Source of the DNA: a virus
Lineage: Duplodnaviria > Caudoviricetes
Length of the DNA: 41,810 nucleotides
Virus record (IMG/VR): IMGVR_UViG_3300011441_000003
Location: 1 to 41,810 of that record
Reading direction: 5' to 3' (one strand)
Shown here: piece after piece, positions 1 to 41,810 of the stretch
Position numbering within the stretch: position 1 is the stretch's first letter
Layout of the letters: every line of letters starts with the position of its first letter
Notes under the pieces: generated by a model
What the model was told of the DNA's origin: nothing
Seen by the model: the letters and a program-made list of their open reading frames with translations, nothing else
Databases searched by the model: none
Program-made: the position numbers and the translations under genes

Positions 1-123
1 AGACGCAGCACATCGTCAAGAATCCTGGGCACTATAAGGAGGAAAATATCTTCCTAGGCGACCATCCGTCCATGCGGAGGTTGAACATTTATTGGACGAC
101 GTTGATTCCGCTGCATACGTGGG
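1..123 (+). repeat. Terminal direct repeat, copy 1 (probably assembly circular overlap)
   Basis: Identical to 41688-41810. Confidence 0.95.
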
Positions 124-278
124 TCATGACCAATCTGGACCGGGACACACGGACGATGGCGCAGCGCGTGTTCATCGGGGTCGAGAGCTTCAACACCTAC
201 CAGAATCACAAGATGTTCAGCAATCACGAGAGGGATGGGCATACGCACTTTAGTATCGGGCTTAAGTTTCTGATATGA
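1..278 (+). CDS. 3' part of the junction-spanning membrane/exported protein
   Basis: Open frame ...QTQHIVKNPGHYKEENIFLGDHPSMRRLNIYW...IGLKFLI*. Confidence 0.75.
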   Translation, partial: TQHIVKNPGHYKEENIFLGDHPSMRRLNIYWTTLIPLHTWVMTNLDRDTRTMAQRVFIGVESFNTYQNHKMFSNHERDGHTHFSIGLKFLI

Positions 279-290
279 AAGGAGTCTCGC

Positions 291-563
291 ATGATCGACT
301 TCGACGACGAAGATATGGAGATCATCCACGCCGCGCGGTTCTGCAAGCACTTCCTCATCAAGGCCAACATCCCGATGACAGATCTCAGGTGGTCGTTGAG
401 AGTCCGGGATCACGTGCTGCGTAAATGGGAGGATTTTGGATGGAAGCCTCAGAGATTGTGCGGACTTAGAGTGGTACGCATGGTGCGAATGACGCAAATA
501 GTCGAAGTGGAAGGGAGCGAAGTCCGAGGCAACGTGAGCCGTAGACTACTGTTCAAAGAATGA
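291..563 (+). CDS. Hypothetical protein (90 aa)
   Basis: AAGGAG RBS upstream; last gene of the rightward arm, converging on 546..893. Confidence 0.65.
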   Translation: MIDFDDEDMEIIHAARFCKHFLIKANIPMTDLRWSLRVRDHVLRKWEDFGWKPQRLCGLRVVRMVRMTQIVEVEGSEVRGNVSRRLLFKE

Positions 564-893
564 GTCTAAAGTTCTAAGGTCTTGGGGCGAGACTAACACG
601 CTTTCGAAGATAGAATAGGAGACTTTGATGGCATCGATCTCCACTTCTTCAAGTAGCATAGGCTCCACTTCTTTTAAGTAGGCCGGAATCTTCTCAGTAG
701 CTACTGAATTCTTACCTTCTTCGCAGTACTTCTTTATCACTTCATTCCTCCTTTCCACTACTAAGAGGTAAGAGGGCTCCAAACGCTTAGAAAGCAAGAC
801 AATCCAAGATGCAGCACGTAGCGGCATTTTATCTTGTCCTAACTTTCTTAGAACTTCAACTGCATTTAGTAATTCGCCTGCTTTTATTTTCAC
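546..893 (-). CDS. Hypothetical phage protein (115 aa)
   Basis: GTG start overlaps the ligase stop; AGGAGG upstream. Confidence 0.75.
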   Translation of the reverse strand: MKIKAGELLNAVEVLRKLGQDKMPLRAASWIVLLSKRLEPSYLLVVERRNEVIKKYCEEGKNSVATEKIPAYLKEVEPMLLEEVEIDAIKVSYSIFESVLVSPQDLRTLDSFFEQ

Positions 894-1732
894 ATATCCT
901 CCTTGTTTCGCCAGCCTAGAAAGACTGGATGGCGGGGTTTGTCCTTTACTCCAATTGGTAAGTACTTGAACTTCACTACTAAACCTAAGTGCGTCGAGCG
1001 TTGGTCCCAGATCTTTCTTCTTTCAGCATCATCAAATCCTGTTCCAATTCCAAACTCCATACCATTCCACTCCACGCGAAGTGCTCCTAGAGTATTCCGC
1101 CCTTCAAGCCCTGCCTTATGGGAGCTATGTTCTGTGTGGCCTAGGGCATTCGTAGTTGCAGGATTACCGTTGTGCATTAGTTCGTCGAAGCCTACCACGA
1201 CGCCCTCTGAATCTTCAAATCTCTTTAACTTCAGCATCCCTTGTTCGCGCAGCGTGCTGCGCCCGAACTTGTATTGGCCTTTTGGATCACGAAGAATTAC
1301 GCCTTCGTACCCCGAGTTTAGTACTTCCTCTTCGTAATGTAGAAGTTTTTCAGCGCTACTAATTTCTTTGTGCGGAAGTCTGTACTTATCCTCCACACAT
1401 TGAAGCCTGTACTGGAAAAAGTCAGTGGGAATTCTTACTTGGTCGAACACCATAAAGTGGACTGCCGGTTCTCCACTTTGGGACATTACCCCCGAGACCG
1501 TGGTGCGGTAGCAGTCCTTGGCGGTGGGATCCCCTACGATGAGTTCGCCATCGTAACCCTCTAGATGCTTGAATTTCTCCTGCACATGGAAATTTGGAAT
1601 TAACTTCCTAGAGCGGGAGAGCACTATGCCGTTCTCCACGAATGCCCTTACACCGTCTAACTTCGGGCTGGCGAGCAGGGGGTAGCGCAGAGCGTTGACA
1701 TCTTCAACAGTGGCGGCAAGCATGGGCTTCAT
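890..1732 (-). CDS. ATP-dependent DNA ligase (minimal type)
   Basis: Motif I KLDGVR, motif III DGEL, motif IV EGVILR, KLK, and OB-domain GTGFDD...PRHPVF. Confidence 0.95.
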   Translation of the reverse strand: MKPMLAATVEDVNALRYPLLASPKLDGVRAFVENGIVLSRSRKLIPNFHVQEKFKHLEGYDGELIVGDPTAKDCYRTTVSGVMSQSGEPAVHFMVFDQVRIPTDFFQYRLQCVEDKYRLPHKEISSAEKLLHYEEEVLNSGYEGVILRDPKGQYKFGRSTLREQGMLKLKRFEDSEGVVVGFDELMHNGNPATTNALGHTEHSSHKAGLEGRNTLGALRVEWNGMEFGIGTGFDDAERRKIWDQRSTHLGLVVKFKYLPIGVKDKPRHPVFLGWRNKEDM

Positions 1733-1881
1733 GTGACTTGCCCTAGAGCTTTATTGCATTCCAAAGAGCAAGCGTGCTTGTGATTCATAATGGCATCACA
1801 AAGAAGAGAATACCCACTAGCTTCGTATTCTTTCTTACAATACTCACATTTCACTATCTCTACATCTTCTTTGTATGCCAT
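1729..1881 (-). CDS. Small Cys-rich putative zinc-finger protein (50 aa, not in the ORF track)
   Basis: MAYKEDVEIVKCEYCKKEYEASGYSLLCDAIMNHKHACSLECNKALGQVT; AAGGA RBS; TGA overlaps the ligase ATG. Confidence 0.75.
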   Translation of the reverse strand: MAYKEDVEIVKCEYCKKEYEASGYSLLCDAIMNHKHACSLECNKALGQVT

Positions 1882-1901
1882 AGTGCTTCCTTAAAAAGAG
1901 T

Positions 1902-1996
1902 GGAGGGAGTCAGTACCCCGCCCTCCGGCGGGTTTAAGGGAGTCACAGAAAGCAAGAAGAGAGGCGCGGGCTTTCTGTAATCCGAACTGACTTCGG
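1902..1996 (-). ncRNA. Candidate structured RNA (three-stem junction)
   Basis: Complementary pairs 1908-1914/1986-1992, 1945-1953/1970-1978 and 1917-1922/1927-1932 in a 150-bp non-coding gap. Confidence 0.45.
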
Positions 1997-2030
1997 GTGG
2001 GGCTTCCGCGCATACTGTAGTGTACCGTGT

Positions 2031-2255
2031 CTAGCGGTCGACTGCAAAATTCTTATTAACTTCCATCAGCTTCTGAAGGAAGTGCTCTGCCTTTTTGAGA
2101 TCATCAAGTCCACCTTTAGTCCTCCAGCGCATGACGTACTTGAGAATCTGCGCCTCGAGGTAGGGTATTTCATTTGCTATCACCACGTCCCAATGTTGAA
2201 TTGGCTGTGCGTAGTGGGTTCCACCGATTTGGCGGGCGTTGGCTGCTTTTGCCAT
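2031..2255 (-). CDS. DUF3310 (SaV-like) protein
   Basis: QIGGTHY...KYVMRWRTKGGLDDLKKA signature; CAGGAG RBS. Confidence 0.85.
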   Translation of the reverse strand: MAKAANARQIGGTHYAQPIQHWDVVIANEIPYLEAQILKYVMRWRTKGGLDDLKKAEHFLQKLMEVNKNFAVDR

Positions 2256-2332
2256 TTTATCTCCTGTAACGGTTGGTCAGGACGCGCTGTGACGCGTCAA
2301 CGGTGCGTGGCTAAGGGTGCGGTATGCACTAT

Positions 2333-3262
2333 TTACCGCTCGATATACCTCTTACATGCGAGCTTCCAATCCTGAGCTTGACAAGCGTCGAATCTTGATT
2401 CTAAGATTGGCAAAGCTACCCCCTGGAAGAATGGCTCGGAGAACGGGCCGCGTTCTCCATCCACTACTCGCTCGCACTCACTTAACCACCCCCTCAGCGT
2501 TCCTTGAATTAGAGGATAGGGCTCCACTCCCACTTCCTCATAAGTCTCACAATATGGGGGCACGTCGAGGAAATGCCAGTGCCTTTCGTAGATGTGGAGG
2601 TTGTTAGTGATTTGATGCATTTGCCCCATCTTCAACCCGACTTCGTGGGCGATTAACTCAAATAAGAAACTAAAGTGGACAACATTAGACCCGAGAGCTC
2701 CCCACACTAAGTCGTTGGACCTATTACACACGGTCATGTTTAGACTGTCGCCCCTACGTCTAAAGTAGATGTGAGTATTGCATGGGATGTCTTTTGATAG
2801 ATCATTCCCCAAGTCAAGTTCGGGGCACCACATGCTGAGCACAACTCTGCGGCTCCATGAGTCTCGCTTTAGTTCTTCGCACACACGTAAGATTTGATCT
2901 AAACCGTGGCCTTTGTGGTCTGCTGGCTTGGGGCTATAGTGCCTCCAACGAAAACCGTATGCACCATGAAGTGTAGTTCCGTGTTCACTAAACTCACGCA
3001 TACGGGGGTTGTACTGTGAAATCCAGTCTACATCTCTGCGTCCTGCCATCATCCAGAGACACTCAGCGAAGTGAAAGACTGGATTTTCCTTTCTCTCCTT
3101 GCAGAATAGTACTCTGCGCTCTGGGCTCACCGTAGTGAGAATGACAGGTTCTTGGATAGTCTTTACTTTTCCGTTCCTAGATTCCTCATCAAATCCACAA
3201 ACTTTCATGGCCCATAGTGCGTCATGAAACAAAGCCCCAACATCGTTACGGATTATCTGCAT
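2333..3262 (-). CDS. Thymidylate-synthase-family enzyme, probable dUMP hydroxymethylase
   Basis: GAYGFRWR, catalytic DIPCN, RSNDLVWGALGSN (Asn at the dUMP-specificity position), NNLHIY; divergent from canonical ThyA. Confidence 0.88.
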   Translation of the reverse strand: MQIIRNDVGALFHDALWAMKVCGFDEESRNGKVKTIQEPVILTTVSPERRVLFCKERKENPVFHFAECLWMMAGRRDVDWISQYNPRMREFSEHGTTLHGAYGFRWRHYSPKPADHKGHGLDQILRVCEELKRDSWSRRVVLSMWCPELDLGNDLSKDIPCNTHIYFRRRGDSLNMTVCNRSNDLVWGALGSNVVHFSFLFELIAHEVGLKMGQMHQITNNLHIYERHWHFLDVPPYCETYEEVGVEPYPLIQGTLRGWLSECERVVDGERGPFSEPFFQGVALPILESRFDACQAQDWKLACKRYIER

Positions 3263-3422
3263 TGTCCATTTCCCTTACGGTTAATTCATTGTCTTTGGCG
3301 AACTTTTCCGCCTCTTCTTTATTGGAAAAGACCTCCACCTTCCAATCGTTGTCAATAGAAATGACAGCAGTAATTCGCCCATCTGGGTACTTAAATCTAA
3401 GTATGAGATTACCGACGGGCAT
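3246..3422 (-). CDS. Hypothetical protein (58 aa)
   Basis: MPVGNLILRFKY...; overlaps both neighbours inside the modification operon. Confidence 0.6.
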   Translation of the reverse strand: MPVGNLILRFKYPDGRITAVISIDNDWKVEVFSNKEEAEKFAKDNELTVREMDNADNP

Positions 3423-4221
3423 GATATCTCTGCTTTGGAGTTCCCTGTCCAGTATGCGCCTTCCAGTACTTACTAAACTCACAACACACGTTCTGGAAGT
3501 CCTGCATGTGGAGTGGTGTCTGCGTAATTTCAAAAACCTGCGCGTACACTTTTTGGGCAACACGCAGGAAATGTCCCTCAGGAAGGTCAGGAATGCCTGT
3601 GACCGCGCGGAGACCGCGCAGGCTACCTGGGCCTACTGCCGCCCACGTTTGCCAATCCAGGGCGCTTCTGAGGGGTTCGACGTACTTTAGATCTGCCACA
3701 ACTTGCGCCGCGAGGAAAGTCCCTAGACCCTTAAACTCCATAAGCTTTGAATGGAAATACTGAAGGGTGTCCCCCATCGTCGGACTTAGTCCCGAGCTGA
3801 AGACCTTCGTGGCGAGATCTACAATGTAATCCACTTTGTCCATGGAAACGCCACAGGTGGTGACTACATACGCAGGGTTTAGAATCTTAAGCCCGCGATC
3901 TCTACGCGCCTTAATTCGTTCACGGATATCCATGTTATTCCACAGAGCGGGGAATCCGACTTCGGCTAGGCACTCGGGGTTATTTAGTAACCGAGCAAGA
4001 ACCATAGCAGCGGTTAAGTTCTTTGATTCTTGGAATGGAATGCGCCAGTTCGCGGCTATCCATTTCGTAACCTTGTCGTCCTCACGGCATACGTTGCAGA
4101 AGCGGTAGTTCGCAAGGATAGGGTCTGAGGTCCAAGGCGGGGCAGCTCCAGCTTCCTTCTTCACACGAATAGCCTCGCGCTCAGTAATCCAATGGGCCAT
4201 CAGCTTAATTCGCCACCGCAT
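3409..4221 (-). CDS. aGPT-Pplase1 / 5-hmdU DNA kinase helical-domain family protein (HhH-glycosylase-like fold)
   Basis: PWTSDPILANYRFCNVCREDD signature, HhH-like KGLGTFLAAQVVADLKY, GPGS, QNVCCEFSKY; GAGGGGAGG RBS before ATG 4221. Confidence 0.88.
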   Translation of the reverse strand: MRWRIKLMAHWITEREAIRVKKEAGAAPPWTSDPILANYRFCNVCREDDKVTKWIAANWRIPFQESKNLTAAMVLARLLNNPECLAEVGFPALWNNMDIRERIKARRDRGLKILNPAYVVTTCGVSMDKVDYIVDLATKVFSSGLSPTMGDTLQYFHSKLMEFKGLGTFLAAQVVADLKYVEPLRSALDWQTWAAVGPGSLRGLRAVTGIPDLPEGHFLRVAQKVYAQVFEITQTPLHMQDFQNVCCEFSKYWKAHTGQGTPKQRYHARR

Positions 4222-4993
4222 GTCGCCTCCCCTCTTCGTATGCAGATTTCCATGCAATCACTACATCCTTCCTTGCTTGCCCTCCCCATGCAGTCTTTGT
4301 TTCCTTATCTACTACTCGCACGAAATCTGGAAACTTCGCTTGCAGAGTTTCAGCAGCTTTAGCCTGAACTTCCATAGTGCGATAAGTGGAGCAACCTCCC
4401 TCAGAGTTACTACCTCCTTGATTTTGCACCATCCAGTTAATGGTTAGGTGCGGCTCTCCGAGAAGTAAGAGCGAAAGTTGAACATAGAAGTCCTCCATGA
4501 CTTCCATGTCCGTGAATGAAACTCCATACTCACAGAGTTTATCTGCTCGGAAGGCTAAAGCGCGCAGGGCGCGAGTGTTAGACACGTATGCCTCAGTACG
4601 CCGATTTCCCCCCTCGCGTGGCGCGATAGCAACGTGAACGTAGTCGTTTAACTTTCTCTCCACATCCTCAATTACTCGTATAATGTCCAAGTCCGTGGGA
4701 GTGGTGAATTTAGTTGGGTCGTCATTACGACGAATAGCGAAAGTGAGGTCATCGTCTAACATCAAGAGTTTCGGATTTTCCTGACTCAGCGCCCAATCGA
4801 CAGTAAATTGCCGCGCCATTCCTATTCCTTTATAGTCAGCGGGCATCTTCAAAATCTGCGGATGTACGCTCTTATAACTTTCGTACTCCGAGCTATCTAC
4901 TACGAGCCAAACTTTCTCACGAATTACAGAGGGGAGCCCCCGAAGGGTGATCTGCCGCGTAGCTCGAGCTTTGCTTGGAATAGCAATTAGCAC
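4205..4993 (-). CDS. GT-A glycosyltransferase, TAGT/JGT/GREB1-like
   Basis: IAIPSKAR, GIGMARQ, LMLDDD (DxD), MEDF, GGCSTYRT; true start likely GTG 4993 after AAGGAGAG. Confidence 0.82.
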   Translation of the reverse strand: MLIAIPSKARATRQITLRGLPSVIREKVWLVVDSSEYESYKSVHPQILKMPADYKGIGMARQFTVDWALSQENPKLLMLDDDLTFAIRRNDDPTKFTTPTDLDIIRVIEDVERKLNDYVHVAIAPREGGNRRTEAYVSNTRALRALAFRADKLCEYGVSFTDMEVMEDFYVQLSLLLLGEPHLTINWMVQNQGGSNSEGGCSTYRTMEVQAKAAETLQAKFPDFVRVVDKETKTAWGGQARKDVVIAWKSAYEEGRRHAVAN

Positions 4994-5005
4994 AGAACTC
5001 TCCTT

Positions 5006-5032
5006 AGAAGAACTCAGCCCCGAAGGGCTGAG
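5006..5032 (-). terminator. Intrinsic terminator/attenuator
   Basis: CTCAGCCC-TTCG-GGGCTGAG followed by TTCTTCT, just after the stop of 5038..5385. Confidence 0.8.
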
Positions 5033-5037
5033 GGTAA

Positions 5038-5385
5038 TTACTCCGCTGCGGGAACGCCTTCGCCGGCCTTCTTCGCTCTTGCTTTCTTTTCCACCATCTT
5101 CGGGGTGTAGCCCGCGATGGTGATGTATCCACGCGCCGAATCCCACGCCAGATCACCGTAAGTGCCGCCGAGACCAATGAAGTCTCCTACGGTGGCTGAG
5201 GCATTGTAGAATTCGAAACGGGCGTGCGACTTGCTGCTAGCACGCTTCGGATTGGCCGGAACATTCAGCGTCAGAACCGCAGCCTTGTCGAAGTTCTTGC
5301 TGGTTCGGTCACGCGGCGTGCCTTCTGGTTCCGCCTTTACCTTCTTGCCTTTCTTGGGCTTCACTTCTTGTACGTCTTCGCTCAT
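5038..5385 (-). CDS. Small basic putative DNA-binding protein (115 aa)
   Basis: Lys-rich tails around the core NPKRASSKSHARF...GG..GDLAWD..RGYI; strong RBS, own promoter and terminator. Confidence 0.75.
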   Translation of the reverse strand: MSEDVQEVKPKKGKKVKAEPEGTPRDRTSKNFDKAAVLTLNVPANPKRASSKSHARFEFYNASATVGDFIGLGGTYGDLAWDSARGYITIAGYTPKMVEKKARAKKAGEGVPAAE

Positions 5386-5427
5386 TTCATTCTCCTTGAA
5401 AGATTGATGGGCTGTACTGCAAGATTC

Positions 5428-5456
5428 AGTATGCCATAGGTCTAGTTGGAAAGCAA
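5428..5456 (-). promoter_or_regulatory. Sigma70-type promoter
   Basis: TTGCTT-N17-CATACT. Confidence 0.65.
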
Positions 5457-6845
5457 GGTTTTTCGCTGGAACGTAGTCAATCGCTGCATAAAGTTCGCCT
5501 GTGTTTTATCTTTAGAGTTGAGAGTTTCAATTACTGTCTCATCGAGTGTATCGTTAGCCACTATGCGGTACACTATGACGTGTTGAGCTTTCTGCCCCTG
5601 CCGGTACACGCGACGAATGGCTTGATCATAATACTCAAGATTCCACGTTAAACCGTACCAGCACACGCGGGAACAATTCTCCTGGAGATTCAATCCATGG
5701 CCCATAGATGCTGGATGTCCTATAAGGACTGGAAGTGCTCCGTTGTTGAAAGCTTCGATGTACTCCAGGCTTTTCTTAGTCGAAGTTCCACCGCCGATTA
5801 CCGGAGCGTTAGGAAACGACACTTTCATACATTGATAATCATGTTCAAATTCATAGAGTACGAGTAGGGGTTGTCCCTGAAGTTCCTCTACTAAGTCTTC
5901 TAAAGCTTCCAACTTCGCTTTATGAATTTGATGGAAAGTACGCGCTCCTGTTCCGGGTAGGGGCTCGCCGCTGTAAAGAGCTCCATTAGCGATTTGCCTA
6001 CACTTTCCCCCAGCTACCGCCGCGTTCGCAGCCACGATCTTCTCACTTTGAATTTCCGTTATGAATTGATCTTCTACTTCCCTGTAGATTTTACGGGCAG
6101 AAGAGGGAAGCTCTACTACTATGTCCTTAAAAATCAACTCCGGCATCTCCAACCAATCTTCAGCTTTCAATCTAAGGATCATAGGATTGATGCGCGCAGC
6201 TATTAAATCATGACTTCCCAGCTTTGGTCTCCACTCGTAGCCTCCATAACCCGATGGAAAGAAGTATGTTTGGCGGTAATGAGTGACAAAACGTCCAAGC
6301 GCGTTTCCTTGATCTAAGATGTAAATTTGCCCAAAGAGGTCAAGAAGGCCGTTAGGCGTAGGTGTGCCAGTCAGTATCCAACGTCGAGCGAAAGAATTAA
6401 GCATTAAACGCAGAGCTTTGAAACGCTTCGAAGTCGCATTCTTAAACTTCGTACTTTCATCGACGCAGAGTATGTCAGCTCCTATACGTTTCCAACGCCC
6501 CTCTTCATGAAGCCACGCTACAGCATCGGGATTGATAAGGAAAACGTCAGCTTCAGCATCTAGCATTTCTTCTTTGTCTGGGCCATGTACGATGGCGTAA
6601 GTAAGTCCTTCGAAATCCTTCCACTTTTTCAACTCAGAAGGCCATGTCGCCACCATTGGACGAAGGGGTGTAATCACTAAGAGGCGACGATTTATGCCCT
6701 TGTTCTTCAGTATGGTGAAGGCGCACAAAGCTATAGATGTCTTTCCAAGGCCAGGATCTAAGAAAAGCCCTCCGCAGCCTTGAGAAATGAGCAACTTAAC
6801 CGCGTCTTTCTGGTAGCCCCTCGCGGGCCAGAATTTCCTTTCCAT
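5442..6845 (-). CDS. SNF2-family helicase
   Basis: DPGLGKT, VDES, LTGTP, GHGLNLQ, QAIRRVYRQGQ; start uncertain (6845 or 6932). Confidence 0.93.
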   Translation of the reverse strand: MERKFWPARGYQKDAVKLLISQGCGGLFLDPGLGKTSIALCAFTILKNKGINRRLLVITPLRPMVATWPSELKKWKDFEGLTYAIVHGPDKEEMLDAEADVFLINPDAVAWLHEEGRWKRIGADILCVDESTKFKNATSKRFKALRLMLNSFARRWILTGTPTPNGLLDLFGQIYILDQGNALGRFVTHYRQTYFFPSGYGGYEWRPKLGSHDLIAARINPMILRLKAEDWLEMPELIFKDIVVELPSSARKIYREVEDQFITEIQSEKIVAANAAVAGGKCRQIANGALYSGEPLPGTGARTFHQIHKAKLEALEDLVEELQGQPLLVLYEFEHDYQCMKVSFPNAPVIGGGTSTKKSLEYIEAFNNGALPVLIGHPASMGHGLNLQENCSRVCWYGLTWNLEYYDQAIRRVYRQGQKAQHVIVYRIVANDTLDETVIETLNSKDKTQANFMQRLTTFQRKTLLSN

Positions 6846-7098
6846 GATTGGCGTTGTCACAGACAAAAACTTCGTAACCCCTCGCTCTAAGCTCTCCGTG
6901 GACGTAGGCTTGCAAAGCTCTTGCATTTTCATTTACCCTCTTAAATTCTATGAGTACAGGTTTCCCACCTACGGGGAAGAATATACGGTCAGGCCAACCC
7001 CTCCGCCCTAAGATGTTAAGCTTAATCTGAAGTCCGCCGCGCTTAGTCCACCAATCTACCACGTTCTTTTCAGTTTCTTTCTCTAAGCGACTTGACAT
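6796..7098 (-). CDS. VRR-NUC domain nuclease
   Basis: GWPDRIF...LIEFKR...LQ motif, next to the SNF2 helicase. Confidence 0.88.
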   Translation of the reverse strand: MSSRLEKETEKNVVDWWTKRGGLQIKLNILGRRGWPDRIFFPVGGKPVLIEFKRVNENARALQAYVHGELRARGYEVFVCDNANHGKEILAREGLPERRG

Positions 7099-7721
7099 GG
7101 CCCTCCCTTTTCTCTAGAGAAAGTACACCAGCGACAATGTACTCCTGGACGTGGGCTGAAGAAAGTGTCTTGGAGCATAGGTTTCGCTGCTTCTTTCCAG
7201 TACTCTTGCTCAGCAGTTAAGTCTTCGCGCGCCAGTTCTGAACTCTGCGCGTGGTCTTGATCTGCGTAGATCGTTTCAATCTTAGCACGCTGCACTCCTG
7301 GGAACATGGAGAGGGCAAGGACTAAGTATAGGCGACGTTGATTTACATGGTCGTCATACACTTTGCCAGTCTTCCACTCCCCCATGTTTATTTCTTCAAC
7401 CGCACATCGAAAAGCGTCGACTACTCCACGAACCCACGCAGTGGGATCTTTCCACTCAACGGGTTCCCACTCCGAATTCAACGCAATTCGCATTTCCGCA
7501 ACGTAAGTCTGCGCCCGCATGTCCTCAGCTTTAAGACGCGTAAATTCCCGAATGTTACCACTCCACTTCCCGGTGGCGAGATAGGACTCGAGTTGTGCGT
7601 GAATATCTGTTCCACGCGCTGCGGCAGGGCCAGCAGGGTCAGCTCTCTGCTCCACCACTCGGAACTTATACGCCGTGGGGCATTTCTTATAGAGGTTATA
7701 CTGGCTAAGACTCCAAGGCAT
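7083..7721 (-). CDS. Cas4/RecB-like PD-(D/E)XK exonuclease with probable Fe-S cluster
   Basis: N-terminal CP, RGTDIH, GVVD...EWKTG, C-terminal CRWC...C. Confidence 0.88.
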   Translation of the reverse strand: MPWSLSQYNLYKKCPTAYKFRVVEQRADPAGPAAARGTDIHAQLESYLATGKWSGNIREFTRLKAEDMRAQTYVAEMRIALNSEWEPVEWKDPTAWVRGVVDAFRCAVEEINMGEWKTGKVYDDHVNQRRLYLVLALSMFPGVQRAKIETIYADQDHAQSSELAREDLTAEQEYWKEAAKPMLQDTFFSPRPGVHCRWCTFSREKGGPCQVA

Positions 7722-9471
7722 GTAGTTCTCCGAAATTAGGACCGATGAAACCTTCGCTACGCATTGGAACGTCTAGCCTGTCTCTATTCATTACTTCTTT
7801 AAGGTGGGCCATCGCGCCCCTCTCTTTTCCCAACTCAACACTGAGGTTTATCTCATCGTACAAGGTTGCCTTCATATCCCCGTCAGAGCTATGCTCTGCG
7901 TGCCACTCTATGATTGTTTGCTTCGTAAGATCAGCCGCGCTAGGTTGTATGAGGTAGTTCAACAACTTGTAAAGGAAGTCCATCATGCGGCCATTCACCA
8001 GCTTTGGCGGTTCAGGAAGATATAATCTTCCTCCCCATGTTCTTAAAGGCAAACCATTACGCCCTCTACGACGTAATGCGTCGCTCAGAATACGTATGCC
8101 TGGAATAGCCGCCATGTAAGCCTCTCGCATTTCCTTCGCTTTAGAGTGGTCACACCCAAGCTGAGAGGCAAGGCCGCTAACTCCAGCTCCATAGATAGTG
8201 GAGAAAGCCGTTATCTTTACATCTTTACGCGGCAAATCTAGTCCTGCAATACTAAGGATTAAATCCTTAGCCATTTCATGAGGGTCAAGGTCTGGATTTT
8301 CTTGATACGCCCGCATAAGATCGCCATCTTCGTAGTGAGCCAAAATTCTAATCTCCTGGCTTGAAAAGTCACGCTTCACCCAGACATGCCCTTCTTCAGG
8401 AAGTAAGAAACGGCGCATAAGAGGAATCTCGGGTAGTCCCGCTGGAGCTCTTGCCCTTAGTTCGTTTGGCGGATTAGTGAGGTTAGGGTGGTCGCAACTT
8501 ATACGCCCAGACCTTGTTCCCTTACCTTCTCCCCTCACTTGATTCCAGTTAGGGTGAAGTCTTCCCTTCGATGCCCACGCTTGATTATACCATGAAATGC
8601 CGAAGGTATTGAGGCACGTGTCAAGCCCGCTGCGGTACAGCAGCAGAGCTAGCACTTCCGGGTTGGTCACAGCGCGTTGTAGAGCATCCTTGGCTGTACT
8701 TCTACGCCCTGTAGGGGTTAGCGGCCAACTTTCCACCATGCCCGCTTTGTCCAAAGCTTGAGCTAGTTCATCCGGACTGTCGACATTAAAGGTGCAGCTT
8801 AGAGCTTTGAAAATTCTAGAGTCACACTCTTTAAGCGCAGCCGTCATGTCTTTGATAGACTGCTCCAAGGCTGGCATATCTACTCGCAACCCTCGCCGCT
8901 CCGCATCTACGAGGATGGGGCAAAGTAATTGCTCACGCCGATATGCCTCTCCCATGCGCTGTGCTTCGATCTTAGGCATTAAATGTTCGTAGAGCGCAAA
9001 CGTGCGATTTACGTCTCCTATCGCATAAGGGGCTACGATTTCAACTGGCGCTTTGCAAATGAAAGCGCCGAAGTTTTTCTTCGTACTTCCCTCTACGTGC
9101 TTAAGTATCCAATCACGGAGTGCATCTTGCTCCTCCGGCTTTTGTCCTAGAATACGTTCAGCCGAGGGTTTAAGACTCAGATTTGGAGCGTGTGGGTCGT
9201 GAAGGAAGATTAAGTAGGTAGTGTCGTGGACTTTAAGCGGGTCGGGAGGAGGGAGATTAAAGTAGTGCCGCGCCACTGACACATCGAACTTCGCAGAGTG
9301 GAAGAGCATATCGCCGCTCCACGCTCTTTCAAGAGCAGCGCCCATTCCAACCCACGAAGTTTCGTAGTATTTAGCTCCGTCAGGTTGGCGAACAGCAAGC
9401 CCTACAGGCTTCGGGGGAAAGGCGCTTGTATTCCCCGATATTGCCTCAGTTTCGAAGTCGAGGGTGAACAT
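7705..9471 (-). CDS. DNA polymerase, family A, with 3'-5' exonuclease
   Basis: ExoI DFET, TRSGRIS..PN, motif A DFSSQEIR, motif B RKDVKITAFSTIYG, motif C TLYDE. Confidence 0.95.
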   Translation of the reverse strand: MFTLDFETEAISGNTSAFPPKPVGLAVRQPDGAKYYETSWVGMGAALERAWSGDMLFHSAKFDVSVARHYFNLPPPDPLKVHDTTYLIFLHDPHAPNLSLKPSAERILGQKPEEQDALRDWILKHVEGSTKKNFGAFICKAPVEIVAPYAIGDVNRTFALYEHLMPKIEAQRMGEAYRREQLLCPILVDAERRGLRVDMPALEQSIKDMTAALKECDSRIFKALSCTFNVDSPDELAQALDKAGMVESWPLTPTGRRSTAKDALQRAVTNPEVLALLLYRSGLDTCLNTFGISWYNQAWASKGRLHPNWNQVRGEGKGTRSGRISCDHPNLTNPPNELRARAPAGLPEIPLMRRFLLPEEGHVWVKRDFSSQEIRILAHYEDGDLMRAYQENPDLDPHEMAKDLILSIAGLDLPRKDVKITAFSTIYGAGVSGLASQLGCDHSKAKEMREAYMAAIPGIRILSDALRRRGRNGLPLRTWGGRLYLPEPPKLVNGRMMDFLYKLLNYLIQPSAADLTKQTIIEWHAEHSSDGDMKATLYDEINLSVELGKERGAMAHLKEVMNRDRLDVPMRSEGFIGPNFGELHALES

Positions 9472-9493
9472 TTCAAATCCTTAAAATGTAAGT

Positions 9494-9568
9494 GCTGGCT
9501 TCTTCCCCTAGGTGCCAGCGACCCGTACTCACTCTGCGCTTCGCCTACGCGTCCGCAGGGCGAGTGAG
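9494..9568 (-). ncRNA. Candidate structured leader of the polymerase gene
   Basis: Stems 9528-9538/9554-9568 (4-nt bulge) and 9494-9499/9514-9519. Confidence 0.4.
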
Positions 9569-9569
9569 C

Positions 9570-10343
9570 TCAGAATTTCTTCGATGCAGGTGCAGCCGGA
9601 ACTTCAGCGCTCTGATTCGCCGCATACGGAGCGAGCAGGAAAGACTCCACGGCCGTGATTTTCTCGCGTAGCGCTCCGATCAAGTCGTTACTCACAGGCT
9701 TCGCCATCGTAAAGTGAACATGAAACTGGTGTTTCGGATGCGGCTCAGTGTAGATTTCAGTCACTACAGCGTAAGGTGGGCGCTGCACCGTACCGGACAA
9801 TTGGTTGACGTATGCCGACCAGTAACGCACAGAAGTGACAGGAAGCTTCGCTATTGCGATTTCCGATTTCTGAATGTCCAGTACGCTGCCGAGGGCGTTC
9901 GCAGGCATCAGCACTAAACGGCGAGTTTGGGAGCACGCCTTACCACGACTTCCAGGGCGTGGGTCTGAACCCCATGCGTTCTTTGGGCACCCTTCGCACT
10001 TTCCATCTTTACCCTGCGGTTTCTCTGCATCCTCATGCGGGCCGAGCTCTTCCTCCACTTTTGAAATAGCGAAGCACGCAGGAGTTGTAGGTTGCTCTGC
10101 GTTGAATGGGGTGTCATACCAGCGATTTTCAAACACTGTGCCGAGCACGACGCAAGGCAAACGATTTCCTGGAATTAGATTCCCTTGCCACGAAATTTGT
10201 CCGCCGCGAAAGGAAATAGCCCCGCCTACTGGACGCTCGAGAAGAGCAGCGTTCTTAGCTTGATCTGCCAGCTCCTGCTCTACGCTCATTACTGCCGTAC
10301 TTTGCTTCACTGCTACTTCTTTCTTTCCATCAAGTAATCCCAT
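9570..10343 (-). CDS. Probable ssDNA-binding/annealing protein
   Basis: PACFA...CEGCPKNAWGS...GKACSQTRRL...LPVTS motif, aromatic C-terminal residue, position upstream of the polymerase. Confidence 0.7.
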   Translation of the reverse strand: MGLLDGKKEVAVKQSTAVMSVEQELADQAKNAALLERPVGGAISFRGGQISWQGNLIPGNRLPCVVLGTVFENRWYDTPFNAEQPTTPACFAISKVEEELGPHEDAEKPQGKDGKCEGCPKNAWGSDPRPGSRGKACSQTRRLVLMPANALGSVLDIQKSEIAIAKLPVTSVRYWSAYVNQLSGTVQRPPYAVVTEIYTEPHPKHQFHVHFTMAKPVSNDLIGALREKITAVESFLLAPYAANQSAEVPAAPASKKF

Positions 10344-10357
10344 CTGGGCAACTCCTT

Positions 10358-10729
10358 CTAAGGTTTAATTTGACTAAGACTCAGACTTTCAACGGGGAAC
10401 CACGTAATGCCGGGCACGTCTACTCCTACATCTTTGCGCTCCTTGATAGACGCAGGGTTAATTCGACGATACAGAAGCTCAAACTCACCAGTAGCGCGTA
10501 TGTGGGCATACAAAGAATCCCAACTACCTGCGCTTGGCTCTTGCTTTACTACGAGTTTTGCTATGGCGGTCTTACCCCCACTCGCAGTGGAACCTTCAGC
10601 TTTGAAAGCGGCTATGAGCTGATCTTTGATCTTGTGTTCCTCAGCTTCTAAGGCTTCCATCACTTTCTTAGCCGCGAGGCGTGTAATCCGTGCTTCGTTG
10701 TAGAGATCGACAAGATCGGGGAGATTCAT
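10358..10729 (-). CDS. Conserved phage replication-module protein (123 aa)
   Basis: N-terminal coiled coil, then WDSLYAHI...ELLYRRI...PGI; translationally coupled. Confidence 0.75.
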   Translation of the reverse strand: MNLPDLVDLYNEARITRLAAKKVMEALEAEEHKIKDQLIAAFKAEGSTASGGKTAIAKLVVKQEPSAGSWDSLYAHIRATGEFELLYRRINPASIKERKDVGVDVPGITWFPVESLSLSQIKP

Positions 10730-10926
10730 GACTCTAACGCCTCCTCTAACTTCTCTATAGCGAGAGTTACGTTCTGAGTAGCTTCGCTTAAGAGCTCTGA
10801 AGTGGCGTTGTCTTCAAAAGACTTAGCCTCTAATTCTTCACCTTTAGAGGCCGCAGCTAAAGGTAATTGAATTCCTTCTAAACTTTCCTTGATTCGCTCA
10901 AGGATTTTTCTCCTTAGATTATCCAT
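10726..10926 (-). CDS. Hypothetical helical protein (66 aa)
   Basis: AAGGAG RBS; ATGA overlap with the next gene. Confidence 0.7.
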   Translation of the reverse strand: MDNLRRKILERIKESLEGIQLPLAAASKGEELEAKSFEDNATSELLSEATQNVTLAIEKLEEALES

Positions 10927-10994
10927 TATAACTCCTTTACCTGTAGTTTGTAGGGTAGCACAGTCTTAGTTTCTCGTGTTACGTGGTTTAGGAT

Positions 10995-11222
10995 TTAAAG
11001 TTCCGTACTTACCTTCTTGGCGTGGCATCTGGCAGCGCCGTGCAGTAAATTAAGCGTCTCGGACTCTGCAAATGCTCTTTTAAGTTCATTGGAGCACTCC
11101 TCGCACGCCGCATCCCAGGCTCGGCGCAGAGCTTTCTCAAACACTGGAGCCCATAGCGGGCTTTCTGGCCCGGCAGCCTTTTCTGATTCTTCCCTGAACC
11201 ACTCGTCGCTACCGGGGGTCAT
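10995..11222 (-). CDS. Hypothetical protein (75 aa)
   Basis: ATGA overlap with the RyR gene stop. Confidence 0.65.
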   Translation of the reverse strand: MTPGSDEWFREESEKAAGPESPLWAPVFEKALRRAWDAACEECSNELKRAFAESETLNLLHGAARCHAKKVSTEL

Positions 11223-11590
11223 GGCGTAACCTCATATATCCACTGACGCGCGATCTCGCATAGAGCCACGAAAACGGCGTCCTTGTCGCGCTCAAGCTGC
11301 CCGAGTTGTGCATAGGGCACAAGATCAGGATGTGTCTTAGCTTCGCGGTCGTATTTCTCACCGTACACCCAGCCCATCAAGAAATAGGCTTGCATCCAAC
11401 TACCGTGGAGTTCCTCGGGCGACATAGACCGCTGCTCGCCCATTTGACGTTCGATCACGGCAAGGAATTGGACTCGGAAGGCATCCTCGCGCTCAGCCCA
11501 TAACACTGGAATGATCGGCGCGTTAGCGGCTTGTGCTGCGAGTCGGGCGGCGTTGTAGACAAACTCAGCACGATGTTCTGTCAGGTTCAC
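11219..11590 (-). CDS. RyR (ryanodine receptor repeat) domain protein
   Basis: PEELHGSWM...GWVYGEKYDREAKTHPDLVPYAQL...ERDKD; GTG start supplied by the 35-bp repeat. Confidence 0.85.
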   Translation of the reverse strand: MNLTEHRAEFVYNAARLAAQAANAPIIPVLWAEREDAFRVQFLAVIERQMGEQRSMSPEELHGSWMQAYFLMGWVYGEKYDREAKTHPDLVPYAQLGQLERDKDAVFVALCEIARQWIYEVTP

Positions 11591-11619
11591 TTCACTTTCC
11601 TCCTTCGTTGGGCTGCGGC
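11585..11619 (-). repeat. 35-bp junction repeat R-C, copy 1
   Basis: GCCGCAGCCCAACGAAGGAGGAAAGTGAAGTGAAC; contains RBS, stop and start. Confidence 0.95.
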
Positions 11620-11787
11620 ATGCCTCCATTTGATCGTTACAGGACCGTCCTGCGCGTACATAAGGGCATAGTGATTGATCTCGCGCTCGGTATCTTTTCT
11701 GCTAGAAGTTTCGACGCAAGCCACCATCATTCCGTCTTGCCATAGTTCGGCCCGCTCGACAGCGCGTAGAGTCTTGGATGGTTTCAT
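11587..11787 (-). CDS. Cassette protein B1 (66 aa)
   Basis: MKPSKTLRAVERA...RHAAAQRRRKVK. Confidence 0.7.
   Translation of the reverse strand: MKPSKTLRAVERAELWQDGMMVACVETSSRKDTEREINHYALMYAQDGPVTIKWRHAAAQRRRKVK
11748..11777 (-). repeat. 30-bp repeat R-N, copy 1
   Basis: 28/30 identical to 12085-12114; encodes KTLRAVERA. Confidence 0.9.
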
Positions 11788-11960
11788 GGCTGAGTTTCTT
11801 TCGGTTCACACAGCCAGCCGGAGCAATCACCTCCGATACTGGGAATAGGATCATGGACGTAGTGATAGCCCCGCTCGCCGCACCGCTCGCAAACTGGAGC
11901 ACACTTCTCTGCAAGCTGCTTTGCCGTGACGCGATTCTGCATACGCTGTTTCCTGTTCAC
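11784..11960 (-). CDS. Small Cys-rich protein (58 aa)
   Basis: GTG start in the repeat; CERCG..GYHY...C; ATGA overlap downstream. Confidence 0.7.
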   Translation of the reverse strand: MNRKQRMQNRVTAKQLAEKCAPVCERCGERGYHYVHDPIPSIGGDCSGWLCEPKETQP

Positions 11961-11989
11961 TTCACTTTCCTCCTTCGTTGGGCTGCGGC
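11955..11989 (-). repeat. 35-bp junction repeat R-C, copy 2
   Basis: Identical to 11585-11619. Confidence 0.95.
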
Positions 11990-12118
11990 GTGGCGGGCAC
12001 CTTCCTGCCAAGCGTCCCACAGCGCTTCAATTGTGAGCGGGTGCTGCTCGGCTATGTAATACACCTTCAGCCACGCTTCAAACGCGGCCCGTTCGACAGC
12101 GCGTAGGGTCTTGGTCAT
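11957..12118 (-). CDS. Cassette protein B2 (53 aa, not in the ORF track)
   Basis: MTKTLRAVERAAFEAWLKVYYIAEQHPLTIEALWDAWQEGARHAAAQRRRKVK. Confidence 0.7.
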   Translation of the reverse strand: MTKTLRAVERAAFEAWLKVYYIAEQHPLTIEALWDAWQEGARHAAAQRRRKVK

Positions 12119-12281
12119 GGCTAATCTCGGTCACGGTGTATGGCCCCTTATCGGCTAGCATATAGGCAGCGTCTTCTGCCCATTCTTGAGCGGAGACAGT
12201 AGTTGTGTCCTCATATTCTTTGATTACTTCTACATCTTCACCAGTATGAGGGTCACGATACCTGATGTGAAACATCTTCAT
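12078..12281 (-). CDS. Hypothetical acidic protein (67 aa)
   Basis: MKMFHIRYRDP...; RBS supplied by repeat copy 3. Confidence 0.7.
   Translation of the reverse strand: MKMFHIRYRDPHTGEDVEVIKEYEDTTTVSAQEWAEDAAYMLADKGPYTVTEISHDQDPTRCRTGRV
12085..12114 (-). repeat. 30-bp repeat R-N, copy 2
   Basis: 28/30 identical to 11748-11777. Confidence 0.9.
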
Positions 12282-12310
12282 TTCACTTTCCTCCTTCGTT
12301 GGGCTTCGGC
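12276..12310 (-). repeat. 35-bp junction repeat R-C, copy 3
   Basis: 32/35 identical to copies 1 and 2. Confidence 0.9.
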
Positions 12311-12888
12311 TGAGATTGGGAGAGGCGATACCATTCGCTGATTCGTGGAAGCCATGTGCGGAGGGCTTGAGCCTGATGCCGCTCATCGTGCTCGCACGCC
12401 ATTTCGAGGGTGAATAAAACCTCGTGGTCATCCCCCACGTCGGGAGGCGCAGTTTCGCTCATGACGTTCTCCTGATGTTTTTCGGGATAACGGAAATATG
12501 CTGCGGAAGAACTTTCACCACCCCTTTGTGGATATGGGTGTGGTGTTTCTGGCAGACCCAAACCACTTCCAATATTTGCCAGCGCTTTGGCCGCGATTCT
12601 ATGCAGAGGATTGCTCGACGGAGCTTCTTCAACGATTTGCTGAAGCGCCGCACGGAGCTGCCCCGCCTCTGCGTGATCCGATAGGGCGCGGCGGTTCCAA
12701 TGCTCAATGGCTTCTGTCGGCGATTTGAATCGACCGAGGTTTGTACTGGCGCAGAGTATGCAATTCACCTTGTGGAATGTGGCTTGCTTCCACTCCTGCT
12801 CACGCACCGTCGAATCGATATACTTGATTGTTCCCAATGCTGCTTTCCCACCACAAAACGGACACGACTTCAACCCGCTCTCAGTCAT
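12283..12888 (-). CDS. Lar-family restriction-alleviation domain protein with C-terminal extension
   Basis: LKSCPFCGG...CILC...EAIEHWNRRA; ATG 12888 overlaps the upstream TGA. Confidence 0.8.
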   Translation of the reverse strand: MTESGLKSCPFCGGKAALGTIKYIDSTVREQEWKQATFHKVNCILCASTNLGRFKSPTEAIEHWNRRALSDHAEAGQLRAALQQIVEEAPSSNPLHRIAAKALANIGSGLGLPETPHPYPQRGGESSSAAYFRYPEKHQENVMSETAPPDVGDDHEVLFTLEMACEHDERHQAQALRTWLPRISEWYRLSQSQPKPNEGGK

Positions 12889-13106
12889 AGTTGGCTCCAA
12901 TAGCAAACAGACCTCCACAAAGGGTAGCCCGAACGATTCCAAATGCTTAGAGAGTACACCGCCATTGTGTTCGGGCGTAATTTATCACACTCTGCTAAGG
13001 AAAGAGGCTTCGCGCCGACAGTTACCGCTGTGAAGGGCGCAGCTTCAACACTGCAACTTCCAACGGCAATCCCCGCGCAACAGAGGAGCACCCAGATGTC
13101 CCTCAT
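12885..13106 (-). CDS. Small exported hypothetical protein (73 aa)
   Basis: Signal-peptide-like MRDIWVLLCCAGIAVGSCSVEA; ATGA overlaps at both ends. Confidence 0.65.
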   Translation of the reverse strand: MRDIWVLLCCAGIAVGSCSVEAAPFTAVTVGAKPLSLAECDKLRPNTMAVYSLSIWNRSGYPLWRSVCYWSQL

Positions 13107-13873
13107 GCTGCCATTCTTTCTGCGTAATCCCACAAACCACGATTGATGTTAATCTGCTCTTTAATCGCCTTCACGCCGCGAATGTGGCTTCTGCGCCCTG
13201 TGAAACTACGAGCGTCGTGATTCTTTGAAAGTATGTTTTCCTGCACCACGTTGAAGACTGTCCACGCATCGTTGGCTGCGTCTTCAGGACGGTGACGCGT
13301 CAGGATTTGCTCCGTGGTTAGTAGCGGGGCTATGCCATGGTAGCGTAGTTCTAAAGCTCTGAGGGCGTAATTGACGCGCTCGGCATGGCTCAACTGCCGC
13401 GCAGCCATGCGCTCTACAGCGCCACGGAGAAGGGGCATTTCTTCGGTTACTATCTTAGCTGCCCCACTCTGCACAGCCTCCAACGTAGCTTGGAATCCAG
13501 CGTGCCGTACTGAAGCCCCTGCAAAGACAGAGCCAACCACTAAACCGTTCAGGCACAGAAAGGAGAAAAGCCCAGAGTAAAGACGGTACATCGCAGAACC
13601 ATCATGCCCATTGACTAGCACCAATTCAGGATAGAGCTCGTGACCCCTTGGATCTTGAATTGGAGATTCCGAACCGTGGCGCATTCGAATCATATGCCGC
13701 GCGTAGGGAGCGCGCTCCGCGCTTCTGCTTCTAGTTTGTCTTGCATCCTTAATCTCCCAGCCCTGAGATTGCAGCCCCTCTAATATCGGCTGCGTAGGGA
13801 TGAAAACGTAGCTCGAAGATGTACCTTCGTACGGCTTTGTAGCGTAGATTGCAGGTAGGTCTTTAAGGTTCAT
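13103..13873 (-). CDS. DUF932/DUF945 family protein
   Basis: YVFIPT...HMIRMR...ELVLVNGHDGS...GLF..LCLNG...WTVFNVVQEN. Confidence 0.88.
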   Translation of the reverse strand: MNLKDLPAIYATKPYEGTSSSYVFIPTQPILEGLQSQGWEIKDARQTRSRSAERAPYARHMIRMRHGSESPIQDPRGHELYPELVLVNGHDGSAMYRLYSGLFSFLCLNGLVVGSVFAGASVRHAGFQATLEAVQSGAAKIVTEEMPLLRGAVERMAARQLSHAERVNYALRALELRYHGIAPLLTTEQILTRHRPEDAANDAWTVFNVVQENILSKNHDARSFTGRRSHIRGVKAIKEQININRGLWDYAERMAA

Positions 13874-14652
13874 ACCGCCTCCGGGAAAACTAGTTCATAC
13901 CCATTCCAAGCACAGTCCGGGATATGCTGGCGAACGAAGGCTAGAATGCCGGCGTCCAGCGAGACGCACTTGGCCGCGTAGTCGGCGTACAGCGAGGCGC
14001 GCTTGGCCTTGTAGTCGGCGTCCAGCGAGGCGCACTTGGCCGCGTAGTCGGCGTCCAGCGAGGCGCGCTTGGCCTTGTAGTCGGCGTCCAGCGGGGCGCA
14101 CTTGGCCTCGTAGTCGGCGTCCAGCGGGGCGCACTTGGCCTTGTAGTCGGCGTCCAGCGAGGCGTACTTGGCCTCGTAGTCGGCGTCCAGCGAGGCGCGC
14201 TTGGCCTTGTAGTCGGCGTCCAGCGGGGCGCACTTGGCCTCGTAGTCGGCGTACAGCGGGACGCACTTGGCCGTGTAGTCGGCGTACAGCGGGGCGCACT
14301 TGGCCTCGTAGTCGGCGTACAGCGGGGCGCACTTGGCCTCGTAGTCGGCGTCCAGCGAGGCGCGCTTGGCCGCGTAGTCGGCGCCTAGCGAGACGCGCTT
14401 GGCCTTGTAGTCGGCGTCCAGCGGGGCGCGCTTGGCCGCGTAGTCGGCGTCCAGCGCATTCGTCATGAACGGCAGATAAATCATATTGTGCAGCCGCGTC
14501 GAGATTTCGTGGTCCGGTTTCTCTCGCTTGACGTAGGCGACGCGATCCGCCACATTGTGAGATTTCTCGAATAGCTGTCCATGGTGCAGAAAGGCGAAAT
14601 AGCCTTTCGTTGGCCCGACGTAATCGGGACGGCCTGGGAAAAGTTCGTTCAT
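13870..14652 (-). CDS. Hendecad tandem-repeat protein (260 aa)
   Basis: 15 copies of ADYxAKxxxLx between unique N-terminal (HH...KP..E...RL) and C-terminal (PDCAWNG) parts; AAGGAG RBS. Confidence 0.85.
   Translation of the reverse strand: MNELFPGRPDYVGPTKGYFAFLHHGQLFEKSHNVADRVAYVKREKPDHEISTRLHNMIYLPFMTNALDADYAAKRAPLDADYKAKRVSLGADYAAKRASLDADYEAKCAPLYADYEAKCAPLYADYTAKCVPLYADYEAKCAPLDADYKAKRASLDADYEAKYASLDADYKAKCAPLDADYEAKCAPLDADYKAKRASLDADYAAKCASLDADYKAKRASLYADYAAKCVSLDAGILAFVRQHIPDCAWNGYELVFPEAV
13954..14448 (-). repeat. 15 x 33-bp GC-rich coding tandem repeat
   Basis: Typical unit GCCGACTACGAGGCCAAGTGCGCCCCGCTGGAC, varying at a few fixed positions. Confidence 0.97.
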
Positions 14653-14697
14653 TTCTTTCTCCTTAAAAATAACAGCTACGCACAGCGTACCACGGAC

Positions 14698-15045
14698 TTA
14701 ATGGACGTTTTCGTGATTCGCTGGATCTCCCAGATATTGCTGATCTCCTTGTACAAAGATTTGAAACGGTATATCTGGGTACGCAGTTTCAAGCAGGGCG
14801 AGTGCAGATTTCGCATAACACAGGCGGTCGAAGTATTGGAGTATCGGCGCGCCTGGGAGGTCAGTGCGGGCTACAGAGTACGCCCAACGGAATTCCTCTA
14901 GATCTTGCACGTGCGTATGGCGAGCTCCAGCCACTTCGGAATATGCCACTGCCCGAACTCCCCCATGCGTCCGAACACTACGCACAGGTCTTGGAGTTGA
15001 GCGTAAGTCATGAAATGTGTAACTTCCATTAAGTTCTCCCATCAA
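14698..15045 (-). CDS. Hypothetical early protein(s); possibly two genes (14898..15029, 43 aa, plus a downstream ORF ending at 14698)
   Basis: Open frame; the best RBS (GGGAGA) precedes ATG 15029 in another frame. Confidence 0.45.
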   Translation of the reverse strand: MMGELNGSYTFHDLRSTPRPVRSVRTHGGVRAVAYSEVAGARHTHVQDLEEFRWAYSVARTDLPGAPILQYFDRLCYAKSALALLETAYPDIPFQIFVQGDQQYLGDPANHENVH

Positions 15046-15116
15046 AGATTGATAGAAACCAAAAGACTAAGTAGATAGCGCATAGAATTTCAATCATACT
15101 CGATCCTTTCGTAAGT

Positions 15117-15146
15117 TTGCGTTCCCATGCAGGCGGGGCGCATAAT
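15117..15146 (+). promoter_or_regulatory. Rightward sigma70-type promoter (primase)
   Basis: TTGCGT-N18-CATAAT. Confidence 0.5.
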
Positions 15147-15173
15147 AGCCTGCTGGGTCAGGGGCTTATGGGT

Positions 15174-15202
15174 AGTATAAACCTGACAGCTAAAGATTAC
15201 AA
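15174..15202 (-). promoter_or_regulatory. Leftward sigma70-type promoter (early/replication arm)
   Basis: TTGTAA-N17-TATACT. Confidence 0.7.
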
Positions 15203-15214
15203 GGGCGAACTTAT

Positions 15215-17206
15215 ATGACTATAGAATCACCAGTTCAACTGGTGACGTTCCGATCTGTACACGACTATACGAAGGAAAGAGGTTTCGATGAAACGGAATT
15301 TGAAGGTTCGGGATGGCAAGCCCTCCCTCTCGTTAAAGCGAAGGAAGCGCTTGGGCATCCGATCTTTCCAGGGGATGCAAATGCCTTTGCCTTGGTCTTC
15401 CACTATTATTTTCCCGACGGCACCCCCATGCAGTACGCCACCATCCGGGTTATCCGCTCTAGTGTCGGAACTTTTGGAGCGGATACCGCTCCAAAACTCC
15501 TTGCTCCTGGAAAGAAACCGCCGCGAGTGTACTTTTCACGGAATGTTAGATGGAGTGATCTTAAGGAGGGGAGCGAAGTACAAATCCATGAATCCGTTAT
15601 CAAGACTGAAGCAGCGATTAAAGCTGGATACGTTGCCCTCGGAATCTCAGGATGTTGGGGTTGGAGTTCGAAAATTCACCGCATTCCGCTCCTCGAAGAT
15701 TTTGGACTCCTTCCTTGGGGAGCGAAGGGACTCAAACCAGTCGTAGTTTTCGATTCGAATACGACAAGGGGCTACGCCGAATTTCAGGAACTTTTAGAGC
15801 TTGCAATTCAGCGTTTCGCCGGAGCATTCGAGCTTGAGCACCATGTTCCAGTTTCCAGACGTTGCATTCCCGCAGGACCGGGGGGTAAGTCGTGGGGATA
15901 TGACGATTGGGCTGTCTCTGGGGGAGGGAAATTCGATGGCGAACCTCAAGCGATTGATGCCGACCAATCCCGCGCGTGCCTTGAGAAGCTTAATTCGGAG
16001 TTTTCGTACGATCATGTACTGCATCGTATTATACAGCTTGCCCCTCCCCATTCCATCATCTCCATCCGTGACTTTAAGGATAAAATCAAGCCCCTGAGGT
16101 ATCAAGATTCAGAGGGGGAGCTAAAGCCCGCTTCGGAAGCTTGGCTCGTGTGGGATAAGCGCCGCGAGACGCGGGGGCCTGTGTATCTACCGGGCAGACC
16201 GCAACTCGTAGATGGAAAGATTAACTTCTGGGATGGGTGGGGTTGCGAGAGCGTGCGTGGGGATTGTACTCCATTTCTTGATCTTTTAGATCGGTGCCTT
16301 GAGCCATTCGAAGTACGGGAGTTTCTAGGATGGATGGCGTTTCACATTCAGCACTGTGATCGTAAGAAGAGTTCGAAAGTTCCGATTCTCGTAGGCCCAG
16401 AGGGAGTGGGGAAATCTGCGATTTTCCGAGTCCTAGGTTTAATCCATGGTGCAAAGAATTGCAGCTACATCAATACGGGGGAGCTAGAGTCTAGCTTTAA
16501 CTCGTATCTCGCCAGTAAGACTCTCGTAGTGGTGGATGATTTCACTAAGATGGATGGGAAAACTAATGCCCGACTTCGTAATATCGCTACTAACGAGACG
16601 ATTCGGGTCAATTCTAAATTCACTCCGGAGTATGAGATTCAAAACACGGCGGCCCTAGCCTTCACTGGGAATGAATATGACGGAGTTAAGATGGATGAGG
16701 ACTCACGTCGCTACTTCGTTGCGCGTATGACGCCTAAGGCTGCGACTGATTGGCCCGCTTTTTGGAAGTGGGCGGAGACTGGTGCTTCAGCACTCCGCTT
16801 TCACCTCGAAACTCTGGATGTGTCGTATTTCGAGCCTTATTCTCCAGCTCTTATGACGGAGGGGAAGAAAGTGATGGCGACTGCATCCCAAAGCAGCCTT
16901 CACGAGTGGTTGCGAGATGTAAAGGAGCATATAGGAGAGCGTAAATTCTGCACAAGTCGCGAACTTGATTTTCTTTATGTTCGTTCAGGTGGTGGAGGAC
17001 AGGATACTACCCCTAATCGGGGTAAGGCTATCAGCGATTGGTTGGCAGCTCATGGGTATAATCTGGCTTCGGAGAAGAAAATTAAGATTGATAACGTCAC
17101 CACGCGGGTTTGGGCGATAAATACCACGGCAACCGGCTGGGCCCCTGACATGATACTTGCGGATATTCGTAAATTCCCTTTAATGGGTCCGGCTAAGGCT
17201 GAGTAG
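15215..17206 (+). CDS. Primase-helicase (DUF3854/Toprim-like N-terminus plus DUF5906/SF3-like helicase)
   Basis: IHESVIKT...GISGCWGW...VFDSN...GYDDW; Walker A GPEGVGKS, Walker B VVVDD, FTGN, DSRRYF. Confidence 0.88.
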   Translation: MTIESPVQLVTFRSVHDYTKERGFDETEFEGSGWQALPLVKAKEALGHPIFPGDANAFALVFHYYFPDGTPMQYATIRVIRSSVGTFGADTAPKLLAPGKKPPRVYFSRNVRWSDLKEGSEVQIHESVIKTEAAIKAGYVALGISGCWGWSSKIHRIPLLEDFGLLPWGAKGLKPVVVFDSNTTRGYAEFQELLELAIQRFAGAFELEHHVPVSRRCIPAGPGGKSWGYDDWAVSGGGKFDGEPQAIDADQSRACLEKLNSEFSYDHVLHRIIQLAPPHSIISIRDFKDKIKPLRYQDSEGELKPASEAWLVWDKRRETRGPVYLPGRPQLVDGKINFWDGWGCESVRGDCTPFLDLLDRCLEPFEVREFLGWMAFHIQHCDRKKSSKVPILVGPEGVGKSAIFRVLGLIHGAKNCSYINTGELESSFNSYLASKTLVVVDDFTKMDGKTNARLRNIATNETIRVNSKFTPEYEIQNTAALAFTGNEYDGVKMDEDSRRYFVARMTPKAATDWPAFWKWAETGASALRFHLETLDVSYFEPYSPALMTEGKKVMATASQSSLHEWLRDVKEHIGERKFCTSRELDFLYVRSGGGGQDTTPNRGKAISDWLAAHGYNLASEKKIKIDNVTTRVWAINTTATGWAPDMILADIRKFPLMGPAKAE

Positions 17207-17371
17207 GGTTGCCGTGCTGTCGCACGGCAACCTCGGCAACTTTAGTCTGCATAGTGTAAAGTTGCCTTGGTTGCCTTGGTTGCCTTGAAATTATATTATG
17301 AATGTATGTACCCCTAGGTTATGCGCAGGTATGACAATAAAAGCATGGCAACTCGGCAACCCTCGGCAACC
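17207..17371. promoter_or_regulatory. Probable replication origin: nine GGCAAC/GTTGCC iterons around an AT-rich core
   Basis: GTTGCC at 17208, 17261, 17270, 17279; GGCAAC at 17226, 17235, 17347, 17355, 17365; AT-rich 17288-17310. Confidence 0.75.
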
Positions 17372-17508
17372 AAAAGGGCCTAATTCAGACTAAATGCGTC
17401 GGTTGGCGACCCCGACGCGGCCCTAAGCGGCCAACGCAGAACTCGTGTCTGAGAGTGGGATTTGGCGATTTCCGTCTTATTGATGAGTAGAGGATGAGCA
17501 AGAGAAGG

Positions 17509-17583
17509 GGACGAAAGTAAGCGCCCACTTCGAGGACGAAAGTAAGTGCCCACTTCGGAAGGACGAAAGTAAGCGCCCACTTC
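17509..17583 (+). repeat. 3 x 23-bp direct repeat
   Basis: GGACGAAAGTAAGYGCCCACTTC at 17509, 17534, 17561. Confidence 0.95.
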
Positions 17584-17602
17584 AACTGTTACAATTTCCC
17601 GC

Positions 17603-17631
17603 TTGCGTTCCGTTGATCGCTGTGGCATACT
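17603..17631 (+). promoter_or_regulatory. Sigma70-type promoter
   Basis: TTGCGT-N17-CATACT. Confidence 0.65.
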
Positions 17632-17674
17632 TGGGTCACCGTGGCAGCCTGCCGCGGATTTAAGGAGAATGAAG

Positions 17675-18022
17675 ATGGGTAAGAAAAACCGGGACCAGAT
17701 TGCGAAGCAAAACCCCGTCGCGCAACCAGTGGAAGGTTCGCCGATGGAAGAAGCGCAGTTCGAAGTGGCCGAAGTGGCCGAAGTGGCCGAAGTGGCCGCG
17801 CCGACGAGTGGCGTGCTGGTGCTTGGCGCTAAGGCGCCAAAGCACCGCGTCGGGCATACTGGCGCGGCATGGGCTGTCATCGTGCCCCTGCTTCCGTGCA
17901 GCGCGGCCAAGCTAGCCGAGTTGCCCGAGCTGAAAGTGCCGCAGTGCGGCGGACCCAAGGGTAACGGGATGTTGTATGTCGGCTACGCCATCCGGCGCGG
18001 CTGGCTGGCACGCCAAGCGTAA
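17675..18022 (+). CDS. Monocistronic hypothetical protein (115 aa)
   Basis: AAGGAG 7 nt upstream of ATG 17675; (GAAGTGGCC)x4 encoding (EVA)4; own promoter and terminator. Confidence 0.8.
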   Translation: MGKKNRDQIAKQNPVAQPVEGSPMEEAQFEVAEVAEVAEVAAPTSGVLVLGAKAPKHRVGHTGAAWAVIVPLLPCSAAKLAELPELKVPQCGGPKGNGMLYVGYAIRRGWLARQA

Positions 18023-18035
18023 GCGCTTACTACCG

Positions 18036-18065
18036 ATGCCCGGCCTACGTCGGCCGGGCATTTTC
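18036..18065 (+). terminator. Intrinsic terminator
   Basis: ATGCCCGGCC-N6-GGCCGGGCAT followed by TTTT. Confidence 0.85.
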
Positions 18066-18155
18066 ACGTCTGGCATCGTCGTGCCGATGACGAAGACCCC
18101 CCGGTATGCCGCCCCCTTTCACACGCACAAACATTTCCACGGGACGCCGGCCATC

Positions 18156-18220
18156 GGGGAGTCAAATTCGAAACTCTGGGGAGTCAAATTCGAAACTCTG
18201 GGGAGCCAAATTCCTACTCT
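18156..18220 (+). repeat. 3 x about 22-bp tandem repeat upstream of terS
   Basis: GGGGAGTCAAATTCGAAACTCT twice plus a degenerate third copy. Confidence 0.93.
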
Positions 18221-18237
18221 TAAGAGTACGGTTTAGC

Positions 18238-18266
18238 TTGCAATCCTACGCGCGTAAGTGTAAACT
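18238..18266 (+). promoter_or_regulatory. Sigma70-type promoter for the packaging/structural arm
   Basis: TTGCAA-N17-TAAACT, ending 8 nt before the terS ATG. Confidence 0.6.
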
Positions 18267-18274
18267 CCCGTACT

Positions 18275-18622
18275 ATGGGACAAATCGTTGAGTTTATCCC
18301 CGCTGCGACTGCGGAACAGGAGGCGACGCTTGAAGCTCTAGCGAAGGAACCGAACCTTAAGTTCCTTAAAGTCTTTCCAAAGAAGGGGGTTCTCAGCCGT
18401 ACCGCAGTCATAGAGGCATTCCATGATGCGTTCCAGCAAATCGGCGGGGTGAGTAGGTTGAGTCTCTGGGCGGACACTCACCCAGAAGAATTCTTCAAAC
18501 TCTACGCACGCCTCCTTCCACCCTCCAGCCACCCCGACCTAGATGGGAGTAGGGAATTCATAGTCCGCCATATTCTCCCGCCCACTGCACTGGATGGAGT
18601 AGAGGTGAAGAGTGGAGAATGA
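18275..18622 (+). CDS. terS: Probable terminase small subunit
   Basis: AFQQIGGVSRLSLWA..HPEEFFKLYARLLP motif; position upstream of terL. Confidence 0.7.
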   Translation: MGQIVEFIPAATAEQEATLEALAKEPNLKFLKVFPKKGVLSRTAVIEAFHDAFQQIGGVSRLSLWADTHPEEFFKLYARLLPPSSHPDLDGSREFIVRHILPPTALDGVEVKSGE

Positions 18623-19712
18623 CGAACTACGGGAGTGGAACCCAAAGCATCCGAGGCTTAAGCAAGTCGCGGACATCATCCGCGACATGGCGTTGTACCG
18701 CTCCAATCTTCAGGGGCTGCTCAAACCGACTGCAGACGTCTTAGAAGGTCTCAGCTATGGAGATCGTCTGACTACAGGGAGCGGAGAAACTACGCACCTC
18801 AAACCTGAGGTCTTAAGCGCGGCGAGCGACGTTTCAAATCTAATTCCAGGGAAAGCTCTAGGGGGAGCTATGGCGAGTATCGGTCCTATAGGACTTCGTA
18901 ATCTCGGGGACGTAGGGCTGTGGAAAAAGTACCTGGAAATCAAGCAGGCACTCGGGAAGACGAAACCTAAAGAGTGGGCGCTACAGAAGGAGATCGTAGA
19001 ATCCAATCCTGGGTGGTTCGCCGTCCCACGAGGACGTGATGCGGATCCCACCCTCCCCCATGTGAAGTTCGGATATGAGATCCCAGAGGCGGAGCTGATC
19101 ACACCAAGAGATGCGGGAGCCGCGGATATTCTAAAATCCACGTATGATTCCCCCCGCCACTACAAAGCGTACCCCGGTTTAGAGAATTACTGGGTCAGTA
19201 GAGAACCCGGAGTAAATTCAGGACGCTTCAATGCCAAGAATAATGAAATAGGTCTTGGCCTTCATACTTCCGAGCAGGAACTGCTCAAAACTTTGAACCA
19301 CGAAATAGCACACTACGTTCAGTTTAAGGAGGGCTGGCCCTCGGGAACTAGCCCTGGAGGAGCGGAAGTCGCCTTACGAAGAATTGGGGCTCTAAAGAAC
19401 GAAGTGGGTCTAGAGGGGTTGCCCTCAGGACTTCGAAGGCAAGCGGACATCGCCGATCTCATGCGAGCCGGAAGACCAAAGGCTTGGGCTCACGTGGAGT
19501 ATCGCCGCGCGGCGGGAGAGCAAATGGCGGAGGCAGCAGCAAAGTCTGCGGCTAAGGGCGGAGGTTTAGTTCCAAAGATGTACACATCAACGCCAGCACT
19601 GATGTACGACCCTGCCGTGCAGAGTCGCTCGATCTTAGAATTGACGAAGAAACTCGACGAAGCGCAGTATCGGAAAGACTTGGCAGACGAAATTCAGAGG
19701 TTGCTGAAGTGA
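18612..19712 (+). CDS. LPD23-like / zincin metallopeptidase-motif protein
   Basis: KFGYEI...YKAYPGL...TLNHEIAHYVQFKEGW..G...YRRAAGE. Confidence 0.7.
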   Translation: MENDELREWNPKHPRLKQVADIIRDMALYRSNLQGLLKPTADVLEGLSYGDRLTTGSGETTHLKPEVLSAASDVSNLIPGKALGGAMASIGPIGLRNLGDVGLWKKYLEIKQALGKTKPKEWALQKEIVESNPGWFAVPRGRDADPTLPHVKFGYEIPEAELITPRDAGAADILKSTYDSPRHYKAYPGLENYWVSREPGVNSGRFNAKNNEIGLGLHTSEQELLKTLNHEIAHYVQFKEGWPSGTSPGGAEVALRRIGALKNEVGLEGLPSGLRRQADIADLMRAGRPKAWAHVEYRRAAGEQMAEAAAKSAAKGGGLVPKMYTSTPALMYDPAVQSRSILELTKKLDEAQYRKDLADEIQRLLK

Positions 19713-21016
19713 AGCAAGTCACGATTCCCTACGAACCTAGGGCTCAGTTTCTTCCCTTTCACGGAAGAAACCAGCGTTGGGCCTGTCTTGTCTGTCATCG
19801 TCGCGCGGGGAAGACTGTCGCTACGGTCAACGATTTGATTACGAAGGCGCTGTACTCTCAGAAGGAAAGAAGTAGGTATGCGTACATCGCCCCTTTCTAC
19901 TCCCAAGCGAAGCAGATCGCCTGGGACTATCTGAAGCACTACGCGAAGGAAGTGGCGATTAAGACTTCGGAGTCTGCACTCTCCGTCGACCTTTTCAATG
20001 GAGCAAGGATAACCCTATATGGTGCGGATAATCCGGACGCCTTTCGCGGTCTGTATTTCGACGGAGTTGCGGTCGACGAATACGGAAACTGTCGCCCTAA
20101 TCTCTGGTCCGAGATTTTACGCCCTGCGCTTGCCGATCGGCAAGGTTGGGCGCTCTTCATTGGAACTCCGAATGGTCCTAACCACTTCTACGATGTCTGG
20201 GAGGAGGCGGGAGCGAACGAAAAGTGGTATCGCTTTATGCTCAAGGCTTCGGAGAGCGGTATAATTCCGCAGGAAGAATTAGACGAAATGAAATCTTCCA
20301 TGCCCATTGACGAGTGGGAGTCGGAAATGGAGTGTAGTTGGTTCGCCGCGGTGAAGGGCAGCTACTACGGAACAGAAATACAGAAAGCGAAGATTGGGGA
20401 TTTCCCCTCCGTGCCCGAAGTAGAGTCGCATTATGTCTTTGATCTAGGCTACACTGATACTACAGCGGTCTGGCGCTGGCAGGAGTTTCCGGATCATGTG
20501 CTAAACACTTTAGCTGCCGAGTGGAATGCCCGTAGTATCGACTTCTACATAAATTGGCTTCACGCTCAGCGTGAAGCAGGGTTCAGGATTGGTAATGTTT
20601 GGCTTCCCCATGATGCGAGGGCAAAATCGCTACAGACTGGGCGTTCCATTGTCGAGCAGTTCTTAACAAACGGGGTGAGACCGAGACTGGTCCCCACTCT
20701 CAGCATTCAGGATGGAGTTTCCGCTGCGCGTATGATGTTTAAGCATCAAGTTTTCGATGAGAGTGGGTGCTACGAGGGTCTTAAGGCTCTAAAGTCCTAT
20801 AAGCGGGAATTCGACGAAGAAAAGAAGGCGTTTAGGGATAAACCCCTGCATGATTGGAGCTCCAACTTCGCAGACTCCTACCGTTATAAGAGTTTAGTGG
20901 AAAGAATGCAGAAAGTCAAACCTGCGATTGAGCCTGCGAAACCCTTTGCAGTCCCTCTTCACTATTCATTCACTATGGATCAAGCGTGGAAGTGCGCTCC
21001 TGGGAGACGTAGATGA
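19709..21016 (+). CDS. terL: Terminase large subunit
   Basis: HRRAGKT, RGLYFDGVAVDE, IGTPNG, nuclease FDLG...LPHD...HDWSSNFADSYRY. Confidence 0.96.
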   Translation: MKQVTIPYEPRAQFLPFHGRNQRWACLVCHRRAGKTVATVNDLITKALYSQKERSRYAYIAPFYSQAKQIAWDYLKHYAKEVAIKTSESALSVDLFNGARITLYGADNPDAFRGLYFDGVAVDEYGNCRPNLWSEILRPALADRQGWALFIGTPNGPNHFYDVWEEAGANEKWYRFMLKASESGIIPQEELDEMKSSMPIDEWESEMECSWFAAVKGSYYGTEIQKAKIGDFPSVPEVESHYVFDLGYTDTTAVWRWQEFPDHVLNTLAAEWNARSIDFYINWLHAQREAGFRIGNVWLPHDARAKSLQTGRSIVEQFLTNGVRPRLVPTLSIQDGVSAARMMFKHQVFDESGCYEGLKALKSYKREFDEEKKAFRDKPLHDWSSNFADSYRYKSLVERMQKVKPAIEPAKPFAVPLHYSFTMDQAWKCAPGRRR

Positions 21017-23313
21017 TTAAGTACGGAGTGAAATACTGGCAGGCTCAAATTAAAGACTCTCAGAAGATGCTGGAAGAGTTTCACACTGCGGGGGACAGGG
21101 TAGTCGCCGAGTATTTAGACTCAGAGGAAGCTGCGCGGAATGATGAGGGGTTGGATGCTCGGAAAATCAACATGTTCTGGGCAAACATAGGTATTCTAAA
21201 GGCGGCACTCTATGGAAATCCGCCAAAGCCGCTTGCTTCACGTGAATTTCAAGATCCTGAAGATGACGTGGGCCGTGTGGCTGCTTCGATCATGGAACGC
21301 CTTCTGAGTACTGGTCCGAACGGCAGCGGAGTGGACATGCACGAGGCTTTCCAGCACTCCGTAGAGGATAGGCTAATCCCAGGAATGGGGCAAATCTGGC
21401 TTCGCTATGATGCGAAGGTCTCAGAAGTAGAGATTCAACCCGGAGTGCTCGGGAAGCAGATTACGGATGAAAACGTCTGTACTGACTATGTGTACTGGAG
21501 AGACTTCTTCTATGGTACAGCGCGGGTTTGGAAAGAAGTTCCATGGGTGGCTAGAAGAGTTTGGATGACTCCAGATCTTATGGAGACTCGCTTTGGAAAA
21601 TCTAAGGTCAAGGACGTACCGCTCGTAGTTCCAGATGAAGGAAAAGCACGCCCTGCAACTTCTACAGAGGAGGACTCGGGGGCTAAGAGAGGTGAGGTCT
21701 ACGAAATCTGGTGTAAGACTACGAGGAAAGTGCATTGGGTCGTTTTAGGCTTCGACACGATGTTGGATGAGAAACCTGACCCACTTCAGCTCCCGAACTT
21801 CTTCCCCTGCCCCCGCCCTCTGCTCGCCAATACGACTACGAAGAGATTGATTGGCCGCGCTGACTTTACAATGGTAAGAAGTCAGTACGATCAGTTGAAT
21901 CAGATTAATATACGCCTCGGCTATCTTATCGATGCGTGCAAGGCCGTCGGTGTGTATGATAAGACCGCCGATGGTGTTTCTAGGATGCTTAATCAGGGGG
22001 TTGAGAACCAGTTAATTCCGGTCGATAATTGGGCGATGTTCGCCGAGAAGGGTGGGATTAAAGGGGTAGTGGATTGGCTCCCCATTGAAGCCATAGTCAT
22101 AGTGATTGAGAAGTTGAGGGAGCAGCGCACCGACGTAGTGCAGCAAATCTATGAACTTACGGGAATAAGCGACATAATGCGGGGGGTTACGAACGCAAGG
22201 GAGACTTATGGAGCGCAGCAACTGAAGGCACAGTACTCTAGTTCCAGACTTCAGCTTTACCAGATGCAAGTAGGCTCCTTCGTAGCTGAGGCCATGGACA
22301 TCAAGGCTATGATCATCTCTAAGCACTTTCAACCGCAGACTATCGTGCGTAAGTCTTTGGTGATGTTCACCGCGGATGCTCCATACGCGGAGCAGGCAGT
22401 TCAACTTATTAAAGATTCGTGGGAATTGATGTACCGCATTAATATCTCCAGTACTCAAATGTCCATTCCTGACTATAATGCCGAAAAGCAGATGAGACAG
22501 GAATATGTAACCTCTATGGGGCAATTCGTGAGTCAGATTACGCCCCTCATTCAACAAGTACCGACGGCAGCGCCGTTCATGCTTAAGATTCTACAGTGGG
22601 CAGGCGCTAGCTTCTCCACTTCTGGCGGCGTCGAGACTTTGTTTGACAATTACATACGCGCAGTTGAGAAGCAACTTCAGCAACCGCCTCCTCCAGATCC
22701 TGAAGTGGCGAAACAACAAGCTGAAGCGCAGACAAAGCAAGTTCTTGCTCAGCAGGAAGGGCAGGCCAAGCAAAGTCTGGCGCAGTTCGATGCCCAGACG
22801 AAGCAAGCTCTCGCTGGAATTGAAGCGAAGGTTAAGTTTGAACTTGCTCAACTTGAGACTGCGAGCAAAGAAAGAATTGCAGAAGAAGATAATAAAGTTA
22901 AGCTTGCCATAGCGGAGGGTAAGCAGATGGATCTCTTAGTGGATCAAGCTCAGGGGTTGGAAGAGCGGGAGCGAGATCTTGGAGCTGCGAAAGGAGAAGC
23001 GGAACTTCAAAGTCGGGCATCAGAGATGCAGATACAGCACATCCTCGACTCGGCTATGCTTGAAATTAAGAAATTGTCTGGTGATCACGAGCTGAGGGTG
23101 AAGGAAAGTATAATTAAAGCGAAGGCTGAAACTGAGACTGGAGAGGCTAAAGGTGAAGTGGATGGTATGAAGAAAATGCACGCAGATCTTATAAAGTCTG
23201 TGGAGCAGGTGGTGCTAGGTCTTCAGGGCTTGCAATCTGACAAGGGCAAGCGTAGTATAAGCATAACACTCCCCGATGGTGGGAAAGCTAGTGCAGAAGT
23301 TACTAAAGGATAG
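21013..23313 (+). CDS. Portal protein with long C-terminal coiled coil
   Basis: 766 aa directly after terL; FFPCPRP, IYELTGISDIMRG; P22-like helical tail. Confidence 0.9.
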   Translation: MIKYGVKYWQAQIKDSQKMLEEFHTAGDRVVAEYLDSEEAARNDEGLDARKINMFWANIGILKAALYGNPPKPLASREFQDPEDDVGRVAASIMERLLSTGPNGSGVDMHEAFQHSVEDRLIPGMGQIWLRYDAKVSEVEIQPGVLGKQITDENVCTDYVYWRDFFYGTARVWKEVPWVARRVWMTPDLMETRFGKSKVKDVPLVVPDEGKARPATSTEEDSGAKRGEVYEIWCKTTRKVHWVVLGFDTMLDEKPDPLQLPNFFPCPRPLLANTTTKRLIGRADFTMVRSQYDQLNQINIRLGYLIDACKAVGVYDKTADGVSRMLNQGVENQLIPVDNWAMFAEKGGIKGVVDWLPIEAIVIVIEKLREQRTDVVQQIYELTGISDIMRGVTNARETYGAQQLKAQYSSSRLQLYQMQVGSFVAEAMDIKAMIISKHFQPQTIVRKSLVMFTADAPYAEQAVQLIKDSWELMYRINISSTQMSIPDYNAEKQMRQEYVTSMGQFVSQITPLIQQVPTAAPFMLKILQWAGASFSTSGGVETLFDNYIRAVEKQLQQPPPPDPEVAKQQAEAQTKQVLAQQEGQAKQSLAQFDAQTKQALAGIEAKVKFELAQLETASKERIAEEDNKVKLAIAEGKQMDLLVDQAQGLEERERDLGAAKGEAELQSRASEMQIQHILDSAMLEIKKLSGDHELRVKESIIKAKAETETGEAKGEVDGMKKMHADLIKSVEQVVLGLQGLQSDKGKRSISITLPDGGKASAEVTKG

Positions 23314-23316
23314 AGT

Positions 23317-23499
23317 ATGAACACTGACTGGCCGGTGGTCTGTAAAGTGTTCAATGATGATTCGTGTAGTCCAGTTTGCCTCTTCTTAAAGGGCACGCCG
23401 GAGGCCGCGGATAAAGAGTGTGGGTTAATTCTTGGGAGGAATCCACGCCCAGAGGATTGTCCGCAGTTTGAAGTCTTTAAGCGTTTGTATTTTTCATAG
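23317..23499 (+). CDS. Small Cys-rich hypothetical protein (60 aa)
   Basis: Fills the gap after the portal; 5 Cys. Confidence 0.5.
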   Translation: MNTDWPVVCKVFNDDSCSPVCLFLKGTPEAADKECGLILGRNPRPEDCPQFEVFKRLYFS

Positions 23500-23508
23500 G
23501 AGACTACT

Positions 23509-23964
23509 ATGTCACTTTGGGCAGCAACAGCAGAATCCGCAGCGGTTCCTGCAACTATGGCGACGATTTTGGAAGTTAATCCTCCTGCGGGGCGAAGAGT
23601 TGTAGTTAGCGAAGCCTCTATCACTTTCAGTGGAGTTTCTTCAACAGATGTTCCAGTTCTTGTTCAAACTTGTCGTGTTACTGCGGCATCTGCCGCTGGC
23701 ACTGCTGTGACTCCAGCGGATCAGCAGGACTCTGGAGGTACAGTACTCGCCGCAGCGAAGAAACTCCCAGCTTCTGAGGGGACAGTGGTTATTCTCAAAA
23801 CTTACATGGTTCCGCCATCTTCGGGGTTAGTAATTCAATATCCTCTTGGGAGAGAGCCTCGCGTAGAAGGAGCAGCAGCGGCAGCGAAGGGTTACTCTAT
23901 TCGAGCTAACCGTGGAGCTGGCGCGGCGATCAACTCCGATGCTAATGTTGAGTGGGAAGAATAG
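23509..23964 (+). CDS. Putative virion beta-sandwich protein (151 aa)
   Basis: AGGAGA RBS; Ala/Val/Thr-rich beta pattern ending VEWEE. Confidence 0.75.
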   Translation: MSLWAATAESAAVPATMATILEVNPPAGRRVVVSEASITFSGVSSTDVPVLVQTCRVTAASAAGTAVTPADQQDSGGTVLAAAKKLPASEGTVVILKTYMVPPSSGLVIQYPLGREPRVEGAAAAAKGYSIRANRGAGAAINSDANVEWEE

Positions 23965-24089
23965 CCTAACGTGTCTGAGACTCCCTTTTGCCGCTTAGAG
24001 CAGTATGGGGGACAACCTCCAGGCTTCAGGTTTCTGCTAGTAGTAATGGCGAGTATTCGTGTTGTCGAAACTTGTATGGTTGTGAACTA

Positions 24090-24743
24090 ATGGCTATTGT
24101 CCAAGCTGTCGCGGCTGTAGAAGATGGAGTTGGAGGTCCGAAGGACGTAACTATTGCAGCTACAGGATCAGGCAACCTACTCGTGGTAGTTGCATACTCT
24201 CGCGGAAGCACTATCCTCGATCCTCCAAGCGCTCCCACTGGTTCCTGGGTTTCTGGAAACGATCTAGACTGCGAGCCAGCCTCAAGTATGCACTTGAGGA
24301 TTTTCTGGTTGCCTAACATCTCAGCTGGCATCACCACAGTTACATGGACTCCTGTAACTGGCGACAACGGTTTCATGGTGTACGAGCTATCTGAGATGGA
24401 CACTGTCACGCCGCTTGATGTACAGACAGCTGGGACGGAGGCGACATCTACAACCCCAACCGACGGCGATCTGGTTCCTACAAGTCCTGGTGCCTGCATG
24501 ATAGTGGGGAGTGTCATTCCTGCAGACGTGGGAGGGTGGACAGAAGGCGCTGGTTTTACGGATCTGCTTACTGGAGCATTAGTTCAATTCGCAACGGAGG
24601 CGAAGGCGAATATCTCAGCGAGCACGACTGGAACTTTTACGCTGGCTGGCAGCGCGAGCTGGGGGATTATATCGGTAATATTTAAGGTTCCCTTTGTGGC
24701 TGGTGGTTTTGGCAGAAACCCTCAAATTAAAGTGTATGCTTAA
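24090..24743 (+). CDS. Putative virion beta-rich protein (217 aa)
   Basis: MAIVQ...SGNLLVVV...; Thr/Gly/Ser-rich; start moved to ATG 24090. Confidence 0.75.
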   Translation: MAIVQAVAAVEDGVGGPKDVTIAATGSGNLLVVVAYSRGSTILDPPSAPTGSWVSGNDLDCEPASSMHLRIFWLPNISAGITTVTWTPVTGDNGFMVYELSEMDTVTPLDVQTAGTEATSTTPTDGDLVPTSPGACMIVGSVIPADVGGWTEGAGFTDLLTGALVQFATEAKANISASTTGTFTLAGSASWGIISVIFKVPFVAGGFGRNPQIKVYA

Positions 24744-24755
24744 GAAAGGTAGATT

Positions 24756-25331
24756 ATGAGCCTTGGGTATGTAGAAACTCTAGCAACATTGAATGCCGAT
24801 GGTACGGCATTGACCGCAGCAGCTCGAGCTAGTTTGACGCAGGGTGCGGCGGCTACCGGAGCTCGCTATACGATGCCGGGAGGAAAACTCCGCATCGGAG
24901 ATCAGATTGAGATTAAAGCGTCTGGCCGAATTAGTTGCGCCGTAACAACCCCCGGAACTGCAAGATTTGATCTATCTTTTGCGGGCACAGCAAACTTTGA
25001 TACTCTTGCAATGCCGCTGAACATTGTTGCAAAGACAAACGTAATGTGGAATCTTTACGTGATGGGAACTGTTCGGGCAATCGGCACTACAGCGAATATC
25101 TTTTGGCAAGGTAACTGGTTTTCGGAGGCTTCTATCAATACGGCACTTCCCGCAACAGGTCCTGGCCCTGGGGGGCAGAGTGTTCCATACAACACGGCTC
25201 CCGTGATTGGCCCTAATTTTGATTCTACAATTTCGCAGTTAATTGATCTTCAATTTACCCAGACTGTAGCGACAGGCAGTGTTACCCTCCATCAGTACGG
25301 CCTACGTCTGCTGAGTTCATCGGGATTCTAA
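24756..25331 (+). CDS. Putative virion jelly-roll protein resembling the tail-fibre tip
   Basis: YTMPGGKLRIGDQIEIKASG resembles fibre YTLLANSLNTVGSGVKVTAWG. Confidence 0.75.
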   Translation: MSLGYVETLATLNADGTALTAAARASLTQGAAATGARYTMPGGKLRIGDQIEIKASGRISCAVTTPGTARFDLSFAGTANFDTLAMPLNIVAKTNVMWNLYVMGTVRAIGTTANIFWQGNWFSEASINTALPATGPGPGGQSVPYNTAPVIGPNFDSTISQLIDLQFTQTVATGSVTLHQYGLRLLSSSGF

Positions 25332-25332
25332 T

Positions 25333-26472
25333 GTGTTCGGTAGGTGGCGTAAGGGTCCATTCAGGGGTCCAATCAAGGCCCCTTATAGAGCAACTGACGC
25401 TCCGCCACCGAGCGCGCAGAACCTTCCGGCCCCGCCGTGGGTCACGCTTGCGGTTAATAAAAGACGAGCAGTCGCGCGGAGTATTGTATCGAGATTTCGT
25501 CTCGGAAAACCAGTACCGAGTACTGGCGTTGTCATACCCCCAAGGCCAAGAAATGTTGAACTTGTCTTGCAGGCGATTGAGCGGGCGCGGAGGGGTACAA
25601 AGCCAAATGGTGAGATTCAACTCGGGGGTGTGTTCGGTCGTCCAACGACACGAACAAAGGTCGGAGCACCAAGAGTTCTGGACTTCGCAAGTACGGCTAG
25701 GGTTCGTCAAAAGAAAATCACAAGTAATGCTAGTTTCTCAAGGGTGTTCGGCAGGCTCACGACACGGCCAAAGGTACAGGGACCAAGTGTTAAGTCGCAA
25801 GCTGAGTTACTTCGTACGAAGTCTGCAACGTTCGCGGGATTCATTAGGCCAGTCCGCGCAACTGCGGTTGCAGTCGTTATTCGCCCAAGGCCAGTTCTTG
25901 TCGTTAAGCAGACGCTTGCTCGGTCAGGTCTTCGGGCAAGGCTGCGATTTAGAGTTCAACTCACGCAACCGTTTGGATTCCCAACTTCTCGGCCTGTTGT
26001 TCGTGGCCCGCGTATTGTATCGCTTGATGAAAGAGCTGTACGTCGTAGAATTCGGGCGTTGTTTCTCCACCCTACAATTTCGCAAGCTGTTCCCCCAACT
26101 GCGCCTTGGCCTAGGCCGGTTCAGATTGTTAAGCAAGCGCTCACTCGTCGTGGACAAGATGCAAGATTTCAAACACGGACAATTCTTGGCTTGGGTCCAC
26201 GTGAGTTTGGAGAAACAGCGCCCGTTGAAATTTCTAAACCACATGGATTCTATGGTGTAAGCTATAGAAGAATTAAGAAAGAAGAACCCGAAGATTTAGA
26301 GTTGGGGATTGCTGCTCTTATTAGAGCCCAAATTGAAGGAACTAGTAAGGCTGTTGTATCTGTGAGTGTAAAGCCCGAGGGATTGGAAGAGATAGTGGAG
26401 ATTAAAGTTTCAGGAATTTCTAAGAGAAATATGGATGCCATAATTTCTGCGATTTTAGCGAGTGAATTATGA
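25333..26472 (+). CDS. Very Arg/Pro-rich basic protein with internal repeats (379 aa)
   Basis: Long ORF coupled to both neighbours; acidic C-terminal helix. Confidence 0.75.
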   Translation: MFGRWRKGPFRGPIKAPYRATDAPPPSAQNLPAPPWVTLAVNKRRAVARSIVSRFRLGKPVPSTGVVIPPRPRNVELVLQAIERARRGTKPNGEIQLGGVFGRPTTRTKVGAPRVLDFASTARVRQKKITSNASFSRVFGRLTTRPKVQGPSVKSQAELLRTKSATFAGFIRPVRATAVAVVIRPRPVLVVKQTLARSGLRARLRFRVQLTQPFGFPTSRPVVRGPRIVSLDERAVRRRIRALFLHPTISQAVPPTAPWPRPVQIVKQALTRRGQDARFQTRTILGLGPREFGETAPVEISKPHGFYGVSYRRIKKEEPEDLELGIAALIRAQIEGTSKAVVSVSVKPEGLEEIVEIKVSGISKRNMDAIISAILASEL

Positions 26473-26780
26473 GACGACGTTGGGTGTACTTTGGAACTGA
26501 AGCAGTCGAGGTTTCGCGAGACTACACTCAACCCCTCCAAGTAGTGAAGGATTCCATACTTTGGAACGACCGTTCCTATCAGGATATGGGGGACTCAAGA
26601 TTTAGTTCTCGCACTCAACATCGCGAGTTTATGAAGTCGCGTGGTCTTACGACTTCTGACGACTTTAACACAGAATGGAGAAAGAAAGAAGAGCTAAGGG
26701 TTAAGACGAAAGAAGGGTATGATCCCACCCGTAAAGAGGATTTAATGCGAGCCATCAGTGATCTGAACTCAAGGAGATAG
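26469..26780 (+). CDS. Conserved head-module hypothetical protein
   Basis: SSRTQHREFMKSRGL motif; precedes the scaffold gene. Confidence 0.75.
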   Translation: MRRRWVYFGTEAVEVSRDYTQPLQVVKDSILWNDRSYQDMGDSRFSSRTQHREFMKSRGLTTSDDFNTEWRKKEELRVKTKEGYDPTRKEDLMRAISDLNSRR

Positions 26781-26782
26781 CA

Positions 26783-27862
26783 ATGCCTGAAGATAGCCTA
26801 CGTGATTCAATTAGTAAAGCAATAGAGAAGGAAGTCCCTGTAGTAGAGGCTGCGCCCGTCGTAGAAGCGAAACCTGTGGTTGAAGAAAAGCCCGTCGTAG
26901 AGGCGAAGTCCGTAGTTGAAGAAAAGCCCGTCGTAGAGGCGAAGCCTCTAGTTGAAGAAAAGCCCGTCGTAGAGGGGAAACCTACGAAGGTTGAAACTCC
27001 AGCTAAGGGAATTCGTGCTCCAGAGAGCTGGAAACCCGCTATTCGCGAGGCTCATTGGGCGAAACTCCCTGTCGCCGTGCAGGGGGAAATCTACCGCCGT
27101 GAACGCCAGATTGACGATGCGCTGCAACACACTGTCGAAGCTCGTAGGGGTATGGAGCAATTCCAGGGACTATACGAGCAGTATAAGGATGTGTTTGAGT
27201 TTGAGAAGCAGCCTCCACTTCAGACTCTTTCCAGCCTCTTGAATATCTCAAGGGCTTTACGCTTTGCGCCGGGGCCACAGAAAGCTCAGCTCATGGCTCA
27301 AGTAATTCAGGGCTTTGGGGTAGATCTTAAAGCTTTAGACCAAGCTCTTTCTATGCTTGTTCAACCTTCTGATCCAGCAACTCAGGCAGTTCAAACTCAA
27401 AGTGAGTTGCTGAGGCAGGCTATACAGAATGAAATGGCCCCTATGCGCGAGCTTATGGCTGGCCTTCAGCAACAAAGAACTCGGGAAAGCCAAACGGAAC
27501 AACAGACGATGCACTCGGAGATTCAAACATTCGCGGAGGATCCAAAGAATCAGTACTTCGAGGTCGTCAAGGATGTTATGGCTGACATTCTCGAGGCAGG
27601 GGCGGCACGTGGACAAAAAATAAGCTTGCAAGAAGCGTATAAGCGTGCTATACTCGCCAACAATGATTTGGCTGGCGAATATAGTCAGCAGCAGCTCGCA
27701 GAAGCAACGCAGAGGGCTAGTGCTTCAGCAACTCAAGCGCAGAGTCTTGCGAGTATGAGTGCTCAAGGAACCCCCTCTCTAGCGGGAGCAATAGCTGCTA
27801 GTGAAGGAAATTTGCGAGTAGATTTGGAAAGAGCAGTCGCGCAGCATAGCGGTCGGGCGTAA
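26783..27862 (+). CDS. Probable capsid scaffolding protein
   Basis: Helical, Q/E/A-rich, APESWK...W..LP motif; immediately before the MCP. Confidence 0.8.
   Translation: MPEDSLRDSISKAIEKEVPVVEAAPVVEAKPVVEEKPVVEAKSVVEEKPVVEAKPLVEEKPVVEGKPTKVETPAKGIRAPESWKPAIREAHWAKLPVAVQGEIYRRERQIDDALQHTVEARRGMEQFQGLYEQYKDVFEFEKQPPLQTLSSLLNISRALRFAPGPQKAQLMAQVIQGFGVDLKALDQALSMLVQPSDPATQAVQTQSELLRQAIQNEMAPMRELMAGLQQQRTRESQTEQQTMHSEIQTFAEDPKNQYFEVVKDVMADILEAGAARGQKISLQEAYKRAILANNDLAGEYSQQQLAEATQRASASATQAQSLASMSAQGTPSLAGAIAASEGNLRVDLERAVAQHSGRA
26837..26980 (+). repeat. 8 x 18-bp coding repeat (PVVE[A/E]K)
   Basis: Visible in both DNA and protein. Confidence 0.9.
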
Positions 27863-27960
27863 CGGGAAGCGTAAGCTCATCCTGGAATGGTTCAGAGCGA
27901 AGCCGTAATTGGTTCATCGTTGAAATTGGGCTTCTTTTATAACCTTTCAAGGAGATTTTG

Positions 27961-28968
27961 ATGGCTTTTCCAAATGTCACGGACATCGTGGCAACCACTA
28001 TCGAGTCTCGCACTCGTAAAATTCAGGACAACGTTCTGAATAACAATGCGGGGCTTGCGTACATCAAGGAAAGCGGTAACGTCAAGACAGTCTCGGGCGG
28101 TTCGGTCATTTACGAGGAAATCAGCTTCGCTGAAAATGCGAATGCCGGATGGTACTCGGGGTATGACCTTCTGCCGGTGGCAGCTCAAGATGTACTGAGC
28201 GCAGCGCAATTCTCACTAAAGCAAGCGGCAGTCCCCGTAGTGATTTCCGGACTGGAGCAACTCCAGAACGCTGGCCGCGAGCAAATGATTGACCTGATGG
28301 AGGGGCGGATCACTGTGGCAGAGTCCACAATGGCTAACCTCATCGCTCAGGGTTTCTATAGCGACGGCACAGGTTCGGGCGGTAAGACCATCGTAGGTCT
28401 GGAAGCTGCGACGCCTGCGAATGCTTCTGGAACCTCTGCCCGCATCGCCACTGGAACTTATGGGGGCATCGACCGGGCTACGTGGGGCTTCTGGCGTCCT
28501 TGGGCCTCGCACCCCACTACTGCCCTCACCGCAGCTACTATTCAGGATGCGATGAATACTGTCTGGGGCAATCTTGTTCGTGGTCGCGATCGCCCGAATG
28601 TGATAATCACCGACACATTCATGTGGGGTATCTACCTCCAATCGCTCCAACTCCAGCAACGCTTCACTGATCCAAATAAGGCGAAACTTGGGTTCCCGAC
28701 AGTGCAGTATATGGATGCGGACGTGGTGCTCGACGGTGGTCTGTACTTTCCATCTTCGGCCTACGGCTCTGGAAGCGTTGTGAAGACGATGTACTTTCTC
28801 AACACGAAGTACCTCAAGTGGAGGCCACATTCTGCAAGGAACATGGTTCCTCTGTCCCCCAACAAGCGGTATGCCGTCAATCAGGATGCTGAAGTTACTA
28901 TTTTGGCGTTCGCTGGCGCAATGACATCAAGCGGCCAAGCCTTCCAAGGCCGTCTGACGTCGAACTAA
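27961..28968 (+). CDS. Major capsid protein
   Basis: 335 aa after the scaffold; strong AAGGAG RBS; TYGGIDRATW.FW, LQ.QQRF, MYFLNTKYL motifs. Confidence 0.9.
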   Translation: MAFPNVTDIVATTIESRTRKIQDNVLNNNAGLAYIKESGNVKTVSGGSVIYEEISFAENANAGWYSGYDLLPVAAQDVLSAAQFSLKQAAVPVVISGLEQLQNAGREQMIDLMEGRITVAESTMANLIAQGFYSDGTGSGGKTIVGLEAATPANASGTSARIATGTYGGIDRATWGFWRPWASHPTTALTAATIQDAMNTVWGNLVRGRDRPNVIITDTFMWGIYLQSLQLQQRFTDPNKAKLGFPTVQYMDADVVLDGGLYFPSSAYGSGSVVKTMYFLNTKYLKWRPHSARNMVPLSPNKRYAVNQDAEVTILAFAGAMTSSGQAFQGRLTSN

Positions 28969-28981
28969 GGAGAAAGCTGAC

Positions 28982-29485
28982 ATGGCGTATCAACTTGTAG
29001 AGCCACAAATAGGGTATCCGGCAGTCACGGATGTTTCAACAACGCAGAAAGTTCCCATTGGAACTAGGGCTCGCATTGCGGATAATGCCCTTACAGTTCC
29101 ACAGGCAGGTGAAGTCATCTACCTTAAATCTTCGGATGCAATTACTCTGGGAGCTTTGGTCATGTATGATCAACAGCTCGCTACTTGTGTTCTGGGACCC
29201 GCCACGGCGGGGGTAGGCCCCTGCGCGGTGAGCTTTAACATCGTTCCTTCGGCATCCTTTGCGTGGTTTCAGATCGCAGGAAATGCGAAGATTCTAGCTC
29301 CGAATGCGGTAGTGGCGGGGGCTAATGTCTTTCCCCTCGCGGCTACTCCTGGAAGTGTGGACGACGCAGCGGTGGCGGGGGAGCAAATCCTAGGAGCTAA
29401 GTTCTCCACTACTACGCCAGTTCCGGCGGCGGGCTTCGCATGGGTGACTATCGATCGTCCATTCTACCAAGGTCAGATCACCTAG
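28982..29485 (+). CDS. Capsid decoration/cement protein
   Basis: Follows the MCP; GEVIYLK...FAWFQIAG pattern. Confidence 0.7.
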   Translation: MAYQLVEPQIGYPAVTDVSTTQKVPIGTRARIADNALTVPQAGEVIYLKSSDAITLGALVMYDQQLATCVLGPATAGVGPCAVSFNIVPSASFAWFQIAGNAKILAPNAVVAGANVFPLAATPGSVDDAAVAGEQILGAKFSTTTPVPAAGFAWVTIDRPFYQGQIT

Positions 29486-29808
29486 TGAGCGCACTAACGG
29501 GAGTTCCCGGAGCAAACGGTCGGATTACTACGACTGCCGGGGCTCCTGTTCTTTTTCGCCGTGGTATGGGTTTTGATGCTGCTGATGCTCTTTGTATCGT
29601 AGCACCAGCTCCTGGAGGCTTCTTTAATGGAACAGTGATGATGGACGCTAGCGGAGGAGTTATGGCTTCTCTTGTTAATTCTGTGGCTGGCTACACAGCG
29701 GGACTGCCTCTGGACGCTGACGGAGGTCTTTGCATTGAAGCCGCTGTTCCAGTTACTTTCGTACAAGGGGTGGGGTTGACTGCTTCTGGTAGAGTTGCTA
29801 CAGATTAG
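29485..29808 (+). CDS. Hypothetical virion protein with short internal repeats (107 aa)
   Basis: GTG overlaps TAG; repeated G..FDA/MDA/LDA.G.L units. Confidence 0.7.
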   Translation: MSALTGVPGANGRITTTAGAPVLFRRGMGFDAADALCIVAPAPGGFFNGTVMMDASGGVMASLVNSVAGYTAGLPLDADGGLCIEAAVPVTFVQGVGLTASGRVATD

Positions 29809-29817
29809 GAGACTTCA

Positions 29818-30243
29818 ATGCCGCAATCCAGAATGTCTCAGTTTATGCAGCAGTTTGGAAAACCTCAGTCTGGTAATCCATGGGGGCAGCGTCCTCCGCA
29901 ACGTCCCGGACCTTTTCCAGGATATGGCAATCCTGCGCCGCAGCCTCCTATGAAGCCTGGACCTCAGCCTGTAATGCCTCCGCCAGCAGGCCCGCCTGTG
30001 ATGGGGCACATGGGGCCAGGATCTATGCCAATGCCACCTCAGCCAGGAATGCCGCAGCCAGGAATGCCGCCGCAAATGATGAAGCCAATGCCGGCTCAAC
30101 CTCCTATGGGTGGGGGTGGATCTATGCCTCAGCCAGGAATGCCGACAGGCGGATTCATACCTCAGCGTCCAATGGGCGCAGCGCAACAACGAAATCCAAT
30201 GATGGCGCAGCAAGCTCAAGCAAATATGCTGCGTAGATATTAA
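29818..30243 (+). CDS. Pro/Gln/Met/Gly low-complexity protein (141 aa)
   Basis: AGGAGA RBS; QPGMP repeats. Confidence 0.7.
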   Translation: MPQSRMSQFMQQFGKPQSGNPWGQRPPQRPGPFPGYGNPAPQPPMKPGPQPVMPPPAGPPVMGHMGPGSMPMPPQPGMPQPGMPPQMMKPMPAQPPMGGGGSMPQPGMPTGGFIPQRPMGAAQQRNPMMAQQAQANMLRRY

Positions 30244-30304
30244 CCCTAAGTTTGCGGGGGCTACGCGAACGTCGAATTTTACTAAGGTCTCAAGGAGACA
30301 CGAC

Positions 30305-30883
30305 ATGGAAATCGGCACATTAGAGTACAATCACGAAGATTTTATTAAGGCTCGCGCAGGAGATGAGAAGCTTGCTATTCGCTTCTTTCGTAAGGCGCGG
30401 CAAAACGGGGAGGCTTCGGCCAAAGAGGGTCGTCCTATCTTTGAGGAGACTGACTATATCCAGATTGTAGTTCCAGGTGATCGCACTAGCGCCATCGTTC
30501 GTCCGGTCAGTGAGCAGGACAAGGCCCGCTTTGAAAAGCAGTATGATCATTGGAAGAAGACTCAGCAAGAAGAACTTGTGGTGGGTACTCCTTTGGAGGC
30601 TTGGGGCGTTATGAGCCTCGCCCAGATTGAAGAGTATCGTTACTTTGGAGTTCGTACTATTGAGCAAATGGCTGGCTTGAGGGATGACATTTGCCAAAAA
30701 ATCATGGGAGGGCTTCAGTTGAAGCAGAGAGCAGTGAACTGGCTTGCCATCGCTAAAGATGAAGCACCAATGAAGAAAGTCCAGGTGGAGTTGGAAGCTC
30801 GTGATACTGAAATTGCGAGCTTGAAAGCTGCTGTTGCCGATCAGGCTAAGAAGATTGAAGCTTTGATGGCAAAGAAAGGATGA
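30305..30883 (+). CDS. Conserved phage protein (192 aa)
   Basis: PIFEETDYIQIVVPGD...RF...GTPLEAW, then a coiled coil. Confidence 0.8.
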   Translation: MEIGTLEYNHEDFIKARAGDEKLAIRFFRKARQNGEASAKEGRPIFEETDYIQIVVPGDRTSAIVRPVSEQDKARFEKQYDHWKKTQQEELVVGTPLEAWGVMSLAQIEEYRYFGVRTIEQMAGLRDDICQKIMGGLQLKQRAVNWLAIAKDEAPMKKVQVELEARDTEIASLKAAVADQAKKIEALMAKKG

Positions 30884-30884
30884 A

Positions 30885-31637
30885 GTGCCCGTACAAATCA
30901 CAGAGTATACGTATGGGGCGGCTATAGCGGAAATTGCAAAGTTAGTCGGCCACACTACGACTGCTCCGGCTGACCCTGTGGGGTCTACAGATCCGGCCAT
31001 TCAACAAATGGCATCGGCGATTAATGTCGCGCTCGAAGAACTTTTGACGATGCATGAGTGGCAAGACCTTACTGTCAAAACTGAACTTTCCGTAGTTGGG
31101 GCCAGCGCAGGGCTAGCAGAGCAGGGGTACGCGCTCCCCGCCGACTTTTACCGCTTTATAGACCAAAGTCAATGGAGTTCCACGTCTATAATGCCTGCGG
31201 GAGGACCAGTTAGTAATCAGGCGTGGATGGCTTCTGTAGTTCAATCTTTCAGTTCTGACTTCACTCTGAATTGGCAAATGAGGGAAGACCAAATTTGGTT
31301 CCTTAATCCTCCTTTCCCTGTTCCCGCCTTGTTCAAGTATATGTACCTGTCGAAAGCGCAGGTCATTGATGGAACGGACCCCACGCTCTTTAAGAATAAG
31401 GCGACGCTCAATTCGGACACTTTCAAGTTGGATAGTCAAATTATTATGCTTCTCGGAAGGGCGAGGTACTTGGAGTGGAAAGGCTTCGATGCTTCAGCCG
31501 CTGTGCGCGATTTCCTAGCTATCTTTAATTCTCGGGCTGGTGCGGATAAAGGAGCGGGAATTTTGAGCTTGTGTCGTAGAGGACAATCTCCGTTGATTGG
31601 GGCTCAATCACTTTCTAATACAGGCTATGGGTCTTAA
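30885..31637 (+). CDS. Head-tail adaptor / tail tubular protein A-like
   Basis: Position; WQDL...YALPADF.RF motif. Confidence 0.7.
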   Translation: MPVQITEYTYGAAIAEIAKLVGHTTTAPADPVGSTDPAIQQMASAINVALEELLTMHEWQDLTVKTELSVVGASAGLAEQGYALPADFYRFIDQSQWSSTSIMPAGGPVSNQAWMASVVQSFSSDFTLNWQMREDQIWFLNPPFPVPALFKYMYLSKAQVIDGTDPTLFKNKATLNSDTFKLDSQIIMLLGRARYLEWKGFDASAAVRDFLAIFNSRAGADKGAGILSLCRRGQSPLIGAQSLSNTGYGS

Positions 31638-33288
31638 TCTAGCAAGACCGACTTATAAAGCTCCGAGATTAGCAGCTCAGGCGCAGAATCATCAATTTCA
31701 AATTTTTCCAGCTCCTGTACTTGGGCTGGATGCCTCCCTTCCTTTTACAGATCAAGATCCAAGAGCTGCTACAGTCTTGGAGAACGCCATTGTTCGTAGA
31801 TCAGGAGATGAATTACGTGGTGGATATAAACGGCACAACTCCAATCTAGGCGGCGTAGGCACTGAATCTCCCGTGGTTTCTTTGATGTCCTATCTACCCC
31901 CCAGAGGAATAGGTAGCGTCTTTCTTGCTCGCCTTTTTGCAGCTTGTGAGAATTCTAATATCTACGATGTTTCAGATGTAACTGATGAATCTACGGTTCT
32001 TTCCGTTAGTCTGGCAGCAGCAGGGCAGGTGGAGCCGGGACACTTTAGTTGGATCAATTTTGCCACTGCGAATACAAATTACCTCTGCGCTGTTTCGGCT
32101 GGAGCGGGGTATTTCACCTTCGACCATACAGGAGGATGGGTCGACCGTAACGCTGCAATGAGTGGGACTTCGTCTCTCGATTTTGACTTCGTAATGGCTT
32201 GGAAGAATCGTCTTTGGTTTATTAAGGAAAACTCCACCCAAGCGTGGTATCTGCCAGTGGGCTCAATCACAGGAGCATTGGCGATGTTTGATTTTGGCCC
32301 TCTCCTTACTCACGGGGGCGAACTTCGAGCTATGGCGTCTTGGACAGTAGATGGAGGAGATGGCATAGATGATCGGCTTGTCATTGTAGGAGCAGCAGGG
32401 GACGTTCTTATCTATGGTGGAACGGATCCCACTTCGCTATCCACCTTTGGCCTTATAGGACGTTGGTTTGTGGGAGCTCCACCCGCTGGTCGTCGTTTCA
32501 TGTCTAACTATGGCGGAGATTTGAACCTCCTGTGTGAGACAGGGATAGAGTATATGTCCCGCGTCATACAGGGAAGAGGAAATAAAGATCCGGAGCAGCC
32601 AGCTAATACTCCATCGCTTAGATACAACGAAGTGATTGCAGCGACAGTCCGGGCTACGCGCTTACTCCCCGGATGGAATATGGTGCAAGTCCCTAGTCTG
32701 GAATCTACGATTGTTGTGACTCCATATGAAGAGAAAACTTCTGGAATTCAATTTTGCTACTCCACACTTCCTACGGCGTGGTCTACATTCAAGGGAATGC
32801 CCGTTAAGTGCGCCGAAGTCTTTGACGGGGATATGTTCTTTGGAACTCGCTACGGGACTGTATGTCGTGGTTTTTCCGCAGATACTGATGACGAGCTTAC
32901 TACTGGAACTGCGGGAACTGATGTCACAGCTTCGGTGCAGACTTCTTTTGTATCTCCGTCTGAGAATAAAATGCAGCAGAAAATCCCCCAGCTCATTATG
33001 CCGATGTTCCAAGCTACGCAAGCTCCAAGCATTCGAGCTAGGGTCAATAGCGAGTGGCGAGGGGATGATGTGGAGGGTAGCCCGGCGTTTGCTCCCGATA
33101 CTGGTTCTTTGTGGGATGTGGGTTTATGGGACCAAGCTATTTGGGGAGGAGCAGTGAATAGCTATTTCGCATGGCTCGGGGCTACAGGACTTGGAAGTTA
33201 TTTTTCTCTTCGCTTGCAATTCAAGGGCAAGCGTGGTACAATCTTCACTAGTTGGAAGTTTGTGTACTCTCTTGGAGGAATAATGTAA
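31627..33288 (+). CDS. Tail nozzle (P22 gp10 / tubular protein B-like)
   Basis: 553-aa beta-propeller-like sequence; KNRLWF, WYLP, WD...WD...W. Confidence 0.78.
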   Translation: MGLNLARPTYKAPRLAAQAQNHQFQIFPAPVLGLDASLPFTDQDPRAATVLENAIVRRSGDELRGGYKRHNSNLGGVGTESPVVSLMSYLPPRGIGSVFLARLFAACENSNIYDVSDVTDESTVLSVSLAAAGQVEPGHFSWINFATANTNYLCAVSAGAGYFTFDHTGGWVDRNAAMSGTSSLDFDFVMAWKNRLWFIKENSTQAWYLPVGSITGALAMFDFGPLLTHGGELRAMASWTVDGGDGIDDRLVIVGAAGDVLIYGGTDPTSLSTFGLIGRWFVGAPPAGRRFMSNYGGDLNLLCETGIEYMSRVIQGRGNKDPEQPANTPSLRYNEVIAATVRATRLLPGWNMVQVPSLESTIVVTPYEEKTSGIQFCYSTLPTAWSTFKGMPVKCAEVFDGDMFFGTRYGTVCRGFSADTDDELTTGTAGTDVTASVQTSFVSPSENKMQQKIPQLIMPMFQATQAPSIRARVNSEWRGDDVEGSPAFAPDTGSLWDVGLWDQAIWGGAVNSYFAWLGATGLGSYFSLRLQFKGKRGTIFTSWKFVYSLGGIM

Positions 33289-33659
33289 TGCCTGCCCTCG
33301 TACAAAACCCTTCTCCAGGAACAGGGCAGCAAGCGCAGCTTGCTTCGTGGCTTCGCCAAGCCACTGGAGGAATTACCCCTACGCAACACGCAGATCCACC
33401 TGCTGCTCCATGGTATCAGGGACAAATGGATCAAAGGCAAGCAGCTCAGGCAGAGATGGTTCGCGAATGGAAGGTTGAGCAAGAGAGGAAGGCGGCGGAA
33501 GCTGCGGCTGCTCAAGCGGCGTATGATTTGGCGCACCCTGAAGGAGATGGCTCTGGCAAGGAGTGGCTCAATAGAGCAACAAATTTTACGGATAAGTGGG
33601 GCGCTCCAGGATTGTATGGTCCGGGCACTAAGCGTATATTCAGGAAATTAGGAAAGTGA
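33288..33659 (+). CDS. Hypothetical protein (123 aa)
   Basis: ATG overlaps TAA; GGAGG upstream. Confidence 0.65.
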   Translation: MPALVQNPSPGTGQQAQLASWLRQATGGITPTQHADPPAAPWYQGQMDQRQAAQAEMVREWKVEQERKAAEAAAAQAAYDLAHPEGDGSGKEWLNRATNFTDKWGAPGLYGPGTKRIFRKLGK

Positions 33660-34108
33660 TAGTCACCTCTAAAGATGAAGCCTCGCGATGGGCGCTTTAC
33701 TCTTTTCTTAGAGAGCGCGATGTGTCGCTTCCACGTTCTGAAGACTTCCACGCCATTGGAGAAGTACGTCGAAGGAGTGGGGTTCCAACTCTTGTCGCTT
33801 CCGTGGGCTATACTCACTTCTGCGGACAGACTTGCGCTATGCTGGGGGCGGGGGATGGAAATTGGATGACTCGTGAACTTCTCTGGGCTGCGTTTGATTA
33901 TCCCTTCAACCAGTGTGGAATGGTTCAAATTTTTGCTAGTGTTGCACGGAATAACCCAAGGGCTTTGAAATTAGATCTTCACCTTGGATTTCAGGTTCTC
34001 ACCACGGTGAAAGATGGAAAAGCTCCGGGCATTGATCTTGACGTGTTGACTATGCGGCGTGAAGATTGTCGTTGGTTGGAGATTAAGAAAGAAAGGATGG
34101 CGGCGTGA
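33656..34108 (+). CDS. GNAT-fold acetyltransferase-like virion assembly protein
   Basis: FDYPFNQ...NPRALKL..HLGF; usual podovirus position before the ejection genes. Confidence 0.8.
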   Translation: MIVTSKDEASRWALYSFLRERDVSLPRSEDFHAIGEVRRRSGVPTLVASVGYTHFCGQTCAMLGAGDGNWMTRELLWAAFDYPFNQCGMVQIFASVARNNPRALKLDLHLGFQVLTTVKDGKAPGIDLDVLTMRREDCRWLEIKKERMAA

Positions 34109-35133
34109 GTAAAGGATCTCCTCCAGAAGCTCCGAACTATACGGCTGCTGCTCAGCAGCAAGGCCAAGATGCTCAGAATCTCAATGCTCAGCAGACTTGG
34201 GCTAATCGTCCCAATCAGTATGGACCTTGGGGGTCTCAGGTTTGGGATGCCAGTCAGTCAATTGACCCCGCCACTGGACAACCAATTACTCAGTGGAATC
34301 AGCAAACGCAACTTACTCCAGAACTTCAGAATGCCCTGAATAGTCAGATAGGGCTTCAGACTGGACGTTCTGACCTCGCGGGTGGAATGTTAAACCGTGT
34401 TGGGCAGGACTTTAGCCAACCTTTTGATTGGGCGAACTTACCTCAATCTGCTCGTGCTCCTGGTACGTACCAGATGCAAAGTAATTTGGACCCCACTACT
34501 CAAAGTACGAATGAGGCTGGATTTTCTGCTGATCGTGAGCGCTATACGCAGGGGGCGTTCGATCAGATGCGCCCTGAGCACCAGTTTCAGGAAGAGGCCG
34601 CGCGTACGAGACTGGCTAATCAAGGTTTAACTCCTGGGAGTGAGGGGTACAATCGGGAACTTCAGAGGTTAGGACAGAGTCAGGCAGGCGAGCGTTGGAA
34701 TGCTGTAAATCAGGGAGGAGTCGAGCAACAGCGGATGCAGCAGATGCTCCTCGGACAGCAACAGCAGGCTTTTGGACAGCAGCAGGCGGGAGGACAATTT
34801 TACAATCAAGCTGCGGGGCAGCAGTTCGGGCAGGATCTTCAGCAATTCAATGCTCAAGCGCAGTCTCGCCAGCAAGCGATCGCAGAACAAGCACAACAAC
34901 GCGGAATGTCGCTCAATGAGATGAATGCTCTTCTCAGTGGGCAGCAAGTTTCAGGACCACAAATGCCCGGATTCACTAGTGCTCAAGGAGCTCAACCTAC
35001 GAATTATCTCCAAGCTGCGGGGATGCAGGGTAATGCGGCGATGCAGCAATGGCAGGCTCAGGCGCAACAGCAGCAGGCGATGTATGGAGGATTAGGTATG
35101 CTCGGTAGCGCAGCTATGATGGCTTTCCTATGA
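34105..35133 (+). CDS. Gln-rich DNA ejection (pilot) protein
   Basis: MSKGSPPEAPNY..AA...NRPNQ..PWG; LANQGL.PGSE. Confidence 0.75.
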   Translation: MSKGSPPEAPNYTAAAQQQGQDAQNLNAQQTWANRPNQYGPWGSQVWDASQSIDPATGQPITQWNQQTQLTPELQNALNSQIGLQTGRSDLAGGMLNRVGQDFSQPFDWANLPQSARAPGTYQMQSNLDPTTQSTNEAGFSADRERYTQGAFDQMRPEHQFQEEAARTRLANQGLTPGSEGYNRELQRLGQSQAGERWNAVNQGGVEQQRMQQMLLGQQQQAFGQQQAGGQFYNQAAGQQFGQDLQQFNAQAQSRQQAIAEQAQQRGMSLNEMNALLSGQQVSGPQMPGFTSAQGAQPTNYLQAAGMQGNAAMQQWQAQAQQQQAMYGGLGMLGSAAMMAFL

Positions 35134-35480
35134 CCGAAGAACAGATTCGTGCTCAGTATCCGGGAATTTCGGACGATTTAGTTCGTCAAATTCTCGCTCT
35201 TGGTGCGGGGGATCCTTCACACTATGCGAAGCAGTATGAGCAAGGAGCGTACCTCCGTCGTATGGCTACTCAGGGGGAAGCTAAAACTGCGGCTGGAGCT
35301 GTGGCGCAGACTTTGGCAGGCGCAACCGTCGCTAGAAACGATAGGGAGTATGCTAATCTTGTGCGCGGATACCAAGGGGCTTCGACTAGGGCGAAGAAGA
35401 ATTGGTGGAGTGCGAAATACCCAAGGCCAATGACCATGCCAAATCCGGATGAGCCTGAAGAGCTTGGCGGAGGGTATTAG
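35130..35480 (+). CDS. Hypothetical internal virion protein (116 aa)
   Basis: Coupled within the ejection cluster. Confidence 0.65.
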   Translation: MTEEQIRAQYPGISDDLVRQILALGAGDPSHYAKQYEQGAYLRRMATQGEAKTAAGAVAQTLAGATVARNDREYANLVRGYQGASTRAKKNWWSAKYPRPMTMPNPDEPEELGGGY

Positions 35481-36505
35481 TGGCTGAAACTCCATACGCC
35501 GCTAAAATTCTTCAACTTTCTGCAGAGCTTGCAGCTTTGCAGAATGAAGACACGCCTCCTATGTTTAGTGAGGAGGAGATTGCGCGCCGAAAAGCGAAGC
35601 AACTTAAAGACGAACAACTCGCGGTTCTGGCGAAACTCTCAGGAAATAAAGAGCTGATGACTGTAGGCTCTACTCTCCTGCCAAATGCGTTGAAGGCTGC
35701 GGATGTACGCTATACTGAGCATGGAGAATTTGACCCCCTGAGTGGGCGTCACAGCATCTTCCCTGAATACACTAAGCGCGTGAAGGAGGAGAGACTTAGT
35801 CGGCAACTTCAGGGATTTGAGCTGCGTGATCAGGCGGCGCAGAATATGGCCCCATATCGGCAAGCGACCTCTGATTTGCAGAGTGAACGTCAAAGGTTAG
35901 TGGAGGCTCAACGTCTCCTGGCTGAGCAGAAACTTCTGGATGCTCAACGTAAAGCAAGTGAGGGTAAGACCCTCACAGGGCAGGTCTATAAAGATATGAA
36001 GAAGCTAGGGGATGACGCTCAGAATCTTGACAAGGTGAAATCTAACTTTGAGAAGAATTTCCTAGCTGAAACGTCCAGAGGAGTGAGCGGTCTTGGTACT
36101 GTGCAGGACACCCTTGCCGCAGCAGTTCCAGGTTTAGCCCCCGATCAATGGGTTAAGAATCGGGCAGCGTGGGCCGATCTTCAACGCCTTAAGGAAATGA
36201 AGGCTCGATATGAACTCTTTGGAGCTACGCTAACTGGAAATGAAAAGACTTCGTGGCAATCAGTCACCCCGCCACGCGGAGGCACTAAAGAGCAATTACA
36301 AGGGTGGATTGATGAGCAAGATGCGCTTCTTCGCGCGGCGATTAAGAAAAGCGCAGACGCCGCTGCCGCTGGAGGTTGGAATAAGAAGCAGATTGAGGAA
36401 TACACCAATGGAGTATGGAAGGCGTCGGGTGATGGAGAGCTAACTCCTAAAGAGCAGCAGGAGTTGGAAGAACTTAGAGCGAGGTTCCCAAGTGGCAGAC
36501 CGTGA
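35480..36505 (+). CDS. Probable DNA ejection protein (341 aa)
   Basis: Helical; RYELFGATLT.NE motif; position. Confidence 0.7.
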   Translation: MAETPYAAKILQLSAELAALQNEDTPPMFSEEEIARRKAKQLKDEQLAVLAKLSGNKELMTVGSTLLPNALKAADVRYTEHGEFDPLSGRHSIFPEYTKRVKEERLSRQLQGFELRDQAAQNMAPYRQATSDLQSERQRLVEAQRLLAEQKLLDAQRKASEGKTLTGQVYKDMKKLGDDAQNLDKVKSNFEKNFLAETSRGVSGLGTVQDTLAAAVPGLAPDQWVKNRAAWADLQRLKEMKARYELFGATLTGNEKTSWQSVTPPRGGTKEQLQGWIDEQDALLRAAIKKSADAAAAGGWNKKQIEEYTNGVWKASGDGELTPKEQQELEELRARFPSGRP

Positions 36506-38183
36506 AGAACTAGAGGCACTTCGCCGCCTTGCTGAGCTGGAGGCAAGGTCACAAAGCGTTGTGACCACCCCACAGGGTGGGCAAGGGGGTAGCCCCAACC
36601 CTAGTCCTCAAATGCAACCTGACGCGTCTGGACAAGTCGTACCCTATCAAACGGGTGCGCTTGGCAATACGCTGGCGCAAATGGGGGAAGAGGCTGGCCC
36701 CCTCGGTAAATTCGGTCTGGGGCTTGCTCAATCTGGAGCTCGTACTTCCAGAGCTTTAGGCATTCCGCAGGCACTTCGGGCTTTAGGAGTAGATTTAGAC
36801 CCTCAAGGTGACGAAGCTCTAGACGAAGTAGCGAAGGGCACAGGCTGGCAGGGTACTGTCGGGGACCTTGCAGGAACTACTGTTCAAGCTCTAGGTGGCG
36901 GAGCTGCTGGAGCTAAAATGCTCCCCACTGCGTACTCTAAGCTGGCAGCGACGTACCCCAGAATTGCGGCGTACTTAGGCGGAGCAGGGGGAGCGGCAGC
37001 TACGACCGCAGCTATGACTCCAGGTGGTCTAGAAGAGCGTGGAACTGAAGCAGCGAAGTCTGCCGCGCTCTCTCTTCCACTAACTGCCGCTCTACGCACA
37101 ATAGCGAAGCCTGTACAGATGAGTGTAGCAGGGCAGAACCTCAAGGCGGCGACTGGAGAAATGCCGCCGCTTCACGTCGGTGCAGAATCTAAGCTCATTC
37201 GTGATTTAGGCGACGTAATGACAGATATTCCAGGGCTCGGAGCTCCTCTTGTAGCTGGAGAAAAGAGAGTTATGAGTGCTGGAATGCGACAACTTTGGGG
37301 GCAAGCTACTCCTCCTGGGCAGCCTAATCTCTTAACACCGGGCGGGAAAATAGAGCGCGGCCCGCTCTTTGAGGAACTGAAGAAGCAGTTTGATAGTACG
37401 TACACCACGTTACTCAAAGGACACCGTATTCCCACTACGAGTGCAGATCGTCAGAGAATTACGAAAATCATTGATCGAAGTCTTGTTCCTGAGGACGCCG
37501 CCCAACTCCATAAGATTATGGATAAGTACTTCCCAAAGGGGAATTACATGGGAGGAAAGACATGGAAGGAACTTCAGGAGGTAGTGAGGTCAGAAGCGGC
37601 TAGTTTCTCGGGTTCTCAGGGTGCGGTGGAGAAGCGAATGGGGGCTGTACTCGATGAAATTGACGAACACCTTATAAAGATGCGAAATCGTGGGGTTCCT
37701 CGCGATGTGGCTCAGAAACTGGATGCCACTGATGGGGCTTACTCAGTTCGTAAACTCTTAGAGAAGGCGGTTGGAGGAGCTAAAGGCTTCGAGGGCCTTG
37801 ATCCCGCGAAACTCGCTTCAGCGCTCTCCGCTCGTACTTCTGAAGCTGCGCTCGCTCGTGGGCATGGTACAGGGCAGACGCTTGTAGATTCTATGGCGGC
37901 TGCGCTAGTGAACTTAAACCCAAGAAATACAGGACAGGCTCTTTGGGGGCTTCGCCGTCTTATTGCTCCGACTGTAGCTTCTGGAATAGCTCTTGGAACT
38001 CCGGGTGCGGCGCTGCCAGCAGCAACACTTGGAGCAATGAACTTTGCAGGGGCAGGTCCTCGTGGAGCCAAGGCTATGTTCGGTGAGTATGAACTGCAAC
38101 GTAAGCTCGCAGAATTGATGAGAGAGTATCCATCCGCTATCCCTGCGCTCTCAGCAGGGTTAGAAGTTCAAGGACAGGAGTAG
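36492..38183 (+). CDS. Probable DNA ejection protein (563 aa)
   Basis: Gly/Ala-rich hydrophobic segments; position before the fibre. Confidence 0.7.
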   Translation: MADREELEALRRLAELEARSQSVVTTPQGGQGGSPNPSPQMQPDASGQVVPYQTGALGNTLAQMGEEAGPLGKFGLGLAQSGARTSRALGIPQALRALGVDLDPQGDEALDEVAKGTGWQGTVGDLAGTTVQALGGGAAGAKMLPTAYSKLAATYPRIAAYLGGAGGAAATTAAMTPGGLEERGTEAAKSAALSLPLTAALRTIAKPVQMSVAGQNLKAATGEMPPLHVGAESKLIRDLGDVMTDIPGLGAPLVAGEKRVMSAGMRQLWGQATPPGQPNLLTPGGKIERGPLFEELKKQFDSTYTTLLKGHRIPTTSADRQRITKIIDRSLVPEDAAQLHKIMDKYFPKGNYMGGKTWKELQEVVRSEAASFSGSQGAVEKRMGAVLDEIDEHLIKMRNRGVPRDVAQKLDATDGAYSVRKLLEKAVGGAKGFEGLDPAKLASALSARTSEAALARGHGTGQTLVDSMAAALVNLNPRNTGQALWGLRRLIAPTVASGIALGTPGAALPAATLGAMNFAGAGPRGAKAMFGEYELQRKLAELMREYPSAIPALSAGLEVQGQE

Positions 38184-38186
38184 AAA

Positions 38187-39824
38187 ATGCCGCGTAGTGT
38201 ATCAGGAGTCTATACTCTCCCGAATGCTCCAGTAGTGACCAACACTACTATAGCGAGCACGGATGAAAATACAACCCGAAGTGATATGGCTTCGGAGATC
38301 ACTAATTCCCTTGATCGTAGTGGTCGTGGAGGAATGCTTGCGCCACTTCAGTTAGTGGACGGCACTCCGTCACTTCCTGGCCTCACCTTCAGTTCTGACG
38401 TCAATACGGGAATGTACCGTATTACTGCTGACACTATTGGCTTTGCCGTCGGAGGGGTGCTCGCGCTTACGATCGCCACTACTGGATTAACGATTGCAGC
38501 AGGGCTGAGCCTTAGCTCTCCAATCCTAACTGCTACGACTGAAGTTAGAACTCCAATTGTAGATTCAGTTTCTGGTACTTTAATTCTCAAGGGTGCGACA
38601 GTAACAGCAGTTACGATTACCGGGGCGAGTGTAGCTCTTGCTGGGAACCTTCTCTTCAACACTGCGGTTGCGAAGATACTTCCGGGGGCTACCTCTATAT
38701 CGCACCGTAACTTCGCAGATTCTGCCGACAATCTTCTAATCGCCGATTCTGGGGCAGTCACAGTACGCACGACGCTCACTGCTGTGACGAGCGTGGTGAC
38801 GCCGCTCGTTTCGTCCTCTGGAGACCTGTCCCTTTCTGCCTCGGGGAACAACACAGTCTTGATCCAGACCAACTCCGTGGAACGGGCGCGCATCAACGTC
38901 CTCGGGATCATCCCTTCCGTTGATATTACTGGTTCTCTTGGAAGCGCGACTGCTCGATGGGCATCTGTCTTCACCCCAATCATCGACTCCGGCTCGACCG
39001 GCGCGCTCTCATTCAAGACGAACGACGGACAGCAGCAGGTACGAATATTACACGTTGCGACTGCCGCTACTTTCGTAGATATGTTTGGTGGGACTGCCGG
39101 ATCACCGGCGAATATAGGTGCATCTGGCGAGACAAACACTCCGCTAAACATCTTTTCCACCGGCACTGGGACTATTAGTTTACTTACTGGTGGCGGGGTG
39201 CAGGCTCAGTTTCTCCACACTGCCTCTGCCACTCGCAATATCACCATCACCGGCGCTGTAGCGGGCGGAAATCCAGTTCTTAACACCACGGCGGGGTTAC
39301 TCCAAATTACCCCTGCCGTGGTATTCGCAACGGGGGTGGCGGTTGGAACGAGTGGGAATGGAGCTCTGATTGGCGGGGTACTATCCGTTAACACCGCCGC
39401 AGTTGGCAATGTAGGCTCGGGGGAGGATAACCTAATGACCTACACCCTCTTGGCTAACAGCCTCAACACAGTCGGGAGTGGGGTGAAGGTTACAGCTTGG
39501 GGGCTTACGACATCTAACGCAAATGCTAAGACGCTTAAGATTTATTTCGGTTCGGTAATTCAGTCCGTTGCGCTCACCGCTTCCATTGCGGGGGCGTGGC
39601 GGATAGAGATGTTAGTGTCTAGAATTGATGGATCAAACCAGGGATTCAAAGTCATCATCACCGAGACGGTGAACGCAGCGGCGCTGGCAACCCCAAAGAT
39701 AACCCAGAATGTTGACGACGCTACTGAAACTCTTGCAGCGAATCTCACCATTAAAGTCACAGGGGAGGCCACGACGAATAATGATATTATACAGGAAGGC
39801 ATGCTCGTGGAGTACTTTGAATGA
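38187..39824 (+). CDS. Tail fibre / receptor-binding protein
   Basis: N-terminal MPR..SG.YTLP anchor, PGLTF.SD.NTG.YR, SLGSATARW, Thr/Gly-rich shaft, jelly-roll-like tip. Confidence 0.88.
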   Translation: MPRSVSGVYTLPNAPVVTNTTIASTDENTTRSDMASEITNSLDRSGRGGMLAPLQLVDGTPSLPGLTFSSDVNTGMYRITADTIGFAVGGVLALTIATTGLTIAAGLSLSSPILTATTEVRTPIVDSVSGTLILKGATVTAVTITGASVALAGNLLFNTAVAKILPGATSISHRNFADSADNLLIADSGAVTVRTTLTAVTSVVTPLVSSSGDLSLSASGNNTVLIQTNSVERARINVLGIIPSVDITGSLGSATARWASVFTPIIDSGSTGALSFKTNDGQQQVRILHVATAATFVDMFGGTAGSPANIGASGETNTPLNIFSTGTGTISLLTGGGVQAQFLHTASATRNITITGAVAGGNPVLNTTAGLLQITPAVVFATGVAVGTSGNGALIGGVLSVNTAAVGNVGSGEDNLMTYTLLANSLNTVGSGVKVTAWGLTTSNANAKTLKIYFGSVIQSVALTASIAGAWRIEMLVSRIDGSNQGFKVIITETVNAAALATPKITQNVDDATETLAANLTIKVTGEATTNNDIIQEGMLVEYFE

Positions 39825-40093
39825 ATGGCGCTCTAGCTCCGTTTCTTTACTGGCTGCTTTCATTCGCGGCTACCGCGATAGCTTCACTTTCTACTGCTTT
39901 GGTTCTTGCCCATATAAAACTCGACGATGAACGAGCGAGGCTTGCCATAAAGTCAGGGGATGAATTCAGGGCGGAGATGAAAGAAGAACTCAAAGCTCTG
40001 GGGGAGAGGCTTCACAAGTACGGAAACAAGGTGAATGATATTGCAACGCGTCTGCGTTGGCAGGATGAGGATAAAGCGAAACGAGGAGAATAA
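39821..40093 (+). CDS. Membrane-anchored coiled-coil protein (lysis region)
   Basis: N-terminal transmembrane segment followed by a charged coiled coil. Confidence 0.7.
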   Translation: MNGALAPFLYWLLSFAATAIASLSTALVLAHIKLDDERARLAIKSGDEFRAEMKEELKALGERLHKYGNKVNDIATRLRWQDEDKAKRGE

Positions 40094-40097
40094 GAAC

Positions 40098-40607
40098 ATG
40101 GTATTTGATTGGAAAGCCCTTGTCGGAACAGTAGCACCAACTCTCGCGACAGCTCTCGGTGGCCCACTCGCGGGCATGGCGGTCAGCGCAATCGGCTCGG
40201 CCCTTGGGCTCGACGAGAACGCTTCGGAGGCTCAAGTCTCTGCGGCCCTCGCGACTTCCAAGCCAGAGATGCTGGTTGCGCTCCGTCAGGCGGATCAAGA
40301 GTTTAAGAAGCACATGGCGGACGTGGGGGTGAAGCTGGAGGAGATCGTCACGAAGGACCGTGACTCCGCGCGCCAGATGCAGGTCGCCACGAAGGCCCGA
40401 ACGCCCGCAATCCTCTCGTGGATGGTTGTCATTCTTACAGGGACACTCTACAGCTACATGATAATGGGGGACTACGAGAAACTCTCAGTAGACTCCTTGA
40501 TCCTCGGTCGCATCCTTGGAACCCTCGACATGGCGTTCGGGGTGGTTCTCGCATACTGGCTCGGTGCGGCGTATCGTGAGCCCGCGAACCGAACCCCGAC
40601 GCCATGA
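40098..40607 (+). CDS. Holin-like membrane protein
   Basis: VAPTLATALGGPLAG...DRDSAR...two C-terminal TM segments, AYWLG; start moved to ATG 40098. Confidence 0.75.
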   Translation: MVFDWKALVGTVAPTLATALGGPLAGMAVSAIGSALGLDENASEAQVSAALATSKPEMLVALRQADQEFKKHMADVGVKLEEIVTKDRDSARQMQVATKARTPAILSWMVVILTGTLYSYMIMGDYEKLSVDSLILGRILGTLDMAFGVVLAYWLGAAYREPANRTPTP

Positions 40608-41038
40608 GCCTCGAACTCAAGACCGTAGCTGTCAGGCCCGACGGAGCGTTCTCGGTTCTCCTATGGAACGGTCGGCCCTTTGCTATCTCCGTCGAAAGGA
40701 CTTTTGAGGATGGACAGCCAATCATAGGGAATGGAGTCTTGGAGTGCCGCCGCGATTTCTATCACAAAGGCGGCTACGAGACGTTCGAGATCATAGTGCC
40801 CGGACACGATCGCGTGCTCTTTCACAAGGGCGCGATCGAGGACCACAGCCTCGCCTGCGTGGTCTTAGGGGAGTCCTTCGGCGGGCTCAATCAACTAACA
40901 AAGGCGTACAGCGGGCAGGCTCTCGACCCAACCGACCAAACTGCCGTTCTGGGAAGCTCGTCCGCATTCGAGGAATTCATGAAGCTCACCGCTGGCTTGT
41001 CAAGCCTCAATATGACCGTAACCGGGAGATGGAGATGA
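40604..41038 (+). CDS. DUF5675-like (L,D-transpeptidase-like) putative endolysin
   Basis: SVER...VPGHDRVLFHKG....HSLACVVLG...S..AF. Confidence 0.75.
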   Translation: MSLELKTVAVRPDGAFSVLLWNGRPFAISVERTFEDGQPIIGNGVLECRRDFYHKGGYETFEIIVPGHDRVLFHKGAIEDHSLACVVLGESFGGLNQLTKAYSGQALDPTDQTAVLGSSSAFEEFMKLTAGLSSLNMTVTGRWR

Positions 41039-41226
41039 AACTTCTTACCAAGGTTGCCCTGCTGATGTTAGTGTATAGCTTCGCCCAAGCGCACCATCCA
41101 GTTCCGCCTCCGCCTCCGCCTCCGCCTCCGCCACCAGCAGTCGTGGCCGCGCCTGCGTGGGTGTTTTGGTTCGGGGCGCTCGGAATCCTGTATCCTGTCT
41201 ACTGCCACTCCCAAGGGAAATGCTGA
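41035..41226 (+). CDS. Small exported poly-Pro protein (63 aa)
   Basis: Signal peptide ending AQA, 11 consecutive Pro, hydrophobic C-terminal segment; ATGA overlap. Confidence 0.65.
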   Translation: MKLLTKVALLMLVYSFAQAHHPVPPPPPPPPPPPAVVAAPAWVFWFGALGILYPVYCHSQGKC

Positions 41227-41501
41227 GGCGAACTAGAATCATCGGAATAGTCCTTCTGCTGTCTAGCTGCGCGAGCTACTGGACATGCGATGGACCGGAT
41301 CTCTCAGCCCATACGATTGGGCCGATCATTCTTACCCCGCAAGGGACGGAACGAAAGTGTGGGCCGACGCCTCCGGGTTGGATTACGCACGGCTGCACGG
41401 ACTGTACGGCGCAACAGTGTGTTATTTATCTCTCTGAGAACGCCCCCCGATGGGGGAAGGAGCACGAATGGAAGCACGCGAAAGGATGTAATCACCAATG
41501 A
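41220..41501 (+). CDS. Small lipoprotein with HExxHxxGxxH motif (93 aa)
   Basis: MLRRTRIIGIVLLLSSC lipobox; C-terminal HEWKHAKGCNH. Confidence 0.75.
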   Translation: MLRRTRIIGIVLLLSSCASYWTCDGPDLSAHTIGPIILTPQGTERKCGPTPPGWITHGCTDCTAQQCVIYLSENAPRWGKEHEWKHAKGCNHQ

Positions 41502-41810
41502 ACCCCCTTAAGCTATTCCTTAATCTCGTACTGGCGTTTCTTTTCGCAGCGCTCGTTGTGGCGATGGCGCTTTGTGTAATCGTCTTAATCGCCAAGCCCG
41601 TTCATGGTGCAGAGAATTCACCGTGGACGCGTGACGGCAACATCCGCCAAGGTCTTGTCATTGGTTTGTTTCTTGTGGACTGGAGGCAGACGCAGCACAT
41701 CGTCAAGAATCCTGGGCACTATAAGGAGGAAAATATCTTCCTAGGCGACCATCCGTCCATGCGGAGGTTGAACATTTATTGGACGACGTTGATTCCGCTG
41801 CATACGTGGG
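41498..41810 (+). CDS. Membrane/exported hypothetical protein, 5' part; continues across the junction to 278 (about 155 aa in total)
   Basis: ATG at 41498 overlaps the upstream TGA; hydrophobic N-terminus MNPLKLFLNLVLAFLFAALVVAMALCVIVLIA; in frame with ORF 72..278. Confidence 0.8.
   Translation, partial: MNPLKLFLNLVLAFLFAALVVAMALCVIVLIAKPVHGAENSPWTRDGNIRQGLVIGLFLVDWRQTQHIVKNPGHYKEENIFLGDHPSMRRLNIYWTTLIPLHTW
41688..41810 (+). repeat. Terminal direct repeat, copy 2
   Basis: Identical to 1-123 and lies inside an ORF. Confidence 0.95.

Follow-up and report, generated by a model that had tools for sequence, protein, structure and literature searches.

A kinase-less thymidine-hypermodification cassette, widespread among phages, is predicted to glycosylate hydroxymethyluracil in DNA without TET oxidation

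The kinase-dependent thymidine hypermodification systems of phages M6, PaMx11, ViI, PhiW-14, SP10 and SH-Ab 15599 (PMC5889632, PMC8989533, PMC13458397) share with the cassette described here the same type of dUMP hydroxymethylase, an aGPT-Pplase1 protein, a DUF3310 protein (M6 gp61) and a location beside the DNA polymerase. They differ in that our cassette carries neither a 5-hmdU DNA kinase nor a clade 2 transferase but has a glycosyltransferase in the slot, and the genome is without PLP, rSAM or FAD tailoring genes. Kinetoplastid base J (JBP1/2 and JGT) belongs to the same predicted product class, O-glycosyl-hydroxymethyluracil (hmU), and JGT is likened to the phage TAGT enzymes, with a common set of GT-A motifs, in the available description of bioRxiv 2023.12.21.572611; there, however, hmU arises by TET/JBP oxidation, whereas here it is predicted to come from the nucleotide pool. 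The T6-type beta-glucosyl-HMC-alpha-glucosyltransferase is a TAGT of the same family (PHROG 842, E 1e-49; ~28% identity to ours) that also stands downstream of a TS-type hydroxymethylase, but its base is cytosine and its acceptor glucose, as the second-sugar enzyme on glucosyl-hmC (PMC13390438). The large myoviruses SP-15, YerA41 and Carin-5 likewise carry sugars on the T-position base, through a hydroxypentyl linker and phosphate, in contrast to the direct hmU glycoside predicted here (PMC12686479). Closest of all are phiJL001 (gp19/22/24/26), LuckyBarnes (gp38-41, with two TAGT genes) and HTVC023P-type Pelagiphage clusters, which have the same system of aGPT-Pplase1, TAGT and dUMP-type hydroxymethylase with the kinase absent; the accessible part of PMC9599517 remarks on the co-location, and we found in that part neither a proposal nor a measurement of an hmU glycoside. 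No measurement of directly glycosylated hmU in any phage was found in the literature searched.

The window, meaning the whole 41,810-nucleotide stretch of DNA analysed, is a complete genome of 41.7 kb with a 123-nt terminal overlap (the record is listed as direct-terminal-repeat, 100% complete), as an earlier note on this DNA had supposed. That note had also described a tightly coupled five-gene operon, and this holds: all five ORFs are in place on the minus strand, their stops and starts overlap or nearly abut, and the quoted motifs are present in the translations. The cassette reaches further upstream and includes a conserved 115-aa gene (5385-5038).

7705..9471, minus strand: family A DNA polymerase in the same gene run (PF00476, E 4e-49)
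5038..5385, minus strand: 115-aa basic protein just upstream of the modifier gene, no family match
4205..4993, minus strand: GT-A glycosyltransferase of the TAGT family, 262 aa from a GTG start codon (PF20691 and PHROG 842)
3409..4221, minus strand: aGPT-Pplase clade 1 protein, 270 aa, stand-alone (PF18723, HMUDK_hel)
3246..3422, minus strand: 58-aa ORF, likely accessory, restricted to close relatives
2333..3262, minus strand: thymidylate-synthase-family enzyme with dUMP hydroxymethylase signature (PF00303, E 7.9e-27, and key residues)
2031..2255, minus strand: 74-aa DUF3310 protein, likely a nucleotide kinase acting on hm-dUMP (PF11753, PHROG 236)

The polymerase neighbourhood is kept in relatives, and a DNA ligase adjoins the cassette.

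Several enzymes of the described pathways are absent. The family scan took in 68 of the 233 ORFs, which together span 96% of the window (most of the remaining 165 being shadow frames), and in those 68 there was no methyltransferase, radical-SAM or PLP family, in line with the earlier note. The HMM scan proposed there likewise bore out its claim of no TET/JBP: PF12851 matched nothing in the whole record at E<=1, so that the TET/JBP supply of hmU that defines the base J pathway is missing. Our own HMM for the hmU DNA kinase, run on the window after circularisation and six-frame translation, gave a best E of 2.2 and hence no kinase, and whole-record searches found 0 in the window and 0 in 14 other kinase-less records. 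The 3 positives of this HMM came from its training alignment; Pfam PF18748 recovers the same 3 independently and agrees on absence for the 14 other records (the window was outside the PF18748 run). The claim that the phage has no kinase therefore stands for a DNA-level kinase only, given that DUF3310 is a likely nucleotide kinase. The clade 2 amino-acid:DNA transferase (ADDT/AADT) had 0 matches in the genome with PF18724 and with our own profiles, the sensitivity of the latter being limited because they miss ViI gp247; no aGPT-Pplase3 was found. Neither a dTTP-depleting HD hydrolase nor a dCMP deaminase was found in the genome, and for this reason replacement of thymine is likely partial.

The same gene set recurs far beyond this phage. 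We surveyed the best 80 of 162 TAGT loci (53 clusters at 90% identity), 77 of which have >=2.5 kb downstream; in these 77, the hydroxymethylase TS occurs in all, aGPT-Pplase1 in 75 and the kinase in 1. Anchoring instead on aGPT-Pplase1 gave 33 loci, with a kinase at 17, a TAGT at 10, a GT-B-like enzyme at 5, neither at 1, and kinase together with TAGT at 0. Sister phages have an hmU DNA kinase in the gene slot that TAGT fills here, so TAGT appears as an alternative modifier: the hydroxymethylase, aGPT-Pplase1 and DUF3310 are a fixed core, and the glycosyltransferase is a plug-in. The combination is common and widespread: most of the 77 TAGT loci have it, as do two phages in culture, phiJL001 and LuckyBarnes, and the part of PMC9599517 available already notes that these genes lie together. 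If the chemistry proposed below is right, these loci would represent a sugar branch of thymidine hypermodification, whose frequency looks similar to that of the amino-acid branch (15 glycosyltransferases against 17 kinases in the 33 loci, a small and biased sample).

We consider it probable that hmU is made as a nucleotide and receives its sugar once incorporated into DNA; the product would be base J or a sugar variant, reached by a TET-free route. From the genes, motifs, absences, linkage and tree observed we infer each chemical step as follows. The TS homologue would convert dUMP to hydroxymethyl-dUMP, DUF3310 would phosphorylate the product, and the family A polymerase, judging from its context, would incorporate hm-dUTP into phage DNA; TAGT would then glycosylate the hmU hydroxyl with an NDP-sugar of the host as donor, needing neither TET nor a DNA kinase. 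Three observations support the TET-independent glycosylated hmU at the centre of the earlier note: the signature residues of the TS homologue, GT-A motifs that are intact, and a linkage that stays constant among relatives. The product itself is a prediction. The cassette is likely a shield against host nucleases, and such phages could be a source of hmU-tagging enzymes.

The role of aGPT-Pplase1 is a separate matter. The protein matches PF18723 (now HMUDK_hel) over residues 6-256 (E 5.1e-35, 121.6 bits), and this full-length match, with conserved motifs including a Cys-Glu pair, places it in clade 1. The pair (here Cys247-Glu248) is invariant in 163/163 proteins, beside kinase, GT-A or GT-B alike; it is retained in the aGPT-Pplase1 tree while the partner label switches at least 7 times, and near-identical proteins lie beside different modifiers (loci L001/L002). 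Because the pair is constant whichever neighbour is present, the job of the protein is likely partner-independent. The premise that aGPT-Pplase proteins attach amino acids or amines does not extend to it: transfer has been shown only for clade 2, and the clade 1 protein M6 gp55 is dispensable (PMC8989533), so there is no canonical role from which ours departs. aGPT-Pplase1 occurs in M6, ViI, PhiW-14, SP10 and SH-Ab 15599, but neither SPO1 nor T4 has it, and Rhodoferax phage P26218 lacks it too. According to the available text of PMC8989533, the DNA of M6, ViI, PhiW-14 and SP10 contains T and the hypermodified base but no hmU. In vitro, the M6 kinase leaves all but about 23% of hmU unmarked. 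The conversion of hmU to T in DNA is described as 'in situ', in a step stated to be unknown (PMC5889632). Its presence in phages that convert hmU to T, and not in the all-hmU SPO1, makes aGPT-Pplase1 a candidate for this step, as does its retention in a cassette without a kinase, a natural experiment on its function. We tentatively propose it as a clean-up enzyme for leftover hmU that would flip out the unmodified base, with attack of Cys247 on C6, hydroxyl loss aided by Glu248, and a reduction yielding thymine. SP10 and published lysate tests count against this conversion. Of the three roles suggested earlier (second transferase, editor or reader), editor fits best. A second transferase is disfavoured, since the same protein persists without change where its neighbour is a kinase or a GT-B enzyme. 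The complete scheme, TET-free base J or a sugar variant plus a kinase-independent 'eraser' that reduces leftover hmU to T in the DNA of all T-hypermodifying phages and works alongside a kinase, GT-A or GT-B modifier, each exchangeable for another, we rate as rather unlikely to hold in every part.

An alternative that touches only the clean-up chemistry and leaves the sugar step as proposed is that aGPT-Pplase1 is an hmU reader, a base flipper, or a glycosylase excising unmodified hmU for repair, with no thymine formed in place. Its helix-hairpin-helix fold is consistent with this (the top 23 structural rows are all HhH-type, mostly DNA glycosylases), as are the adjoining DNA ligase and the lack of a reductant-binding domain; but clade 2 combines a catalytic Cys with a metal-binding Glu-Thr, an invariant Cys-Glu apparently at the place of that Cys suggests covalent pyrimidine chemistry, and the literature calls the conversion 'in situ' (PMC5889632). 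We regard this alternative as a serious one, though somewhat unlikely. An improbable reading is a compound modification, in which the aGPT-Pplase1 Cys activates hmU with no need of a phosphate and joins to it a small metabolite that bears a hydroxyl or an amine, the adduct being glycosylated by TAGT much as the second-sugar T6 enzyme acts on glucosyl-hmC (PMC13390438), or in the reverse order. It would account for retention of aGPT-Pplase1 in 75/77 TAGT loci (best 80/162), and is in keeping with the glycine:DNA transferase gp46 as its top structural row and with the making of glutamyl-T by SP10 with clade 1 only. Set against it are TAGT-hydroxymethylase pairs free of aGPT-Pplase1 (MW202897 in the whole record; L120 and L135 within the flank), the different modifiers beside near-identical proteins, and the same Cys-Glu beside kinase and clade 2 pathways whose products were fully rebuilt without clade 1 (PMC8989533).

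The sugar step, which the preferred reading assigns to TAGT, is predicted from sequence and model. The protein matches PF20691 (E 1.3e-14; 55 bits against a cut-off of 27.5) and PHROG 842 'beta-glucosyl-HMC-alpha-glucosyltransferase' (E 1.1e-49), keeps R10, D80-D81-D82 and E167-D168-F169 in common with 14-15/15 homologues, and has a predicted model of pLDDT 92 whose best fold match is TarP (E 7.6e-7). The R..DDD..EDF motifs and GT-A, TarP-like fold, described for phage DNA GT-A enzymes and JGT in the accessible part of bioRxiv 2023.12.21.572611, place it among TAGT/JGT-like GT-A enzymes. TAGT enzymes had been held to act normally after TET, which the T6-type enzyme contradicts (PMC13390438), and phage GT-A neighbours are about evenly divided between TET-type and TS in the text available of the same preprint. 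The genome has no first-step alpha-glucosyltransferase, so TAGT is predicted to use the hydroxyl of the base itself as acceptor and to place a sugar, which may be other than glucose, on the oxygen of the hydroxymethyl group of hmU in DNA. TAGT might instead act off DNA, on a free nucleotide, virion protein or host surface molecule, leaving only hmU and T in the DNA. TarP, the nearest solved fold, is indeed a teichoic-acid transferase, and ~65% of phage GT matches have no base-modification neighbour (bioRxiv 2023.12.21.572611, available part), but the 77/77 linkage to the hydroxymethylase (best 80/162 loci), the swap with a DNA kinase in one slot and the action of other family members on DNA make this very unlikely.

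For the TS homologue, Asp158, Cys161, Asp184 and Asn193 correspond to 143, 146, 169 and 177 of E. coli ThyA and are identical to their counterparts in SPO1 gp29, SP10 gp188, ViI and M6 gp58. The TS fold, catalytic Cys, Asp at ThyA 143, Asp169 and Asn177 together give the dUMP hydroxymethylase signature (residue roles after the part of PMC13326640 available), and a conversion of dUMP to hm-dUMP is predicted; where a dCMP hydroxymethylase would have Asp177, and the 5-hydroxy-dCMP synthase type Asn169, this protein has Asn193 and Asp184. Asp/Asp/Asn was read in 76/79 TS matches of TAGT loci (best 80/162 loci), the rest being 2 fragments and 1 mis-parse. That the enzyme works on dCMP, leading to glycosyl-hmC as in T-even phages, or is an ordinary thymidylate synthase, we consider scarcely credible: MilA, a CMP hydroxymethylase, is its best solved-structure match by sequence, and PMC6588365 names the LuckyBarnes gene a dCMP hydroxymethylase, glycosyl-hmC being the reading printed for that phage, but T4 gp42 and MilA carry Asp rather than Asn at the specificity position, Asp at 143 is a hydroxymethylase trait, and identity is 41% with M6 gp58 against 21% with T4 gp42.

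The DUF3310 protein (PF11753, E 1.7e-6; PHROG 236 'nucleotide kinase', E 7e-15) has the domain match of a T7 gp1.7-type nucleotide kinase, to which DUF3310 has been tied (PMC10700055), and likely phosphorylates hm-dUMP; it occurs in 74/77 TAGT loci (best 80/162 loci), with homologues M6 gp61 and phiJL001 gp26. The 58-aa ORF has matches in 0/33 aGPT-Pplase1-anchored loci and in 8/10 of the nearest TAGT loci. The 115-aa protein had 0 Pfam and 0 PHROG matches, and an atlas search returned only unnamed viral clusters; it is likely DNA-binding, going by its basic composition, and its gene has a homologue in 68/77 TAGT loci (best 80/162; HMM including phiJL001 gp18).

The two ends of the window overlap by 123 nt and the record is classed as DTR, 100%, indicating a complete phage contig. 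Its structural genes, which are podovirus-like, occupy the plus strand, and the minus strand carries those for replication. The gene set named in the earlier note is present, on the minus strand and with gene ends mostly overlapping, between an SNF2-type helicase and a DNA ligase, together with an upstream 115-aa gene:

Genes of the cassette
115-aa gene, minus strand, between helicase and ligase
4993-4205, minus strand, GT-A glycosyltransferase of the TAGT family
4221-3409, minus strand, aGPT-Pplase1 (clade 1)
58-aa ORF, minus strand, same helicase-ligase interval
3262-2333, minus strand, thymidylate-synthase (TS) homolog
2255-2031, minus strand, DUF3310

Judged by its genes, this cassette is a real, intact, widespread and uncharacterised sugar branch of thymidine hypermodification, with predicted chemistry. 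A genome-wide check found neither TET/JBP nor an hmU DNA kinase in the window, in line with the earlier note, nor was a clade 2 (amino-acid:DNA) transferase or aGPT-Pplase3 found there. Its further claim that DNA methyltransferase, radical SAM and PLP enzymes are lacking held by Pfam, which, over 68 ORFs that together span 96% of the window, returned no match for methyltransferase, radical SAM, PLP, deaminase or dUTPase families; a profile for an HD hydrolase, built from relatives, likewise had no match in the window (best E 3.2).

The TS homolog is a dUMP hydroxymethylase by residue signature, as that note had proposed, and its activity is predicted accordingly. The accessible text of PMC13326640 assigns substrate choice to ThyA residue 177 and hydroxymethyl versus methyl transfer to residue 143, with D169N marking 5-hydroxy-dCMP synthases. 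In our alignment the homolog has Asp158, Cys161, Asp184 and Asn193, a pattern that matches SPO1 gp29, SP10 gp188, ViI and M6 gp58, recurs in all 44 other linked TS rows (relatives' loci L001-L047), and differs from T4 gp42 and MilA; identity is 41% to M6, 36% to phiJL001, 30% to SPO1 and 21% to T4.

The TAGT retains intact the R..DDD..EDF motif set that is ascribed to trypanosome JGT and to the GT-A DNA enzymes of phages in the portion available of bioRxiv 2023.12.21.572611, where TarP is also the top match; TarP is the top fold for our structure model (pLDDT 92). The T6 second-glucose enzyme belongs to the same family, according to the available text of PMC13390438. Because the window holds no first-step glycosyltransferase, the simplest predicted acceptor is the hmU hydroxyl.

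Linkage was surveyed from both sides. Among the 77 loci with at least 2.5 kb downstream, drawn from the best 80 of 162 IMG/VR TAGT loci, TS occurs in 77, aGPT-Pplase1 in 75, DUF3310 in 74, a homolog of the 115-aa gene in 68, an HD hydrolase in 26, a radical SAM gene in 5, and kinase plus clade 2 gene in one, figures biased upward since the search seeds were aGPT-Pplase1-linked TAGTs. Those best 80 of 162 form 53 clusters at 90% identity and 48 at 70%. Radical SAM/SPASM genes in TAGT cassettes (L017:4922-5986, L072, L090, L101, L102, L117) suggest sugar tailoring. Locus L128:2845-9157 carries in a single run clade 2, an FAD oxidoreductase-like gene, kinase, aGPT-Pplase1, TAGT, a second aGPT-Pplase1 and TS; its TAGT start resembles a TS start, and it is either a recombinant of two cassettes or a mis-assembly. 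Two cassettes, L059 (Rhodoferax phage P26218) and L036 (MW202897), lack aGPT-Pplase1 throughout the record and provide natural controls for its function.

From the other side, 33 aGPT-Pplase1-anchored loci comprise 17 with kinase, 10 with TAGT, 5 with an uncatalogued GT-B-like protein and 1 with neither, and kinase and TAGT never co-occur (0/33). A whole-record profile search found no kinase in any of 15 kinase-less records and recovered it in 3/3 controls, themselves part of the search profile; Pfam agrees for the controls and for the 14 kinase-less records other than the window. The GT-B call is based on motifs identified by eye, one weak Pfam match and one atlas look-alike (one of the five, to T4 beta-glucosyltransferase, score 0.95). 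These proteins have no PHROG match and fall into at least three sequence groups:

GT-B-like proteins upstream of aGPT-Pplase1, in the modifier slot
L002:2831-3877
L004:5067-5990
L005:5088-5999
L016:4748-5980
L024:4282-5430

PfkB and SIS sugar-pathway genes lie near the GT-B-like gene in L005, and an FkbM methyltransferase in L024. RefSeq labels three proven hmU DNA kinases 'terminase small subunit':

Proven hmU DNA kinases
M6 gp54, L035:6414-6977
ViI gp67, L052:8204-8866
SP10 gp186, L048:12383-14296 (gp185-gp186, L048:9652-14296)

The cassette also offers a concrete clue to an unsettled point of enzymology, the hmU-to-T step, whose route is stated as unknown in the available text of PMC5889632. 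It is possible, if somewhat doubtful, that clade 1 is a kinase-independent hmU-to-T converter. According to the accessible parts of PMC8989533, DNA of SP10, PhiW-14, M6 and ViI is first all-hmU and the virions end up with T and the hypermodified base only, hypermodification in M6 proceeds without gp55, and in vitro the share of hmU that the kinase marks is about 23%; clade 1 is encoded by these four phages and is absent from the all-hmU phage SPO1. It is also encoded by the dTTPase-bearing phage in which PMC13458397 found dT and dapT, the available text of which does not mention clade 1. This distribution, the virion base content, gp55 dispensability and partial kinase marking all fit a converter. 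Against it, SP10 makes glutamyl-T with no detectable clade 2 transferase, no T is reported in the text or legends of lysate tests with clade 1 proteins, a hydride donor is not evident, and the window has no dTTP-depleting gene, so that its phage may hold T without a converter. The clade 2 methylene is trapped as thymidine by borohydride (PMC8989533, available text).

The gene set has already been noticed in print, and cultured phages carry it, which makes the chemistry directly testable. These include phiJL001 (gp19, gp22, gp24, gp26) and the actinophage LuckyBarnes (L037, NC_047851, gp38-gp41), which has TS, two TAGTs and aGPT-Pplase1. The LuckyBarnes hydroxymethylase gene was read as a dCMP hydroxymethylase (PMC6588365), but its residues are of dUMP type, and with two TAGT paralogs this phage is a candidate for a disaccharide on hmU. 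Pelagiphage podoviruses carry TS and aG/PT-PPlase1 plus a beta-glucosyl-HMC-alpha-glucosyltransferase near PolA, on which the available text of PMC9599517 comments only that the system may be broadened. The literature searched (subscription papers outside its scope) yielded no measurement of a direct hmU glycoside in phage DNA and no functional assignment for clade 1. Iyer 2013 may already include the prediction.

Elsewhere in the window, 12283-12942 has a Lar-like restriction-alleviation match (PF14354 E 9e-10), and 6-mer palindromes are avoided throughout the genome (mean observed/expected 0.57); both suggest that base modification protects only partially. An ORF of ~155 aa with a hydrophobic N-terminus spans the terminal overlap (41498-41687 joined to 1-278). 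A 33-nt tandem repeat of ~20 units (13851-14555) lies within a 260-aa ORF (14652-13870) whose end has a weak Mu Gam-like match. Near-identical repeats of 38 nt (11585-11622, 11955-11992, 12276-12313) and 30 nt (11748-11777, 12085-12114), which include ribosome-binding-like sequence, occur at small early-gene boundaries and are possible gene-shuffling sites. Three 24-nt direct repeats in non-coding DNA after the primase-helicase (17509-17584), near the GC-skew switch, mark a possible replication origin.
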